NCBI GenBank assembly: GCA_963749835.1
Contig: CAVVOD010000003.1
Span: 656,721-720,720 of the forward strand
Source: an uncultured Acidobacteriota bacterium
GTDB lineage: Bacteria > Acidobacteriota > Vicinamibacteria > Vicinamibacterales > 2-12-FULL-66-21
DNA: 64,000 nt
Direction of reading: 5' to 3'
Each line of letters opens with the position of its first letter. Position 1 is the first letter of the stretch. The notes under the pieces were generated by a model, which saw only the letters and a list, made by a program, of their open reading frames with translations, was not told the DNA's origin and ran no database searches. Below are positions 1-64,000 of the stretch, one piece after another. The position numbers and the translations under genes are program-made.

Positions 1-240
1 CATCGGGGGAATGCCGCTGCCGTTGGCGGCGAGGTAGGACGCCTGAGCGATAGCGAGGCGGAACATCGGCCGATCCTCGGCGTCGAGCACGACCAGCACG
101 GGGTAGCGGTCGCTGCCCCGCTCGTACCCGCCGGGCGTGGCGATGGAGCAACTGCCTGGCCGAGGGCGCCGCCCCGTCGTGGTCGAAGTATCGCGATGCA
201 CCCGATACGTCGGGCGGCCATAGAGACCTGTTGGGCACCT
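1..240 (-). CDS. partial CDS, putative esterase-family alpha/beta hydrolase (C-terminal part lies beyond the left edge)
   Basis: Not in the ORF track (no stop in window). The minus-strand frame whose last codon ends at position 1 reads ...TPGGYERGSDRYPVLVVLDAEDRPMFRLAIAQASYLAANGSGIPPM. This is a PxGY...YPVLxxLD block typical of the 'putative esterase' family. The frame is open back to 351. The true start was not identified. Confidence 0.35.
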
Positions 241-534
241 TGAGCCTCCACGCGATCCGCACCCACCGATCCGGACACGATCCCCATGGCCGCTGGATCC
301 GGCCGCGAATCTCGAGAGAAGTCCAACTGAGCTCTCGCTGGTCGTTGGAAGTCACGCGCCGCTTCTGCTGGGCGTGGCGTGGCCAGAGGAGGCGTCGTCT
401 CCGCGCGGAGCGCGATCACAGGCGGGCTCTGGGGGTCCGGTCCGATGCGATGGCTGCTGGTAGACTCTGACGATTGAGCCGGCCGCGGAATCGTTCGTGG
501 GCGTCGTTCCTGCCGCCGAACACGAGTTCTGGAG

Positions 535-1584
535 ATGAGCCGCATGGTGAAACGACGAATTACGGGAGCCGTCGTCGTGACAGCGTTGACGTGGGCGGCT
601 GCATCCGGAGTGGCGCAGCCACCTGCAGGCCGTGGCGGAAGTGGTGGTCAGGGCGCTCTGCCACAGGGACCGGCGCCGACACAGGCTGACATCGAGTACG
701 CGCCGGCGGAGCCCGCCAGCAGCAGCGGGCACACGCTCGACATCTACATGCCGGCCGGCGCCACCAGGCCAGCACCGGTGGCGATCTGGACCGGCGGTTC
801 GGCGTGGCTGGCTGACACCGGCAAGAGACTCGCCGGCGGTGTGGCGGTCCAGTTGAATCCCGCCGGTTACGCCGTGGCCGGCGTCTCGATTCGATCGAGC
901 TCGCAGGTGAAGTTCCCGGGCCAGCTCCACGACATCAAGGCCGCCATCCGATTCCTGCGTGCGAACGCGGCCCGATACGGACTCGATCCGAATCACATCG
1001 CCGTCATGGGCGACAGCTCCGGCGGATGGACGAGCGCCATGGCCGCACTCACCGGCGATGCCCCCGAGATGGAAGGCGCCGTCGGCACTACTGGAGTGTC
1101 GAGCGCCGTGCAGGCGGCAGTCGCGTTCTATCCGCCGACGAACTTCCTCGAGATGGACCGCTACATGCTGCGCAAGTGTGAGGGCGCTGCGTGTCACGAC
1201 ACCGAACAATCCCCCGAGTCGCGCCTGGTGGGCTGTGCGATTCAGACGTGTCCGGAGAAGGTGCGGGCCGCGACGCCGATGACGTACATCACAGCCGCGG
1301 ATCCGCCGCTCCTGATCCTGCACGGCAACTCCGACCAGCTCGTGCCGCACAACCAGGGGGAGCAGCTCTACATGGCTCTGAACAAGGCGTGCAGGGACGC
1401 CATCTTCATCAGCGTCCCGAAGGCCCCGCACGGCAACTGGAACGGTTTCCTGACGAACGACGCGCTTCGCGAAGCCGCCACCATGCGCTCCACGTCGGCG
1501 GCGGGCTGCCAGATCGTCAATCCCACGCCGTACACACCCACCTGGCAGACCGTGACGGGCTTTCTCGACAAATACATGAAGTGA
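535..1584 (+). CDS. secreted alpha/beta hydrolase (esterase/lipase-like)
   Basis: 349-aa ORF with an N-terminal hydrophobic signal-like segment. It has the nucleophile elbow GDSSGG (GxSxG) and a later LHGNSDQLVP block typical of serine hydrolases. The 429-aa antisense ORF 352-1641 is a GC-rich shadow. Confidence 0.85.
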   Translation: MSRMVKRRITGAVVVTALTWAAASGVAQPPAGRGGSGGQGALPQGPAPTQADIEYAPAEPASSSGHTLDIYMPAGATRPAPVAIWTGGSAWLADTGKRLAGGVAVQLNPAGYAVAGVSIRSSSQVKFPGQLHDIKAAIRFLRANAARYGLDPNHIAVMGDSSGGWTSAMAALTGDAPEMEGAVGTTGVSSAVQAAVAFYPPTNFLEMDRYMLRKCEGAACHDTEQSPESRLVGCAIQTCPEKVRAATPMTYITAADPPLLILHGNSDQLVPHNQGEQLYMALNKACRDAIFISVPKAPHGNWNGFLTNDALREAATMRSTSAAGCQIVNPTPYTPTWQTVTGFLDKYMK

Positions 1585-1702
1585 CTGACCTGCTGGCCGA
1601 CGACATACCACGTCAGTCGCGGAGATGGCTTTCGAACCCAATCACGCAGCCGGTTGCCGATATGTCATCGAGAGCGGCTCACCCGATGAACAGCGGGAGA
1701 CC

Positions 1703-2122
1703 ATGATGAGCGACCTTCGAAAGACGACCTTGCGGGCCGACGCAGCGTTCTTGACGGTGGCCGGTCTGTTCGGTCTTGTCGGCGACGTTCTGTCCTACGT
1801 GTCCGGCGCCGGTCCGTTCGGCGCGACGTTTCATGGCAATCCGACAGTGATCGGCGTGGTTGAGGCACACGCGCTCGCGGTGCTGACCGCCGTCACGCTG
1901 TGGTACTTCTCGCGGAACCACGCAGGAACATTCGGCAACTGGGTTGGACTCTCCGCGCACCTGGTCCTCGGCGGGAGCAATCTGATCTGGTTCGATGTGT
2001 TCAGACGTGTGCAGGCCGAAGCGCAGGGCGTGGCCGTCACGGTCGTGCACTTCGCATTCGTCGCGCTCAACGCGTTTCTGATCATCAGAGGCGGCGGGCG
2101 CCGCATGGCCTCAGGCGGTTGA
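1703..2122 (+). CDS. hypothetical integral membrane protein
   Basis: An in-frame ATG at 1703 is preceded by GGGAG. The product (MMSDLRK...) has about 4 hydrophobic helices. No recognisable family. Confidence 0.55.
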   Translation: MMSDLRKTTLRADAAFLTVAGLFGLVGDVLSYVSGAGPFGATFHGNPTVIGVVEAHALAVLTAVTLWYFSRNHAGTFGNWVGLSAHLVLGGSNLIWFDVFRRVQAEAQGVAVTVVHFAFVALNAFLIIRGGGRRMASGG

Positions 2123-2127
2123 GCGAC

Positions 2128-2898
2128 ATGTCCGGTGGACGCGGTATCGACAGTCTCTCCCAGTGGCTGCGACTGCTTCTGGGGTTGAGTGTGATCTTTG
2201 GGCTGTTTCAATGGTCGGCCGTGGCTCTCGCCAGCAATCGCGGGGAGGCCGGCCTGATCGTGGGCCTGATCGTGGTCGGTGGGACCATTGCTGCCGAGTG
2301 CCTGCTGTTCGGACGGCCACTCGTCGCCGCGGCTCGAACGCTTGGACTCGGACCGCCTCGTCCTCGAGGGATTCTGGTCGTCGTCGGCATCGGTATCGTG
2401 CTGATCTCCGTCGTGTATATGTTCGCGCGAGCGACTGGATCATCTCTCGGTTTTTTCCCGAGTTGGGTTTCGCTCGTGCCGGGTCTGTTCGCACAAGGTG
2501 GTGTCGCTGAGGAAATCCTGTTTCGAGGTTACCTCTTTGGTCATCTGCGACGCGGACGGTCCTTTTGGCGCGCGGCCGCGCTGTCGATGCTGCCGTTCGT
2601 CGGTGTCCACCTGTTTCTGTTCTTCACGATGCCGTGGCCGATTGCGTTGGCGGCCCTGCTGCTGGCCGTGGTGCTTTCATTTCCGCTGGCTCATCTCTTC
2701 GAGATAGGCGGCGCAACGATTTGGGCGCCTGCGCTGCTCCACTTCATCATCCAGGGAACCGTCAAGGTCATCGTGGTTTCGGGCGATGATAGTTCGGCAT
2801 TCCCACTGGTGTGGATGGTGGCGAGTGCTCTCATTCCATTACTGAGCCTGCTTGTGACACGACCGCAGCCGAGGACCGAACGGGTCGATCAGAGCTGA
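2128..2898 (+). CDS. CPBP family intramembrane glutamic endopeptidase (CAAX protease-like)
   Basis: Multi-TM product with the motif EEILFRGYLFGHL and a later H-containing helix (LLHFIIQG). Start chosen at ATG 2128 (MSGGRGID...), because the upstream part of ORF 1900-2898 overlaps the previous gene. Confidence 0.85.
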   Translation: MSGGRGIDSLSQWLRLLLGLSVIFGLFQWSAVALASNRGEAGLIVGLIVVGGTIAAECLLFGRPLVAAARTLGLGPPRPRGILVVVGIGIVLISVVYMFARATGSSLGFFPSWVSLVPGLFAQGGVAEEILFRGYLFGHLRRGRSFWRAAALSMLPFVGVHLFLFFTMPWPIALAALLLAVVLSFPLAHLFEIGGATIWAPALLHFIIQGTVKVIVVSGDDSSAFPLVWMVASALIPLLSLLVTRPQPRTERVDQS

Positions 2899-5662
2899 CC
2901 AGCGTCTCCGGGCATCGTTCACTCGGTGCGCTGGCGACCGCTGGATCCCCTACGCCCCCGCAAGCGCCGAAACCGGATCGATCGCGTGTCGCCCGGCGCG
3001 CCGGAACCAGACAGGCAGCCACGGCCGCGCCAACCATCAGGACGATGGCAATCGCCAGGACCCCTGGATCCAGCGGCGAGATGGCGTGAAGCTGGCTCTC
3101 GATCGCGCGGCGCATGGCCATGATGCCGGCGATGCCGGCGAGCAGACCGAGACCGATCATCACCGCACCTTCGCGCAGCACGAGCCGGAAGATTGCCGTC
3201 CCGTCGCTGCCGAGGGCCATCCGAATCCCGATCTCGCGCGTCCGCTGCTGGACGAGTGACGCGAGCACTCCGTAGATGCCGATGACCGCGAGCAGGAGCG
3301 CGAGGAAGCCAAAGCCAAGCGTCAACACCATCGGCGTGCGGCGATCGCTCAACGACCGGCTGATCCGCTCCTCCATGGTGCGGACGTCGAAGATCGGCAG
3401 CTCGGGATCGATCTCGGCGATGGCCCGGCGAATCGGCTCGACGAGGCCGCCAGGTTCACCCGATGTCCGGATGGCAAACGCGACGTCGTCGTCCATCCTC
3501 TGCGCAAGGGGGAAATAGTACGCGCCGATTTGATCCGCGGGGTTCGCCACCCCGCGCATCTGAACGGACTCGACGATGCCGACGACATCGAAGTGCGGGG
3601 CGGCGCCCGGATCCCGGAGCGCATCCGCGGTGGGCGGTCGCCACATGCGCTGGCCGACGGCCCCCCCGTCGGGCCAGAAACGCCGCGCGAGACGCCGGTC
3701 GATCACGATGACCGGACGTCCCTCCGCGATGTCGCGGTCGTCGAAGCCTCGTCCTTCGATGATGCGGATGCCCATCGAGTCGAAGTAGCCGGGCGTGACG
3801 ACACTCTGCGAGGGGGAGACGACGGACTCGCCCGGACGCGGCACGTAGCCTTCGGGAAAGATCGCCTGGCGGCTGTAGTCACCGCCGAATGGAATGTAGT
3901 TCGTGATCCCGACGCTCTCGACACCGGGCAGGGCTCGAAGACGCGCGAGCGCCCGATCGAAGAAGCTCCGGCGCGCGGCATCGTCGTCGTAGCGGCCAGT
4001 GCCTGGCAGATCGACCCGCGCCGTGAGCACGCCGCGCGGCTCGAACCCGGGATCGATGGCGAGCAGCTCGCGAAAGCTGGCCAGCAGGAGACCCGCGCCG
4101 GCCAGCAACACGAGCGCCATCGCGATCTGCGTCACCACGAGGGCCTGACGCGCCCGGCGCACGCTTCGACTGGCCGTGCCGGATCGCCCCTCGTCGCGGA
4201 GCACGTCGGTCGGGCTCACGTGGAAGATGCGCACAGCTGGCAGTAACGCCATCAGTGCTCCCACGAGCAGGGCAACACCCATGGTGAACACCATCGCCGT
4301 GCCGTCGAGCCGGATTTCTCCGGACCGCGGCAGCGTTGCAATGCCGATGGCACCGAGTCCGCCCAGAGCAGCCGACGCGATCAGCCATCCAAGGAGGCCG
4401 CCCAACCCTGCGAGCAGCAGGCTCTCGATCGCGATCTGGCGAACGATCTGTGCGCGCGATGCGCCGAGCGCGACACATGTGGCCATCTCACGTCCGCGCG
4501 CCGTCGCACGCATCAACACGAGGTTGGCCACGTTCACCGCGCCGATGAGCAGCACGCAGGTGACACCGCCCCACAGCAGGAAGAGGATGCCGCGCATATC
4601 CCGGACCAGCTCCTCCTGAAAGACGCGGACGGGCGTGTGGAAGCCGGCGTCCAGAAGCAGTGGCTTCAGGTCGGGCGTGCGATCCAGATTGCGCTGGTTG
4701 AGCGCGTCGATGCGCGCCTGTGCATGCGCAAGCGTCACCCCTGGCTGCAGACGAGCGAGCATGGTCCATCGGTTGTTGAGGTGATATCGCTGGCGCTGTT
4801 CCGGCGTGAACGCGAGCGGCGTCCACAAACGGGGCTCCTGATTGCGGAGCGGGAACGACGCAAACTCTGTGGGCATGACGCCCACGATCGTGTAGGGCTT
4901 GCCGTCGAGACGCAGGTCACGGCCAATTGCCGTCGGGTCCCCGCCGAAGAGCTCCTGCCAGAGATTAAAACTCAACAGGACGACCTGATCCTGCCCGGGC
5001 TCCCCCTCCGCCTCGGTAAACGTCCGACCGAGCATGGCGCGCACACGAAGGAGATGAAACAGCGACGGCGTCGCCTGGACTCCCTCGATACGGCGGGCTT
5101 CTCTCGGGCCACCCACGTTGTACGCCACCTCACCGTCGTACGCCGCGACGGACTCAAAGGCATCGGTCAGTGCTCGCCGATCGAAGAAGTCCGGTGGCCC
5201 GTTTCGGCCCATGGCAGCCGTCCCGGTGGCCCGTGGATAGGCGTTCCACATCGTCACGACCCGTTCCGGCTCGTCCACGGGCAGCGGCCGAAGGATCACC
5301 GAGTGCACGACGCTGAAGATCGCGGTATTGGCGCCGATGCAGAGGGCCAGCGTCGGCACGGTCGTGAAGAGAAACGCTTTCTGTTTCGCCAGCCGGCGGC
5401 ACGCAAAGCGGAGGTCCTGAACCAGCCGTTCCCACCAGACCCACATGGAGGTTTCCCGCACGTCTTCGACGACGAGCACCGGATTTCCGAAAGCCTTCAC
5501 GGCTGCGCACCGGGCCTCGTCGGGTGACAATCCGGCGCGCATGTACTCGGCGGTCGCCTCTTCCAGGTGAAATCGAATGTCGGCATCGAGCTGCGCATCG
5601 AACGCCCGACGTGTGAGCAGCGCTCGAATGCCGGTCCGCATGACGTAGATCCAGCGCAACAT
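2831..5662 (-). CDS. ADOP-type duplicated MacB/FtsX-like permease (3'-terminal frameshift)
   Basis: 943-aa ORF with two FtsX-type 4-TM halves, each preceded by a large periplasmic domain. The N-terminus MLRWIYVMRTGIRALL...DIRFHLEE is family-typical. After ...PARRATR the frame departs from the family C-terminus. Skipping one base near 2983 gives IDPVSALAGA-stop at 2950-2952, matching the other copies (VDPMVALRWE, VDPVVALRADV). Confidence 0.9.
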   Translation of the reverse strand: MLRWIYVMRTGIRALLTRRAFDAQLDADIRFHLEEATAEYMRAGLSPDEARCAAVKAFGNPVLVVEDVRETSMWVWWERLVQDLRFACRRLAKQKAFLFTTVPTLALCIGANTAIFSVVHSVILRPLPVDEPERVVTMWNAYPRATGTAAMGRNGPPDFFDRRALTDAFESVAAYDGEVAYNVGGPREARRIEGVQATPSLFHLLRVRAMLGRTFTEAEGEPGQDQVVLLSFNLWQELFGGDPTAIGRDLRLDGKPYTIVGVMPTEFASFPLRNQEPRLWTPLAFTPEQRQRYHLNNRWTMLARLQPGVTLAHAQARIDALNQRNLDRTPDLKPLLLDAGFHTPVRVFQEELVRDMRGILFLLWGGVTCVLLIGAVNVANLVLMRATARGREMATCVALGASRAQIVRQIAIESLLLAGLGGLLGWLIASAALGGLGAIGIATLPRSGEIRLDGTAMVFTMGVALLVGALMALLPAVRIFHVSPTDVLRDEGRSGTASRSVRRARQALVVTQIAMALVLLAGAGLLLASFRELLAIDPGFEPRGVLTARVDLPGTGRYDDDAARRSFFDRALARLRALPGVESVGITNYIPFGGDYSRQAIFPEGYVPRPGESVVSPSQSVVTPGYFDSMGIRIIEGRGFDDRDIAEGRPVIVIDRRLARRFWPDGGAVGQRMWRPPTADALRDPGAAPHFDVVGIVESVQMRGVANPADQIGAYYFPLAQRMDDDVAFAIRTSGEPGGLVEPIRRAIAEIDPELPIFDVRTMEERISRSLSDRRTPMVLTLGFGFLALLLAVIGIYGVLASLVQQRTREIGIRMALGSDGTAIFRLVLREGAVMIGLGLLAGIAGIMAMRRAIESQLHAISPLDPGVLAIAIVLMVGAAVAACLVPARRATRDRSGFGACGGVGDPAVASAPSERCPETLVSSDRPVRSSAAVVSQAGSVME

Positions 5663-5682
5663 GAATCAGGCCCCGCCCGCGC

Positions 5683-6012
5683 CTACGTGGCGCGGATTGC
5701 AAGATTGATGGCTCCCGACAGTCGATCCCACGTCTCCAGTTCCTTCTTGAGGTGGGCGCGGCCCGAACGCGTGAGCGAGTAGAACTTCACGTCCCGGTTG
5801 GACTCGGTCTGCCCGACGCGCGCGGCGATCCAGCCCTGACGCTCGAGGCGATACAGCGCCGGATACAGCGAACCCTGCGGGACCTTCAACACGTCTCCGG
5901 ATACCTGTTGAATGCGCTTCGCGATGGCCCAGCCGTGCATGGGTTCGAGCGTGATCGCCTTGAGGATCAGGAAGTCGAGCGTGCCCTGGACGAGGTCGAT
6001 CGGTTTACCCAT
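5683..6012 (-). CDS. PadR family transcriptional regulator (acidobacterial ADOP-associated type)
   Basis: MGKPIDLVQGTLDFLILKAITLEPMHGWAIAKRIQQVSGDVLKVPQGSLYPALYRLERQGWIAARVG...KFYSLTRSGRAHL is a canonical PadR winged helix. It ends 20 nt upstream of the ADOP start at 5662. Confidence 0.9.
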   Translation of the reverse strand: MGKPIDLVQGTLDFLILKAITLEPMHGWAIAKRIQQVSGDVLKVPQGSLYPALYRLERQGWIAARVGQTESNRDVKFYSLTRSGRAHLKKELETWDRLSGAINLAIRAT

Positions 6013-6058
6013 CTGTCTACTCTGACAATCTACAATAAGACAGTCATTGTAGACTGTC
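6013..6058 (-). promoter_or_regulatory. AT-rich nested inverted repeats abutting the PadR start codon (candidate PadR operator)
   Basis: TCTACAAT (6029-6036) / ATTGTAGA (6046-6053) and GACAGTC (6039-6045) / GACTGTC (6052-6058) are perfect inverted repeats. CTGTCTAC (6013-6020) pairs 7/8 with 6049-6056. The region is conspicuously AT-rich in a GC-rich genome. Confidence 0.4.
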
Positions 6059-6281
6059 AAGGTATCGCTCCAGCTGAGATCGCATCGGCGGCGTACCGAG
6101 TCCTTCATCCCACTTTTCCAGGCCTGCGCCGCGCTGCCGACATGGACGTCGCGGATGCGCAGCTCGCCGGGAGATAATCTGAAATGGACATTCGCATCCC
6201 GCTCTCCAGCAGCAGGGCACCGCTCGACGCCGTCGGGCCGTCCGAGACCGCCTCGGGCCTGGCGGGCGACGCAGGAGGACC

Positions 6282-7100
6282 GTGGGCGTGATCGCTATCG
6301 CTCGGCGCATCGCGGAGAACCCGCACTTTCAGCACTTCATCCTCGGTGTCATCGTCATGGGCGCGGTCGTCATCGGCGTCGAGACGTCAGCGACGCTCAC
6401 CGCGCGGTACAGCACGGTCATCGTCGCGCTCGAGATCCTGATCCAGACGATTTTCGTCGTGGAGATCGCCATTCGGATCCTCGCGTACTGGCCGCGCCCC
6501 GTCAGGTTCTTCACGAACGGCTGGAACGTATTCGACTTCAGCGTCGTCGCCGCATCCCTGCTGCCACAGGCGGGCGCGTTTGCGATGGTCGCGCGCCTGG
6601 CGCGCCTCTTGCGGGTCACGCGGCTCGTTTCAGCGTTTCCGGAGCTGCGGCTGATCATCGGCACGATGGTCCGGTCGATCCCCTCCATGGGCCACGTGAT
6701 CGTGCTGTTGGGCCTGCTCCTGTACGTCTATGCCGTGCTCGGCTTTCATTTCTTCCGCGAGACGGACGCGGCGCACTGGGGCACGCTCGGCGCGGGGCTG
6801 CTGACGCTCTTTCAGATGCTGACGCTGGAAGGCTGGGTGGAGATCCAGGAGGCGGTGCTCGGGGCGCACCCGTGGGCGTGGATCTATTTCAGCAGCTTCG
6901 TGTTCGTGGCCGTCTTCGTGGTGGTGAACCTGTTCATTGCCGTGGTCATCAACAATCTCGAATCGGTGAAGCACGAGCAGCAGATCGAGGCCGACCACGG
7001 GAGTGCGCAGCACGAGCTCCTCGAAGCGATCGAGACCGTGCGGCAGCGGCTCGCGGCGCTGGAGGACCGGCTGCGCGCGACACCGCCTCAGCGGAGCTGA
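6282..7100 (+). CDS. voltage-gated ion channel, single-domain 6-TM (BacNav/NaChBac-like)
   Basis: S4 helix with Arg at every third position (ARLARLLRVTRLV). The pore loop is LFQMLTLEGWVEI, compared with NaChBac FQVMTLESWSM. S6 is ...VVVNLFIAVVINNLE, followed by a C-terminal coiled-coil-like tail. AGGAGG lies upstream of the GTG. Confidence 0.85.
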   Translation: MGVIAIARRIAENPHFQHFILGVIVMGAVVIGVETSATLTARYSTVIVALEILIQTIFVVEIAIRILAYWPRPVRFFTNGWNVFDFSVVAASLLPQAGAFAMVARLARLLRVTRLVSAFPELRLIIGTMVRSIPSMGHVIVLLGLLLYVYAVLGFHFFRETDAAHWGTLGAGLLTLFQMLTLEGWVEIQEAVLGAHPWAWIYFSSFVFVAVFVVVNLFIAVVINNLESVKHEQQIEADHGSAQHELLEAIETVRQRLAALEDRLRATPPQRS

Positions 7101-7204
7101 CGATGCGGAGCCGTCAGCCGCTGACCCGACTATTCTGAGTTCTTGCCTTTCCGTGCGACCCGTGATGATCTCTGGCGGCGGTGGGACCCGCGGAGGGAGG
7201 CCTG

Positions 7205-9697
7205 ATGTCGAACGAAACGTCAATGACACGAGGGTCAGCTGTCGAGCGCATCGCCGGCGTCTGGCGCGAACATGCGCTCGCGGCGCGGCGCCTGGCCAAG
7301 AACACCGGTTTTACCATCGTCGTTGCCCTGACGCTTGGACTGGCTATCGGCGGCAACGCCGCTATCTACAGCGTCGTGAGCGGCGTGCTGTTGAAGCCGC
7401 TCCCCTACCCCGACCCCGATCAGCTCGTTCGGATCTTCGCGCAGCATCCACGCTTCAACGACGTGCCGCTGACGATGTCCGACCTTCAGGCCTTTCGACA
7501 GGCACAGCACGTATTCCAGGGGATGGCCGCCTACTACCGTGAGGGCCATGAATTCAACGGCTCCGCCGGACCGGAGAATCTCGAGGGCCTCTTTGTGTCG
7601 GGAGGCTATTTCGAGCTGCTTGGCGCCCGCGCCGCGCTCGGCGGGACGTTCAGCAGCGACGACGAGCGGCCCGGCGCTGCCGATCGGGTCGTCCTGAGCG
7701 ACCGCATCTGGCGCACGCGTCTGGGCGCCGACCCGTCGATCGTCGGGCGCACGATCAACCTCTCGCGGCGACCGTTCGTGGTCGTGGGCGTGATGCCGCC
7801 GGGTGTCGAGCACGTCGGCGGGAAGCAGCGCTCGCTGCCGCACGGGGAGACGGCAGACTTCTGGATCCCGCTGACGATCAATCCGGCAAACCTGAACCGG
7901 ACCGCGCGGTTTCTGAACACGGTGGGCCGTCTGCGCAGCGGTATTTCCGTCGAACGGGCGAACGCCGAGCTGGATCGCCTCGCCAGCATTCAGGAGCAGC
8001 AGTGGCCGGAGACACACGCGTCGTGGCGGGCCACGGCGGTGCCGCTGATGAACGAGATCGTGGGACCGGCGCGTCCGGTGCTGCTGGCCATTTTCGGGGC
8101 CGTCGCGTGCGTCCTGCTGATTGCCTGCGGCAACGTCGCGTGTCTGACGCTGGCGCGATCGGTCGGACGCAGCCGCGAGCATGCGGTACGCGCAGCGCTG
8201 GGCGCGAGCCGTGGCCGGATTGCGCGCGAGATCTTCGTCGAGTCGTGGCTGCTCGCCTTGCTCGGCGCCTGTCTTGGTGTCCCGCTCGCCATCGCGGGCC
8301 TGCAGGTCTTGATCGCTCTGGCGCCGCCTCACCTGCCGCGCTTGCACGCGATCACAGTGGACGCGGGCATGCTCCTGTTCGGCGTCGCGCTGACGTTCGC
8401 GACCGGCCTGCTCTGCGGCGTGCTTCCGGCGTGGTATGGCGGCCGAACCAATCTCGAGGAGGCGCTGCGCGAAGGCGGACGCACGGGCGCGCCTGGCGGC
8501 CACAGCCTCGGCTGGCATCGTGTGCTGGTCGTCGGGCAGCTCGCCCTCTGCTTCGTGCTGTTGATCTGCGCCGGGCTGCTGGCACGGACGTTCTATCTCG
8601 TCCAGCACAATCCTGTCGGATTCCGAACGGATGGCGTACTGACCGCGACGTTCGATCTGCCTGGCGGCGTGACGCGCTACGGCCGCGACGTGGCCGAGCG
8701 CGCAGCCTTCCATCAGCGATTGCTCACGCGGCTGCGCGAGCAGCCCGGCGTCATCTCGGCGGGATCGGCTGCCCGGTTGCCCTTTGCCGCACAGCTCGAC
8801 AGCACGGACTCCCAGGGTCTTGTCCGATTCATGCTGGCAGAAAGGCCCGTCCCACCGGACGCGCGGCCGTTCGCCCGCATGGAGATCGTGTCGACCGGTT
8901 ACCTGGAGACCCTCGGCGTCCCGATTCTGGAAGGCCGGGGGTTCGACGCCCGAGAAACGCTGGGCAGTGCCCCGGTCGCGCTCGTCAATCAGGAGGTGGT
9001 CCGCCGTTACTTTCCGGGAGAGACCCTCGTCGGCAAGAGTCTCGCGGGCGGACGACGGGCGCCCACGATCGTCGGCGTGGTTGCAGACGTCAAAGCGACC
9101 GCCGTGGCGACTCGCCCGGAACCGATCGTCTACACACCAATGGAGCAGAGCCCGTTGTTCCGTACGCGGCTAGCCGTACGGACGCACGGGGATCCCCAGG
9201 CGCTGCTGCCCACGATCCAACGGCTGGTGAGCTCGATCGATCCCGATCTTCCGGTGTTCGAGGTGAAGCCTCTCGCGCAGATTGCCGCCGATGCCGTCGC
9301 GACACAGCGATTCGCGCTGTGGCTGTTCGGGCTGTTCGCCGCGCTCGCGCTCCTCCTCAGCGCGCTCGGCGTGTACGGCGTGCTGGCGTACGCGGTCGCG
9401 TACCGTTTGCCGGAGTTTGGCATACGTGCCGCCCTGGGCGCGAGCCCCGGACAACTGCTCGCGATGGTGCTCCGGCAGGGCCTTCGCCTGGGAACGATGG
9501 GCATTGCCACGGGCATCGGCATGGCGCTGCTGGTCACCCGCTGGCTTCAAGGCCTGTTGTTTGGCGTCCAACCGTTCGACGCACCGACGTTTGCCGTCGT
9601 CGCGGTCCTGTTCGGCATGATCGTTCTCGCGGCGTGTCTGCTGCCCGCCCGCCGCGCCGGGCGCGTCGATCCGATGACCACGATCCGCAATAGCTAG
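7205..9697 (+). CDS. ADOP-type duplicated MacB/FtsX-like permease
   Basis: Start at ATG 7205, which follows GGAGGGAGG. Two FtsX halves are present. The C-terminus is LPARRAGRVDPMTTIRNS. There is no adjacent PadR gene and no ATPase gene. Confidence 0.9.
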   Translation: MSNETSMTRGSAVERIAGVWREHALAARRLAKNTGFTIVVALTLGLAIGGNAAIYSVVSGVLLKPLPYPDPDQLVRIFAQHPRFNDVPLTMSDLQAFRQAQHVFQGMAAYYREGHEFNGSAGPENLEGLFVSGGYFELLGARAALGGTFSSDDERPGAADRVVLSDRIWRTRLGADPSIVGRTINLSRRPFVVVGVMPPGVEHVGGKQRSLPHGETADFWIPLTINPANLNRTARFLNTVGRLRSGISVERANAELDRLASIQEQQWPETHASWRATAVPLMNEIVGPARPVLLAIFGAVACVLLIACGNVACLTLARSVGRSREHAVRAALGASRGRIAREIFVESWLLALLGACLGVPLAIAGLQVLIALAPPHLPRLHAITVDAGMLLFGVALTFATGLLCGVLPAWYGGRTNLEEALREGGRTGAPGGHSLGWHRVLVVGQLALCFVLLICAGLLARTFYLVQHNPVGFRTDGVLTATFDLPGGVTRYGRDVAERAAFHQRLLTRLREQPGVISAGSAARLPFAAQLDSTDSQGLVRFMLAERPVPPDARPFARMEIVSTGYLETLGVPILEGRGFDARETLGSAPVALVNQEVVRRYFPGETLVGKSLAGGRRAPTIVGVVADVKATAVATRPEPIVYTPMEQSPLFRTRLAVRTHGDPQALLPTIQRLVSSIDPDLPVFEVKPLAQIAADAVATQRFALWLFGLFAALALLLSALGVYGVLAYAVAYRLPEFGIRAALGASPGQLLAMVLRQGLRLGTMGIATGIGMALLVTRWLQGLLFGVQPFDAPTFAVVAVLFGMIVLAACLLPARRAGRVDPMTTIRNS

Positions 9698-9700
9698 AGA

Positions 9701-9970
9701 ACACGGGGCAAGAGAATTCTGCGAGAGGGCACGGAGGAAATTCCAACACGGAGACACGGGGACGCGGACACGCACGGAGAGAATCTGCTGGCTTGGTCCC
9801 GATCGGCGGTGGTCGAGCCGCGCCGGACGAAGACCGGCGCCCGACCACCCTCCCACTGGATTCAGAAAACCACGCCTGAACAGTGATTTCTGAGACTGCG
9901 CCCGCCGCCATCCGGACCTCTCCGTGCGTCCCCGTGCCTCCGCTACTCCGTGGTGAATCTTTCCGTGATC
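9701..9970. repeat. CACGG/CCGTG-array element flanking a GC hairpin (REP/MITE-like intergenic element)
   Basis: Five CACGG motifs lie on the left (9702, 9730, 9747, 9755, 9773). Four CCGTG motifs, their reverse complement, lie on the right (9922, 9932, 9948, 9963). They surround the hairpin at 9808-9849, between convergent genes. Confidence 0.55.
9808..9849. terminator. strong GC stem-loop between convergent genes (possible bidirectional terminator, no U-tract)
   Basis: GGTGGTCG (9808-15) pairs with CGACCACC (9842-49). GCGCCGG (9820-26) pairs with CCGGCGC (9834-40), with loop ACGAAGA. No T-run follows on either strand, so intrinsic-terminator function is uncertain. Confidence 0.3.
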
Positions 9971-10094
9971 TCCCGCAGCGTGCCTTGTCGCGATAGACGC
10001 ACGCATCAGTGTCGATATGCGTGCCGGAGTGCTGATACCCCTCGCGAAGTTGGTGTCGCTCCGTTCACACAGGTTCTGTCCGGCCGCAAAGCCG

Positions 10095-11174
10095 CTACGG
10101 CTTGATGGCAACCTTGACGGCGCCTTCCTGCCGACGCTCGAACACGTCCAGGGCGCGAGCGAACTGCGCAAGGGGGAAGCGGTGCGTGAGGAGCGGCGTG
10201 AGGTCGACGCGACCGCTCACGAGCAGCGCGAGCGCGGCCTCGGCCGTGTTGGGGTTGGCGCGATTGCCGACGATCTCGATCTCGTCGAGCACGATGCGCT
10301 TCATCGGCAGCTGCGGGTCCTCGTGCGGGATACCAATCACCGACACGGCGCCGCCCTTCGCCGCCGAAAGGCAGCAATCGCGCAGCGCCGCCGCCGTGCC
10401 GGCGCACTCGAGCACCGAAGGCACGCCGAGCCCGTCCGTCAACTCGCGCACCTCCTCGGGGACTCGCCCGCCGCGATAGTCGATCGGAATGGCGCCGAGC
10501 TGTTGCGCGAGATCGAGCCGGGCGCCAGAGCCCACGGCAATGATGCGTCCGGCCCCGAGCGCTCTGGCCACCAGAATGGCCATCAACCCCTGCGGTCCCG
10601 TTCCCATCACCAGCAGGTCGTCGCCCGGTTGCAGGCGGCTGCGCTTCACCGTGTAGAGCGCGATGCTCAGCGGATCGACGCATGCCGCCGTCTCGAGGCT
10701 GAAGCCGTCCGGCACGCGCACGAGGCTCTTCACCGATGCCCGCACGTACTCCGCATACGCGCCCGGCGTGATGTGTCCATACTGGCGGTGACCGCGAAGC
10801 GCGTGCCCGTAGTTCAGGCACAGGTTGTAGCGCCCGCGAAGACAGTTGCGGCAGTAGCCGCAGCCGCAATGCGAGATGGCGCACACCCGATCGCCAGGCT
10901 GCCAGCCGAGGCTGCTTGCGCGGCTGCCGGCCTCGACCACCATCGCCGACCACTCGTGTCCGGGCACGAAGGGGAACGACGGCGGCCAGAAGCCGGGAAA
11001 ATCGCCATTGATGATGTGCGGATCGGTCCCGCAGATGAACGTCGTGTCCACGCGGCACAGCACCTCGTCCGGATCGAGCGGGCCGGGAACCGGCATCTCC
11101 TCGACGGCAAACTGTCGGGGCGCGCGCAGCACGAGCGCGCGCATGTTCAGCGGCGGCGATGACACGGATGGCAT
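10095..11174 (-). CDS. zinc-dependent alcohol/polyol dehydrogenase (MDR family)
   Basis: GHEWSAMVVEAGS (catalytic Zn site), a CGYCRNCLRGRYNLC structural-Zn Cys cluster, and a GTGPQG Rossmann motif. An alternative start at ATG 11144 (MRALVLR...) is possible. Confidence 0.85.
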   Translation of the reverse strand: MPSVSSPPLNMRALVLRAPRQFAVEEMPVPGPLDPDEVLCRVDTTFICGTDPHIINGDFPGFWPPSFPFVPGHEWSAMVVEAGSRASSLGWQPGDRVCAISHCGCGYCRNCLRGRYNLCLNYGHALRGHRQYGHITPGAYAEYVRASVKSLVRVPDGFSLETAACVDPLSIALYTVKRSRLQPGDDLLVMGTGPQGLMAILVARALGAGRIIAVGSGARLDLAQQLGAIPIDYRGGRVPEEVRELTDGLGVPSVLECAGTAAALRDCCLSAAKGGAVSVIGIPHEDPQLPMKRIVLDEIEIVGNRANPNTAEAALALLVSGRVDLTPLLTHRFPLAQFARALDVFERRQEGAVKVAIKP

Positions 11175-11187
11175 GGGGGTGAAGCGA

Positions 11188-11419
11188 TCAGTCCTCGGTG
11201 AGCGCCACGGCGCGAATCGGTTGTCCGCACCCGTTGCGAATCTTCAGCGGCAGCCCCACGAAGGTGTAGGCGCGGCGTGGAATGCGATCGAGGTTGCGCA
11301 GGCTCTCGAAGGAAGACGGAGCCCGGCTTGAGCGTGAGCCGTTCGGCGACCAGATTTGCGAGCATGTTCGGCAGAATGTCCCGGTCCTTCATCACCCCAA
11401 CGCTATCCGGTTCGCTCAC
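11188..11419 (-). pseudogene. short cyclase-family (kynurenine formamidase-like) C-terminal fragment, frameshifted
   Basis: The GTG at 11419 overlaps the upstream stop (GTGA). It reads VSEPDSVGVMKDRDILPNMLANLVAERLTLKPGSVF. After a 1-nt shift near 11311 (the TTCC/TTC region) it reads FESLRNLDRIPRRAYTFVGLPLKIRNGCGQPIRAVALTED-stop. This tail resembles the C-terminus of putative cyclases. At about 77 aa it is too short for a full enzyme. Confidence 0.4.
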
Positions 11420-13872
11420 CGAGACGCGGCGGGCGCGCGCTCCGGCAGCGCGAACACGACGTAGCTGCTCGGACCCCTGGGTTCACCGTCAGCCTGCGTC
11501 CACGGCCCGCCTTCGCGAGACGCCTTGCCCCACGTCAGGGCAGTCGTCGCGCTGACAACGAGGTACTGGCGCCCGTTGATCTGGTACATCGCAGGAAGGC
11601 CCTCAGATCCGCGCGGCAGTTCGCCGGCCCAGAGTACATCGCCGGTGCGGGCGTCGTAGGCGCGCACCTTGCCGTCCTTCGCAGTCGAGAACAGCAGGCC
11701 GGTGGACGTGACGATCATCCCCATGCGCTGACCGCCACGGGGCACGCCGGTGTCGGTCGCGCCGAGCCCCGCCGCCATCTGATCGACGCCGAGCGGGCGC
11801 TGCCAGGTGATCGTCCCGGTGTTGAGATCGTAGGCCGTGATCTGCGCCCAGCGGCCGTTCATGATGTAAGGAAAGCCGAGTCCGTAGCCGGTGTAGTACC
11901 GCGACTTCGGCACTTCGATGCCTTCAGGGTAGGGCGCGCCGCCGGCGCGGAACTCCGGGCCGCGGACCACCTCGAGCCCGCCTGGCGCGCCGCCAACCGC
12001 GACGACCGGTCCTTCAGGGACTGTCGGTGGACCGCTGCCGGCAGGCCAGGCGCCTGGTCCCCCGGGGCCCGCGGCTCCGCCCCCTGCGCGCGTGACGGCG
12101 GGGTCGTCGGTGATGAACCCCCACATGGCGCGCATCGCCTCATCGTCGGTCGAGGGAAACGCCGGCATGTGTCCGCGGCCGGCAAGGACGACCTGACGGA
12201 AATCCTCGAATCTCACGCGCGAGCCGAGCCCAACCAGCGTCGGAGCGGTCGGCGTGCCGGTCCGATCCGCGCCGTGACACGACTGACAGCTCTGGGAATA
12301 GAGACTGCGGCCGCGCTGCTCGGGCGGAAACGCGCGCGCCGCGGCGTTGGGCGTCAGGTTCGGTGGATTCTCCGAGAGCTTGTAGAACGACGGAAAGTCC
12401 TGGCTGACTACGTAGACGAGCCCTTTCGCCGGGTTGGCGGCGGTGTTGCCCCAGTTGGCGCCCCCGACGGCGCCGGGCAGGGCCACGGTCTCGTGCTCGG
12501 TCGAGAGGGGCGCGAACAGGCCGTGTCGTGCCTTGCGGAGACGCTCGAGCCAGGTCGTGCGCTCCTCCGGCGTGAGGAAGAGCGGTGTCAGATCGGCCTC
12601 TCTCATCGACTGGCGTGCGAACGGCGCGGGCTTCGTCGGGAAGGGCTGCGTCGGCCACGTCGCCTCTCCCGGGACATCGCTCTTCGCAATCGCGCGCTCT
12701 TCGACAGGCCAGAGCGGCCGGCCGGTCACGCGGTCGAACACGAACAGGAAGCCATGCTTGGCGGCTTGCGCCACCGCATCGATCGTCTTTCCGTCGTGAC
12801 GCACCGTGATGAGCTGCGGCGCCGCGGTGAGGTCGTAATCCCAGAGGTCGTGGTGCACGACCTGGAAGTGCCAGAGACGCTTGCCGGTGCGCGCCTCGAT
12901 CGCGATCAGGCTGTTCGCGTAGAGATTGCTGCCGACCCGATCGGCGCCGTAGTAGTCGTAGGTCGGTGAGCCTGTCGGAAAATACGCGATGCCCCGTCTG
13001 GCGTCGACCGAGATCTCCCCCCAGGTGTTCGCACCGCCGACGTAGCGCCACGCGTCCTTCGGCCACGTCTCGTAGCCGTCCTCTCCCGGGTGCGGCACGG
13101 TGTGGAACGACCACACCTCCGCGCCGGTGACGACGTCGTAGGCGCGTAGCGTGCCCGGCGCCGAAAGATATCCCTCGCCCGGCGCCGAGCCGAGCAGCAG
13201 CAGGTTCTGGTAGATGCGGCCGGGCGTGCCTGACTGCACACGGCCCACGAAGGCGGGATCACGGCCGAGCCCCTGACGCAGATCGACGAGCCCGTTCTTC
13301 CCGAAGCTCAGAATCGACTTCCCGGTGGTGGCGTCGATGGCCTGGAGGTAGTTGTTGATCTGGAAGATCAGGCGGCGATCGCGCCGATCCGGGCTCTCCC
13401 AGTAGTTGATGCCGCGACGCGCGATCCCGCGCAGGCCCGCGTGAATCCAGCGCTCCTTGCCCGTCAGCGCGTCGAGCGCCACGAGCGAGCTGTTCTTCGC
13501 CAGCACGTACATCGTGGTGTCGACCACGATGGGGTTGAACTGGTAGACGTTGTTGTCGCCGACAGGATAGGTCCACGCCGGGCGCAGCGTACCGACGTTC
13601 TCCGGCGTGATCTCTTTCATGTCGACGTACTTCGAGGAGTCAGACGTCCCCCCGTAGTCGACCCAGCCGATCGATGGTGCCGGGCCCGCCGCGGCCCGGT
13701 CGGGACGAGCCTGGCCGCTGACGACGCAGGCGACGCCCAGGCCGATCGCGGCGGTGAGCACACCCGGCGGCACCAAGTGGGAGATGCGCGACCGATGCGT
13801 GGTCACAGAGCGAGCCGTGACCGGCCCGCAGGAATCGCGTTGCGTAGTGCGCAATGATCTATGCGGGCGCAT
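11416..13872 (-). CDS. PQQ-dependent dehydrogenase (beta-propeller) with embedded c-type cytochrome motif
   Basis: Propeller repeats are visible (WTYPVGDNNVYQFNPIVVDTTMYV..., ALDALTGKERW, AIDATTGK). A CQSCHG haem-binding site sits in an internal segment, and there is an N-terminal TM/signal segment. Start set to ATG 13872. The track ORF extends to 14013. Confidence 0.8.
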   Translation of the reverse strand: MRPHRSLRTTQRDSCGPVTARSVTTHRSRISHLVPPGVLTAAIGLGVACVVSGQARPDRAAAGPAPSIGWVDYGGTSDSSKYVDMKEITPENVGTLRPAWTYPVGDNNVYQFNPIVVDTTMYVLAKNSSLVALDALTGKERWIHAGLRGIARRGINYWESPDRRDRRLIFQINNYLQAIDATTGKSILSFGKNGLVDLRQGLGRDPAFVGRVQSGTPGRIYQNLLLLGSAPGEGYLSAPGTLRAYDVVTGAEVWSFHTVPHPGEDGYETWPKDAWRYVGGANTWGEISVDARRGIAYFPTGSPTYDYYGADRVGSNLYANSLIAIEARTGKRLWHFQVVHHDLWDYDLTAAPQLITVRHDGKTIDAVAQAAKHGFLFVFDRVTGRPLWPVEERAIAKSDVPGEATWPTQPFPTKPAPFARQSMREADLTPLFLTPEERTTWLERLRKARHGLFAPLSTEHETVALPGAVGGANWGNTAANPAKGLVYVVSQDFPSFYKLSENPPNLTPNAAARAFPPEQRGRSLYSQSCQSCHGADRTGTPTAPTLVGLGSRVRFEDFRQVVLAGRGHMPAFPSTDDEAMRAMWGFITDDPAVTRAGGGAAGPGGPGAWPAGSGPPTVPEGPVVAVGGAPGGLEVVRGPEFRAGGAPYPEGIEVPKSRYYTGYGLGFPYIMNGRWAQITAYDLNTGTITWQRPLGVDQMAAGLGATDTGVPRGGQRMGMIVTSTGLLFSTAKDGKVRAYDARTGDVLWAGELPRGSEGLPAMYQINGRQYLVVSATTALTWGKASREGGPWTQADGEPRGPSSYVVFALPERAPAASR

Positions 13873-14245
13873 CCTTGTGTCCTGACCGCGTGGATCGTGG
13901 CATAAGTCCCGGAGCGCGGCGCCCGCCTGGGCCCCCAACGCGGCTGCCGCGTTGGGGAGCCCCTGGCCAGGCGCGACAACCGAGAATACTAGCCGTATTT
14001 GAGGGAGGAGCAACGCCGCCAGGCCGGGGCCCCCGCCGCGCGTGTTTTGCGCGGTGGGGTGGAGAAGGGATGCCCCGCCCGGGAATTATGTCGCGAACCA
14101 CGCGGTCAGGACACTAGCTGCGCCCGAGACGATGAGTCAAGCGAGGCGGAGCGTCCGCCGGGGTGCGCGCCCAGCGATGCGTCCGCGTCGTGTCAAGCGT
14201 GCGAGGATGAATGGAGCGAGGACGCACAGCCCGAGGAGAACGCCC

Positions 14246-15175
14246 GTGAGCCGACCCGTGATCATCACCTGCGCCGTGACCGGCGCCATTCACACCCCGA
14301 CGATGAGCCCGCATCTGCCGATCACGCCGGCGGAGATTGCGCGCGAGGCGATTGCCGCGGCGGCGGCCGGCGCCGCGATCGTGCACCTGCACGCGCGCGA
14401 TCCGATCGACGGCCGTCCCACCGGCGATCCGGCGCGGTTTCTCGAGTTCCTGCCGGCGATTGCCGCGGCCTGCGACGTGGTCATCAACGTGACGACCGGG
14501 GGCGGTCAGAACATGACGGTGCAGGACCGGCTCGCCTGCGCGGTACGGTGCCGGCCGGAGATGTGCTCGCTCAACATGGGGTCGATGAACTTCGGGCTCT
14601 ACCCCGCCATGGCGCGTTACCAGACCTTCACCCACGCGTGGGAACCTGCGTACCTCGAGGCCAGCCGCGACTTCATTTTTCGAAACACGTTCAAGGACAT
14701 CGAATACATCCTGCAGACGCTCGGCGAAGGCTGCGGCACGCGCTTCGAGCTCGAGTGCTACGACGTCGGTCACCTCTACAGCCTCGCGCACCTCGCCGAT
14801 CGCGGGCTGATCACACCGCCCCTCTTCGTCCAGGTCATCCTCGGCATCCTCGGCGGCATCGGCGCCGACGCCGACAACCTCCTGCACATGCGCACCACCG
14901 CGCACAAGTTGTTCGGCGACGATCTCGAATGGTCGGTGCTCGCGGCGGGCCGTCATCAGATGGGGCTGGCGACTATCGGCGCCGTGTGCGGATCGAACGT
15001 GCGGGTCGGTCTCGAGGACAGCGTGTACCTCGCGAAGGGGCAGCTGGCCGCCAGCAACGCGGATCAGGTGGCCAAGATTCGACGCATCCTCGAGGAGCTG
15101 TCGCTGGAGATCGCGAGCCCCGACGACGCCCGGCGCCGCCTGTCGCTCAAGGGACGAGCGAACGTGGCCTTCTGA
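14246..15175 (+). CDS. beta-keto acid cleavage enzyme family (3-keto-5-aminohexanoate cleavage enzyme-like, DUF849)
   Basis: PVIITCAVTGAIHTPTMSPHLPITPAEIAREAIAAAAAGAAIVHLHARDP is the family N-terminal signature. Start chosen at GTG 14246, which lies 7 nt after GAGGAG (14233-38). The track ORF starts at 14042. Confidence 0.85.
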   Translation: MSRPVIITCAVTGAIHTPTMSPHLPITPAEIAREAIAAAAAGAAIVHLHARDPIDGRPTGDPARFLEFLPAIAAACDVVINVTTGGGQNMTVQDRLACAVRCRPEMCSLNMGSMNFGLYPAMARYQTFTHAWEPAYLEASRDFIFRNTFKDIEYILQTLGEGCGTRFELECYDVGHLYSLAHLADRGLITPPLFVQVILGILGGIGADADNLLHMRTTAHKLFGDDLEWSVLAAGRHQMGLATIGAVCGSNVRVGLEDSVYLAKGQLAASNADQVAKIRRILEELSLEIASPDDARRRLSLKGRANVAF

Positions 15176-15435
15176 CCAACGCGCCGGAGCGCACACGAGC
15201 CGTTCCCAGGAGGCACACGTTCGCGTCGACGCGGTACGCCCTGAACTGCTCCCCTTCTGCTACGATGCCGCATCGCAGGGCGTCCCTGCGCAGCGACCCC
15301 GATCTGCTCGCGTGACAATCACTAGACCAGAAGCAGCACGTTGGTGGCGCGCGCTGCGGCTGGAAGATGATGGGCGGAAGGCTCGTCGGCCTGCTCGCGA
15401 GAATCCCATGAGCGCTCGTCTTCAGAGGTGTCCCC

Positions 15436-15660
15436 TTGAACTGGAACCATTGGATTCGGCAATTCCACCGCTGGGTATCCATCGTCTTCACGGTGGCCGT
15501 CATCGCCAACTTCGTCGCCCTGGCACAGGGGGATGGGATGCCTCCGCCCTGGGTGACCTACTCGCCGCTGCTCCCGCTCGCTTTGCTCCTGTTCAGCGGT
15601 CTCTACATGTTCGTGCTGCCATATGCCGCCAGGTGGCGCGGCGCGCGACGCACCGGTTGA
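15436..15660 (+). CDS. small two-helix membrane protein (hypothetical)
   Basis: 74-aa ORF with a TTG start, strong GC3 bias and two hydrophobic helices (WVSIVFTVAVIANFVAL; LLPLALLLFSGLYMFVL). No family recognised. Confidence 0.45.
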   Translation: MNWNHWIRQFHRWVSIVFTVAVIANFVALAQGDGMPPPWVTYSPLLPLALLLFSGLYMFVLPYAARWRGARRTG

Positions 15661-15764
15661 ACGCGCGGCCGGCCGCACGACGAAAGGCTGCGTCGCCCAC
15701 ACACTCAGGAGGAAACCGTGCTGAGACTGAAGATCATGAACCTCTGTGTGGAGGCGTCATCACT

Positions 15765-16277
15765 ATGAAGGCGCCGCGAGATCCCATGGGCATGCCAGGC
15801 AAGGCGAAGCCGACGTCCAAGAACCGCGACCAGGAAGATTGGCACGAGGAGACCCTGACGCGCATGCGGGCGCTGATCCTCGAAGCCGACCCCGAGATGA
15901 TCGAAGTGCGAAAATGGAGGAAGCCGTCGAATGCGATGGCGGGGGTCCCGGTCTGGTCGCACAACGGGATCGTCTGCACCGGGGAGTCGTACACGAAGGC
16001 CGTGAAGCTCACGTTCGCCCAGGGAGCCAGGATTCCAGACCCATCGCACCTCTTCAATTCCAGCCTGGAAGGCAACACACGAAGAGCGATCGACATCCAC
16101 GAAGGGGAGAAGATCGACGCGGGCGCGTTCAAGGCGCTCGTGAAGGCCGCGGTCTCCCAGAATGGCCCTCCGGCGGCTGGTCGAGCGGGTGCTGCCCGCA
16201 GCGTCGTACCGGCGAAGGCGAGCGCGAAAGCCAGGCCAGGTGCGAGGAAGGCCAGGCCGATCAAGCGAAAAGCGTAG
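15765..16277 (+). CDS. DUF1801 (YdhG-like) domain protein
   Basis: Start at ATG 15765 (MKAPRDP...). The block LTRMRALILEADPEMIEVRKWRKPSNAMAGVPVWSHNGIVCTGESYTKAVKLTFAQGA resembles the YdhG/DUF1801 family. The C-terminal tail is basic. Confidence 0.65.
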   Translation: MKAPRDPMGMPGKAKPTSKNRDQEDWHEETLTRMRALILEADPEMIEVRKWRKPSNAMAGVPVWSHNGIVCTGESYTKAVKLTFAQGARIPDPSHLFNSSLEGNTRRAIDIHEGEKIDAGAFKALVKAAVSQNGPPAAGRAGAARSVVPAKASAKARPGARKARPIKRKA

Positions 16278-16468
16278 GTGCGATTCGACCACGTTCGGGC
16301 AGGTGCTGGGACACCATCACCGAAGTGTGCGAGACTCATCGATGCTGGTCATGTGGGAGCGACCGTCCCTGGATCCATTGGCACTCCGATCAGGCCAGCC
16401 TTCGAAACCGGACGAGCCGCCCCGGGTCGAGACGTCCATGGGGCTCGAACCCACGAACGCATTGCTCC

Positions 16469-17341
16469 ATGCATGCCCACGGTGACCCGATCGACAGGGA
16501 GTCTGCGCCCTTCGATCAGTACAGCAGCATTCACCCGCTAGCCCAGGACCGCAGCGGCCACGCCTCGGTGGAACATGGCCGGCACCATCTCTACGTCGGG
16601 CGCGACAAGCGGACCCGGGCGGATGTGCTCATCAAAGTGACGGGCAAGCCGGGGCTCGTCTACGAGCAGAATCTCACCAACGCATTCGCCACGCTCTCGA
16701 CCATCAATCGCGAACTGCCGGACTCGCGGTTCTTTCCGGTGCTCGTGGAACAGGGCCGCCTGCGCGATGGACGGGTGTACATGACCACCTCACTGTTCGA
16801 CGAGCTTCCACTGGCGACGACCATCGGCACGGAACGGATGCCTGACATGATGGTCGGCCATCTGAGGGCGGCGATAGAAGTCGCCAGGGCATTGGCCGAG
16901 CTTCATGGCCTGGGAATCTTCCACGTCGATTTGAATCCCATGAATATCCTGTACAGGTCCGAGAAGGGCAGGCCGGTGATCAGGATTGTGGACTTTGAAT
17001 CGTCGTATGAGCTGGCACGGCATGCGACTGGTGTCTTCTACAATCCGCCGACGACCCCGGGATATTCGGCGCCAGAAGTGCCCCGTCAAGCGCCGGATGC
17101 GCGCTCGGATGTGTTCTCCCTGGGTGCGGTGCTCTACACGATGCTGGCCAGCTATCAATGGACCTGGGAAGCTGACGTCGGCACGTCAGTCGACGCAGAT
17201 ACCGAGATCGAGCCGGAGCTCAAGCGGATTCTCCGCACCGCAGTCGAGCCGATTCCGCGCAAACGGTATCGATCCATCCAGGAGTTTCACGACGCGCTCG
17301 CGGCGTATCTGGAACGCATATGGCCCGGGCGATCGTGGTAG
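16469..17341 (+). CDS. protein kinase-like domain protein (atypical Ser/Thr kinase)
   Basis: Start at ATG 16469. The catalytic loop is HVDLNPMNIL. IVDFE stands in place of DFG, and GYSAPE and SDVFSLGAVLYTML form the APE/subdomain IX region. Confidence 0.7.
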   Translation: MHAHGDPIDRESAPFDQYSSIHPLAQDRSGHASVEHGRHHLYVGRDKRTRADVLIKVTGKPGLVYEQNLTNAFATLSTINRELPDSRFFPVLVEQGRLRDGRVYMTTSLFDELPLATTIGTERMPDMMVGHLRAAIEVARALAELHGLGIFHVDLNPMNILYRSEKGRPVIRIVDFESSYELARHATGVFYNPPTTPGYSAPEVPRQAPDARSDVFSLGAVLYTMLASYQWTWEADVGTSVDADTEIEPELKRILRTAVEPIPRKRYRSIQEFHDALAAYLERIWPGRSW

Positions 17342-17428
17342 GCCCCCTGGCCATGTCTGTTGTGGGGGCGCGCGACATAAAAGCCCCGACTTCATCCAGA
17401 GGAACCATAGAATGGTGCCGCTTTACTC

Positions 17429-18079
17429 ATGGAGGTACCAGTGAACCGATTGAATTCAGCCCTGCTCGCGGCCGCGGCCTTGTGTGTCGCCCCGCCCGCA
17501 TCCGCGCAAACCCCCGGTCAAATTGCCGAAAGCGAGCGTGCCGCGCTCGTCCAGCACCTGACGACAACCCGCGATCAGGTGCTGGCGGAGAGCGCCAAGC
17601 TGACCGATGCGCAGTGGACGTTCAAAGCGGGTCCGGACCGGTGGTCTGTGGGCGAAGTCGTTCAGCACCTCGTATTGGCGGAGCCGTTCCTCTTCGAGAC
17701 GCAGCAGAAAGTGCTCAGCGCGCCGCCGGCCACCGCCGAACAAGTGGCGGCCGCCAAAGGCAAGGAAGAGATGATCCGGAAGGTGATTCCGGATCGAACG
17801 CAGAAGTTCCAGGCGCCCGAGCCGCTGCAACCGACCACGGCATCCAAGATGGGTGGGCAGGCGGAAACGGTCGCGGCTTTCAGAGATCGTCGCGCGAAGA
17901 CCATCGACTACGCGACGAAGACGAAGGACGATCTCCGCGGGCGCATCGGCGACTCGCCGCTGGGCCCGCTCGACGGCTATCAGTGGCTGGTCTTCATCGC
18001 CGCGCACACCGAGCGGCACCTCGCACAGCTCAAAGAGGTCAAGGCGGATCCAAAGTTCCCGAAAGCCGCCGCGAACTGA
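17429..18079 (+). CDS. DinB-family protein with signal peptide
   Basis: Four-helix DinB pattern: WSVGEVVQHLVLAE ... IAAHTERHLAQL (His triad). The N-terminus LLAAAALCVAPPASAQ is signal-like. A GTG at 17441, 5 nt after GGAGG, is a likely alternative start. Confidence 0.7.
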   Translation: MEVPVNRLNSALLAAAALCVAPPASAQTPGQIAESERAALVQHLTTTRDQVLAESAKLTDAQWTFKAGPDRWSVGEVVQHLVLAEPFLFETQQKVLSAPPATAEQVAAAKGKEEMIRKVIPDRTQKFQAPEPLQPTTASKMGGQAETVAAFRDRRAKTIDYATKTKDDLRGRIGDSPLGPLDGYQWLVFIAAHTERHLAQLKEVKADPKFPKAAAN

Positions 18080-18193
18080 CGCCGGACGCTCGGCGTGATG
18101 CAGGAACGCCAGGCGGGTTGCACGATCACGATTGGCCAGCAGATCGTCGGCTTCTCGCTCGGGCTGAAGAGGCGGTCAGGGAGGCGCGGAGCG

Positions 18194-21100
18194 TCACCGG
18201 CCAGGTCGTTCCAGCGGCAGCGTCATGGTGAGCGTTGTGCCCCCGCCATTCTCAGAGTCGACCACAAGGGAGCCGCCGAGCCGTGCCGCCCTCGCGCGCA
18301 TGCTGGCGAGGCCGTTCCCCTCGTGCGGCGATGGCACGCGGTGACCGTTGTCACGGACCTCCAGGATCAGCCGCTTGCGCTCGAGTCGAAGCTCAATCCC
18401 GGCCTCGGTACAGCCGGAGTGTCGGGCCGCGTTGGTGACGCTCTCTTTGAAGACGAGATACACCTCGCGCCGGACGTCCGGACCAAGCTTCGTTTGATCG
18501 GCTGCGGTCGGGACACACAGTCGGAAGTCGATGTCGCGCGAGCCGAGCATATCGCTGGCAAAGCGCCGCATACGCTGCGTCAAGTCCCCGAGCTGCTCGT
18601 AGCGTGGGTTGATGGCCCAGACGATATCGCTCATCGTCTCGACGAGCTCGCGCGACGTGGCGGCGATCCGGCCCAGCGGCTCTCGGGCGTTTCCGTTGGT
18701 GCCCGCGTCCTTGATGGCAACCTCGCTCAGAATCGCGATCTGCGAGAGTCCGGATCCGATGTCGTCGTGCAGATCGGTCGCAATCCTGCCGCGCACGCGC
18801 TCCATGTCGAGCAGCCTCCTCAGGCGAGCGCGGTGAAATGCGGCGCCGGCGGTCCCCATCGACACGACGGCGATTGAGATGAACCACCAGCGCTGCCAGA
18901 CTGGAGGAAGGATATTGAAGGAGAGACTCGCGGTGCGTTCGCTCTTCACGCCATCCGTCAGCGCAGCGACGACAAAGCGGTAGCGCCCCGGAGCGAGTCG
19001 TTCATAGTTCACCGTCCGCTGACCGGTCGGCGGGCTCCAGTCTTTGTCCGCGCCTTCGAGGCGATACTGATACCGTACGGCGTTGGCCGGGCCAAAGGCG
19101 GGTGCGAAAAATGCGACACGCAGTCGATTCTCATCTGCGCCGAGCTCGACGTGAGCGACGTCAGCCTCGCCGAAATCCGCAACACGACGCGGTCTGCCCG
19201 CAATCTGAACCCCGCTGATCGACACTGAGAGCGGACGACGCGGCTGCTCGGGCACCGGCAGCAGCGTTGCGATACCGTTGGACATTCCAAACCACAGACG
19301 GTCCGTGCGATCGCGATATGCCGCATGTACTTCGTTACCGGGAAGTCCATCAGCGGTCGTGTACGCGCGAACGTGACCAGTGTCGGGGTTGAGCCGGTTC
19401 ACCCCTTTGGCCGTGCCCAGATAGATCCGGCCCCACCGATCCTCGGTGAAGCCGCGCACTGTATTGCTCGACAGACCCTCCGACGTCGTGTACTTCTGCG
19501 CGGCAACTGTGACAGCGGTCGGACTGTCGATCCGACCGACGCCGCCCCCAATCGTTCCGATCCACAGCCGGCCGGCCCTGTCCACGTAGAGCGTCTGAAC
19601 GTCACCTTCGGGAAGTCCCTCGCGCGCCGTGATGTGTTCGAAGCGCCCGTTACGAAGCCGAGCGATTCCGCTTTCGCGGAACCCAACCCAGATCTGGCCG
19701 CTGCGATCCTCCGCCACGGCGTTTACGGTGACCGAGGCCCTCAGACCGTCGGATTCCGAGAACCCGTGAAACGTGCCGGTGAGGTGGTTCCGTCGAACGA
19801 GGGTGGTCGCCGCGCGTGTGCGCAGCCAGAGGTCCCCTCGTGAATCCTCGAACGCCCGGCGGACGTCGTGAATCGGCAGCCCGTTCACGACCGTATACCT
19901 GGCGACCGGCCGCGCCGACCCGAGCGCCTCGAGCCGGCGTGACGTGAGGAAACCGAAAGAGTCCCTCCCCGGTCGTAATCCACCACTCGCCCTGACGGTC
20001 CTGCAACGCCGTGTGCCACAGCCGCGCGGCCTCCACGGGACGTGGCACGTTCGGACGAACCGCGGTGAAGCGTGCCCCCTCGAATCGGTGCACCCGAAGA
20101 TCGTCGGTGACGACGTGCACCAGGCCGTCGACGTCTTCCAGGATGGAGCGCACCACGCCTCCGCTCAGGCCATCGCTTCGGCTGTACGCCACGAATCCCT
20201 CACGAGCGAGCTTCAGTGCGCCGCTCGCGTACGTCCCCACCCAGACATTGCCGTCGATGTCTTCTCCGAGCGCCAGGACCTTGTCGGGTGTCAACCTGTG
20301 ATTCGTGGCGTACGGACGAAACCCATCGCGATCGAAGGCATAGACGAACCCTGACGACGTGCCGACCCAGACGCGTCCGTCCGAGGCGCAGTGCAGCGCT
20401 CGAATCCAGTTGCGGTCCCCCGATCCTGGAAAGGTGTACCACCGCGCCGCGCCGCGCGCCTCCGTTGCGGCATGCGCGATTCGCAAGGCCTGTTTCCCGG
20501 GAGGATGCGTGACGGCTCGATCCGAAATCGTCTCGCGGACAAGTGCCGCCCATGGATGCGGGCCTCTCGTGTCTTCGGCCGATGGCGGGTGTAACACGAC
20601 GACGCCATCGTCGAGCCCGGCCCACACGCGGCCGGTTTCGTCGATCTCCAGGATCCAGACAGCCGCTTCGGCACGCGTGGGGTGTGCCTGGTAGTTCACG
20701 AGCCGCCCATCCGGGAATCGACGGCTCAACCCGACACTCGTGGCCATCCAGATCGTTCCCGCCTTGTCCTCGACGACGTCCCACACGTGCACGGCGTTTG
20801 CGCGTGGATCGAGCCGCAGGTCGACCCGCTCGAACGTCGATCGACGCGGGTCCCCACGCGACACGAACACGCCATCGTCCGTTGCCGCCCAGATCCGGCC
20901 GAGGCCGTCCTCGAGCAGCGCGTTCACCCGCTGGCTGCCGGGTGTATTGCCGACCGCCATCGGCGTAAATCGAGCGCCGCTTCGATTGCTTGTGTCTGGG
21001 TCGAGGTAGGCGATCCCGCCGCCGTTGCTTGCCGCCCAGTAGGTGCCGGCTCCGAGTTTCGAGAAGGTCGTTGATCAGGGCATGCGGCAGACCCGCGGTA

Positions 21101-21357
21101 CGGTCGTAGGTTTTGAATTCGTGACCGTCGAAACGGCTGAGACCCTCCGCCGTGCAGAGCCACAGAAAGCCGCGAGAATCGCGCATGAGGCAGTACACGC
21201 GATCGTGAGGGAGCCCCTCCGTAATGGCATAGCGGCTGATCGGGAGTCGCTCGGCGTGTGCAATCCCGCCGGCGAAACCGATCGTCAGGAGAATGGCTAG
21301 CCACGCTCGAGGTGGCGCTGGGGGAGGCATACGGCCAAGCCGCGCGTTGCGGTTCAA
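18194..21357 (-). pseudogene. two-component sensor histidine kinase with periplasmic beta-propeller/Y_Y_Y region, interrupted by two frameshifts
   Basis: Three overlapping ORFs (20200-21357, 19650-20960, 18194-19888) read as one protein. The order is signal/TM, propeller repeats (GLPHDRVYCLMRDSRGFLW..., RIWAATDDGVFV, GNVWVGT), a Y_Y_Y-like region, a TM segment, a HisKA_3 H-box (LHDDIGSGLSQI) and HATPase_c. Frame switches occur near 21048 and near 19940. This may be an assembly indel artefact. Confidence 0.8.
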
Positions 21358-21487
21358 GCCTTGTGCCGAATTCGAGGGTTCTACTCACTTGAGAAACGGC
21401 GATGTTGGTGGCGGCACGCATCCCGTTGGCCCAGCACCTGGAGGGTGTTTCTTACACGCTCCAGAACCGCCGGGCTGACGACTGCCT

Positions 21488-22015
21488 TCAGGCAAGCGTC
21501 ACGTCTTGCTCATGATTATCTCCACCCGCCGATTCTTCTGCCGTCCCTCCGGATCGTCCGAGCCATCCGGTTCCGTGTTCGGCGCGACCGGCTTCGTAGC
21601 GCCCTAGTCCTCGAGTGTCGAACCGGCGTGTCGCCAGGTCCGGCTGCTTGCGAAGCCAGGCCGCTACGGAATCGGCGCGCGCGCGCGAGAGTCGTTGATT
21701 GTAGGCGTCGCCGCCTTTCGAGTCGGTATGTCCTTCGATGCGGACGGTGCCCTTGCCACGTTCGCGAATGACGCCCGCGAGCTGGATCAGCGTCTGTTCG
21801 GCCTTCGGCAGGATATTGGACTTGTCGAAGTCGAAGAGCACGTCGGCGGCAAGCTCGACGCGGATCTCGGTGTCCGTCTCTTTGACTTCGAGGCTTCGGA
21901 CCGTCGTCTCCAGGTCTTTGACGGTAAAGACAAGGTCGAGGACCTTGAACTTCGGCTGGCCGACTGGCGGGTCCTGCAGCGGTGCGAAGGAGAGGAGTGC
22001 GATGAGAAGGATCAT
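21488..22015 (-). CDS. OmpA-family (OmpA_C-like) protein, 3'-terminal frameshift
   Basis: VRIEGHTDSKGGDAYNQRLSRARADSVAAWL is the OmpA C-terminal core. After ...TRGLG the called frame is non-homologous. Removing one G/C from the run at 21602-21604 restores ATKPVAPNTEPDGSDDPEGRQKNRRVEIIMSKT-stop (21499-21501), the canonical ending. Confidence 0.85.
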   Translation of the reverse strand: MILLIALLSFAPLQDPPVGQPKFKVLDLVFTVKDLETTVRSLEVKETDTEIRVELAADVLFDFDKSNILPKAEQTLIQLAGVIRERGKGTVRIEGHTDSKGGDAYNQRLSRARADSVAAWLRKQPDLATRRFDTRGLGRYEAGRAEHGTGWLGRSGGTAEESAGGDNHEQDVTLA

Positions 22016-22590
22016 CGGCTGATCGGGATCCCTTCGAGCGGCGGGAACTTTGGAATCATGACGGCAATCTTCTGCACATCCTCAGGCGGCGCGGGAAACT
22101 TCGCCCACACGTTCGCCCGCGCGTTGGCTTCAAAGTTGACGAGACCGCCGCTGCACAGGCACTTGCCCGCGGAGTCCTCGGCGACAAAGTACTTCTTTTT
22201 TCCGACTGCATCGATCAGGTTGATCTGGTCGAAGCCGCCGAAAGTGAAAATGTTCCGCCCGCTGGTGTTGATGAACGCGAGCTTGAGGGTCACGGTGCCG
22301 CCATCCGTGCGTTTGAGCTCTTGAATTTCGACGCGAACGCCCGGCTGCTCTCCGTCCGCGGACGCCAGCGAGGCCGGCGCCACAGCGGACTGCGGGGTCG
22401 TCGCGGGGGTCGGTGGCGGCTGAGCCCGCGGTGCAGTCGTCGCGGGAGGGGGCGTGGCCGATTGAGGGGGCGGGGTCGCGGCTTGTGCCGGCGGTGGCGT
22501 GCTGGCTGCCGGTGTTGATTCTCCACCACAGGCGACCGAGCACGTCAGCGACATCGCAGCCAGGACCGTTCCGACGTGCATGCGTTTCAT
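22012..22590 (-). CDS. secreted/lipoprotein-like protein with Pro/Ala-rich linker (hypothetical)
   Basis: Signal peptide MKRMHVGTVLAAMSLTCSVACGG, then an A/P/T-rich linker and a beta-rich C-terminal domain. It overlaps the OmpA-like start by 4 nt (ATGA), implying co-translation. Confidence 0.65.
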   Translation of the reverse strand: MKRMHVGTVLAAMSLTCSVACGGESTPAASTPPPAQAATPPPQSATPPPATTAPRAQPPPTPATTPQSAVAPASLASADGEQPGVRVEIQELKRTDGGTVTLKLAFINTSGRNIFTFGGFDQINLIDAVGKKKYFVAEDSAGKCLCSGGLVNFEANARANVWAKFPAPPEDVQKIAVMIPKFPPLEGIPISR

Positions 22591-22653
22591 CGTTCCAGCG
22601 TGCGTTTCCTCGGCTCTCGCGGCAATCCCTCAATCAGGTAGGTTTCTGCACGG

Positions 22654-23310
22654 TCAGCGAACGATGCGCTGGCGCAGTGCCTTGGCGACCGCCTGGGCCT
22701 TGGAGTGCACTTGCAGCTTGCGGTAGATGTTCTTCATGTGGAACGCCACCGTGTTGACCGTGCTCTTCAGCGCCGCGGCGGCGGTCTTGTAGCTGTGGCC
22801 TTCTGCGAGCAGCGTCAGCACGCGCACCTCGTGGGGCGTGAGATGGTGTTCAGCCTTCGACGGCGGACTGAACTCTCGAAACAGGGAGATGACACGGCTC
22901 GCCACCGGCGGCGACATGGGCGCGCCGCCGCTCATCACATCGTCGAGGCAATCGATCAGGCGCGCGGGCGGGGTTTTCTTGAGCAGGTATCCGGCGGCAC
23001 CGGCACACAGCGCGTCGAAAATCCGTTCGTCATCGTCGTAGATCGTGAGGACGACCAATCGAAGCTGAGGATGCCGGCGACTCAGCTCACCGATTCCGTC
23101 GACGCCCGACATACCCGGCAGTCCCAGATCGACGAGGACGACATCGGCGACGGCGGCGCTGATCGCGGGCAGCGCCTCCTCCATCGAGCCGAACACGCCT
23201 GGGCAGCAATAGTTGGGCGTATTCTCGATCAGGAATCGCAAGCCATCGCGGATCTCCCGCTGGTCCTCGACGATCATGACGCGAACGGGTTCAGGCATGG
23301 CCGTCTGCAA
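22654..23310 (-). CDS. NarL/LuxR-family response regulator (REC + LuxR HTH)
   Basis: VRVMIVEDQREIRDGL..., phospho-acceptor region DVVLVDLGLPGMSG, and a C-terminal LTPHEVRVLTLLAEGHSYKTAAAALKSTVNTVAFHMKNIYRKL. Confidence 0.92.
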   Translation of the reverse strand: MQTAMPEPVRVMIVEDQREIRDGLRFLIENTPNYCCPGVFGSMEEALPAISAAVADVVLVDLGLPGMSGVDGIGELSRRHPQLRLVVLTIYDDDERIFDALCAGAAGYLLKKTPPARLIDCLDDVMSGGAPMSPPVASRVISLFREFSPPSKAEHHLTPHEVRVLTLLAEGHSYKTAAAALKSTVNTVAFHMKNIYRKLQVHSKAQAVAKALRQRIVR

Positions 23311-23824
23311 GAGCGTCCGCCGAGTCTACCCTTGTCATGCCATGGGGTCACCTACCTGTCTATGTGGGTGCCGGGAGGACGCACTGATCGCGTTGGCGGC
23401 GAAGCACCCGAAGAGGTTGCCGATCGTGACCGTCCATCCCTACGATGGGCGAGCCGCGCTGGACGAACTGACCCCGCGTCGCAGGATCATCGGTGCGCCT
23501 CTGCCGGTACGTGTCCATTCCTCAGCAGGACTCCACAGAAAAGCTGCTTCGAGTCGGCTGAAACAGACGAGCGACGTCGTCTGGATATTGCGACACAGCA
23601 CGGACAGAGCACGTACTGAATCCATGCTGAGCGTTAGCCAATCGGGCTGGACGCGCAGCCGCGCACGTGCGCGCTTTTGGTTCACGTCCTGCCCCTTGCA
23701 TCGGTTGCACGCTTACAAGACGACGTGCATTCGAGGACCGCGCGATCAACGGTTCCGTCGGCGCACCACGAGAGATCGAGCAGTCGCACGATGCCCGTTC
23801 GTCCGGCGCACAAACGGAGGTGCC

Positions 23825-24412
23825 ATGAGTATCGGTCGTAGGATGTTGACATGCATGGTCGCCGGGCTGATGAGCCTGGTGGCAGTTGAAGTCGCTCGGG
23901 CCCAACAGACCGCAGGTGTGAGCGAGCACCAGCAGACCGCAGGTGTAAGTGAGCAGGTTGAGAGCGTGGATGGACCATTGGCGCGGGCGGTGCGCCAGTC
24001 GACGGAACCATTCCAGGATACCCAGGCGGCCATCGCGGCCGGGTATGCCCTTGCTGGTGGCTGCGTCAGCGGGCCGGAAGAGGGAGCGATGGGGGTACAT
24101 TACGTGAACGCCTCGCTGGTCGGCGATGGTCTGCTGGACGCAGCCCGGCCAGAAGCGCTCGTCTACGAGCCACGGAATGGACGACTCCAGCTGGTTGCCG
24201 TGGAGTACATCGTGCTGGCGGAGCAGTGGAACGCGGCCAACGACCATCCTCCTGTCCTGCAGGGCCAGCATTTTCACCTCGTGGGAGCCCCCAACCGGGC
24301 CGGCCTCCCCGCCTACTACGAACTGCACGTCTGGGCGTTGAAGCGAAACCCTCATGGGACATTCGCGGACTGGAACCCCAAGGTGAACTGCGACGCGTAC
24401 AACCCACGTTAG
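23825..24412 (+). CDS. secreted hypothetical protein
   Basis: ATG 23825 lies 4 nt after GGAGG. The signal peptide is ...LVAVEVARA/QQ. The mature part (GMGVHYVN...YELHVWALKRNPHGTFADWNP) has no family I recognise. The track ORF 23213-24412 includes a non-coding-looking leader. Confidence 0.6.
   Translation: MSIGRRMLTCMVAGLMSLVAVEVARAQQTAGVSEHQQTAGVSEQVESVDGPLARAVRQSTEPFQDTQAAIAAGYALAGGCVSGPEEGAMGVHYVNASLVGDGLLDAARPEALVYEPRNGRLQLVAVEYIVLAEQWNAANDHPPVLQGQHFHLVGAPNRAGLPAYYELHVWALKRNPHGTFADWNPKVNCDAYNPR
23903..23956 (+). repeat. in-frame 27-bp tandem duplication (2 units)
   Basis: CAACAGACCGCAGGTGTGAGCGAGCAC / CAGCAGACCGCAGGTGTAAGTGAGCAG encodes QQTAGVSEH-QQTAGVSEQ directly after the predicted signal cleavage site. 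Confidence 0.8.
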
Positions 24413-24528
24413 CGGATGACCACGGACGATAGGGGCGGGGCGCAGGACTATTCTGCGTCCCCGCTCTCATCCTCCCACCACGGCTCTCGCCTTTTCGGGC
24501 GTGCCACGGTACGCTGGGCAGCCTGCGC

Positions 24529-26187
24529 GTGAGGATCGGTGCGCGAAGCCCATCGCGCAGTGAGCCCTTGACCTTGAGGCACACAGGCAACTACGACGGC
24601 ATCATCGTTGGCGCCGGCCACAACGCGCTCATCCTGGCGACCTATCTCGGCAAGGCCGGGTTGCGGATACTGGCCGTCGATCGCGCAGCGGTCGCGGGCG
24701 GCGGGCTCGCCACGCTCGAGTACCCGCGACAGTCCGGCTTCCTGCACAACACGCACGCCTTCTTCCAGCGGGCAATCACCGCCATGCCCTGGTACGCGGA
24801 TCTCGATCTCGAACGCCATGGAGCACGCTATATCGAGCCGGAGCTCAATGTGGTGCTGCTCACGCGCGACGGTCGCGCGCTCGAATGGTGGACGGACATC
24901 GAACGCACGATCGGTTCGGTCGCGCAATTCAGCCAGCGGGATGCCGACGGGCTGCGCCGCTGGCACGACGAGTTTGTCCCCATCGTGGAAGGCATTCTCG
25001 GCCCTGAGAATCGCTCGCCACCGTTGCCGCCGGCCGAACGCCGGGAGTTGCTCGAACGAACAGCGGCAGGCCGCCGCCTCCTCGAAGTGAGCGCCCTCTC
25101 GCCGCTCGAGTTCGTTCAACGGGAGTTCGAGGACCCGACGGTGATGGCCGGCCTGCTGTTCTTCAATGGCTTGCGCGAGGTGGACCTGCGCGTGCGCGGC
25201 TTCGGCCACCATATCGCCGCGCTCATCGCGAGCCCGGCGAAGGCGCAGATGTCGCGCGGCGGCAGCGCGGCTGTCGCCCGCGCGCTGGAGGCTGCCATGC
25301 GCGCCAGCGGCGGCGACATCCGGCTGATGATCGAACCGGCGCGGATTGTGGTGGAGAGCGGCCGTGCGATCGGCGTCGAGACCCGTGAAGGAGAGATGAT
25401 TCTGGCGCGGCACCTGGTGGCCTCCTCGCTCAACCCACAGCAGACGTTCCTCGAACTGCTGGCGCCGTCAGTGGCGCCAGCAGAGATTCGCGAGCAGGCC
25501 GAGCGCTTTCAGTACAACCTGCTCGCGCCGCTGTTCGCCCTCAACCTCAATCTTCATGAGCCGCCGCGCTACGCCGCCGCCGCCAATCATCCTGAGCTGG
25601 CGCACGCTTTCATGACAATCGTCGGTCTCGATCACGTAGACCAGTTCTTTGACATCATTCGTCATCACGAGGCCGGTACGATCCCTCCGACCGTGATGTG
25701 GGGCGCGTGTCCGACATTGTTCGATGCCAGTCAGGCCCCCGAGGGGAAGCACACCGCGTTCATGTGGGAGAAGCTTCCCTATCGACTTCGGGGGAATGCG
25801 ACGAACTGGGATGGGGCCGGCGACGAGCACGGCCGCGTCATGCTGGATCTCTGGCAGCAATACGCGCCGAACGTGCGGGACGCGGTGATCGATACCTTCG
25901 TCCGCACGCCCCTCGACATCGAGCGGAGTCTGCCCAACATGCGCGGCGGCGACCTCCTCGTCGGCGCCTTCAGCCGGGATCAGATTGGCTACCACCGGCC
26001 TTTCCCCGGCGCCGGCGCGTACCGTACGCATATCCAGAACCTTTATTTGTGCGGGTCGAGCAGCCATCCGGGGGGCAACGTCACGGGCCTTCCGGGGTAC
26101 AACGCCGCCCAGGTGATTCTTGGCGACCTCGGCATCAGGGCCGATTGGATACCGCCTCCGATTGCGGCCCGCCTTGCCGCAATTTGA
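24529..26187 (+). CDS. FAD-dependent oxidoreductase, phytoene desaturase (CrtI)-like family
   Basis: The N-terminal dinucleotide fold is YDGIIVGAGHNALILATYLGKAGLRILAVDR...GG. Length and the C-terminal LYLCGSSSHPGGNVTG are typical of the CrtI/amine-oxidase-like family. Confidence 0.8.
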   Translation: MRIGARSPSRSEPLTLRHTGNYDGIIVGAGHNALILATYLGKAGLRILAVDRAAVAGGGLATLEYPRQSGFLHNTHAFFQRAITAMPWYADLDLERHGARYIEPELNVVLLTRDGRALEWWTDIERTIGSVAQFSQRDADGLRRWHDEFVPIVEGILGPENRSPPLPPAERRELLERTAAGRRLLEVSALSPLEFVQREFEDPTVMAGLLFFNGLREVDLRVRGFGHHIAALIASPAKAQMSRGGSAAVARALEAAMRASGGDIRLMIEPARIVVESGRAIGVETREGEMILARHLVASSLNPQQTFLELLAPSVAPAEIREQAERFQYNLLAPLFALNLNLHEPPRYAAAANHPELAHAFMTIVGLDHVDQFFDIIRHHEAGTIPPTVMWGACPTLFDASQAPEGKHTAFMWEKLPYRLRGNATNWDGAGDEHGRVMLDLWQQYAPNVRDAVIDTFVRTPLDIERSLPNMRGGDLLVGAFSRDQIGYHRPFPGAGAYRTHIQNLYLCGSSSHPGGNVTGLPGYNAAQVILGDLGIRADWIPPPIAARLAAI

Positions 26188-26213
26188 GATGTGTCGAGTG
26201 GGGGCTGCCGGGT

Positions 26214-27079
26214 CTACAGCAAGGTTCGAACCCCGGTGAGATGAGCGCGCGTCCAGAGACCTGCACGCGCGTCAGGCCTTTCCCCCCCGCACTTCACGGT
26301 CGCGAATGCGATCGCTATTCCTGCAAGCAGTGTGGCGATCGGATCGATTCGAGATGCACGAACGGCGGGGACTGCGGCGGCGAGGATGCCGACAACGAGC
26401 AGCACCGAGATCGTTGGCAGGAAGACCATCGGATCGCTGGCGGTGACTTTGGCGACGAAGGTCGCGCGCATCGCGAACGCCATCGGCACAGCCAGGGCCA
26501 GCCCGCACGCCATGCCCGCCGGCACGAGCGTCATTGCCTAACGGATCACCAGAGTGACGATACGAGAGGGCGGAGCGCCGATCGCCAGGCGCACGCCGAT
26601 CTCGCGCCGACGGAGCGCGACGATGTAGGACAGCACGGCATAGAGTCCCGTCGCGGACGGGACCAGGGCCACGGTGCCGGCCGCGCCGGCGACATAGACC
26701 GCGCCGGCCATCTCCCGCGCCTCTTCCTGGAATTCCATGTCACCCCGGCGGATCGATGTCCAGGTGATCCGCGGATCGATCCGGTTGACGAGCGTCAAAA
26801 GATCGGCGCGCAACGCCTCGGGATCGGCGGCGCGCACGCGAACGGTGAACTCGGTGCTCAGCGCCTTCGAGAGGGGCGCGACGCAGAGCGGTCGGTGGTC
26901 TGCGGCGCGCCGGGCAAGCCGAATCGCACGCCGTCGTCGGTCGAGAGCGAAACGTGAGTCACACGTCCGTCCGCGGCCGCGCCCGTCACGACGGTGTCCG
27001 CGAACCGGCGCGCCTCGAGCGGCGGCCATATGTCGAGGAATGCGCCCGGGATGCTCGATAATGGGTGAGTGTCCGTCAT
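26214..27079 (-). pseudogene. truncated ADOP/FtsX permease remnant (second half only) with frameshifts and an in-frame TAG
   Basis: MTDTHPLSSIPGAFLD... reads through a frame switch near 26900 into ...LYAVLSYIVALRRREIGVRLAIGAPPSRIVTLVIR-TAG(26538-40)-AMTLVPAGMACGLALAV...AVPAVRASRIDPIATL. The canonical ending is reachable only by another 1-nt shift (stop 26325-27). The N-terminal ~550 aa of a full ADOP are missing. Confidence 0.55.
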
Positions 27080-27920
27080 GTCCCATTCGATGATTGCGCG
27101 GGCCGTACGGCGGCCGACGCGCATCGGAGGCCGCCGCGCGCGCCGTTCGGCCTCGCGCCTGGGACGACGCGCGCTGCTGGCCATGCGGGTCGCCCCGTTG
27201 GCCGTCCAGATAATCGTCGGGACGGTCCTGCTGGTGATCGTCTGGGTGGCCGTGAACGGGATCGTGCAGGTCGTCCGCAAGCCCACCGAAGTGTTCGTCG
27301 GGGTCGGCGGCTCGCTTGCCAAGGTGCCGGCGCAGACCTGGCGGCAATACGGCCCGCTCTTCGACGAGCACTCCACGGCGGTCATCACACCGGAATTGCT
27401 GGCCGCTCTGGCCCAGGTGGAGAGCAGCGGCAACCCGGTGGCACGGGCCTACTGGCGGTGGCGGTTCAGCTGGAATCCGTTCGAGCTATACGGACCGGCC
27501 TCGAGCGCGGTCGGGATGTTTCAGATCACCGATGGAACGTTCGCAGCGGCCCGGCGCACTTGCATCCACGATCACGTCGTCGTCGAGGACGGGCCCTGGC
27601 ACGACCCGCAGTCGTGCTGGTTCAACGCGCTCTACACACGAGTGGTGCCCGCTCATGCCGTGGAGATGACCGCCGCGCTGCTGGATCGCACAGTCGCGCG
27701 TATCCTCGCCCGGAACCGCATCACCTCCGCCTCGCTGCCGCAGCGGCAAAACCTCGCGGCGATCATCCACCTGTGCGGCGACGGCGCCGGTGACGGATAC
27801 GCGCGCCGGGGCTTCCGATTCAAAGGCGGCCAGCGATGCGGCGACCACGACCCCCGCCGCTACCTTGCGCAGGTCAACGACCTGAAGCGTCAATTCGCCC
27901 GGCTGGCTGCGGCCGACTGA
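27069..27920 (+). CDS. lytic transglycosylase (SLT domain) with N-terminal membrane anchor
   Basis: LAALAQVESSGNP (catalytic Glu-Ser motif) followed by AVGMFQITDGTF. There is an N-terminal TM helix (VAPLAVQIIVGTVLLVIVWVAV). The exact start is uncertain. Confidence 0.8.
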   Translation: MSVMSHSMIARAVRRPTRIGGRRARRSASRLGRRALLAMRVAPLAVQIIVGTVLLVIVWVAVNGIVQVVRKPTEVFVGVGGSLAKVPAQTWRQYGPLFDEHSTAVITPELLAALAQVESSGNPVARAYWRWRFSWNPFELYGPASSAVGMFQITDGTFAAARRTCIHDHVVVEDGPWHDPQSCWFNALYTRVVPAHAVEMTAALLDRTVARILARNRITSASLPQRQNLAAIIHLCGDGAGDGYARRGFRFKGGQRCGDHDPRRYLAQVNDLKRQFARLAAAD

Positions 27921-27936
27921 CCAGGAAGCTGCGATC

Positions 27937-28899
27937 ATGGAGCGTAGGAAGGCGTCCGACTATCCGCGGGGATTGATCGATCTCTTTCGCGAATATCAGC
28001 ACGGGCACATCGACCGGCGATCGTTCCTCGACGGCGCGGGCAGGTTTGCCGTGGGTGGGCTGACAGTCGGCGCCTTCTCCGAGATGATGCGGCCCAACCA
28101 TGTCTGGGCCCAGGAGGTGTCGAAGCCGACCCACCCGGCCTCCGCTCGCGTGCTCGATCGACTCAGAACCCGCTTCACGTTCCAAATTTCGGTTGACGTG
28201 GCCACCCTGGAACAGGGTCTCGGGGTTGCGGGTGCGGCGCTGGCGGGCGGGGTCAGTATCGTCGAAATGGGGACGCCGCTGCTCAAGAACGCGGGCGTCT
28301 CGAACGTCGTACCAGCCTTCCGTCGGAAATTTCCCGAGGCGCTCCTGCTGGCCGACATGAAGACAATGGACGGCGGTGCCTTCGAGGCGCGCGCCGTCTT
28401 TGCGGGCGGCGCCAACGTCATCGATTTCCTCGCGCTCGCCGGTGTGGATACGGCGAAGGCGATCTGCGCCGTGCGGGACGAGTTCAGACGGGCCGACCCT
28501 GAACTGCCGCGGCTCGCCTTTGCCGACATCCTCGTGCCGCATCAGGGCCCGGCCGCCCAGGCCGTTGAGGTCGCGCTTCGCATGCTCGAGGCCGGCGTGG
28601 ACGGGGTCGGCGTTCATCTGCAGGCCGACGCGCGGCGCGCCGACCCGAAACTGATCGAGAGCCACTATCTTGGTGAGGTGGCCCGCGCCATCTTCGAGCG
28701 GGTCGGCGCCGCCGCCCCGGTGCAGGTGGTCGGCGGGCTCAGCGTCGCGCAGGCGAAAAGCCTTGCCCAGGCGGGGCTGCGCGCCTTCGTCATCAGCGGC
28801 AATCTTGGCCAGCCGGACACCCGCGCGCGCTACGACCTGCCACCGTACCAGATCGAGCGCTACGTCGCCGCTTTCATCGCCGCGGTCTCGAAGGCCTGA
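27937..28899 (+). CDS. OMP decarboxylase/HUMPS-superfamily protein (3-hexulose-6-phosphate synthase-like) with Tat-like N-terminal extension
   Basis: The core VSIVEMGTPLLKNAGVSNVVPAFRRKFPEALLLADMKTMDGGAFEARAVFAGGAN matches the HPS/KGPDC pattern (EvGTPL...aDlKtmD). The N-terminus has DRRSFLDGAGRFAVGGLTVGAFS, a twin-arginine-like motif. Confidence 0.6.
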   Translation: MERRKASDYPRGLIDLFREYQHGHIDRRSFLDGAGRFAVGGLTVGAFSEMMRPNHVWAQEVSKPTHPASARVLDRLRTRFTFQISVDVATLEQGLGVAGAALAGGVSIVEMGTPLLKNAGVSNVVPAFRRKFPEALLLADMKTMDGGAFEARAVFAGGANVIDFLALAGVDTAKAICAVRDEFRRADPELPRLAFADILVPHQGPAAQAVEVALRMLEAGVDGVGVHLQADARRADPKLIESHYLGEVARAIFERVGAAAPVQVVGGLSVAQAKSLAQAGLRAFVISGNLGQPDTRARYDLPPYQIERYVAAFIAAVSKA

Positions 28900-28924
28900 G
28901 TACCGTCGCTAACACATCGAGCCT

Positions 28925-29299
28925 CTATTTGGACCGTTGCAGGACTAGCCGCGGTAGCTTTCCGCCGCTGGTGCCGACGCTGCGGACGAAGGTCAACTTC
29001 TTGTTCTGGGCTTCTCCTTCCCACAAGACTGATACCTCCTTGCCGTTCAGCATCGTCGTGGTCTTGAACGTCAGGCGATTGCCGTCTGCTTTCCCGTCAC
29101 CGATTGCCTGCGCGGGACTCTCGCCAATTGTGACGGCACCGGTCACGTCGGAGCCTTTGACGCTGAACTGCAGGACGACAACGGTGTCGCCCTGCGACTG
29201 GTCCTCACTGGTCCACTTTCCAGCAATGTCGGATTGTGCAGAAAGACCTGCCGATATCAGCCAGACGGCCGCGACCATGCCGAGACTCCTTGTTGTCAT
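28925..29299 (-). CDS. small secreted hypothetical protein
   Basis: ATG 29299 is preceded by GGAGGG. The signal peptide is MTTRSLGMVAAVWLISAGLSAQS and the mature part is beta-rich. G+C is lower than the window average. Confidence 0.55.
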   Translation of the reverse strand: MTTRSLGMVAAVWLISAGLSAQSDIAGKWTSEDQSQGDTVVVLQFSVKGSDVTGAVTIGESPAQAIGDGKADGNRLTFKTTTMLNGKEVSVLWEGEAQNKKLTFVRSVGTSGGKLPRLVLQRSK

Positions 29300-29385
29300 G
29301 ATGATTCCCTCCACGAAACCGATTCTTCCACTCGCACGTGCACCCACGAAGTGCACAACCGGCACGCACTCGAGTCGGCCAGTGC

Positions 29386-32058
29386 CTATGAGCCGCGGAG
29401 GACCACCACTGGATCAACCCTCGCCACTCTCGCGGCCGCGCACCAGGATGTAAGCAGGGACGTCAACGCGAGCGAGCCACCTGCCGCAGCGAACGTTGCC
29501 AGATCCCGCGGTGGCACGTCGTACAACATGACGGTCATCACAGGGGCCAGCACGAACATTCCCAGAACACCAAGTGCAATGCCAACCATCGCGACAGCGA
29601 TGTCGTGCCGCACTACCTGACGGACCACATCTGTCGGCCTCGCTCCCAGCGCAAGCCTTATCCCAATCTCACGTGTTCGTTGCGCGACGGAGTGAGCGAC
29701 GACTCCATACGCACCTGTCAGCGCCAGGAACAACGCCACAGCGGCGAAAAGGCACAGCAGGCTCAGACTGAAGTTGCGGTTCGCGATCGAAGCGCCAAGC
29801 ACCTCGTCCAGCGTCGCAAACTCCGCAATGGCCTGTGTATGATCGAGCCGGGCAATCGTCTCGCGGACCGACGGAGCGACGTTCATCGGGTCTCCGTGGG
29901 TTCGAACAACGACCCGCACGGACCTCAAAACCATGGAGCGCTTGAAAGGCGCATACACCTGCGGCAACGGTTCCGCGTCCAATTGCCAGTCTTTGAAATC
30001 GACAACGACGCCCGCAATCGTGCCGCTGACATAGGGTCCTGTCACGTGTCGTCCGATCGGCTCCTGCCCACGCAACACGGTTTCGACAAATCGCTGGTTC
30101 ACGAGGAGCGCGTCGGTCGACTCAACCGCGTCACTCGAGAGCGCGCTGTCGCTGGGCCATCGTCCTCGGATCAGGGGCACGCCGATTGCGCGCAGATACC
30201 CCAGAGACACGGGTTTGAATGTCGCGAACGTCTGGCTGCCCGGAACCGACTCGGACGTTTCCGGGGCAACGCCATCCACTTTGACCGGGGAGTTGAAGGA
30301 TCCTGCATCGATGCCAACGGCCGAGACTCCGGGCACGCCCTCCAGGCGTTGCAACAACTCCTGGACATACTGTTCCTGCGGAACTCGGCTCGCGTAACGC
30401 GGTCCTGATAACGACACTCTCGTGACTAGAATCTGTTCAGGATCGAACCCTGGAGGACCGGAGCTCATGAGCCAGAAGCTCTTGAACATCAACCCTGCGG
30501 CGATGAGCAGCGCCGTGGCGAACGTCAGTTCAAGGGTCACGAACAAGCTCCGAATGCGACGCACTCCAGGCGGGGGCGACGTCATTTTGTCTTCGCGTTT
30601 GAGCGCTGAGGTAAGGTCGGTTCTCGAGAGCGCGGCCGCAGGAGCGATTCCAAACAACACGGTGCTCACGAGAGCCGCGACGACTGCGAAGACCAGGACC
30701 TGGGCGTTGATAACGGCTCCTTCCAGGCGGGGAACGGCATGTGGCCACAACCGAACGATGGCCTGGAGTGCCCACTGCGCCAGCGTGAGGCCCGCTCCGC
30801 AACCAACGAGCGCCAACAGCAGACTCTCTGAAAACAGCTGGCGGACAATGCGGGTTCGTCCGGCCCCGAGCGAGGCGCGAATCGCGATTTCCGCCTGCCG
30901 TGACAACGATCGGGCCAACAAGACGTGCGCGATGTTCGTGGTGGCAATCATCAGAATCAACGCGACCGCGATGAGCAGGATCTTCAGGGGTGTCTCAACC
31001 GGGCTGACAACCTTGTCCAGCAACGGCACGACGCGGAGGGTCCTCCCTTCACGCAGCGGGGTTGGGAAGTCGCGGGCAATCTGGTCGAAGATGCCCTGAA
31101 GCTCGGTTCGCCCTTGTTCGAAGGCAGCGTCCGGTCGCAACTTGCCTACAACCCGGACCCATCCCGACACGGGACGCCCGCCAGGGATGCTCCTGTCCGG
31201 GGCCCCTGGCTGGCCTGGCGCGGTGGACAGCGCGATGTAGGCGGCTGGATCCATCAGGTCGTTACCCAACGCGTCAGGAAATGCGACGCGGTAATCACGG
31301 GCGAGCACCCCGACGATCGTCACGGGGTACCCGCTCAGCGTCACAGTCCTCCCGAGCACACTTCCGTCGGCCTTGAATTTTTGTTCGAACAGCCGGTGGG
31401 AGAGGACAACCGCGTTCTGTTCATCCGGCGCGAACAACCGGCCGAGCTCCGCCTTTGCCCCTGTCATGGCCCAGAAGTCTTCCGATACCAGCGTGACCTG
31501 CTCGTCGTTCGCTTGACCGGATGCGAGAAGGGCGACGTCGGCCTGGCCGTATGCGGCCATTCGCTCGAACGACTTCGCACGGTCGCGCCAGATGGTGAAA
31601 TCCGGCCGCGACACCATGGTGTCGATGTTGAAACGATAGGCGTGGGGCGTGATCCAAACCAGTCGTTCAGGATCTGGGTGCGGAAGCGGACGGAGCAGCA
31701 CGGCGTGAAAGACGCCGAATATCGCGGCATTCATGCCGATAGCGGTCGCCATCGTCAGAACGACGACGACGGATACGCCGGGACTCCGGCGGATCATTCG
31801 AAGGCCGTAGCGCATATCCTGCAACCACGAATCCCAGGATCCCAGCCAGGCCTCGCGCGCCTCCTCCCTCGCCAGCATGACGTTGCCGATGGCTCGTCGG
31901 CTCGCATCCTGTGCCGCAGACGCCGGTAGACCTTGCCGCTCCAGGTGCATCTGTCGCAACGAGCGGTGCGCCTCGATCTCCTCGCGAAGCTCCGCGTCGA
32001 GGCGAGATTGTCGGAGGAGGTAAATAAACTTGCGAAGCCATCTACGCATCTGCGACAC
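29386..32058 (-). CDS. ADOP-type duplicated MacB/FtsX-like permease (lower-GC copy)
   Basis: 890 aa. N-terminus RRWLRKFIYLLRQSRLDAELREEIEAH, two FtsX halves, C-terminus AARVARVDPVVVLRGS. A hand-counted line (30421-30480) gives about 55% G+C. No intact PadR lies upstream. Confidence 0.9.
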   Translation of the reverse strand: MSQMRRWLRKFIYLLRQSRLDAELREEIEAHRSLRQMHLERQGLPASAAQDASRRAIGNVMLAREEAREAWLGSWDSWLQDMRYGLRMIRRSPGVSVVVVLTMATAIGMNAAIFGVFHAVLLRPLPHPDPERLVWITPHAYRFNIDTMVSRPDFTIWRDRAKSFERMAAYGQADVALLASGQANDEQVTLVSEDFWAMTGAKAELGRLFAPDEQNAVVLSHRLFEQKFKADGSVLGRTVTLSGYPVTIVGVLARDYRVAFPDALGNDLMDPAAYIALSTAPGQPGAPDRSIPGGRPVSGWVRVVGKLRPDAAFEQGRTELQGIFDQIARDFPTPLREGRTLRVVPLLDKVVSPVETPLKILLIAVALILMIATTNIAHVLLARSLSRQAEIAIRASLGAGRTRIVRQLFSESLLLALVGCGAGLTLAQWALQAIVRLWPHAVPRLEGAVINAQVLVFAVVAALVSTVLFGIAPAAALSRTDLTSALKREDKMTSPPPGVRRIRSLFVTLELTFATALLIAAGLMFKSFWLMSSGPPGFDPEQILVTRVSLSGPRYASRVPQEQYVQELLQRLEGVPGVSAVGIDAGSFNSPVKVDGVAPETSESVPGSQTFATFKPVSLGYLRAIGVPLIRGRWPSDSALSSDAVESTDALLVNQRFVETVLRGQEPIGRHVTGPYVSGTIAGVVVDFKDWQLDAEPLPQVYAPFKRSMVLRSVRVVVRTHGDPMNVAPSVRETIARLDHTQAIAEFATLDEVLGASIANRNFSLSLLCLFAAVALFLALTGAYGVVAHSVAQRTREIGIRLALGARPTDVVRQVVRHDIAVAMVGIALGVLGMFVLAPVMTVMLYDVPPRDLATFAAAGGSLALTSLLTSWCAAARVARVDPVVVLRGS

Positions 32059-32363
32059 CCCCAGCTACGCCGCTTCCAGCACGGGGCTGGATTCGATCGA
32101 ACCATGCGTTCGAACTCCGCTCGTTCCGCGTTCGTTTGTCCCATCACCAGTTGATGGGGAAGCTACATGGTTACGCGGAGAAATGCAAACTGATGGATTA
32201 GGATGGCGGAGAAGATGGAACTCGTGGTCGCTCACACGAATACTGCACGCGCAGCGAGTGTACCTGTTCCGGGCTACACTGTCCTCGAACTCGCGCCGCC
32301 GACCCCATAAGCGTTCATGCCCCGAGCGTCCGAAACTTCCTCCGTCATTCCGACGAACGCGCG

Positions 32364-33995
32364 ATGCGACTGCTCACTCCGATGCTCCAGATTCAGCGGG
32401 GACCACACATGACTCGAACGAACGCCGTCGTTGGCGGTGTGACATTGGTGATCGGGCTGGTGGCAATCGCCATCGCGTTGCCACGCGCCCAGGCGGGCGC
32501 TCCCGCGAAGCCGGCAGCAGGAGCGCGTCAGGGCGGTGCGCCGGACCAGGGCGGCCGCGGTGGTCCCGACGCCAATCCGACGGCTGCGCTCTTCACGGCG
32601 CAATGTTCAGGCTGTCACGGCACGGACCTGGCCGGAGGCCGGGCGCCCAGCCTGTTCGATGAGCGGTGGCTCGCATCGACGACGGACGAGCGAATTGCGA
32701 ACGCGATTCGCAATGGTGTTCCGAATACCGCCATGGTGCCGTTCAAGAACTTGGGTGACGAACAGATCTGGCAACTCACGCAGTACGTGCGAACGCAGAG
32801 CGGCGTCCTGAAAGCGCGTCCCGCGTTCGTCGTCGCCGCCCTGGACGGCGCGGTGGTGAAAAGCGAGAAGCAGACGGTGCGTATGGAAGTCGTGGCCAAG
32901 GATTTGGACACGCCATGGGGCATCGCGTTTCTGCCCGACGGCCGCATGCTCGTCACCGAGCGGACTGTCGGCGGCGGTCAGCTTCGGGTCGTGGAGAAGG
33001 GCGTCCTGCTGCCGGCCGTGAAGGGCACGCCACGTGTCCACGTCCAACAGGATGCCGGGATGTTCGATGTGCAGGTGCACCCGCGGTACGCCGACAACGG
33101 CTGGATCTATCTGTCCTACGCGGAGCTCCTTCCCGGCTACACGCCGCCGGCCGCGCCGGCCGCCGGCACGGGTCGCGGCGGAGCGACGGCGCCGTCGATG
33201 ACCGCGATCGTCCGCGGACGACTGAGAAACAACGAGTGGGTCGATCAGCAGTTCATCTATCACGCGCCGCCGGCGCTCTACACGGCAGACGGTTCGCACT
33301 TCGGGTCGCGATTCCTCTTCGGACGTGATGGGCATCTCTTCTACTCGATTGGCGATCGCGGCGTGATGCGGAACGCGCAGGATCTGTCGAGCCCGCTCGG
33401 CAAGATTCATCGGGTGAATGACGATGGGACGATTCCGGGCGACAACCCGTTCGTGAATACGCCGAACGCGGTAGCGTCAATCTGGAGCTACGGCCATCGC
33501 AACCCGCAAGGCCTCGCGTGGGATCCCGTCTCCGGCCGGCTCTGGGAAACGGAGCACGGGCCCACGGCTGGCGACGAGGTCAACATCATCGAGCGCGGAC
33601 ACAACTACGGATGGGGAATCGCGACGAAGGGCACCGAACCCGGCATCACCAAGAGCTCGGAGCCGGGGATGGACGAGCCGATCGTGTACTACATCCCGAC
33701 GTACGCACCGGCGGGCATCTCGTTTTCGACAAGCGATCGCTATCCCGCCTGGAAGAATACGAGCCTGTTTGTCGGCGGTCTCGCCGGGCAGGCACTTCGC
33801 CGTCTCGAAATCTCCGGCAGTCGGGTGACGCGACAGGAAGTGATCTTCAATCAGTACGGCCGCGTGCGCGACGTGGTCGAAGGACCGGACGGCTACCTGT
33901 ACCTCGCCATCAACCACGCCACCGGTGCAGGAACGAACTACGGTCTCATCGCGCCGGTCCCTGGCTGGGTCGTCCGGCTCATGCCAGTGCAGTAA
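32364..33995 (+). CDS. PQQ-dependent sugar dehydrogenase (soluble glucose/sorbosone dehydrogenase family) with N-terminal cytochrome c domain
   Basis: A CSGCHG haem motif with a downstream Met region (NTAMVPF). The SGDH propeller follows (PWGIAFLPDGRMLVTER, HFGSRFLFGRDGHLFYSIGDRG, WSYGHRNPQGLAWD, GHNYGWG). An alternative start at ATG 32409 (MTRTNAVVGG..., TM/signal) is likely. Confidence 0.85.
   Translation: MRLLTPMLQIQRGPHMTRTNAVVGGVTLVIGLVAIAIALPRAQAGAPAKPAAGARQGGAPDQGGRGGPDANPTAALFTAQCSGCHGTDLAGGRAPSLFDERWLASTTDERIANAIRNGVPNTAMVPFKNLGDEQIWQLTQYVRTQSGVLKARPAFVVAALDGAVVKSEKQTVRMEVVAKDLDTPWGIAFLPDGRMLVTERTVGGGQLRVVEKGVLLPAVKGTPRVHVQQDAGMFDVQVHPRYADNGWIYLSYAELLPGYTPPAAPAAGTGRGGATAPSMTAIVRGRLRNNEWVDQQFIYHAPPALYTADGSHFGSRFLFGRDGHLFYSIGDRGVMRNAQDLSSPLGKIHRVNDDGTIPGDNPFVNTPNAVASIWSYGHRNPQGLAWDPVSGRLWETEHGPTAGDEVNIIERGHNYGWGIATKGTEPGITKSSEPGMDEPIVYYIPTYAPAGISFSTSDRYPAWKNTSLFVGGLAGQALRRLEISGSRVTRQEVIFNQYGRVRDVVEGPDGYLYLAINHATGAGTNYGLIAPVPGWVVRLMPVQ
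33932..33993 (+). repeat. left copy of imperfect 62-bp direct repeat (last 20 codons of the sugar dehydrogenase gene)
   Basis: Aligns base by base with 40482-40542. By hand count, 53 of 62 positions are identical, including one 1-nt gap. Confidence 0.8.
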
Positions 33996-34039
33996 CGGCT
34001 CGATTCGATCCGGCCCAGGAGAATCCCGCGAACGAGTGA

Positions 34040-35500
34040 TCACTCGAGCATGTCCGAGAGTTCTCTCCGGCCGAGCTCCTCTTCGAGGGTGGACGGCTCG
34101 ATCATCCGATGGAGGTCTGGAATGACGTGCAGCAGCGCGCGCATGTGGTGCTCGATGCGTTCGCGGACGAACTTGCGGAACTCTTCGTTCCTCAGGCTGA
34201 CGAGATCCCTCAGTTCCTCGGGCATCGCGGGCGGGACGTCGTCGAGCGGCGCCAGCGCCGCATCGAAGCTCTCGCGGAATGCCTGCAGGCGATCGAGATG
34301 CTCCATCAGCTTCCGGTCGCCGTCGCGCCCCGTGATCGCTTCGAGCTGCTTCTCGAACAGGTGCCGTTCCGCCAGCGTCTCTATCGTCTCGTTGCTGAGG
34401 GGTGAGACGAACACGCCGACGAACTCCTCACGGAACTTCTTATCCAGCTCTTCTGTCACTTTCCAGTTCTCATCCAGCTCCCGCACAATCTCGTTCTGGA
34501 ATGCTGTCCCGTCGTCGCGCTGACGGCCGGTCGCAAGGTCGGAGATCCAGTCGGGAAACTCGCGGCGCGCTTCCTGGATCCACTCGTGCGCCACCGTGAC
34601 ATTGTTCTCCTTCATGTACCGGTCGACATCACCGCGGGTCTTGTTGAACATCGTGAGGACGCCGCCGCGCTCTGTGCTCACGAGCGTGCGGTAGGTCTGC
34701 ACGAGCTCCCGGTGCAGGCGCGCGCGGTCGACGAGCGCGGCCGCCGCGAGCTCGAGCTGCTGCTGCGCGGAACGGAGCTGGGTCTCCATGTCGCCCGGCA
34801 TGCCGTCGGGCTTGATCTGCTCGAGCACCCATTGCTTCAGGAACTCGACCGCTGTCTTGAGCCACTCCCCTGCCGGCCCCAGCTGCGCCTTTGCCTTGGC
34901 CTTGAGCTCCTCAACCTTGCGCTTTGCGGCCTCGGCCGCCTTCGCCGCATTGTCCACGAGCTCTTTGTGCCACTGGTCCAGGTCCTCGACGATCTCCTTC
35001 ACCATCTCGTCGATCCTGCGCACTGCCTGCAGCTGGTCGGTCTCGAGCGCGGTATCGGCGCTCAGGACGAACTTCCAGCCGTCCTGCAACTCCGCAATGA
35101 GCTTCGATAGTCCGTCCTGGTGTTTGAGGATGTCGTCGAGGAACCGCGGCGCCTCCATGGCCATCATCGGCTCGAAGAACGACTCCTCTGCCTGCAGCGC
35201 CGTGGCCCAGAACAGCTGCAGCGGCGGGGGCAGCATCAAATCCTTCACAGCGTCGCCGAACAGCCGGTTGTACTCGGCGCGGAACGCGGTCACGCGCGCG
35301 TCCCAGCGTGCTTCGGTTCCCAGGTTCCCGGCGCTGGCCTTGGTGATGATGTCGACGAGCTCGTCGAGCGCCCGCTGCCGCAGATCCACGTAGCGGTCGA
35401 TGCACTGCGTCAGTGCCGTGCGCACACGCTCGTCCGCGCCGACAGCGGCCTGCGTCAGTTGCTCGCGAAGCTCTCCGGGGCGAGCGCCATAGGCCGCCAT
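34040..35500 (-). CDS. hypothetical all-helical protein (486 aa), unknown function
   Basis: Long ORF with high GC3 and an E/K/R/L/D-rich helical composition. There are coiled-coil-like stretches (AAKAAEAAKRKVEELKAKAKAQ). No TM segment, no signal peptide and no catalytic motif I recognise. It starts 24 nt after the stop of the upstream PDZ gene. Confidence 0.6.
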   Translation of the reverse strand: MAAYGARPGELREQLTQAAVGADERVRTALTQCIDRYVDLRQRALDELVDIITKASAGNLGTEARWDARVTAFRAEYNRLFGDAVKDLMLPPPLQLFWATALQAEESFFEPMMAMEAPRFLDDILKHQDGLSKLIAELQDGWKFVLSADTALETDQLQAVRRIDEMVKEIVEDLDQWHKELVDNAAKAAEAAKRKVEELKAKAKAQLGPAGEWLKTAVEFLKQWVLEQIKPDGMPGDMETQLRSAQQQLELAAAALVDRARLHRELVQTYRTLVSTERGGVLTMFNKTRGDVDRYMKENNVTVAHEWIQEARREFPDWISDLATGRQRDDGTAFQNEIVRELDENWKVTEELDKKFREEFVGVFVSPLSNETIETLAERHLFEKQLEAITGRDGDRKLMEHLDRLQAFRESFDAALAPLDDVPPAMPEELRDLVSLRNEEFRKFVRERIEHHMRALLHVIPDLHRMIEPSTLEEELGRRELSDMLE

Positions 35501-35524
35501 CGTCTGCCTCTTCTCTCAACGCCG

Positions 35525-37178
35525 TCAGATCGACTGGCGGGTCGCAATCCGCCACGGACCGCCGCCGCGGCGCTGCAGCGTCCACTGCCGGTTCACCTCG
35601 GAACTGTTGAACGCGTGAAACTTGCCGTCGAATTCCCCGATGTGTTCGAGCTCCGCGCCAACCTGCTCGATCCGAGGTGCGCCGGGATACTCGTCTCCGT
35701 TCTGCAGCATCCGCGGCTCGTCGACCCAGACGACGCGGACGTCACAGACCGTCTCGAGCATGCGGCGCTGGGAACGAACCCAGTCCTCGTCCCGGGTGCC
35801 TGGCGCATACGGATCGAATGGATAGTAGATGGGACGCTGCTCGTCCGGGAGGAAGCGCCAGACGGCGAAGAGCTGATTCCAGACACCTTGATCGCCCGCT
35901 TTGAGCGCCGCAACCATCGCCTCGAGGACCTCGCGCGGACTGGCTTCATCGGGCGGCACGGTCGCACGCGGGCGCCTGATGTCGTCCTCGCCGGCAAACG
36001 GCGATTCGTCTTCGCGCACGACCGAGAGGTCGACGAACATGGCATCGTCTGCGAGCACGGCGATCGGCTGGACCTCGAATCCGGCCACGCCACGGCCGCC
36101 CATGACGACCATTCGCGGGTCCTGAAGGACACGGCCGACGAGGGCATAGGTATCGCGGATGCGGGGCGTCACGAGCCGCTTGTAGCGCTGCTGAGCCAGA
36201 AACGCCCTCCGCATGTCCGGCGCATCGGCCGGCACGAAGAACCAGGTCCGATTCTGCTCGGACCAGAGAAAGCTGCGATCGACGCTGACGACCCATTGCG
36301 ACGGCGGAATGGCCGGCAGCGCCACGAGCTTCCCGGTCACCGCCGCACGATCGCCGCGCAGTGGATCGACGGAGGGGATCTCGTGCAGCAGCTCGCCGTC
36401 GTGTGCGCCGAGGTATGCCTTCCACCCCTCGGCGGCGCGTCGTGCCACAGCAGCCGTGCGCTCCTCTTCGACCTCGCGAAAATCGAGAGCGTCCGGCGTC
36501 AGCGTGTAGAGCGTCCCCTCGAGACTGCTTCGGACCGCATCCCAGTCGGCCTTGACGGCATCCGCAAACGGTCCCGGATAGGTGCGGCTCAGGAAGTCGA
36601 CGCGCGCGCCTTCCTCCAGATGGTCCGCAAGGGTGCGGCGCGTATTCAGTCGTGCCTCCCAGCCGCCGTCGAGCACGCGCTCCCAGTCGAAGACGCGCTT
36701 TTCGTACCAGCCGGACCACGGGCCGTCGAAACCGTCGGTGATGAGCGACTCGGGGCCGGTCGGGCCCATGCCACGACGCCCGTTCTCGCCGCTATAGGCG
36801 CGCTCGGCCCGCACCTGGCCGGTCACTTCGATGATCTCCCACCCCTCGCCCGGATACCTGCGCCGCCGGACGCTCAGGCGCAGCGGACTGCCGTCGACCA
36901 GCCCGCGCCCCTTGAAGGTGTCACTCTCGTTGAGGCCACCCGGCAACTCGCGAATCGCGCGCTGCATCGCGGGCGTGTCGGCCGGCCGGACGAGCGCTAT
37001 CCCGTCGATGGCGACAATCTGATCGCCAGCGCGCAGTCCGCTGTCGCGGAAACCGCTGTTCCACGCGATCCACGACACGCGGAGCGCCGGCGTACAGGCT
37101 CTCGAGCAGGCTGCGCGTGCTCAACCCGCTCCGCAGCGTGTCAAAGACGATCTCGCGCCAGTCAACGCCTTCAGTCAT
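35525..37178 (-). CDS. hypothetical PDZ-domain protein (about 550 aa), apparent 5'-proximal frameshift
   Basis: The 517-aa ORF begins in a PDZ-like segment (GLRAGDQIVAIDGIAL). The upstream ORF from ATG 37178 (MTEGVDWREIVFDTLRSGLSTRSLLESLYAGAPR, 30/37 GC3) joins it by a 1-nt shift near 37075. The remainder has no recognisable family. The C-terminal ~120 aa may be NTF2/SnoaL-like (a guess). Confidence 0.55.
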
Positions 37179-37375
37179 GGTCCATCAGCGGGTGAAGATT
37201 GCCGCAACTGGCACAAGCGAGCAAGGGAAATGGAGCGGGGATTCTCGTTCAGGCCAGGTGTGCCGCGCCAGTCGAGCACTCGTCCGCGCGTCCTGACACC
37301 GGCCGAAGGTCGTGCCAGGTGCAAGGGCTCGTTTTAAACCTTTTGGCCGGTGTATATATCTAAAGAGACAAACGT

Positions 37376-37726
37376 ATGACCGGACACCGACATCCGGAGC
37401 CGCCGGCCCTCGAACCGCACTGGTTCCAGATGCTGCTGGCGCTCGCGGACCAGGATCTGCACGGGCTCGGCATCATGAACGAAGTCCTGGAGCGAACCGG
37501 CGGCCGGATGCGGCTGTGGCCGGCGATGCTGTACCGGAACCTCGCACGGCTGGCGGACCTCGGGCTGGTTGCCGAAGTGGCCCAGCCGCCCGGCGCACGC
37601 GCCGGGGGAGGACGGCCGCGTTTCTATCACATCACGCCGGCGGGCCGCCGCGCCTGTGCGGCAGAGGCGGAGCGCCTCGCCGGATTCGTGGAGGCCGCCC
37701 GCCGCAAGCGGCTGCTGAAAGCGTGA
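37376..37726 (+). CDS. PadR family transcriptional regulator
   Basis: FQMLLALADQDLHGLGIMNEVLERTGGRMRLWPAMLYRNLARLADLGLV...RFYHITPAGRRA. Its stop overlaps a GTG of the downstream ADOP reading frame (GTGA at 37723-26). Confidence 0.9.
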   Translation: MTGHRHPEPPALEPHWFQMLLALADQDLHGLGIMNEVLERTGGRMRLWPAMLYRNLARLADLGLVAEVAQPPGARAGGGRPRFYHITPAGRRACAAEAERLAGFVEAARRKRLLKA

Positions 37727-37731
37727 ACCGG

Positions 37732-40461
37732 ATGCGCCGCCTCCTTCTCCTGCTGCTCCCGCGTGATGCTGGCGTTCACCAGCACGAGCTCGACCAGCAA
37801 TTCGAGTACTGCGTGCGGCGCGAGCGCGCGCGCCTCGGACGGCTGGGCGTTCCCTACGCGTGGGCGAGGCTCGTCCTCGACGTCGTGATGACGTCGCTGC
37901 TCCTCCGCCGCGACGCCTGGCACCGGCGGCGCATCAACCGCCTCGGCGCTCAGGTGACTTCTGGAGATTCGATCATGATCAGACTGCGCGAAGATATCCG
38001 CTACTCGGTCCGTGTTCTTCTTCGAAGCCCCGGTTTCTCGGCGGCAGTCGTCATCGCGCTGGGGCTGGCGATCGGCGCCACGACGAGCGTGTTCACCGTG
38101 GTGAATGCGGTGCTCCTGAAGTCGCTGCCGTTCAGGGACGCATCGCGGCTGGTCATGGTCTTTGAGGAAATTCCTGGGACGAACTCGGGTCCGATCTCGT
38201 TTTCCGCGCCGGATTTCAGAGCGTTCCAGGAACGCGCACGGAGCTTCGACGGCCTCGCGGCCTACGCCACGAAGACCTACGAGCTGTCGGGCATCGATCA
38301 ACCCGAGCGCGTGGCCGCGCTTCGCGCCTCGGCGGCGCTGTTCGACGTCCTCGGTGCCGCACCCGTCCTGGGGCGCGCATTCACGCGGGAGGAGGACGAG
38401 GGGCGGATCCCGGTGGCCGTGCTGAGCGACGGATTGTGGCGGCGATCGTTCGGCGCCGATCCGTCGGTGATCGGCCGCGCGGTGATGATCGATCGCCGTG
38501 CGCATACCGTCGTCGGCGTGATGCCCCGGACGTTCGTGTTCCCCAGCAAAGGTCCGCTTCACAACAACGAGCCGGCCGACCTCTTCGTGCCCGTCAGCTT
38601 CACGAGCGCGGAGCTGAACGGCTTCGCCAGCATGTACAACAACAGCGTCATCGGGCGCCTGAAGCCGGACGTCACGCTGCAACAGGCGGATGCAGACACG
38701 CGCGCCGTCGTCGCCCGGCTCGTGAGCGAGGTCTATCCCGCTCCGATGGGGGACGGCGGGTTCAGGCTCTCCGGATCGGTGAGCCCGCTGCGGACCGAAA
38801 CCGTCGGCCGGGTGGAACGCCTGCTCGAGATCCTGTTCGTCGCCGTGATGATTGTGCTGCTGATCGCCTGCGCCGACGTCGCCAGCCTGATGCTGACGCG
38901 CGCCGTTGCGCGAAGCCGCGAAGTCGCCGTGCGGTCGGCACTCGGCGCCAGCCGCGCGCAGCTGGCGCGGCAGGTGCTCACCGAAGCCGCGCTGCTGTCG
39001 CTCGGGGGCAGCGTGCTTGGCGTGCTCATCGCCTATGCGTCCACGGAAACGATCGCGCGGGTGGCGCCCCCGACCATCCCCAGGCTCAACGAACTCGCGC
39101 TGGACTGGCGCGTGATGACGTTCGCGATCGTCAGCTCGATGCTCACGGCGCTCGCCTGCGGCTGCCTGCCGGCCCTCGAGCTCTCGCGCCGGCCGTCCGC
39201 GGACGCGCTGAAGGACGGCGGACGGAGCGGAACGGCCGGCAGGCGTCAGAAACGGCTGTTCGGAGCGCTCGTCACGGCGCAGTTCGCCCTGGCCGTCGTA
39301 CTCCTCGTTGCCGGTGGCCTGCTGATTCGCAGCTTCAACCGGCTGATGGCGGTCGACCCCGGCTTTCGATCCGAGCGCGTGATCACGCTCGCGACGAGCC
39401 TGCCGGCGCTCGCGTATCCCGACGCGCAGTCAATCCGGGCGTTCTATCAACGGCTGCTCGAGCAGGTCGAGGCGCTGCCGGGCGTCAAGGCATCTGCGGC
39501 ATCGACCGACCTGCCGCTGTCGATTCGCGAGCGCCGAGCGTTCACGATCGAGAATCCGCCGCCGCTGCCCGAGTCCGTCCCGAAAGTGATCGCACAGGAT
39601 TGGGTCGTCGGGCAGTACTTCGAGGCGCTGGGGATCACGCTCCGACGTGGACGCTTCCTCTCCAGCCAGGACACGGGACGATCCGAGCCTGTCGTGGTCG
39701 TCAATGAAGCGTTGGCGAAGGCCTTTTGGGCGAATCTGGACCCGGTGGGACAGCGAATCGCATTCGGCGGCGCACGCGATCACGGTCCATGGATGCGCAT
39801 CGTCGGGATCGTGGCTGACGTCAAGCAGGGACCGCTGGGAACGCCGGTCGTTCCGCAGACCTATACGCCCTGGCTGCAGACCTCCAACGGAATGGTGGCG
39901 GACAACGTGGTCGGAGCCCTGCGCGCGTTGAAGGTCATTGTTCGCACCGACAGCGATCCGCTGGCGGTTGCCGGCGCCATCCAGGCCCAGGTGCGGGCCA
40001 TCGACGGCTCGCTGCCGATCTCGCGCCCCCGCACGATGGAAGAAGTCGTTCACGGATCGCTCGAGCCGCAGCGCTTCAACACGGTGCTGCTCGCGGCATT
40101 CGCGGCCGTTGCCGTCACACTGGCCGGCGTCGGGATCGCGGGCGTGCTTGCAACCGCGGTGTCACGGCGCACGCAGGAGATCGGCGTGCGCATGGCGCTC
40201 GGCGCCGAGCGGCCGCACGTGCTCAGGATGATCATCCGTCAAGGCATGGCGCTGGTGCTCGCGGGCGTGGCGGTCGGCGTCCCCGCCGCGTTCCTCGCGG
40301 CGAGGTTCATGTCGAGCCTGCTGTTCGGCGTTGGCCCGCGCGACGCAATCTCTTTTGTCGGGGCAACAACCCTGCTGCTGGCGGTGGCGCTCGTCGCCTG
40401 CTATCTGCCCGCGCGACGCGCGACCCGGGTCGATCCGATGGTCGCGCTCAGATGGGAGTAG
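37732..40461 (+). CDS. ADOP-type duplicated MacB/FtsX-like permease with N-terminal prefix domain
   Basis: Start at ATG 37732, or at the GTG 37723 coupled to the PadR stop. The track ORF (from 37312) runs over the PadR gene in another frame. Two FtsX halves are present. The C-terminus is LPARRATRVDPMVALRWE. Confidence 0.9.
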   Translation: MRRLLLLLLPRDAGVHQHELDQQFEYCVRRERARLGRLGVPYAWARLVLDVVMTSLLLRRDAWHRRRINRLGAQVTSGDSIMIRLREDIRYSVRVLLRSPGFSAAVVIALGLAIGATTSVFTVVNAVLLKSLPFRDASRLVMVFEEIPGTNSGPISFSAPDFRAFQERARSFDGLAAYATKTYELSGIDQPERVAALRASAALFDVLGAAPVLGRAFTREEDEGRIPVAVLSDGLWRRSFGADPSVIGRAVMIDRRAHTVVGVMPRTFVFPSKGPLHNNEPADLFVPVSFTSAELNGFASMYNNSVIGRLKPDVTLQQADADTRAVVARLVSEVYPAPMGDGGFRLSGSVSPLRTETVGRVERLLEILFVAVMIVLLIACADVASLMLTRAVARSREVAVRSALGASRAQLARQVLTEAALLSLGGSVLGVLIAYASTETIARVAPPTIPRLNELALDWRVMTFAIVSSMLTALACGCLPALELSRRPSADALKDGGRSGTAGRRQKRLFGALVTAQFALAVVLLVAGGLLIRSFNRLMAVDPGFRSERVITLATSLPALAYPDAQSIRAFYQRLLEQVEALPGVKASAASTDLPLSIRERRAFTIENPPPLPESVPKVIAQDWVVGQYFEALGITLRRGRFLSSQDTGRSEPVVVVNEALAKAFWANLDPVGQRIAFGGARDHGPWMRIVGIVADVKQGPLGTPVVPQTYTPWLQTSNGMVADNVVGALRALKVIVRTDSDPLAVAGAIQAQVRAIDGSLPISRPRTMEEVVHGSLEPQRFNTVLLAAFAAVAVTLAGVGIAGVLATAVSRRTQEIGVRMALGAERPHVLRMIIRQGMALVLAGVAVGVPAAFLAARFMSSLLFGVGPRDAISFVGATTLLLAVALVACYLPARRATRVDPMVALRWE

Positions 40462-40481
40462 GTGATTCGACGCGTCGCTTC

Positions 40482-40542
40482 AACGGCTTACGGTCTCATC
40501 GCGCCGGTACCTGGCCTGGTCGTACGGCTCGTGCCAGGCAGT
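40482..40542 (+). repeat. right copy of imperfect direct repeat: orphan 3'-end fragment of a sugar-dehydrogenase paralog
   Basis: Encodes AYGLIAPVPGLVVRLVPGS, compared with NYGLIAPVPGWVVRLMPVQ-stop at 33932-33995. It begins 20 nt after the ADOP stop. No upstream dehydrogenase body is present. Confidence 0.8.
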
Positions 40543-40707
40543 CGCCTTGACGGCGCGGGCGAAATTCCGGTGATCCAGTCTCACCGACCTCGGCCGTGGG
40601 ACAATGTGGGTTCCGGGCGAATTCTGACGCTCGCGTACCTAATACTGCTGCGGATGTCGATCCGCGCGTGCCTCCGCGTCAACATGGCAGACAAGGAGGA
40701 AAGAGCC

Positions 40708-41058
40708 GTGAAATACATTCTGCTGATCTACGGGGACGAGCGCGAGTGGACGTCGATGTCGAAGGAGGATATGGCCAAAGTCTACGAGGAGCACGGCGCC
40801 TACTCAGACGCGATGGTCAAGGCCGGTGTGATGCGGGGCGGTTACGAGTTGCAGCCCGTTGCGACGGCAACCAGCCTGCGCTTCACCAACGGCAAGGCGA
40901 AGACGTTCGACGGTCCATTCGCCGAGACGAAGGAGCAGCTCGGCGGTTATTACATCATTGAAGTGGACACGCTCGACCAGGCAATCGAGTGGGCTGAGAA
41001 GATGCCGGCGATGGCTTCGGGCACGGTTGAGATCCGTCCGCTCGGCATGGGCTCGTGA
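40708..41058 (+). CDS. YCII-related (DGPF) domain protein
   Basis: VKYILLIYGDEREWTSMSKEDMAKVYEEHGAYSDAM...FDGPFAETKEQLGGYYIIEVDTLDQAIEWAEKMP. The GTG at 40708 lies 8 nt after AGGAGG (40694-99). ATG 40684 is an alternative start. Confidence 0.85.
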   Translation: MKYILLIYGDEREWTSMSKEDMAKVYEEHGAYSDAMVKAGVMRGGYELQPVATATSLRFTNGKAKTFDGPFAETKEQLGGYYIIEVDTLDQAIEWAEKMPAMASGTVEIRPLGMGS

Positions 41059-41076
41059 CGCCCCCGGCCTCTCCGC

Positions 41077-42381
41077 ATGCTGCTCACCCGCATCGTCGAT
41101 AAGGTCGCCCGAACGGACGGTCCGCGCGTGCTCGCCGGGCTGATCCGCCTGACCGGAGGCGACTTCGAGGCGGCTGAGGACGCGCTCCAGGAGGCCTACG
41201 CGCGCGCGCTGGTCGTATGGCGCCGGGATGGGCTCCCGGCGCAGCCCGGCGCGTGGATAAACACCGTGTCGCGTCGCGTGCTCCTCGATGCGCTTCGACG
41301 CGGGGCCACGCGCCGCAAACGGTGTGCGTCGCTCGACGATGAAGTCGCGGACACCACCTGGATCGAGATGCCCGCCGCTGATGCTGACGGTCCTGCGCCC
41401 GTCGACCCTTCAGGCATCGACGACGACCGGCTTCGGCTGCTCTTCGTGTGCTGCCATCCTGCGCTCTCGCCAGAGGCGCAGAAGACGCTCGCGCTGCGAA
41501 CCCTCGGCGGCCTGACGACACGACAGATCGCGCGCGCGTTCGTGGAGCCTGAACCGACGACCGCGCAACGTCTGGTCCGGGCCAAGCGGAAGATTCGCGA
41601 TACGCGGATCTCGTACGAGGTGCCGCCGCGGGCAAGGCTCCCTGAGCGCATCGATGTCGTCCTGTCGGTGCTCTACCTGATTTTCAATGAGGGGTACGCG
41701 TCCACGGACGCGCCCTCGCTCGTCCGTCCGGATCTGATGACGGAAGCGATCCGTCTCGCCCGCCTTGCGGTGGAGCTGCTGCCGGACTCGGCCGAAGCTC
41801 GTGGCCTGCTTGCGCTGACGCTCCTCACTGACGCCCGTCGTCCTGGCCGCCTCACCGAGCACGGGGAGTTCGTGCCGCTCGAGGAACAGGACCGTAGTCT
41901 CTGGAATCACGGGCAGATCGACGAAGGCGTGAAGCTTCTGGACGAGGCCCTCGCACACGGCGCGCCAGGGCCCTATCAGATTCAGGCGGCAATTGCGGCG
42001 CTCCACTCGCGCGCCCACACCGCCGCCGCGACGGACTGGCCACAGATCGCCGCGCTCTACCGCGCCCTGCTGCAGCAGCTGCCGACCCCAGTCGTCGAAC
42101 TGAACGCCGCCGTTGCGCTGGGTCTTGCGACCGACGTCGATCGCGCGCTGAATTGGATCGCGCGGCTGGAACAGCACCCGGACCTCGCGGGCTACCACCT
42201 CCTGCCCGCGTCGCAGGCGGATCTGCTGAGGCGTCAGGGACGATTCGAAGCCGCGTCCCGCGCCTATCGCCGCGCGCTGACGCTCGTCACGAATCCGGCG
42301 GAACGGCGGTATCTGGACCGGCGCCTCGCGGAGACCCTGCGGGGCGAAGACAAAGCGACTTGCACCCATGTCGCCAGATAA
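41077..42381 (+). CDS. ECF sigma factor with long C-terminal TPR-like extension (ECF42-like)
   Basis: Sigma-2 region (FEAAEDALQEAYARALVVW...PGAWINTVSRRVLLDALRR) and sigma-4 region (LRTLGGLTTRQIARAFVEPEPTTAQRLVRAKRKI), plus a ~230-aa helical extension. It lies immediately downstream of a DGPF gene. Confidence 0.85.
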   Translation: MLLTRIVDKVARTDGPRVLAGLIRLTGGDFEAAEDALQEAYARALVVWRRDGLPAQPGAWINTVSRRVLLDALRRGATRRKRCASLDDEVADTTWIEMPAADADGPAPVDPSGIDDDRLRLLFVCCHPALSPEAQKTLALRTLGGLTTRQIARAFVEPEPTTAQRLVRAKRKIRDTRISYEVPPRARLPERIDVVLSVLYLIFNEGYASTDAPSLVRPDLMTEAIRLARLAVELLPDSAEARGLLALTLLTDARRPGRLTEHGEFVPLEEQDRSLWNHGQIDEGVKLLDEALAHGAPGPYQIQAAIAALHSRAHTAAATDWPQIAALYRALLQQLPTPVVELNAAVALGLATDVDRALNWIARLEQHPDLAGYHLLPASQADLLRRQGRFEAASRAYRRALTLVTNPAERRYLDRRLAETLRGEDKATCTHVAR

Positions 42382-42570
42382 ATTGTTTGACGTTATTGAA
42401 ACCCAGGATGACGGAGGAGTACCAGTGCCGTCGAGGTGATCGAGAAGACCGATCGAGACGGCATACCGATCCGACCATGGGCCCCATGCCCAGCCGCTCG
42501 CAGACGAGACCGATCTGCGTCGGCAGAGCGCGATGGCATTGCTGAAACCAAATAGCCGGTGCCCGATCGA

Positions 42571-45027
<2,457 letters not shown>

Positions 45028-45147
45028 TCCTCCCTGACGTGAACTACGACACGGGACCCCAATCGTTCCACAAGACAGTGCGCAGCGACACCGCGGTTCA
45101 GAAAGGCTAAGCTGTCCCTCGCAGTCGACAACACGGAGAGGTGAACG

Positions 45148-46059
45148 ATGAGCCCGCGTCTCGCCGGGACGGCTGTTGTACTGTGGCTGTCGATTGCGGC
45201 CGCGTCAGGCCAGGAGACTGACACGGTTCGCACGGCTGGTTCCGACATCAGGATCCTACCGATCGCACACGGGACGCTTGGCATCGTCCAGGGCGAGAAC
45301 GTCATCTTGATCGACCCCGCTCGATTTGTCCCTGCGCAGCCGGAAGTGCCTCGCGCAGACCTTCAGGAACTGGCTAAAGCTTACTTGACGAAGTTTGGCG
45401 CGCCACCCCCGCCAACTCCTCCAGATGGCGAACCCGTACCTGAATTGCTCGTTTCTGCGGTCTCAGTGCGATCTGAGCAGATGGCCAGGCTTCTTGGCCT
45501 GAAGCCGCCCACCCTGATACTGATCACACACGCCCACACGGACCATCTCGATCCACGAGCAATTGCCGCCCTCCGAACACCAACTACACAGCTCATCGTG
45601 CCGACGTTCGCTCGGGGCATGTTGCTCGACGTTCAAGGCGCTCTGACGATGGCGAACGGCGAACGCCGCGGCCTGGGCGACGTGGTCGTCGAAGCCGTGC
45701 CCATGTACAACATGGACCCGGATCCCAAGCTCGGATTCATCTTCCACCCCAAAGGACGTGGGAATGGGTACATCATCACCGTTGCCGGCACACGACTGTC
45801 TGTCGCCGGCGACACCGGCTGCACGCCAGAGATGATGGGGATGAGGAACATCGATGTGGCGTTTGTGCCCATGAACCTTCCATACACGATGTCGCCCGCT
45901 CAGGCTGCAGAGTGCGTTCGAACGATGAATCCCAGGATTGTGTATCCCTACCACTACTTTGGGTCGGACCTTGCGGTCTTTCAGTCAGCGCTGAAAGGGA
46001 CGGGAATAGAGGTGCGCATCCGGGACTGGTACACAGGCGCGAAGGAAAGCTCAAGGTAA
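45148..46059 (+). CDS. MBL-fold metallo-hydrolase with signal peptide
   Basis: LILITHAHTDHLD (HxHxDH motif), with later GDTG and H residues. The signal peptide is AVVLWLSIAAASGQ. GGAGAGG lies upstream of the ATG. Confidence 0.85.
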   Translation: MSPRLAGTAVVLWLSIAAASGQETDTVRTAGSDIRILPIAHGTLGIVQGENVILIDPARFVPAQPEVPRADLQELAKAYLTKFGAPPPPTPPDGEPVPELLVSAVSVRSEQMARLLGLKPPTLILITHAHTDHLDPRAIAALRTPTTQLIVPTFARGMLLDVQGALTMANGERRGLGDVVVEAVPMYNMDPDPKLGFIFHPKGRGNGYIITVAGTRLSVAGDTGCTPEMMGMRNIDVAFVPMNLPYTMSPAQAAECVRTMNPRIVYPYHYFGSDLAVFQSALKGTGIEVRIRDWYTGAKESSR

Positions 46060-46239
46060 GTCGTCGACAGAACCAGCGATTCTCGCTGCGCTCTTCGCAC
46101 GCCGCACAACCACGTGTGGACGGTGCGGGACGTTCACCATACGCGCCATCTCGAGGTTGGTTCGCGGCAATGGTCTCCTGCGTTGCTGTACGGCGATCAC
46201 ACAGGACAGCGGCCGCTGCGAGCAAGGCCGAGGGCGGAG

Positions 46240-48999
46240 CTACACATCCGCTCGCAAGGCGACAACGGGATCGACGCGCGCGGCGCGGCGCGCTGGAAGA
46301 TATATCGCCAGCAGCATCACGGCTGCCAGCGCTCCTGACACGGCCGCATACGTCATGGGATCCGTCGGGCTCACGCCGAACAGCAGCGCGCGCATCACCC
46401 GGCTGAGCGCGAGCGCCGCACCGACGCCGAGCGCGATGCCGATGGTCGTCAGCCAGAGGCCGTGCCGCAGAAACATCCTGCGAACATCCCCAATCTGCGC
46501 GCCGAGCGCCATGCGGATGCCGATCTCTCGCGTGCGCTGTGCGGCGATATAGGCGATGACGCCATAGAGCCCGACGATGCCGAGCAGCAGCGCCATGAGC
46601 GCGCCGATGACGAGCATCGTGAGCGTGAAGGACGTCTGGGCCATCGAGTCCGCCCGTATCTCGTCGAGAGTCTGTACGTTCGCCAGCGGGAGACTGGGAT
46701 TCACGGACCAGACCGCCTGCTCGAGCTCGTGCAGGAAGCCCGGCGAATGGATCCGGTCCGATCGGACGGCGTACGACATCGTGCGGGAAACGAACGGCCC
46801 GTCCACCAGCCGCTTCGTGGCCATCGGCCAGTACGCGATCGCGGGTGCGGGCTGATTCAGCCCATCATCGCGCTCGTCCCCGACGATCCCGATGATCTCC
46901 CGCCAGGGCTGCCTGGGGCTGACGCGCATGCGCTTGCCGAGGGCGTCCGCCGGATTCGCCCAGTACGCGCGGGCGAGCGACTCGGACACGACCACAACGA
47001 GGGCGTCCTGGTAAATGTCCGTCCAGGTGACGCTGCGTCCAACGAGCACCCGGTTGCCCATCGCCTGGAAGTATCCAGGTGCGATGAATTTGTGGCGACG
47101 AAACTGGCGAGCCCGGGCGCCAGTCTCAGGGAATGCTTCGACCAGGATCGAGCCGTTGAAGTAGATCCCATCCATCGTCATCGACGAGGCCAGTCCGACC
47201 GACTGCACGCCGGGGAGCTGTCGCAGGCGTTCGGCAATCTGCTCGTGCGTTCGTGCGGTCTGCTGCGCATCGCTGACGAGCGTCTGGGGGATCGCCACGC
47301 GGAACGTCTGCAGCTGTTCGGGACGCGTGAAGCCGGGATCGACCCGACGCAACGCGAGGAACGTGCGGATCATCAGGCCCGACACGACCAGGAGCACGAG
47401 GGCCAGCGCGACCTGCGCCACGACGAGCGTGTTGCGCGTGCGGTGCCGTTCCGGACCCCCGCTCCCCGCCCGGCCGCTTTCCTGAAGCGCTGTCAGACTC
47501 GGCGCCCCGAACTTGAGCACGCCGACCAGACCGAAGAAGAATCCCGCGACGAGCGCGGTCCCGAGCGTGAACAGCAAGACGACCGGGTGAAATCCGATCT
47601 CGTCGACGCGCGGTAGTCCGGACGGCGCCAACCAGACCAGCAGGCCAATGCCCGCACGGGCGAGCGCCAGGCCCAGCAGGCCGCCGGCGAGCCCGAGCGT
47701 CACGCATTCGGTGAGCAGCCCGCGGGCCACCCGGCCTCGGCTCGCACCCAGCGCCGATCGGACGGCGAGCTCGCGCCGGCGACCCTCGGCCCGCACGAGG
47801 AAGAGGTTCGCCACGTTGGCGCAGGCCATCAACAGGACGATCCCGACCGTGCCGAACAGGATCCACAGCACGCGTCCGACATCGCCAATCACGTCGTCCG
47901 ACAGCGGATGGACATGGGGCTTCAACCGTATCGGCTGCTCGCCCGCCTGCGGTGGGAACCGCTCGAACACGCGCGGAATCAGGCGTGCCACATCGTCGTT
48001 CGCCTGCGCGATCGTGACGCCAGCCTTGAGCCGAGCAATACCGAAATAACTGAAGTTGCCCAGCGCGGGGTCGGCGCGATTGAATCGGAATGGCAGCACC
48101 ACCGAGGGATCCGTGTCGAGGAACCTGAACGACGCGGGCAGGACACCGATCACTTCGTGCGGCTTGCCGTCGATGGTCACCATCTGCCCGACAATGTCCC
48201 GGTCGCCGCCGAACCGTCGCTGCCAATAGCCGTAGGTCAACACCGTCCGATCCGGACTGCCAGGCGCGTCGTCTGCCTCGGTGAACAGCCGGCCGAGCAG
48301 CGGCGTCACTTTCAGAATCGGCAGCGTGCCGTCGGTGACGTACAGCGTTTTAACGCGTTCGGGCTCGCCCCGACCCGTGATCGAGACATCGGGAAACGGG
48401 ACCCACAAGCCGACGTCCTCGAACACACGGCCATCGTCACGATAGGTGAAGTAGGTCGAGGGGCTTTGCTGGAACTTGTCGAAGCCCAACTCGTGGGCCG
48501 TGTGCCACATGCCGACCAGGCGGTCCGGCTCGGTGAATGGGAGTGGCTTCAACAGCACGCCGTAGATCACGCTGAAGATCGCGGTCGTGGCGCCGATTCC
48601 GAGCGCCAGCGTCAGCACGGCCATCGCCGCGAACCCCGGCTGCTTCAAGGACATCCGCATCGTGTAGCGCAGGTCCTGCCAGAGATCGGTCAGCACGTGT
48701 CCGGTCCGGACTCCCGGCGTGATTGATGGCGGGACGTGCGCTTGCCGCAGCGGCGCCATCAGCTGCGCGAGGACGTTCCCACTGGTGAACTCGGCGAGCG
48801 CCAGGCGCGTCGCCGCCTCCGGTGACGCCCCTCCTGCGATCAACTCCCGATAGCGGTCGGCCAGATGCTGCGTGAGTTCGTCGACGATCTCCGCCTCACG
48901 GGCGGGCGAGAGATGCAACGAGGCCAGCCGTGTGCGTACCTCGCGCGCCCATTGCGCCGTGAGCGCCCCGTCGTTTGTCGGAGTCGAGGGATCAGGCAT
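46240..48999 (-). CDS. ADOP-type duplicated MacB/FtsX-like permease (intact)
   Basis: 919 aa with an N-terminal prefix domain (…SPAREAEIVDELTQHLADRYREL…) and two FtsX halves. The C-terminus is LPARRAARVDPVVALRADV. Its ATG overlaps the end of the degraded PadR frame (ATGCCTGA). Confidence 0.9.
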   Translation of the reverse strand: MPDPSTPTNDGALTAQWAREVRTRLASLHLSPAREAEIVDELTQHLADRYRELIAGGASPEAATRLALAEFTSGNVLAQLMAPLRQAHVPPSITPGVRTGHVLTDLWQDLRYTMRMSLKQPGFAAMAVLTLALGIGATTAIFSVIYGVLLKPLPFTEPDRLVGMWHTAHELGFDKFQQSPSTYFTYRDDGRVFEDVGLWVPFPDVSITGRGEPERVKTLYVTDGTLPILKVTPLLGRLFTEADDAPGSPDRTVLTYGYWQRRFGGDRDIVGQMVTIDGKPHEVIGVLPASFRFLDTDPSVVLPFRFNRADPALGNFSYFGIARLKAGVTIAQANDDVARLIPRVFERFPPQAGEQPIRLKPHVHPLSDDVIGDVGRVLWILFGTVGIVLLMACANVANLFLVRAEGRRRELAVRSALGASRGRVARGLLTECVTLGLAGGLLGLALARAGIGLLVWLAPSGLPRVDEIGFHPVVLLFTLGTALVAGFFFGLVGVLKFGAPSLTALQESGRAGSGGPERHRTRNTLVVAQVALALVLLVVSGLMIRTFLALRRVDPGFTRPEQLQTFRVAIPQTLVSDAQQTARTHEQIAERLRQLPGVQSVGLASSMTMDGIYFNGSILVEAFPETGARARQFRRHKFIAPGYFQAMGNRVLVGRSVTWTDIYQDALVVVVSESLARAYWANPADALGKRMRVSPRQPWREIIGIVGDERDDGLNQPAPAIAYWPMATKRLVDGPFVSRTMSYAVRSDRIHSPGFLHELEQAVWSVNPSLPLANVQTLDEIRADSMAQTSFTLTMLVIGALMALLLGIVGLYGVIAYIAAQRTREIGIRMALGAQIGDVRRMFLRHGLWLTTIGIALGVGAALALSRVMRALLFGVSPTDPMTYAAVSGALAAVMLLAIYLPARRAARVDPVVALRADV

Positions 49000-49215
49000 G
49001 TTCGCCTCCCGTCACCCGCCGCACCGCCTCGACGAGTGCGGCCCATGTCTTGCGTTACTGAGCGAGCACGCGTCGCCCTTCAGCCGTCACCTTGTAGAAC
49101 CGGCGGCGCCGCTCGTCGGGCTTCTCGACCCACGTGCCCCGAATCCACCCGCGTTCCTCGAGGCGGAGCCCTTCTTCAGCTCGCGGTCGAGCGCGCGCGT
49201 GTCGATACCTGTCAT
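48992..49215 (-). pseudogene. degraded PadR-family regulator (internal deletion/frameshift plus in-frame TAA)
   Basis: From ATG 49215 the sequence reads MTGIDTRALDRELKKG. It then jumps, with a frame change near 49165-49172, to LRLEERGWIRGTWVEKPDERRRRFYKVTAEGRRVLAQ-TAA(49055-57)-RKTWAALVEAVRRVTGGEHA-stop. Relative to the two intact PadR genes, the ~45 aa carrying the recognition helix are absent. Confidence 0.7.
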
Positions 49216-49664
49216 AAACAGATACTATAGAGACAGGTGTCACGAGTCAATTCGTGCTTCCAGCTCATGTCGCTCATGCAGATCCTGGGGATCACGAACG
49301 CTGCAGGCGACTGGCGCTTCCTCGGATTCGGCGCGCTGTTCACGATGATCGTGACCGCTTCTCGGTTGAAAACTGCGGCACGCTCCCGTCGTGATCGGCT
49401 GCGGCAGCTTCGTCGTCCTGTTCGTGATCGACCGTCGCAACGCGACCGTCACCGCGCCATCATCGCGAGCAAGCTCGATCTGACCGGTGCGCACGCCCTG
49501 CTGCAATTCGCCACGGAGCACAAGGCCGAGCTCTGAGGGCCGTCCGGACTCCGCACGTCGGGCTACGTAGTCCTACCCATTGGAATAGGTAGCACCTGCC
49601 AGCGCAAATGCGTACTTGCACCGAAGCGGCATCCGCCCGCGTCGGCGCAGGCTGTCCTGAACGC

Positions 49665-50051
49665 ATGGATGCCACACCCGAGCCGGAAGTCGTGACCCTG
49701 CTCATCGTCGAAGAGACGGCGGCGATGTGTCGCCTCATTCGCGCGCTGATCGACGGCCTGCCGGTGTCCGTCACCGAGTGTCGTGATGGACGGGACACGA
49801 TGGCGCTCTGTCGGGCGCTTCGGCCCGACTGGGTGCTGCTCGACCTCGATCTGGCCGGGACCGAGGCGCTCGCCACGGCCCGGGAGATTCGGCTGGCGCA
49901 CCCGGGCATCCGGATCGTCGCCCTCGGTGAGGACAGTCCGAGATTGCAGGAGGCGTCGCGGCGAGCAGGCGTGAGCGCCTATCTCGCGAAAGAGCGGCTC
50001 GTCTCGCTGCCGGAGCTGTTGCGCGGCGACCCCGGCGTGACCGCTACATAG
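49665..50051 (+). CDS. single-domain response regulator (REC only)
   Basis: VTLLIVEETAAMCRLIRALI..., phospho-acceptor region DWVLLDLDLAGTEAL, and a conserved Lys in AYLAKE. There is no output domain. Start set to ATG 49665. Confidence 0.7.
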   Translation: MDATPEPEVVTLLIVEETAAMCRLIRALIDGLPVSVTECRDGRDTMALCRALRPDWVLLDLDLAGTEALATAREIRLAHPGIRIVALGEDSPRLQEASRRAGVSAYLAKERLVSLPELLRGDPGVTAT

Positions 50052-50265
50052 TTCTACCCACTGACGGGCGGCAACTACCCACATGAATTGGGCAGGGTCC
50101 GCCACGCGAAATACGCAGTCCCACCGAAGCGCACCACCGTGCCCGAGCCGCAGACTCTCGACATCGGACGCCACGACAGGCTCGCGGCGACCATGACCAG
50201 CGACGTAAACCAGAGATGTCGCGCTGACGAATGCGTCAGCGGCAATTCAGAGGAGAAAACGAAAA

Positions 50266-51718
50266 ATGCACACGCACATGCGCGCTCGAATGTTGTCCAT
50301 GTTCGCCGGGCTGCTGGTCGGAGCAGTCAGCCTCGGATTGGCTCCCGCCGCCTATGCGGCCGGCATTCCCGTCAACACACTCGCTGACAGATGGGTGGGC
50401 GGGCGCCTGTACGCTGCGCGACGCGATCGCCGCCGCCAACACCGACAGCGCCGTGAGTGGTTGCCCGGCCGGGTCGGGAGCCGACACGATCACGTTCAGC
50501 GTCAGCGGCACCATCGGCCTGGGCAACGTGCTGATCATTCCAGCGGGTTCCAGCGTTATCGTGGACGGCAGCGGGCAGACTATTGCGATCAGCGGCCAGC
50601 GTGCCATGCAGGTCCTGGACGTTCGCGGAACACTCGACCTTCGGCGCGTGACGATCGCCGACGGCTCGGCGAGCTTCGAGGGCGGCGGCATCGTCAATAG
50701 CGGGACCCTGACCGTCAAGGACTGTACCTTCTCGGGCAACCAGAGCATCGTAGTCGGTGGGGCGATCTCCAACTTGGGCGTTCTCACCGTCAGCAACACA
50801 ACGTTCAGGGGAAATATTGCAGCTTTTGGTGGCGCGATCCAAAACTTTTTCACCGCCACTGTCGGCAACAGCACCTTCTCCGGTAACACGGCCACAGCAA
50901 CTGGCAGCGGTGTCAACAATGACGGTACGATCACGGTTCTCGACAGCACTTTCTTCGGCAACTCCGGAGTCGGCCTGAGGAATGCCCCAAGCCCCGATCT
51001 AACCACCGTGTTGAATCTTGGGAACACCATTCTGGCGAATAACGTCGGAGGGGACTGCCGGAACGAGGGCGATACTCTCAACGTGACGGGGCCCAACCTG
51101 ATCGCAGACGACGACCACACCATCCGCTCGTGCTCCATTGCGGCCACGATGACCGGCGATCCGACTCTCGGCCCCCTGGCCGACAACGGCGGGCCGACCC
51201 TGACGCATGCCCTGCTGCCCGGCAGTCCGGCCATCGATGCGGCCAACGACACCCTGTGTGCGGCATCCCCGGTCAATAATCTCGATCAACGCGGTCAGCC
51301 CCGTCCCGCCGATGGGGATGGCGACGGCGCGGCGGCCTGCGACCTCGGCGCGTTCGAGCATTCCGTGGTGTTCTCGTTCACCGGCTTCTTCGCGCCGCTG
51401 GACAACCCGCCGGTGCTCAACGTAGCCAATGCCGGCCGGGCGATCCCGGTCAAGTTCAGTCTCGGCGGCTATCAAGGGATGAACATTCTGGCGGCCAACT
51501 CGCCAGGCTCGACCGCCACGGCCTGCGACGGCAGCGGCGGCGCCAGCGTGGTCGAGGAAACGGCCGCGGCTGGCGGCAGCAGCCTGACCTACGACGCAGC
51601 CACGGACCAATACACTTACGTGTGGAAGACGCAGAAGAGCTGGGCACGCACCTGCCGCCAGTTGATCCTCACGCTGACGGACGGAACCGTTCACACGGCG
51701 AACCTGCAGTTCAAGTGA
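50266..51718 (+). CDS. secreted right-handed beta-helix repeat protein with C-terminal PxKF-like domain; 5'-proximal frameshift
   Basis: ATG 50266 follows AGGAG and gives the signal peptide [42 protein letters not shown] 1-nt shift near 50389 joins it to [36 protein letters not shown], a choice-of-anchor-Q-like start. G/N/T-rich beta-helix repeats follow. The C-terminus contains [12 protein letters not shown]. Confidence 0.7.
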
Positions 51719-51889
51719 CCGCATGGCGGGGACGGTGTGAAGCCGTCGGCGGAGCGCCAACCTTCCGCCGCGGCCGAACACCGGAGCCCGCCGCACACGC
51801 GGTTCTCAATGGAAGTCGTTGGCGGAGACGGTGGGGTTCACACCCTCTCCGCCACGAACCGACGCGGGGCTGGGAGCCCCGCGATGTGT

Positions 51890-51982
51890 GCTCCCGGCTG
51901 AAGCCGGAAGCTACGAATGGGGCCGGACGACTACGACCGGGTAGGAATCCGGGGCCCGACTCCCGAGCCCCGAATCCCGATC
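51890..51982. repeat. hairpin + degenerate heptamer-array element (copy 1), abutting the nrdJ stop codon
   Basis: GCTCCCGGC-TGAA-GCCGGAAGC hairpin (51890-51911) followed by ...CCCGACTCCCGAGCCCCGAATCCCGATC. The reverse complement CGTAGCTTCCGGCTTCAGCCGGGAG matches CGTAGCTTCCGCCTTCAGGCGGAAG at 63370-63393. A separate 9-bp-stem hairpin lies at 51863-51883. Confidence 0.6.
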
Positions 51983-51984
51983 TG

Positions 51985-54775
51985 TTACGCGCAGCCGCTG
52001 GTCGTTCCGCAGTTCGCGCACTTGTAGCACGAACCCGAGCGCACCATGATCGACCCGCACGTCGAGCACGGCGGGGCATCTTCCTGGTTCTGAATCGCCG
52101 CGAACGACGAGGTCGCGCGCGACGTGATGGCGCCGGTAGCCGAGGCGCCTGCAGCAGCCGCGACGTCGAGCGGCAGCTGCTCCGGCGTGGTGAGGGTCTC
52201 CTCGCGGTTGTTGACCCCCGCGCGGAACTGCGCCTCCGGCGACAGGAACTTCGCCGCCATCCACCGGAAGATGTAGTCGACGATCGACTTCGCGAAGCGG
52301 ACGTCGGGGTTCTTCGTCATCCCCGACGGCTCGAAGCGCACGTGGCTGAACTTGTCGACCAGATCCTGCAGCGGCACGCCGTACTGGAGCGCGTAGCTGA
52401 TCGCCTGGGCGAAGGCATCGGCAAACCCCGAGATGGTCGACCCTTCCTTCGCCATGACGAGGAAGATTTCGCCGGGCGTCCCGTCCTCGAAGAGCCCGAC
52501 GGTGATGTAGCCCTCGTGGCCGGCGATGTCGAACTTGTGCGTGAAGGCATGCCGCTCGTCCGGCAGCTTCCGGCGGCGCGGGCCGGGATCGACGGTCACG
52601 GCGGCCGCCTTTTCCTTGTCGCGCGCCGTGTTCAGCGGCTGCGTGCGCTTGCTGCCGTCACGATAGATGGAGACGGCCTTCGCGCCGATCCGCCACGAGT
52701 CGATGTACGCCTGCTGGATCTCGTCAACGGTCGCTTCCTTCGGCACGTTGACGGTCTTCGAAATCGCGCCCGAGAGGAACGGCTGCACGGCCCCCATCAT
52801 CCGCACGTGGCCCATGTAGTGAATCGAGCGCACGCCGCGCGACGGCTTGAACGCGCAGTCGAACACCGCCAGGTGATGATCCTTGATGTGCGGCGCCCCT
52901 TCGATCGTCTCGTGCTCGTCGATGTACTCGATGATCTCCTTGATCTGCGTGGCGCCGTAGCCCAGCTTCGTCAGCGCCATCGGCACGGTCTGGTTGACGA
53001 TCTTCATCAACCCGCCGCCGACCAGCTTCTTGTACTTCACCAGCGCGATGTCCGGCTCGACACCCGTCGTGTCGCAGTCCATCATGAAGCCGATCGTCCC
53101 GGTCGGCGCCAGCACGGTCGCCTGCGCATTGCGGAACCCGTACTGCTCGCCGAGCTCGATGACCTCGTCCCACACCGCCTTCGCCGCCTGGAAGAGGTCC
53201 GACGGCAGGTGCGTGCGATCGATGTCCTTGAGCGCCGCGCGATGCTTCCGCATCACCCGGATGAAGGGCTCCTTGTTCTTCTCGTATCCGGCGAACGGAC
53301 CGCCGTGATCGCGCGCGATCTTCGCCGACTGCGCGAACGCCGCCCCGTGCATCAGCGCGGTGATCGCCGCCGCATAGTCGCGACCCGAGTCGCCGTCGTA
53401 GGGAGCCCGCGCGACATGAGCAGCGCGCCCAGGTTCGCGAAGCCGAGGCCGAGGGGACGGATACTCGTGGCTGTTCTTCGCAATCGCCGGCGTCGGATAG
53501 CTCGAGTTGTCGACCAGGATCTCCTGCGCCGTGATCATCGTCCGGCACGCGGCTTCGAACGACACCGAGTCGATCTCGCCGTCGTCCCTCAGAAACTTCA
53601 TCAGGTTGATCGACGACAGGTTGCACGCCGTGTCATCGAGGAACATGTACTCGGAGCACGGGTTGCTCGCGTTGATCCGCGCCGTGTTCGGGCACGTGTG
53701 CCAGTCGTTGACCGTCGTGTCGAACTGCATGCCCGGATCGCCGCAGATGTGCGTCGCTTCCGCGATCTGGTGCATCAGGTCGCGCGCCTTGTAGGTCTGC
53801 ATCGGTGCGCCGTCGCGCACCGCCTTCGTCGTCCACTCCCCGTCGTCCATCACCGCGCGCATGAACTCGTCGGTCACGCGCACGCTGTTGTTCGAGTTCT
53901 GGAAGAAGACGGATGAATACGCCGGACCGGTGAACGAGCCGTCGTACCCGGCGTCGATGAGCGCCCAGGCCTTCTTCTCTTCCTCGACCTTGCAGTTGAT
54001 GAACTCTTCGATGTCCGGATGATCCGAGTTGAGGATGACCATCTTCGCGGCGCGGCGCGTCTTGCCGCCCGACTTGATGACGCCGGCGAACGCGTCGAAA
54101 CCCTTCATGAACGAGACCGGTCCCGAGGCGGTGCCGCCCCCCGCCAGCAGCTCGTGAGACGAACGGATCGCCGACAGGTTCGAACCGGTGCCCGATCCGA
54201 ACTTGAAGAGCATCCCCTCGGTCTTCGCCAGGCCGAGAATCGACTCCATCGTGTCCTGCACGGAGTTGATGAAGCAGGCCGAGCACTGCGGCGCCTTCTC
54301 GAAGCCGACGTTGAACCAGACAGGACTGTTGAACGCCGCCTTCTGGTACACGAGCAGATGCTTGAGGTCGTCGCTGAACGCCTGCAGATCGTCCTCGCTC
54401 GCGAAGTACCTTCTGCTTCACCGCCCAGCCCGTAATCGTGTCGACCACGCGTCCGATGAGCTGCTTCACGCTCCGCTCACGCTCCGGTGTGCCGATGGTG
54501 CCGCGGAAGTACTTGGAGACGACGATGTTGGTGGCCTGCTGGGACCAGAAGCGGGGGATTTCGACGTCGCGCTGCTCGAAAACTACGTTCCCCTTCTCGT
54601 TGCCTATCACGGCCGAGCGGACGTCCCATTCGACCTCGTCGAATGGATCGAGCCCCTCACGTGTGAAGAACCGTTCGTATTCGAGTCCAGGCACGCTCGC
54701 CGGCCCGGATGCCGGTGTGCGGGCCAGAATCTCCGTGCTGGTGGATTCCACCTGCGGAGCTGCGCCTCTCTGCAT
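51985..54775 (-). CDS. nrdJ: class II (adenosylcobalamin-dependent) ribonucleotide reductase, one internal frameshift
   Basis: N-terminal ORF (from ATG 54775, RBS GGAGGGG) reads ...VVSKYFRGTIGTPERERSVKQLIGRVVDTITGWAVKQK. After a shift near 54408-54412 it continues YFASEDDLQAFSDDLKHLLVYQKAAFNSPVWFNVGF...SNPCSEYMFLDDTACNLSSINL.... The tail is Cys-rich (CSTCGSIMVRSGSCYKCANCG). Confidence 0.9.
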
Positions 54776-54975
54776 CTTCCCCTCCGAAACGCGAGTCCAG
54801 ACCAGACCCCTAGGTCAGGACCCCGAAACTACAAATATTGGATGGCGGCCATTAGACGTCGCAGGAGATCGGCGACGCAGGTAATGCCCTGCGCAATAAC
54901 ATGTTGTCGCTGATCCGCGCTGCCGGTCGCGAGGGCTGGGAAGTCCTCGTTCTGGTCTCAGGTCGCTGGCAGACG

Positions 54976-55004
54976 AATATGGACCCTGTTTACGTGGTTG
55001 TCAA
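54976..55004 (-). promoter_or_regulatory. candidate sigma70-type promoter for nrdJ
   Basis: On the minus strand: TTGACA (55004-54999), a 17-nt spacer, then CATATT (54981-54976). This implies a leader of about 195 nt before ATG 54775. Confidence 0.4.
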
Positions 55005-55012
55005 GCGTGGAT

Positions 55013-55060
55013 CTACCAGATATTGTGCCCTCAATTTAGGGCAGGCGCAAGATATTGACA
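55013..55060. promoter_or_regulatory. two tandem NrdR-box-like palindromes upstream of nrdJ
   Basis: On the minus strand, GCACAATATCTGGTAG (55028-55013) matches the published NrdR box consensus acaCwAtATaTwGtgt at 11/16. TGTCAATATCTTGCGC (55060-55045) matches at 10/16. Centres are 32 bp apart, the spacing reported for tandem NrdR boxes, just upstream of the -35. Confidence 0.45.
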
Positions 55061-55155
55061 AATTGCCCGGAATGGCGCCCGTTCTTCTGACTGACCTATT
55101 TTTTTTGCGTTCGCCGATTATCTCGCCTCGCGGTCAGCTCGTCAGCCGCTCCCGC

Positions 55156-55728
55156 TCAACGACTTTGAAGCTCTTTGGCCAGTCGGTCCGCCTTCTCCGC
55201 CAGATTCCTCGCAAATTCGAAATTGGCCGCCTTCAAGGCGTCCTCGGACTGCGTCACCATGAGCCTGGCCTGCTCGAACTGCTGCCGGCGCTCCGTCGAC
55301 AGGCGGTTGGGATCGATCGACCCGAGCCCTTTCTTTGCGCGCTCGATCACATCGTGGATCTGGCGGGTGGCTTCGGCGCCGTCCGCAGTCCCGGGGGTCC
55401 TGAGCTGGGGAACGGGCGGAGCCACGGGCGTGGACGCGGCGGGCTGCTCCGTCGCAAGGGCCGGCTCCGCAGGCTTGGGCTCCACCTTTGCCGTGTCACG
55501 TGGCGGCGGGGTCGCCCGCTTCAGCGGCGGCATCTGCGCGACGGGAGGAAGCTCCTCCACGGGCTGTTCCGGCGGCGGTGGCTCCACGACCCTCGCCTCG
55601 ATCACGCGCGGGGGCACTTGGGGGACCTCGAGGTTCGGACGATCCGCGGGCGACTTCGCCTGTGCAGATGCGCACGCGGCGCTGCCTGCCAGGCACCCGA
55701 TCGCGATCAGCAAGAGAAGCTTCCTCAT
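55156..55728 (-). CDS. lipoprotein, Pro-rich linker + helical C-terminal domain (hypothetical)
   Basis: MRKLLLLIAIGC lipobox, then a P/E/A-rich segment and a helical C-terminus (RQQFEQARLMVTQSEDALKAANFEFARNLAEKADRLAKEL). It is the last gene of the NtrC/NtrB-like operon. Confidence 0.65.
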   Translation of the reverse strand: MRKLLLLIAIGCLAGSAACASAQAKSPADRPNLEVPQVPPRVIEARVVEPPPPEQPVEELPPVAQMPPLKRATPPPRDTAKVEPKPAEPALATEQPAASTPVAPPVPQLRTPGTADGAEATRQIHDVIERAKKGLGSIDPNRLSTERRQQFEQARLMVTQSEDALKAANFEFARNLAEKADRLAKELQSR

Positions 55729-55829
55729 CTCAACCCCGCATCAACCTGCAAAACTTCCAAAATCATCGGCGGCCTGCCGAGCTGATCATCGCACCCGCGC
55801 AAGGCCATGTGCCGGTTGTCACAAACAAA

Positions 55830-57703
55830 TCACGCCTGTGGAAAAATCAACCTGAACCTGGTGCCGCGACCCGGGGTCGATTGCACCTCCACTTCTCCAC
55901 CGTGGAGCTGGACGATACGATAAACCATGGAGAGCCCGATGCCGCTCCCTTTCTCCTTCGTGGTGAAGTAGAGGTCGAAGATCCGGCCGAGATGCTCGGG
56001 AGGAATCCCCACGCCCGTGTCTTCGACGTTGATCTCCACCCGCCGCCGCGAGAGCGCGCGACAGCTGATCTTGAGCGTCCCGCCGTCCGGCATCGCCTGA
56101 CACGCGTTCAGCGCGAGATTCAGCAGCGCCTGTCCCATCATCCCCGGATCGGCATTGATGGCCGGCAGGTTCTCTGCGCAGTCCACGGTCATCGTGATCC
56201 GGTTCCGTTCCGCTTCGGCTGCTGCCGTCGTCGCCACATCGGAAACGAGCGCGGTAAGCCGGATCGGCTGCAACTTGAGCTCATCGGGCCTGGCGAACTT
56301 CAGAAATCCGTTGACCACTTCGTCCAGCCGCTTGATTTCCTTGCTGATGACATCCACGTGCTTGGCGACGTCGACGCCAGGGCCTGAGGGTTTAGACGTC
56401 TCAGGCAGCATCGGGACGTCCCCGGCGGCCACGAGCTGGCGCGAAAGCTTCTGCTTAAGCAGCTCGAGATGAATGGTCATCGCGTTCAGCGGGTTCTTGA
56501 CCTCGTGCGCAACACCCGCCATCAACCGGCCGAGAGCGGCGAGCTTACGCGAATAGTTGAGCGTCGAGTGCACCTGGCTCAAGTACGCGAGATTGCGGGC
56601 CACGAGCATCGCGCCGATAAACCGCCCGCTCGCGTCCGTGATCGCGTGGCTGATGACCAGCCGGTCCGCTCCTTCGAGCGCATCGGACTCCGTGATGCGG
56701 ACCGTGGCGTCTCTCGACGGCAACGCCATCGAGACGGGGCCCTGTGACTTGCGCCCGGCCAGCGTGCGTTCCACGATCTGACGCACGGGATGGCTGGCGG
56801 GCAGCCCCCCGATCGGGCCGGTGTGCAGCGCATTCATCGCGGCGTTACTGAAAATGACGTCTCCGCGGGGGAAAACAGCGCGACCGCGTCCTCGAGATTG
56901 TTCATCACGGACTCGAGATCCGTGGACGGCTGGCGCACGATGGCCGACCCGGGATCCGCACTGCGGCCCATGGCGGACAGTTGCTGGCTGACGGCGTCGA
57001 ACGAGCTCCCAAGATCGCGAAACTCCTGCTCCGGCAGGTCGAGGCGCACGTCGAGCTCACCGCGTCCGAGACGCACCAGCCCGCTCTGGATCACGTGAAT
57101 CGGCCGGAGCATCCACTGCGACAGCAGCATGGCGACGAGCGACGACACGGCGAGCGCACCCAGCACGGTGCCGGCCGCGCCCCAGAGGGCATGCCGCAGC
57201 TCGCTGCGCACGAGGAGCGTCGAGACGCCTATCCGGATGGACCCGAACTGGCGATCCCCCGCGAGGATCGGCTGCCGGATCTCGAAGGTGCGGTCGGAAT
57301 AGACCCCGCGCAGCTGCGCCATCGTCCCGGCCCTGACGAGCGGCGCCAGCTCCTCCTGTTCCGTCATGGGCTGTCCCTCGAGCGGCGTCAAGAGATGAGC
57401 GACGGCGATCCCGTCCTTGTCGACAATCGCCGCGTAGGTCAGGTTCTCCGAGTAGTTGACGCTCGACTCGAGGATCGATCGCAACACGCCGTCGGCCCGC
57501 AGCGCGCCGTAGGGATCCGCGCCCCCCTCGGCGACGACCTGCCTCGCGCGCTGGAAGATGGCCTGCGCGAGGATCTCGCAACGAGCGGCCGTCTCCTGCA
57601 GGCTCAATCGAGCGAGCGTCGCCAGGTGGTACGCGCTGAGGACCAGCACGACGACGACCACCAGCGTGGTGACCCCGGCGACCTGTTTGGTTTTGATGGA
57701 CAT
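55830..57703 (-). CDS. sensor histidine kinase (TM-HAMP-PAS-HisKA-HATPase, NtrB/AtoS-like), one frameshift in a homopolymer
   Basis: ORF 56834-57703 covers the TM helices and HAMP (LRPIHVIQSGLVRLGRGELDVRLD). ORF 55830-56837 covers PAS, the H-box GVAHEVKNPLNAM and the HATPase (GSGIGLSMVYRIVQLHGG). They join if the G5 run at 56867-56871 is G6, giving ...DAVALFSPRGDVIFSNAAMNALH. Confidence 0.88.
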
Positions 57704-57766
57704 CGAGTGTCAGCTACTGACGGCCATCCGAGCTTCTGACCACACGGGTCGCGAGACGACAGGACA

Positions 57767-59164
<1,398 letters not shown>

Positions 59165-59334
59165 CTATTCTCTATGTTCCCCGTTTGGTGTTTTTCGTGT
59201 GTTTCTTACACTTCAAGCCTAACACCCGGAGTAACCGTTACACACCCCTTACTTGGCCCCCGCAGGATTGTCGCTGGCAACCGCCAATTCCTATCACAAA
59301 CGCATCCACAGGTCATTCGCGGCTCGACGGTCCC

Positions 59335-59350
59335 GGGCACACCCATTGCA
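59335..59350 (+). promoter_or_regulatory. sigma54 (-24/-12) promoter
   Basis: GGGCACACCCATTGCA compared with consensus TGGCACG-N4-TTGCW. GG (59336-37) and GC (59348-49) are at exact consensus spacing. It lies in the divergent intergenic region next to the sigma54 activator gene. Palindromes GTAACCGTTAC (59231-41) and GTGT-N7-ACAC (59197-59211) upstream are possible activator sites. Confidence 0.7.
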
Positions 59351-59361
59351 GAGCTTTGGAC

Positions 59362-60303
59362 ATGAGAAATTTCCTGATGGTGGTGAGTCTGACCGCTGCA
59401 CTCGGCGCCTGCTCAAGCAAGAACACGCTCGACATCCCGACCGGTACCGAGGTGACGGTTGAAAAAACCGACGGCGTGACGGTAGCCGGGCGTCTGGTCG
59501 ACGTCCAGGCGGACAAGGTCATCGTCGAGAGCCGCGACGGCGTGAAGACGAGCGTCCCCCGCACCCTGATTGCCTCGATCCACCCGACGCCTGCCGCGAC
59601 TCCGGCGACGGCGGTGGACAAGAGCGCGAAGCCGTCACCGGCCGCTGCCGAGGCGCTGGCGCCGGCCTCGGCTCTCGTCCCAGACGACAAGCCGGCGACC
59701 CCTGGACCCGATGCGAAGCCAGCCACAGACGACCGGCCGACAGCGACGGCTGGCACGACGGACCGCAAGCCGGAGTACCGGGAAGTGACGCTGCCGGCTG
59801 GGACGACGCTGACCGTGGCGCTGAACTCGATCGTGGGATCCGACACGAGCCGCGTCGAGGATCCCGTGCACGGCACCCTTCGCCACGCCGTGCGCATCAA
59901 CGGCCTGCAGGCGCTGCCGATCGGAACGGCTGTGTCCGGACACGTGACCAGCGCGCAGCCGGCGGGCAAGGTGAAGGGGCGGGCATCGATCGGGTTCCGC
60001 TTCAACACCATCGAGCTTCCGGGCAAGTCTCGCGAGCCGATCAGTACGGCGACGTACTCGCGCACGTCCCGCGCGACGAAACAGAAGGACGCCACCAAGA
60101 TTGGCGTGGGCGCAGGGGCCGGGGCCGTCATCGGTGGGATCCTCGGCGGCGGCAGCGGCGCCGCCAAGGGTGCGGCCATCGGCGGCGGCGCGGGCACGGC
60201 TGTGGTGCTCTCCACCAAGGGGGATGAAGTGCGGATCCCGGCAGGTACGCCCGTCACCATCAAGTTGACCGCGCCGCTCACGGTTCAGGTGCCCCTGAAA
60301 TAG
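59362..60303 (+). CDS. lipoprotein with C-terminal glycine-zipper domain (hypothetical)
   Basis: The lipobox is MRNFLMVVSLTAALGAC. An A/P/T/K-rich linker follows. The C-terminus is GVGAGAGAVIGGILGGGSGAAKGAAIGGGAGTAVVL, a Gly-zipper. The track ORF starts upstream at 59185, but that stretch overlaps the promoter region. Confidence 0.7.
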   Translation: MRNFLMVVSLTAALGACSSKNTLDIPTGTEVTVEKTDGVTVAGRLVDVQADKVIVESRDGVKTSVPRTLIASIHPTPAATPATAVDKSAKPSPAAAEALAPASALVPDDKPATPGPDAKPATDDRPTATAGTTDRKPEYREVTLPAGTTLTVALNSIVGSDTSRVEDPVHGTLRHAVRINGLQALPIGTAVSGHVTSAQPAGKVKGRASIGFRFNTIELPGKSREPISTATYSRTSRATKQKDATKIGVGAGAGAVIGGILGGGSGAAKGAAIGGGAGTAVVLSTKGDEVRIPAGTPVTIKLTAPLTVQVPLK

Positions 60304-60304
60304 A

Positions 60305-60450
60305 TCGGGATTCGGGACTCGGGATTCGGGATTCGTTCTTCCGCCTGAAGGCGGAAGCCACGAGCCCGGATCCCCAATCGCGACTCTCCAGTCCAATCCC
60401 TGATCCCGAGTCCCGACGCGAGCCCCGAATCCCGAAGCCCGAATCCCGGG
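60305..60450. repeat. heptamer-array/hairpin element (copy 2, most regular)
   Basis: Left arm is 4 tandem GGGAYTC units (60307-60334). The central hairpin is CTTCCGCC-TGAA-GGCGGAAG (60338-60357). The right arm carries the complementary units (GATCCC, GAGTCCC, GAATCCC, GAAGCCC, GAATCCC; 60393-60447). It fills the gap between a stop codon (60301-03) and the next ORF (60455). Confidence 0.75.
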
Positions 60451-60454
60451 CCGT

Positions 60455-61225
60455 GTGGTACAGTTCTCCCCTGTGTACGAGCCCGTTCCGGAGCTCCCGT
60501 ATCTCCCCGTCCGGCGACCGGTGCTTGCGATCGAGCGGCTCGGCGCACTGGTGGAAGTCATCATCTGCTCAGGTTTCCCTTCACAGATCCTGCTGATCCT
60601 CGTGCTGCGCGGCTTCGGCATGCACATGATGACGGCCGATGGGCGGTTGTCCCCTCCGTTCGTCTTCACGCTGTCGCTCATCGACGCGGCACTGGTCGTC
60701 GGTCTCGTCGTGTTCTTCCTGCGGGCGCACCATGAGTCGGCGCGGGAGGTCCTCGTCGGTGGCAGGCCGGTCCTTCGCGAAGCGGTGGTCGGGCTCGCGC
60801 TGCTCCCCGCGATTTTCATGTTTGCGGTGCTGGTGCTCGTGGTCGTGTTGAGATTCGCTCCGCAGCTGCACAACGTGACGCAGAACCCGCTCGAAGACAT
60901 GCTCCGCACGCGCGACGATGCATTGATTTTTGCCGGGGTCGTCATGCTCGCCGGCGGCGTCCGTGAGGAAGTCCAGCGCGGCTTCATCGTCCATCGCTTC
61001 GGCCAGTACCTCGGCGGCGCCGGGTGGGGCGTGGTCATCTACAGCGTCATTTTCGGTCTCGGCCACGTGGAGCAGGGGATCGACGCGATGATCGTCACCG
61101 GGCTGCTCGGGGCCGCATGGGGGCTGCTCTACATCGCCCGCCGGAGCATCGTCGCGTCCATCGTCAGCCACGCGGGCTTCAACCTCGCGCAGCTCCTGAA
61201 GTACCTCGCGTTCGCCGTGAGGTAG
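60455..61225 (+). CDS. CPBP family intramembrane glutamic endopeptidase
   Basis: Multi-TM product with REEVQRGFIVHRF (EExxxR motif), FGLGH and SHAGFN motifs. The start is uncertain (GTG 60455 abuts the repeat element). Confidence 0.8.
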   Translation: MVQFSPVYEPVPELPYLPVRRPVLAIERLGALVEVIICSGFPSQILLILVLRGFGMHMMTADGRLSPPFVFTLSLIDAALVVGLVVFFLRAHHESAREVLVGGRPVLREAVVGLALLPAIFMFAVLVLVVVLRFAPQLHNVTQNPLEDMLRTRDDALIFAGVVMLAGGVREEVQRGFIVHRFGQYLGGAGWGVVIYSVIFGLGHVEQGIDAMIVTGLLGAAWGLLYIARRSIVASIVSHAGFNLAQLLKYLAFAVR

Positions 61226-61260
61226 CCAGCCGCTTGACCCGCCGATTCACCGGCTTCCTG

Positions 61261-62664
61261 ATGCTGTCGTCGCGCGAGCTGACGCTGCTCGCGCTCCTGT
61301 TCCTGTGCTCGCTGCCCGCGGTGACGGCGCGGCTGTACTCGTCCGACGAAGTGCAGTACTTCTCGTATCTCCGATCGCTGTGGTTCGATCACGACGTGTC
61401 GTTCGAAAACGAGTACCGGTATTTCTACGATCACGGGATCGCGCAGTCCGCCGGTTTCCACTACACGTTCCTCGAGCTGCAGACGCCGGCGGGGCGACGG
61501 ATCAACTACGGCACGATCGGGTGCGCGGTCCTCTGGAGTCCGTTCTACGCCGCGGCCGACGTCGTCGCGCGGGGCGCGCGGGCGGCCGGGTATGACGTTG
61601 CGGTGGACGGCTATTCCCGCCCGTACGTCATGGCCGTCGCTTACGGATCCACCTTTTACGGATTCGCCACTATCGTGCTTGGAATCGCGGCCGCCCGGCG
61701 CATCCTGGGTGCGAGCGCGCTGACGTCGGGATTCGCGGTGTGGGCCGGCACACCGATTCTCTTCTACATGTACATTGCGCCGCCGTTCTCACATGCGTGC
61801 TCGGCGTTTGCGGTTGCTCTCTTCGTCACGGTCTGGCTGCACGTGAGACGGACGTGGACTGTCCGCGGAGTCGTCGCGCTCGGGCTGTCGGGGGCGCTCG
61901 TGGCGATGGTGAGAGAGCAGGATCTGCTGTTCACTGTCGCGCCGGCGATCGATTACGCCCTGACGCAGTGGGCCCGGGCACGGAGCCGGGGCCCGGAGGG
62001 CAGGCCCGGCACGTCCATCGCACCGGCCGTGGCGGGATGCGTCGCGTTTGCGATCGGGTATCTGCCGCAGCTCCTCGCGTATGAGGCCCTGAACGGCGGA
62101 CCACGGCCGTCCGAGCTCGTCACGCGCAAGATGAACTGGATCTCGCCGCATGCGCTCCAGGTGCTCGCGTCACCTGAACACGGATTGTTTTTCTGGACAC
62201 CCCTTGCCGTCCTGTCCCTCGCGGGGCTCGTCGTCCTCTCAACGCGTGGCGATGCGGCCCGTCGCCGCGTGGGCGCGTGCCTGCTGCTGATGGTGGCGCT
62301 CCAGGTTTATGTGAGCGGCGCGGTCGAGTCGTGGACCGTGGCTGGAGCGTTCGGGCAGCGCCGCTTCGTCTCGATCACGATGCTCCTCGTGGTGGGGCTC
62401 GCGGCACTGCGCGAGGCCGTGCCGGCGCGAACGTCCCGCACGCTGCTGAACATCACGATAGCTTTCTGTGTCTGGTGGAACGTCGCGCTGATGGCGGAGT
62501 TCGGCACCGGGTTGATGGATCGTCAGCGCCTGGAGCCGGGGCGGAACGCATACGATGCCTTCGTCACGCTGCCGCGAATGGCACCGCATCTCATCTACCG
62601 CTACCTGGTGCATCGATCGTCGTTCTACAAACCACCAGCGGCCCCCCGGCAGGAACAGCGTTGA
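61261..62664 (+). CDS. polytopic membrane protein, putative GT-C-type (ArnT/PMT-like) glycosyltransferase
   Basis: Start at ATG 61261 (MLSSRELTLLALLFLC...). More than 10 predicted TM helices. An acidic first-loop motif (YSSDEVQYFSYLRSLWFDHD) recalls GT-C enzymes. It lies next to a GT4 gene. The assignment is tentative. Confidence 0.5.
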   Translation: MLSSRELTLLALLFLCSLPAVTARLYSSDEVQYFSYLRSLWFDHDVSFENEYRYFYDHGIAQSAGFHYTFLELQTPAGRRINYGTIGCAVLWSPFYAAADVVARGARAAGYDVAVDGYSRPYVMAVAYGSTFYGFATIVLGIAAARRILGASALTSGFAVWAGTPILFYMYIAPPFSHACSAFAVALFVTVWLHVRRTWTVRGVVALGLSGALVAMVREQDLLFTVAPAIDYALTQWARARSRGPEGRPGTSIAPAVAGCVAFAIGYLPQLLAYEALNGGPRPSELVTRKMNWISPHALQVLASPEHGLFFWTPLAVLSLAGLVVLSTRGDAARRRVGACLLLMVALQVYVSGAVESWTVAGAFGQRRFVSITMLLVVGLAALREAVPARTSRTLLNITIAFCVWWNVALMAEFGTGLMDRQRLEPGRNAYDAFVTLPRMAPHLIYRYLVHRSSFYKPPAAPRQEQR

Positions 62665-62672
62665 CGCCTCGC

Positions 62673-64000
62673 ATGCTCCGCATCCTCTACTTCGCGGACA
62701 TCCGTTTTCCCCTCGAACGCGCAAACGGAATCCAGACGATGGAGACGTGTTTCGCGCTGGCCGAGCGAGGGCACGACGTGGAGCTGATCGTGCGGCCGGA
62801 CACCGATAAGCTGGCGAGAGACCCATTCGAGTACTACGGGCTGCCGCCGTTGAAGCGCCTCTGGATTGAACGCGCGCCGACCAGTGGCCCCGTCGCCGCC
62901 CGGCGGCTCGGCTATCTTGCCTTCGCAGTCGGGCGTGCTGGCGGGAGCAAGCGTGCCGACGTCGTGTTCACCCGGGACCTCGGTGTGGCATCGTTGCTGC
63001 TGCGGATGCCACGGGGACTGCGTCCGCCTCTCGTCTACGAGTCGCACGGGTATGCGCCTGACGTGGCGGCCGCGCTGCCCGAGCTGATTGCCACCGCCGC
63101 GGTGCCTCCGCTAGGCAAGCTGCGCCGCCTCGAGCGTCGAGAGGCGCACGTCTGGCAGCGCGCCGAGGGATATGTCACGATCACGGCAGCCCTTGCGGCA
63201 GATCTCGTTGGCCGGTACGGCGAACGCCAGCGAGTCGCGGTGGTACCGGATGGCGTCAGACTCGGGGCTCGGGACTTGGGATTCGGGACTCGGGATTCTG
63301 GACTCGGGGACTCGGGACTCGGGGCTCGGGATTCGGGACTCGGGGAAACGGGACGCGGGATTCGGGACCGTAGCTTCCGCCTTCAGGCGGAAGACTCGGG
63401 AATGGCGACTCGGGACTCGGGATTCGGGGAAGCAGGAAGCGGGAAGCAGGAAGCAGGGAGCGGCATTCCAATCGTCGCCTACGCGGGCCATCTGTATGCC
63501 TGGAAGGGTGTCGACGTCCTGCTCGAAGCGCTTGCGCTCGTGCCGGCTGTTCGCGGATTGATTGTCGGCGGGCACGAGGCCGAACCGGATCTTGGCCGGC
63601 TGAGGACGCTGGCGGAGCGGCTCGGGATCGCTGCGCGGGTGACGTTCACCGGCCTCGTCGCACCTGCCAGGGTCGCGGATCTCCTTCGCAGCGCCACGAT
63701 CCTTGCGCTGCCGAATCCGGCCTCCGCCATCTCGAACCGCTTCACGTCGCCGTTGAAGCTGTTCGAGTACATGGCGGCCGGGCGGGCGATCGTCGCGTCA
63801 GATCTGCCGTCGGTCCGCGAGGTCCTGCACGACGACGTGGATGCGCTGCTGGTGGCGCCGGGAGATGCCGCTGCGCTCGCAGACGCCATCCGCCGCCTCG
63901 TCGCGGAGCCCGCGCTCGTCGAGCGGCTGGGGCGCCGGGCGGCCGAGGCGGCACCCGATTATTCCTGGGCCCGCCGCGCGGAGCGGCTCGAGGCGTTGTT
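62673..64000 (+). CDS. GT4-family glycosyltransferase, partial (runs off the right edge), with repeat-derived insertion in the inter-domain linker
   Basis: Absent from the ORF track because no stop occurs in the window. Hand translation from ATG 62673 is open to 64000. It reads MLRILYFADIRFPLERANGIQTMETCFALAERGHDVELIV...VVPDGVRLG-[repeat-encoded ~70 aa]-IPIVAYAGHLYAWKGVDVLLEAL...SPLKLFEYMAAGRAIVASDLPSVREVL. Confidence 0.85.
   Translation, partial: MLRILYFADIRFPLERANGIQTMETCFALAERGHDVELIVRPDTDKLARDPFEYYGLPPLKRLWIERAPTSGPVAARRLGYLAFAVGRAGGSKRADVVFTRDLGVASLLLRMPRGLRPPLVYESHGYAPDVAAALPELIATAAVPPLGKLRRLERREAHVWQRAEGYVTITAALAADLVGRYGERQRVAVVPDGVRLGARDLGFGTRDSGLGDSGLGARDSGLGETGRGIRDRSFRLQAEDSGMATRDSGFGEAGSGKQEAGSGIPIVAYAGHLYAWKGVDVLLEALALVPAVRGLIVGGHEAEPDLGRLRTLAERLGIAARVTFTGLVAPARVADLLRSATILALPNPASAISNRFTSPLKLFEYMAAGRAIVASDLPSVREVLHDDVDALLVAPGDAAALADAIRRLVAEPALVERLGRRAAEAAPDYSWARRAERLEAL
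63259..63468 (+). repeat. heptamer-array/hairpin element (copy 3) embedded in-frame in the GT4 coding sequence
   Basis: More than 14 GGGAYTC-like units surround CGTAGCTTCCGCC-TTCA-GGCGGAAG (hairpin 63374-63393). In the gene frame it translates as ARDLGFGTRDSGLGDSGLGARDSGLGETGRGIRDRSFRLQAEDSGMATRDSGFGEAGSGKQEAGSG, with no stop. Confidence 0.8.

Follow-up and report, generated by a model that had tools for sequence, protein, structure and literature searches.

Translated repeat DNA as the probable interdomain linker of a GT4 glycosyltransferase in an uncultured Acidobacteriota bacterium

Repeat DNA of a kind usually seen between genes raises an obvious question when it is found inside one: is the gene broken, has the host put the repeat to use, or is the repeat simply being tolerated and translated? 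The locus described here poses this question within a 64,000-nucleotide stretch of the genome of an uncultured soil Acidobacteriota bacterium (hereafter the window). An original prediction, made from the letters of this DNA, had noticed the same heptamers and hairpins between genes at two places and inside a glycosyltransferase reading frame at a third, and had offered two readings, tolerated 'exonisation' within a flexible linker or a contingency locus. The occurrence of REP or heptamer repeats in frame within a gene is a type of event that is already known. The case examined here is one in which the linker of a GT4 enzyme is probably translated repeat DNA.

The open frame starting at 62673 reads as one intact GT4 glycosyltransferase. 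It runs uninterrupted to the window edge, as had been claimed, with both GT4 domains in a single frame of 442 codons, and about nine codons of its 3' end are absent because they fall past the window (by comparison with P0001). Pfam assigns Glyco_trans_4_4 and Glyco_transf_4 to the N-terminal domain (aa 22-196) and Glycos_transf_1 and Glyco_trans_1_4 to the C-terminal domain (aa 264-424+), so that the insert does indeed fall between the two. Both Rossmann-like domains of the GT-B fold score over the curated Pfam cut-offs within one polypeptide, for which more than 2600 homologs were found, and the AlphaFold2 model of the protein has two well-folded domains (pTM 0.82); the nearest solved structure is 6KIH, with an E-value of only 3e-14. 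The gene sits in a cluster that encodes GT4 enzymes, methyltransferases and PMT-type glycosyltransferases. The idea that the region comprises two genes and an intergenic spacer is rejected in view of the continuous frame, the single GT-B fold of the model and the 118 of 120 orthologous loci in which one frame carries both domains.

Joining the two domains is a linker of 70 aa (the prediction had put it at about 66 aa) made up of some 25 heptamer units, GGGAYTC and then GGAAGCR, together with one 8-bp hairpin, which agrees with the proposal that the whole of it is repeat-encoded (Table 1). TRF reports GACTCGG with a period of 7 (15.4 copies) at 63259-63368 and again (5.1 copies) at 63393-63428, and GGAAGCA (4.9 copies) at 63428-63461, and a few 8-mers in array A give rise to a higher-order period of 36 nt (3.0 copies). 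The tract is imperfect, with 76% matches by TRF and no exact internal repeat longer than 17 nt, and in every heptamer the G-rich strand is the sense strand. Within it, the hairpin CTTCCGCC-TTCA-GGCGGAAG pairs 63374-63381 with 63386-63393 around the TTCA loop, and in the GT4 frame the REP translates as (R)SFRLQAE. Across the element only two of the six frames contain stops, all of them supplied by the REP. The frame scan bears out the expectation of a second stop-free forward frame, and the TAG expected in the third is present, but at 63371-63373 rather than 63370-63372, where it belongs to the GTAG tag of the REP. When the linker peptide was used as a search query, one match was returned, a 96-aa low-complexity protein without a Pfam domain, which is uninformative about further host genes.

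Table 1. Features of the glycosyltransferase gene and of the repeat-bearing loci in the window
Feature	Coordinates	Strand	Remarks
Element between convergent genes	51891..51980		REP variant and heptamer array
Class II ribonucleotide reductase gene	51985..54351	-	Array 51955-51980 on its sense strand, 3' of the stop
Composite element between two + strand genes	60305..60450		Heptamers, REP and inverted array
GT4 glycosyltransferase gene	62673..64000	+	442-codon open frame; continues beyond window edge
Interdomain linker, 70 aa, probably repeat-encoded	63261..63470	+	Between ...VPDGVR and IVAYAGHLY..., conserved anchors
Heptamer array A, GGGAYTC, ~15 units	63264..63369	+	TRF, unit layout
GTAG-tagged REP, reverse orientation	63370..63393	+	GTAG 63370-63373, hairpin 63374-63393
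Heptamer array B, GGGAYTC, ~5 units	63394..63428	+	3' of REP; TRF, unit layout
GGAAGCR heptamer array, ~5 units	63428..63461	+	Encodes EAGSGKQEAGSG; TRF

The three loci had been taken to carry one repeat family. They do share the same units, but these do not amount to a single MITE-like element, since the REP is separable from the heptamers: it occurs elsewhere without them, and in other species beside different heptamers. On sequence features, the 'family' resolves into two separable known kinds, a G3N4 heptamer microsatellite and a GTAG-tagged REP. Heptamer dimers match 18 times in the window against 0.22 expected, only at the three loci named in the prediction, and canonical G-quadruplex motifs (G3N1-7 x4) occur in the 64-kb window only at the five heptamer arrays, two of these motifs lying in array A (63264-63294 and 63306-63366). 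The tandem 7-nt units with a G3 tract, as defined by TRF, place the arrays among G3N4 simple sequence repeats (SSRs), as does their positioning, which combines an intergenic bias with convergent pairs and adjacency to stops (sense) and starts (antisense). The arrays beside genes in the window have their G-rich strand as sense after two stop codons and as antisense upstream of a start; in the related loci, most arrays sit between genes. For Acidobacteria, nothing specific on heptamer repeats or G-quadruplexes emerged from a search of the literature.

The intergenic copies illustrate both kinds of repeat. In the composite element, (GGGAYTC)4 at 60306-60334 begins 3 nt past a stop codon and is followed by the REP at 60338-60357, then CCACG, and by an inverted array, (GARTCCC)n, at 60395-60448, directly upstream of the next gene. 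The segment 60300-60452 folds as one long hairpin (-84.4 kcal/mol, z -6.9), and the element is kept in L161, the window's nearest relative, at 94.8% identity. The genic copy is without this inverted-arm architecture and folds no better than shuffled sequence (z -1.4); with the G4 option, ViennaRNA places a quadruplex in the array for a small gain (-83.5 versus -81.6 kcal/mol). The element between convergent genes has at 51891-51915 the REP variant CTCCCGGC-TGAA-GCCGGAAG plus CTACG, and its heptamer array is G-rich on the minus strand, immediately 3' of the class II ribonucleotide reductase stop codon. A small Cys-rich ORF beside this 51.9-kb element proved to be simply the C-terminus of that reductase.

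The palindromes at 63374-63393 and 60338-60357 have perfect 8-bp stems and 4-nt loops, as REPs do, and the copy at 51891-51910 retains 7 of 8 pairs, one paired position having changed on both sides (CTTCCGCC/GGCGGAAG to CTCCCGGC/GCCGGAAG). The genic copy had been predicted to contain the conserved hairpin, which it does, but inverted relative to the intergenic copies: it is their reverse complement (loop TTCA, not TGAA), 22 nt of it match the reverse complement of 60337-60358 exactly, and it is flanked by CGTAG on the 5' side where they have CYACG on the 3' side. The unpaired tag is seen as GTAG at 63370-63373 and as CTAC immediately after the stem at 51911-51914 and at five other loci, and the copy at 60338 has CCAC from 60358 in place of CTAC. 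The hairpin pattern is found at 3 sites in the 64-kb window against 0.01 expected, and at 16 in the 2.17 Mb formed by the window and related loci, where at least five of the 16 copies lie in frame within genes. Array-free contigs of other species carry independent in-frame copies of the REP, which lie in the GT4 linker itself (L111), in the membrane-protein gene that precedes it (L124 and L065) or in the methyltransferase gene that follows (L106). Perfect stems of at least 8 bp are not enriched in ortholog linkers (12/120, against 51/473 control segments), with clear palindromes confined to a few specific ones, and dispersal as families could not be demonstrated in the window and related loci for the L006 palindrome or the L022 GCGGAT-type motif. 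A crude regular expression for the HUH...Y..NP motifs of RAYT proteins found no match in the 64-kb window, a result that is weak either way, and Rfam at gathering thresholds gave zero matches in the window.

Comparison with homologs supports the expectation of a lineage-specific insert, which is monophyletic across 84 orthologs. The window linker is the longest among them, and orthologs without heptamer coding have non-repeat linkers of 13-38 aa, mostly 15-24 aa (83 orthologs); the prediction's figure of about 25-30 aa as normal for GT4 enzymes was thus too high, and none of these orthologs has an equally long linker of non-repeat origin. Array-bearing linkers make up one Vicinamibacterales clade in a neighbour-joining tree from which the linker columns were left out, are 16-70 aa long and are always in frame; none of 80 GTDB species representatives has an array in the linker. 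The linker DNA of nine alleles measures 48, 75, 99, 102, 111, 135, 141, 168 and 210 nt, and all nine are built alike, with GGGAYTC and then GGGAAGC units, occasional 6- or 8-mers and the frame kept. The 210-nt allele is known from one assembly. The GGAAGCR array is common to the closest orthologs, being identical in L161 and present in L162-L168. Among near-identical strains (P0010/P0011, P0007 and P0122) the linker differs by +21 and +14 aa (63 and 42 nt). Relatives are polymorphic in length, and the strain-level differences are multiples of 21 nt.

A tract built of 7-nt units, and hence not of whole codons, that is unstable in length between strains and lies in a gene of the cluster described above could suggest a contingency locus, in which gain or loss of 7-nt units would toggle between the full-length enzyme (ON) and an N-domain-only truncation (OFF) and so vary a surface glycan. 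The 6- and 8-nt units found in every allele might then be scars of OFF-to-ON reversion. This second reading of the original prediction nevertheless fares poorly, and we regard it as very unlikely. Out-of-frame alleles number 0 of 12 distinct array-bearing alleles (0 of 14 when two vestigial ones are counted), these being metagenome consensus sequences which low-frequency OFF subpopulations could escape. A search with the N-domain only retrieved no frameshift-truncated close relative; the sole truncated one, L171, is a short contig which leaves the array for an unrelated locus, a switch that shows how assemblies can break or mis-join at such arrays. The steps of 21 nt, the imperfection of the tract and its position in the middle of the gene, not close to the 5' end, also speak against a switch, as does the constancy of the P0008 allele, which is unchanged on five contigs (the three places read being different sequencing runs).

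The behaviour of L171 also bears on whether the window allele itself is real. The window and L161 share 96.4% and 97.7% nucleotide identity in the two domains, with no indels, and L161, whose linker has 33 aa, lacks one 111-nt block that holds the REP. It could be argued that this block, or the full array length, is an assembly mis-join and that the true allele is L161-like with a linker of 33 aa, given that a REP within the linker array is seen in the window allele alone among the array-bearing alleles compared, that the collections searched, by exact protein look-up among other means, yielded no second copy of it, and that the L171 contig changes locus within just such an array. We consider this unlikely. 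Within the region no exact repeat exceeds 17 nt, and the longest match elsewhere in the window is the 22 nt of the REP; repeats this short should leave usual k-mer assembly unambiguous with respect to this window. An artefact would need two crossovers plus a stop-free landing in frame, and in-frame REPs appear in the linker and neighbouring genes on array-free contigs of other species. Were the block removed, the linker would still be heptamer-encoded.

Taken together, these observations favour the other reading of the original prediction, and there is a good likelihood that the insert is 'exonised' repeat DNA, driven by slippage and tolerated within a linker that is permissive. In its support are the lineage-specific distribution, the intergenic-type units, the recurrent in-frame REPs and two properties of the linker itself. 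GC at the three codon positions is 0.73/0.63/0.63 in the linker, compared with 0.76/0.50/0.78 and 0.78/0.51/0.84 in the two domains, so that the profile is flat across the linker and lacks a codon-position signature. AlphaFold2 gives pLDDT below 50 at residues 200-257, without secondary structure, where the domains are mostly above 90, and the linker is accordingly predicted to be disordered.

As to how tolerated repeat DNA might have come to encode the linker, we envisage that in the ancestor of the clade a G-rich heptanucleotide microsatellite (GGGAYTC, then GGGAAGC), of the G3N4 class whose usual site is directly after stop codons or before genes, settled in the loop joining the Rossmann-like domains. 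Since three 7-nt units make 21 nt, the three sense frames give the identical hydrophilic heptapeptide, G-I/T-R-D-S-G-L/F (Gly/Ser/Asp/Arg), and because the unit is stop-free in six frames the tract adds no stop, only frame shifts. Replication slippage would then cause fast changes in tract length, with selection retaining only those in which the overall length stays divisible by 3, either through higher-order steps of 21, 36 or 42 nt or where units of 6 or 8 nt compensate for steps of 7 nt. These irregular 6- and 8-mers could equally be scars of frame loss and restoration. After its split from the ~97% identical relative, the window lineage may have gained one 111-nt block of extra heptamers and a single GTAG-tagged REP hairpin, a direction suggested by parsimony alone. 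The REP lies in one of the two frames in that orientation that avoid its TAG. The block could have arrived by REP transposition or by gene conversion from an array-flanked intergenic copy, and no donor copy for it was identified. The product would be a full-length GT-B enzyme with a disordered hinge predicted at 58-70 aa.

We infer neutrality or tolerance, not adaptation, for such a linker. One could instead suppose a function for the long Gly/Ser/Asp/Arg tract or for an mRNA structure, be it G-quadruplex or hairpin, with length variation representing tuning, for example of domain spacing, of a translation pause between the domains or of partner binding. The tract has persisted in one clade over ~76-97% nucleotide identity with the G-rich strand always sense, the arrays are the sole canonical G-quadruplex motifs in the 64-kb window, and related heptamers give G-quadruplex structures in vitro (PMC4692102). 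Even so, lengths of 16-70 aa among close relatives show no favoured value, non-repeat linkers of 13-24 aa suffice in most orthologs, a codon-level selection signature is absent, and this repeat class is without demonstrated function even in the organisms of its first description (PMC4692102), which makes an adaptive linker highly improbable. That the heptamer tract truly serves to tune or switch the enzyme in this free-living soil bacterium, acting through OFF subpopulations generated by slippage or through G-quadruplex-paced translation, is also improbable; if true, G3N4 heptamer arrays would be functional elements rather than junk, in keeping with the way they recur, with loops that differ in sequence between species, at a single syntenic intergenic site.

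If the linker is indeed tolerated repeat DNA, the locus provides a clean natural case of non-coding repeat DNA turned into protein sequence. With one peptide in three frames and zero stops in six, the 7-nt unit leaves selection to act on tract length only, and the protein linker appears free to vary more than four-fold among close relatives (16 to 70 aa). The data also add Acidobacteriota as a host of G3N4 heptamer arrays and GTAG-tagged REPs, here physically combined, and indicate that palindromes have inserted in frame on more than one occasion into the interdomain linker of a GT-B enzyme and into loops encoded by adjacent genes. At a practical level, heptamer tracts are likely break or mis-join points in metagenome assemblies, as the L171 contig shows, and tracts open in several frames may yield spurious ORF calls across them.

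Both kinds of repeat have precedents. Rehm et al. (2015) described G-rich heptamer SSRs, GGGAATC in Xanthomonas and GGGGA(C/T)T in Nostoc (PMC4692102), and the arrays reported here resemble these in their 7-nt unit with a G3 tract, their dispersal in arrays of about four units with a strong intergenic bias, their convergent (+/-) pairs able to form stem-loops, their wide variation in length between close relatives and their matching preference for positions beside stops (sense) and starts (antisense). They differ in the unit (GGGAYTC/GGGAAGC) and the phylum, and in that an intra-ORF location on the sense strand, under-represented for heptamer SSRs (PMC4692102), here holds some 25 units coding for an entire linker. 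The array is in addition joined with a REP hairpin, and its G-quadruplexes are putative. Di Nocera et al. (2013) showed that the GTAG tag defines a REP super-family and documented intragenic members (PMC3733652). Shared with those REPs are the short GC-rich palindrome, the unpaired GTAG at one end and the presence of both orientations. Members of that family are found mostly downstream of genes, between unidirectional or convergent ORFs (PMC3733652), a placement that the present copies may share, and in both cases some copies are in frame inside ORFs, which they lengthen by tens of amino acids. The present REPs depart from it in their low copy number (16 in 2.17 Mb sampled), in having no RAYT gene identified by a crude test of the 64-kb window, in carrying CCACG instead of CTACG at 60338, and in often being flanked by heptamer arrays, an association undescribed for those families.

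Among elements inside genes, the Rickettsia palindromic elements (RPEs) were reportedly found by Ogata et al. in 2000 to be inserted in frame in protein-coding genes. RPEs are elements of 100-150 nt with a conserved peptide. They share with the present case selfish palindromic repeats that are both intergenic and in frame, a host ORF that is kept and permissive surface sites. A discussion of RPEs is given in PMC3733652. The insert described here differs in being mainly a slippage-prone microsatellite with a 24-nt REP, and in its hypervariable length between strains. Phase-variable tetranucleotide or poly-G tracts occur in the LOS glycosyltransferase genes of Neisseria and Haemophilus. Heptanucleotide phase variation has been reported at HMW1A (PMC8262952). 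Our locus resembles these tracts in lying within a glycosyltransferase gene, in having a repeat unit not divisible by 3 and in varying in length among strains; it differs from them in its count of OFF alleles (0 of 12-14), in the imperfection of the tract, in its location in a mid-gene linker and in strain differences that come in multiples of 21 nt.

The GT4 open reading frame that starts at 62673 on the plus strand runs for 442 codons without a stop up to the end of the window, with Pfam GT4 N-terminal models covering residues 22-196 and GT1-type C-terminal models residues 264-424+. Between the two domains lie three arrays reported by Tandem Repeats Finder (TRF), the longest of which has a 36-nt higher-order period, together with a palindrome, bearing out the original prediction that a repeat element sits in frame inside this gene. 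The hairpin pattern has 3 sites in the window against 0.01 expected, and heptamer dimers have 18 matches against 0.22 expected; since both components exceed what chance patterns would give, and only at the 51.9-kb and 60.3-kb intergenic loci and in the GT4 gene, we consider the repeat observation confirmed. A TAG does interrupt the third plus-strand frame as had been claimed, but at 63371-63373 rather than 63370-72, and the count of one other open plus-strand frame becomes four stop-free frames of six when both strands are considered, the hairpin unit being the sole source of stops. Across codon positions the linker has a flat GC content (0.73/0.63/0.63), compared with the usual high-GC pattern in the two domains (0.76/0.50/0.78 and 0.78/0.51/0.84), and AlphaFold2, run with 84 aligned sequences, models both domains confidently and gives residues 200-257 a pLDDT below 50 without secondary structure. 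These results fit evolution of the linker at the DNA rather than the codon level, and a disordered product.

Coordinates of the repeat features in the window
Feature	Position	Strand or orientation	Remarks
Heptamer array	51955-51980	Ribonucleotide reductase gene's sense strand	Directly past that gene's stop
Heptamer array	60306-60334	G-rich on sense strand	Starts 3 nt past stop codon
Heptamer array	60395-60448	Antisense	Just upstream of next gene
Interdomain linker	63261-63470	+	70 aa between conserved motifs ...VPDGVR and IVAYAGHLY...
GACTCGG array x15.4	63259-63368	+	TRF
Palindrome CTTCCGCC-TTCA-GGCGGAAG	63374-63393	+	Pattern search
GACTCGG array x5.1	63393-63428	+	TRF
GGAAGCA array x4.9	63428-63461	+	TRF

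The heptamers and the hairpin had been taken for one repeat family, a view that gives way to one of two separable components, as the REP occurs without heptamers in four related loci (L032, L065, L106 and L111). The hairpin unit, CTTCCGCC-TGAA-GGCGGAAG-CYACG, is 24-25 nt long and carries a conserved tail; the genic copy, CGTAG-CTTCCGCC-TTCA-GGCGGAAG, is its exact reverse complement, with 22 nt identical to the reverse complement of 60337-60358. REPs of the GTAG super-family are defined as short palindromes that have an unpaired GTAG at one end, and REPs in frame within genes are documented (PMC3733652). The REP also stands beside other tandem repeats, in loci L030 (CCAACCT-like), L055 (CAAACTT-like) and L002 (TTCCGGG/TTCGGGG). 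In the first two (20874-20960 and 5887-5990, respectively) tandem arrays of these non-G-rich heptamers come after the hairpin, which suggests that the association of a REP with a 7-mer array may recur across species.

The window's heptamers are G3N4 units, and canonical G-quadruplex motifs on either strand of the entire 64 kb occur only at five heptamer arrays. Rehm et al. described GGGAATC arrays in Xanthomonas and GGGGAYT arrays in Nostoc (PMC4692102), and both the array positions in the window and the convergent pairing at 60.3 kb are like theirs. The intergenic element at 60300-60452 folds as a single long hairpin with the REP near its tip (-84.4 kcal/mol, z -6.9). In the genic copy the heptamers all have one orientation and folding is no better than that of shuffled sequence (z -1.4); this copy falls short of a complete intergenic-type element. 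Arrays of G3N4 units also recur close to the Rce1-like gene: 12 of 95 loci have them no more than 350 nt upstream of it, where overall array density predicts about one. These syntenic sites (60305-60450 in the window, and L002, L015, L016, L018, L024, L051, L071, L161, L162 and L168) keep a constant G-tract periodicity with loops that change by species (GGGATTC, GGGTTCC, GGGAAAA, GGGACAA, GGGAGAA, GGGGCGT). The longest array seen, 32 units (220 nt) of GGGACTC/GGGGCGC at 2097-2316 in L027, about 8 kb upstream of the GT4 gene, appears to be intergenic, with no ORF with convincing flanks across it.

Orthologous loci belong to the Acidobacteriota order Vicinamibacterales and share a conserved gene order: sigma-54 response regulator, Gly-zipper protein, Rce1-like protease, 475-485-aa membrane protein, the GT4 gene with the linker, methyltransferase, three more GT4 genes and a PMT-type glycosyltransferase. 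Alignment with GT4 homologues, a check proposed in the original prediction, points to a lineage-specific insert. In a neighbour-joining tree computed with the linker columns left out, every heptamer-coded linker falls in one clade (the window and ortholog proteins P0001-P0008, P0010 and P0012), vestigial LGTRGSG-type linkers occur in its sister groups, and a GGGAYTC array was found in the GT4 linker of none of 80 species-representative loci. Across 120 loci with both domain anchors, the linker plus the three residues IVA mostly spans 48-66 nt; the window's linker is the longest among 84 aligned proteins. Nine alleles of the heptamer clade have linker DNA of 48, 75, 99, 102, 111, 135, 141, 168 and 210 nt, and all nine are in frame with the G-rich strand as sense, consisting of GGGAYTC then GGGAAGC units with occasional 6- or 8-nt units; the REP is present in the window's allele only.

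The length polymorphism that had been proposed as a further check was found at two levels. The window and its nearest relative, L161, have a nucleotide identity of 96.4% in the N-domain and 97.7% in the C-domain, with no indels, and of 94.8% in the neighbouring intergenic element; the linkers differ by a single contiguous 111-nt (37-codon) block of heptamers, REP and heptamers. Because the REP is absent from all other alleles, gain of this block in the window's lineage would be the parsimonious reading. Within one near-identical lineage, proteins of 411 aa (P0010 and P0011), 432 aa (P0007) and 446 aa (P0122) are separated by steps of +21 and +14 aa; with these steps of 63 and 42 nt, and the higher-order period in the window, persisting steps are multiples of 3. 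It might be argued that the window's 210-nt allele, or its REP block, is an assembly artefact, given that a look-up of the window's proteins did not find its genome in the protein collection, and that the related contig L171 shows that such arrays can break or mis-join assemblies. Against this, exact repeats from the linker region to the rest of the window are at most 22 nt, and those within the region at most 17 nt, and a mis-assembly detour would need two crossovers, both happening to keep the frame.

The original prediction also entertained a contingency locus, in which heptamer gain or loss would switch the gene on and off. The reading frame is kept in each of the 12 distinct array-bearing alleles (and in all 14 if two vestigial ones are counted), and no out-of-frame array allele was found among these or among the matches of an N-domain-only search. 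That search, able to list truncated products, gave one close truncated relative, P0128 (89% identity), which shows no frameshift; its contig, L171, passes from the GT4 N-domain through a heptamer array into the 3' end of an unrelated convergent gene, and P0128 is thereby ruled out as a frameshift-truncated OFF allele. L171 is a 1.2-kb metagenome contig, and the change of locus, in its 838-1081 region, falls inside the array; the cause is either a chimeric assembly or a genuine rearrangement there. Of 120 loci, 118 have their N- and C-domain anchors in one frame. The two mismatches are a locus with 56-nt anchor spacing and L064 (10586-10676), which has no heptamer array, derives from an MFD-series MAG assembly and may carry an assembly indel error; many truncated homologues on long contigs in the N-domain search may have the same cause. 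Nor is the tract a perfect repeat (76% matches, longest exact internal repeat 17 nt), and the P0008 allele is identical on five contigs, three of which were traced to different sequencing runs. Since rare OFF subpopulations could escape metagenome consensus sequences, and the irregular units in every allele can be read as scars of frame restoration, we retain the switch as a highly improbable explanation.

We therefore favour the other suggestion of the original prediction, tolerated repeat DNA in a flexible linker, with which the in-frame alleles, the single clade, the stop-free unit and the low linker pLDDT agree: the GT4 linker is probably repeat DNA, prone to slippage, that is translated at a permissive site between the domains. 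The sequence accounts for this tolerance in three ways: three 7-nt units make up 21 nt, which gives each sense frame the same heptapeptide, G-I/T-R-D-S-G-L/F; the unit is free of stops in all six frames; and the encoded peptide is rich in Gly, Ser, Asp and Arg.

In-frame REPs recur in the operon. In another species the REP is in frame in a GT4 linker of normal length (...DGVRVEGDFRLKPEATVTEATLTVGYAGHLY..., L111 7154-7173); in the upstream membrane protein it occurs twice, as an inverted pair, in one loop (L124 5097-5200) and once in another loop (L065 8991-9010); and in the downstream methyltransferase it lies between two CxxC pairs of the zinc-ribbon N-terminus (L106 3871-3890). In L124, L065 and L106 the REP falls within an insertion of roughly 23-38 aa when the protein is compared with its ortholog in the window or L161. 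The four open reading phases of the REP are all in use, and with these copies at least 5 of 16 REPs in 2.17 Mb are coding, a figure for one syntenic region in many species and not a genome-wide rate. The GT4 linkers of L006 (10672-10712) and L084 (~679-719) contain another long palindrome, GTCAGAYCTC...GAGATCTGAC(CCC), whose stem is perfect over as many as 13 bp; the related-locus DNA examined gave no support for GTCAGAYCTC...GAGATCTGAC as a dispersed family, and ortholog linkers as a whole showed no stem enrichment over coding controls. The 68-aa GT4 linker of L022 (10598-10801) has repeated ACGCGGAT-type motifs with neither heptamers nor REP, and a cluster of similar motifs is present once in L075 and inside the L064 linker. 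In the linker of ortholog P0049 (LTSSPEPRAPSPG, alignment A2), PEPRAPSP is the peptide expected from the C-rich strand of a GGGGCTC array, and this may be an independent short array in the opposite orientation.

What makes this locus of interest is a frame-invariant 7-nt coding microsatellite, a linker length that varies at strain level, and recurrent in-frame REPs within one operon. It does not amount to a new mechanism, and the idea of a contingency locus is unsupported. The linker combines two kinds of repeat that are already known, G3N4 heptamers and a GTAG-type REP, and it resembles the in-frame palindromic elements of Rickettsia and other bacteria.
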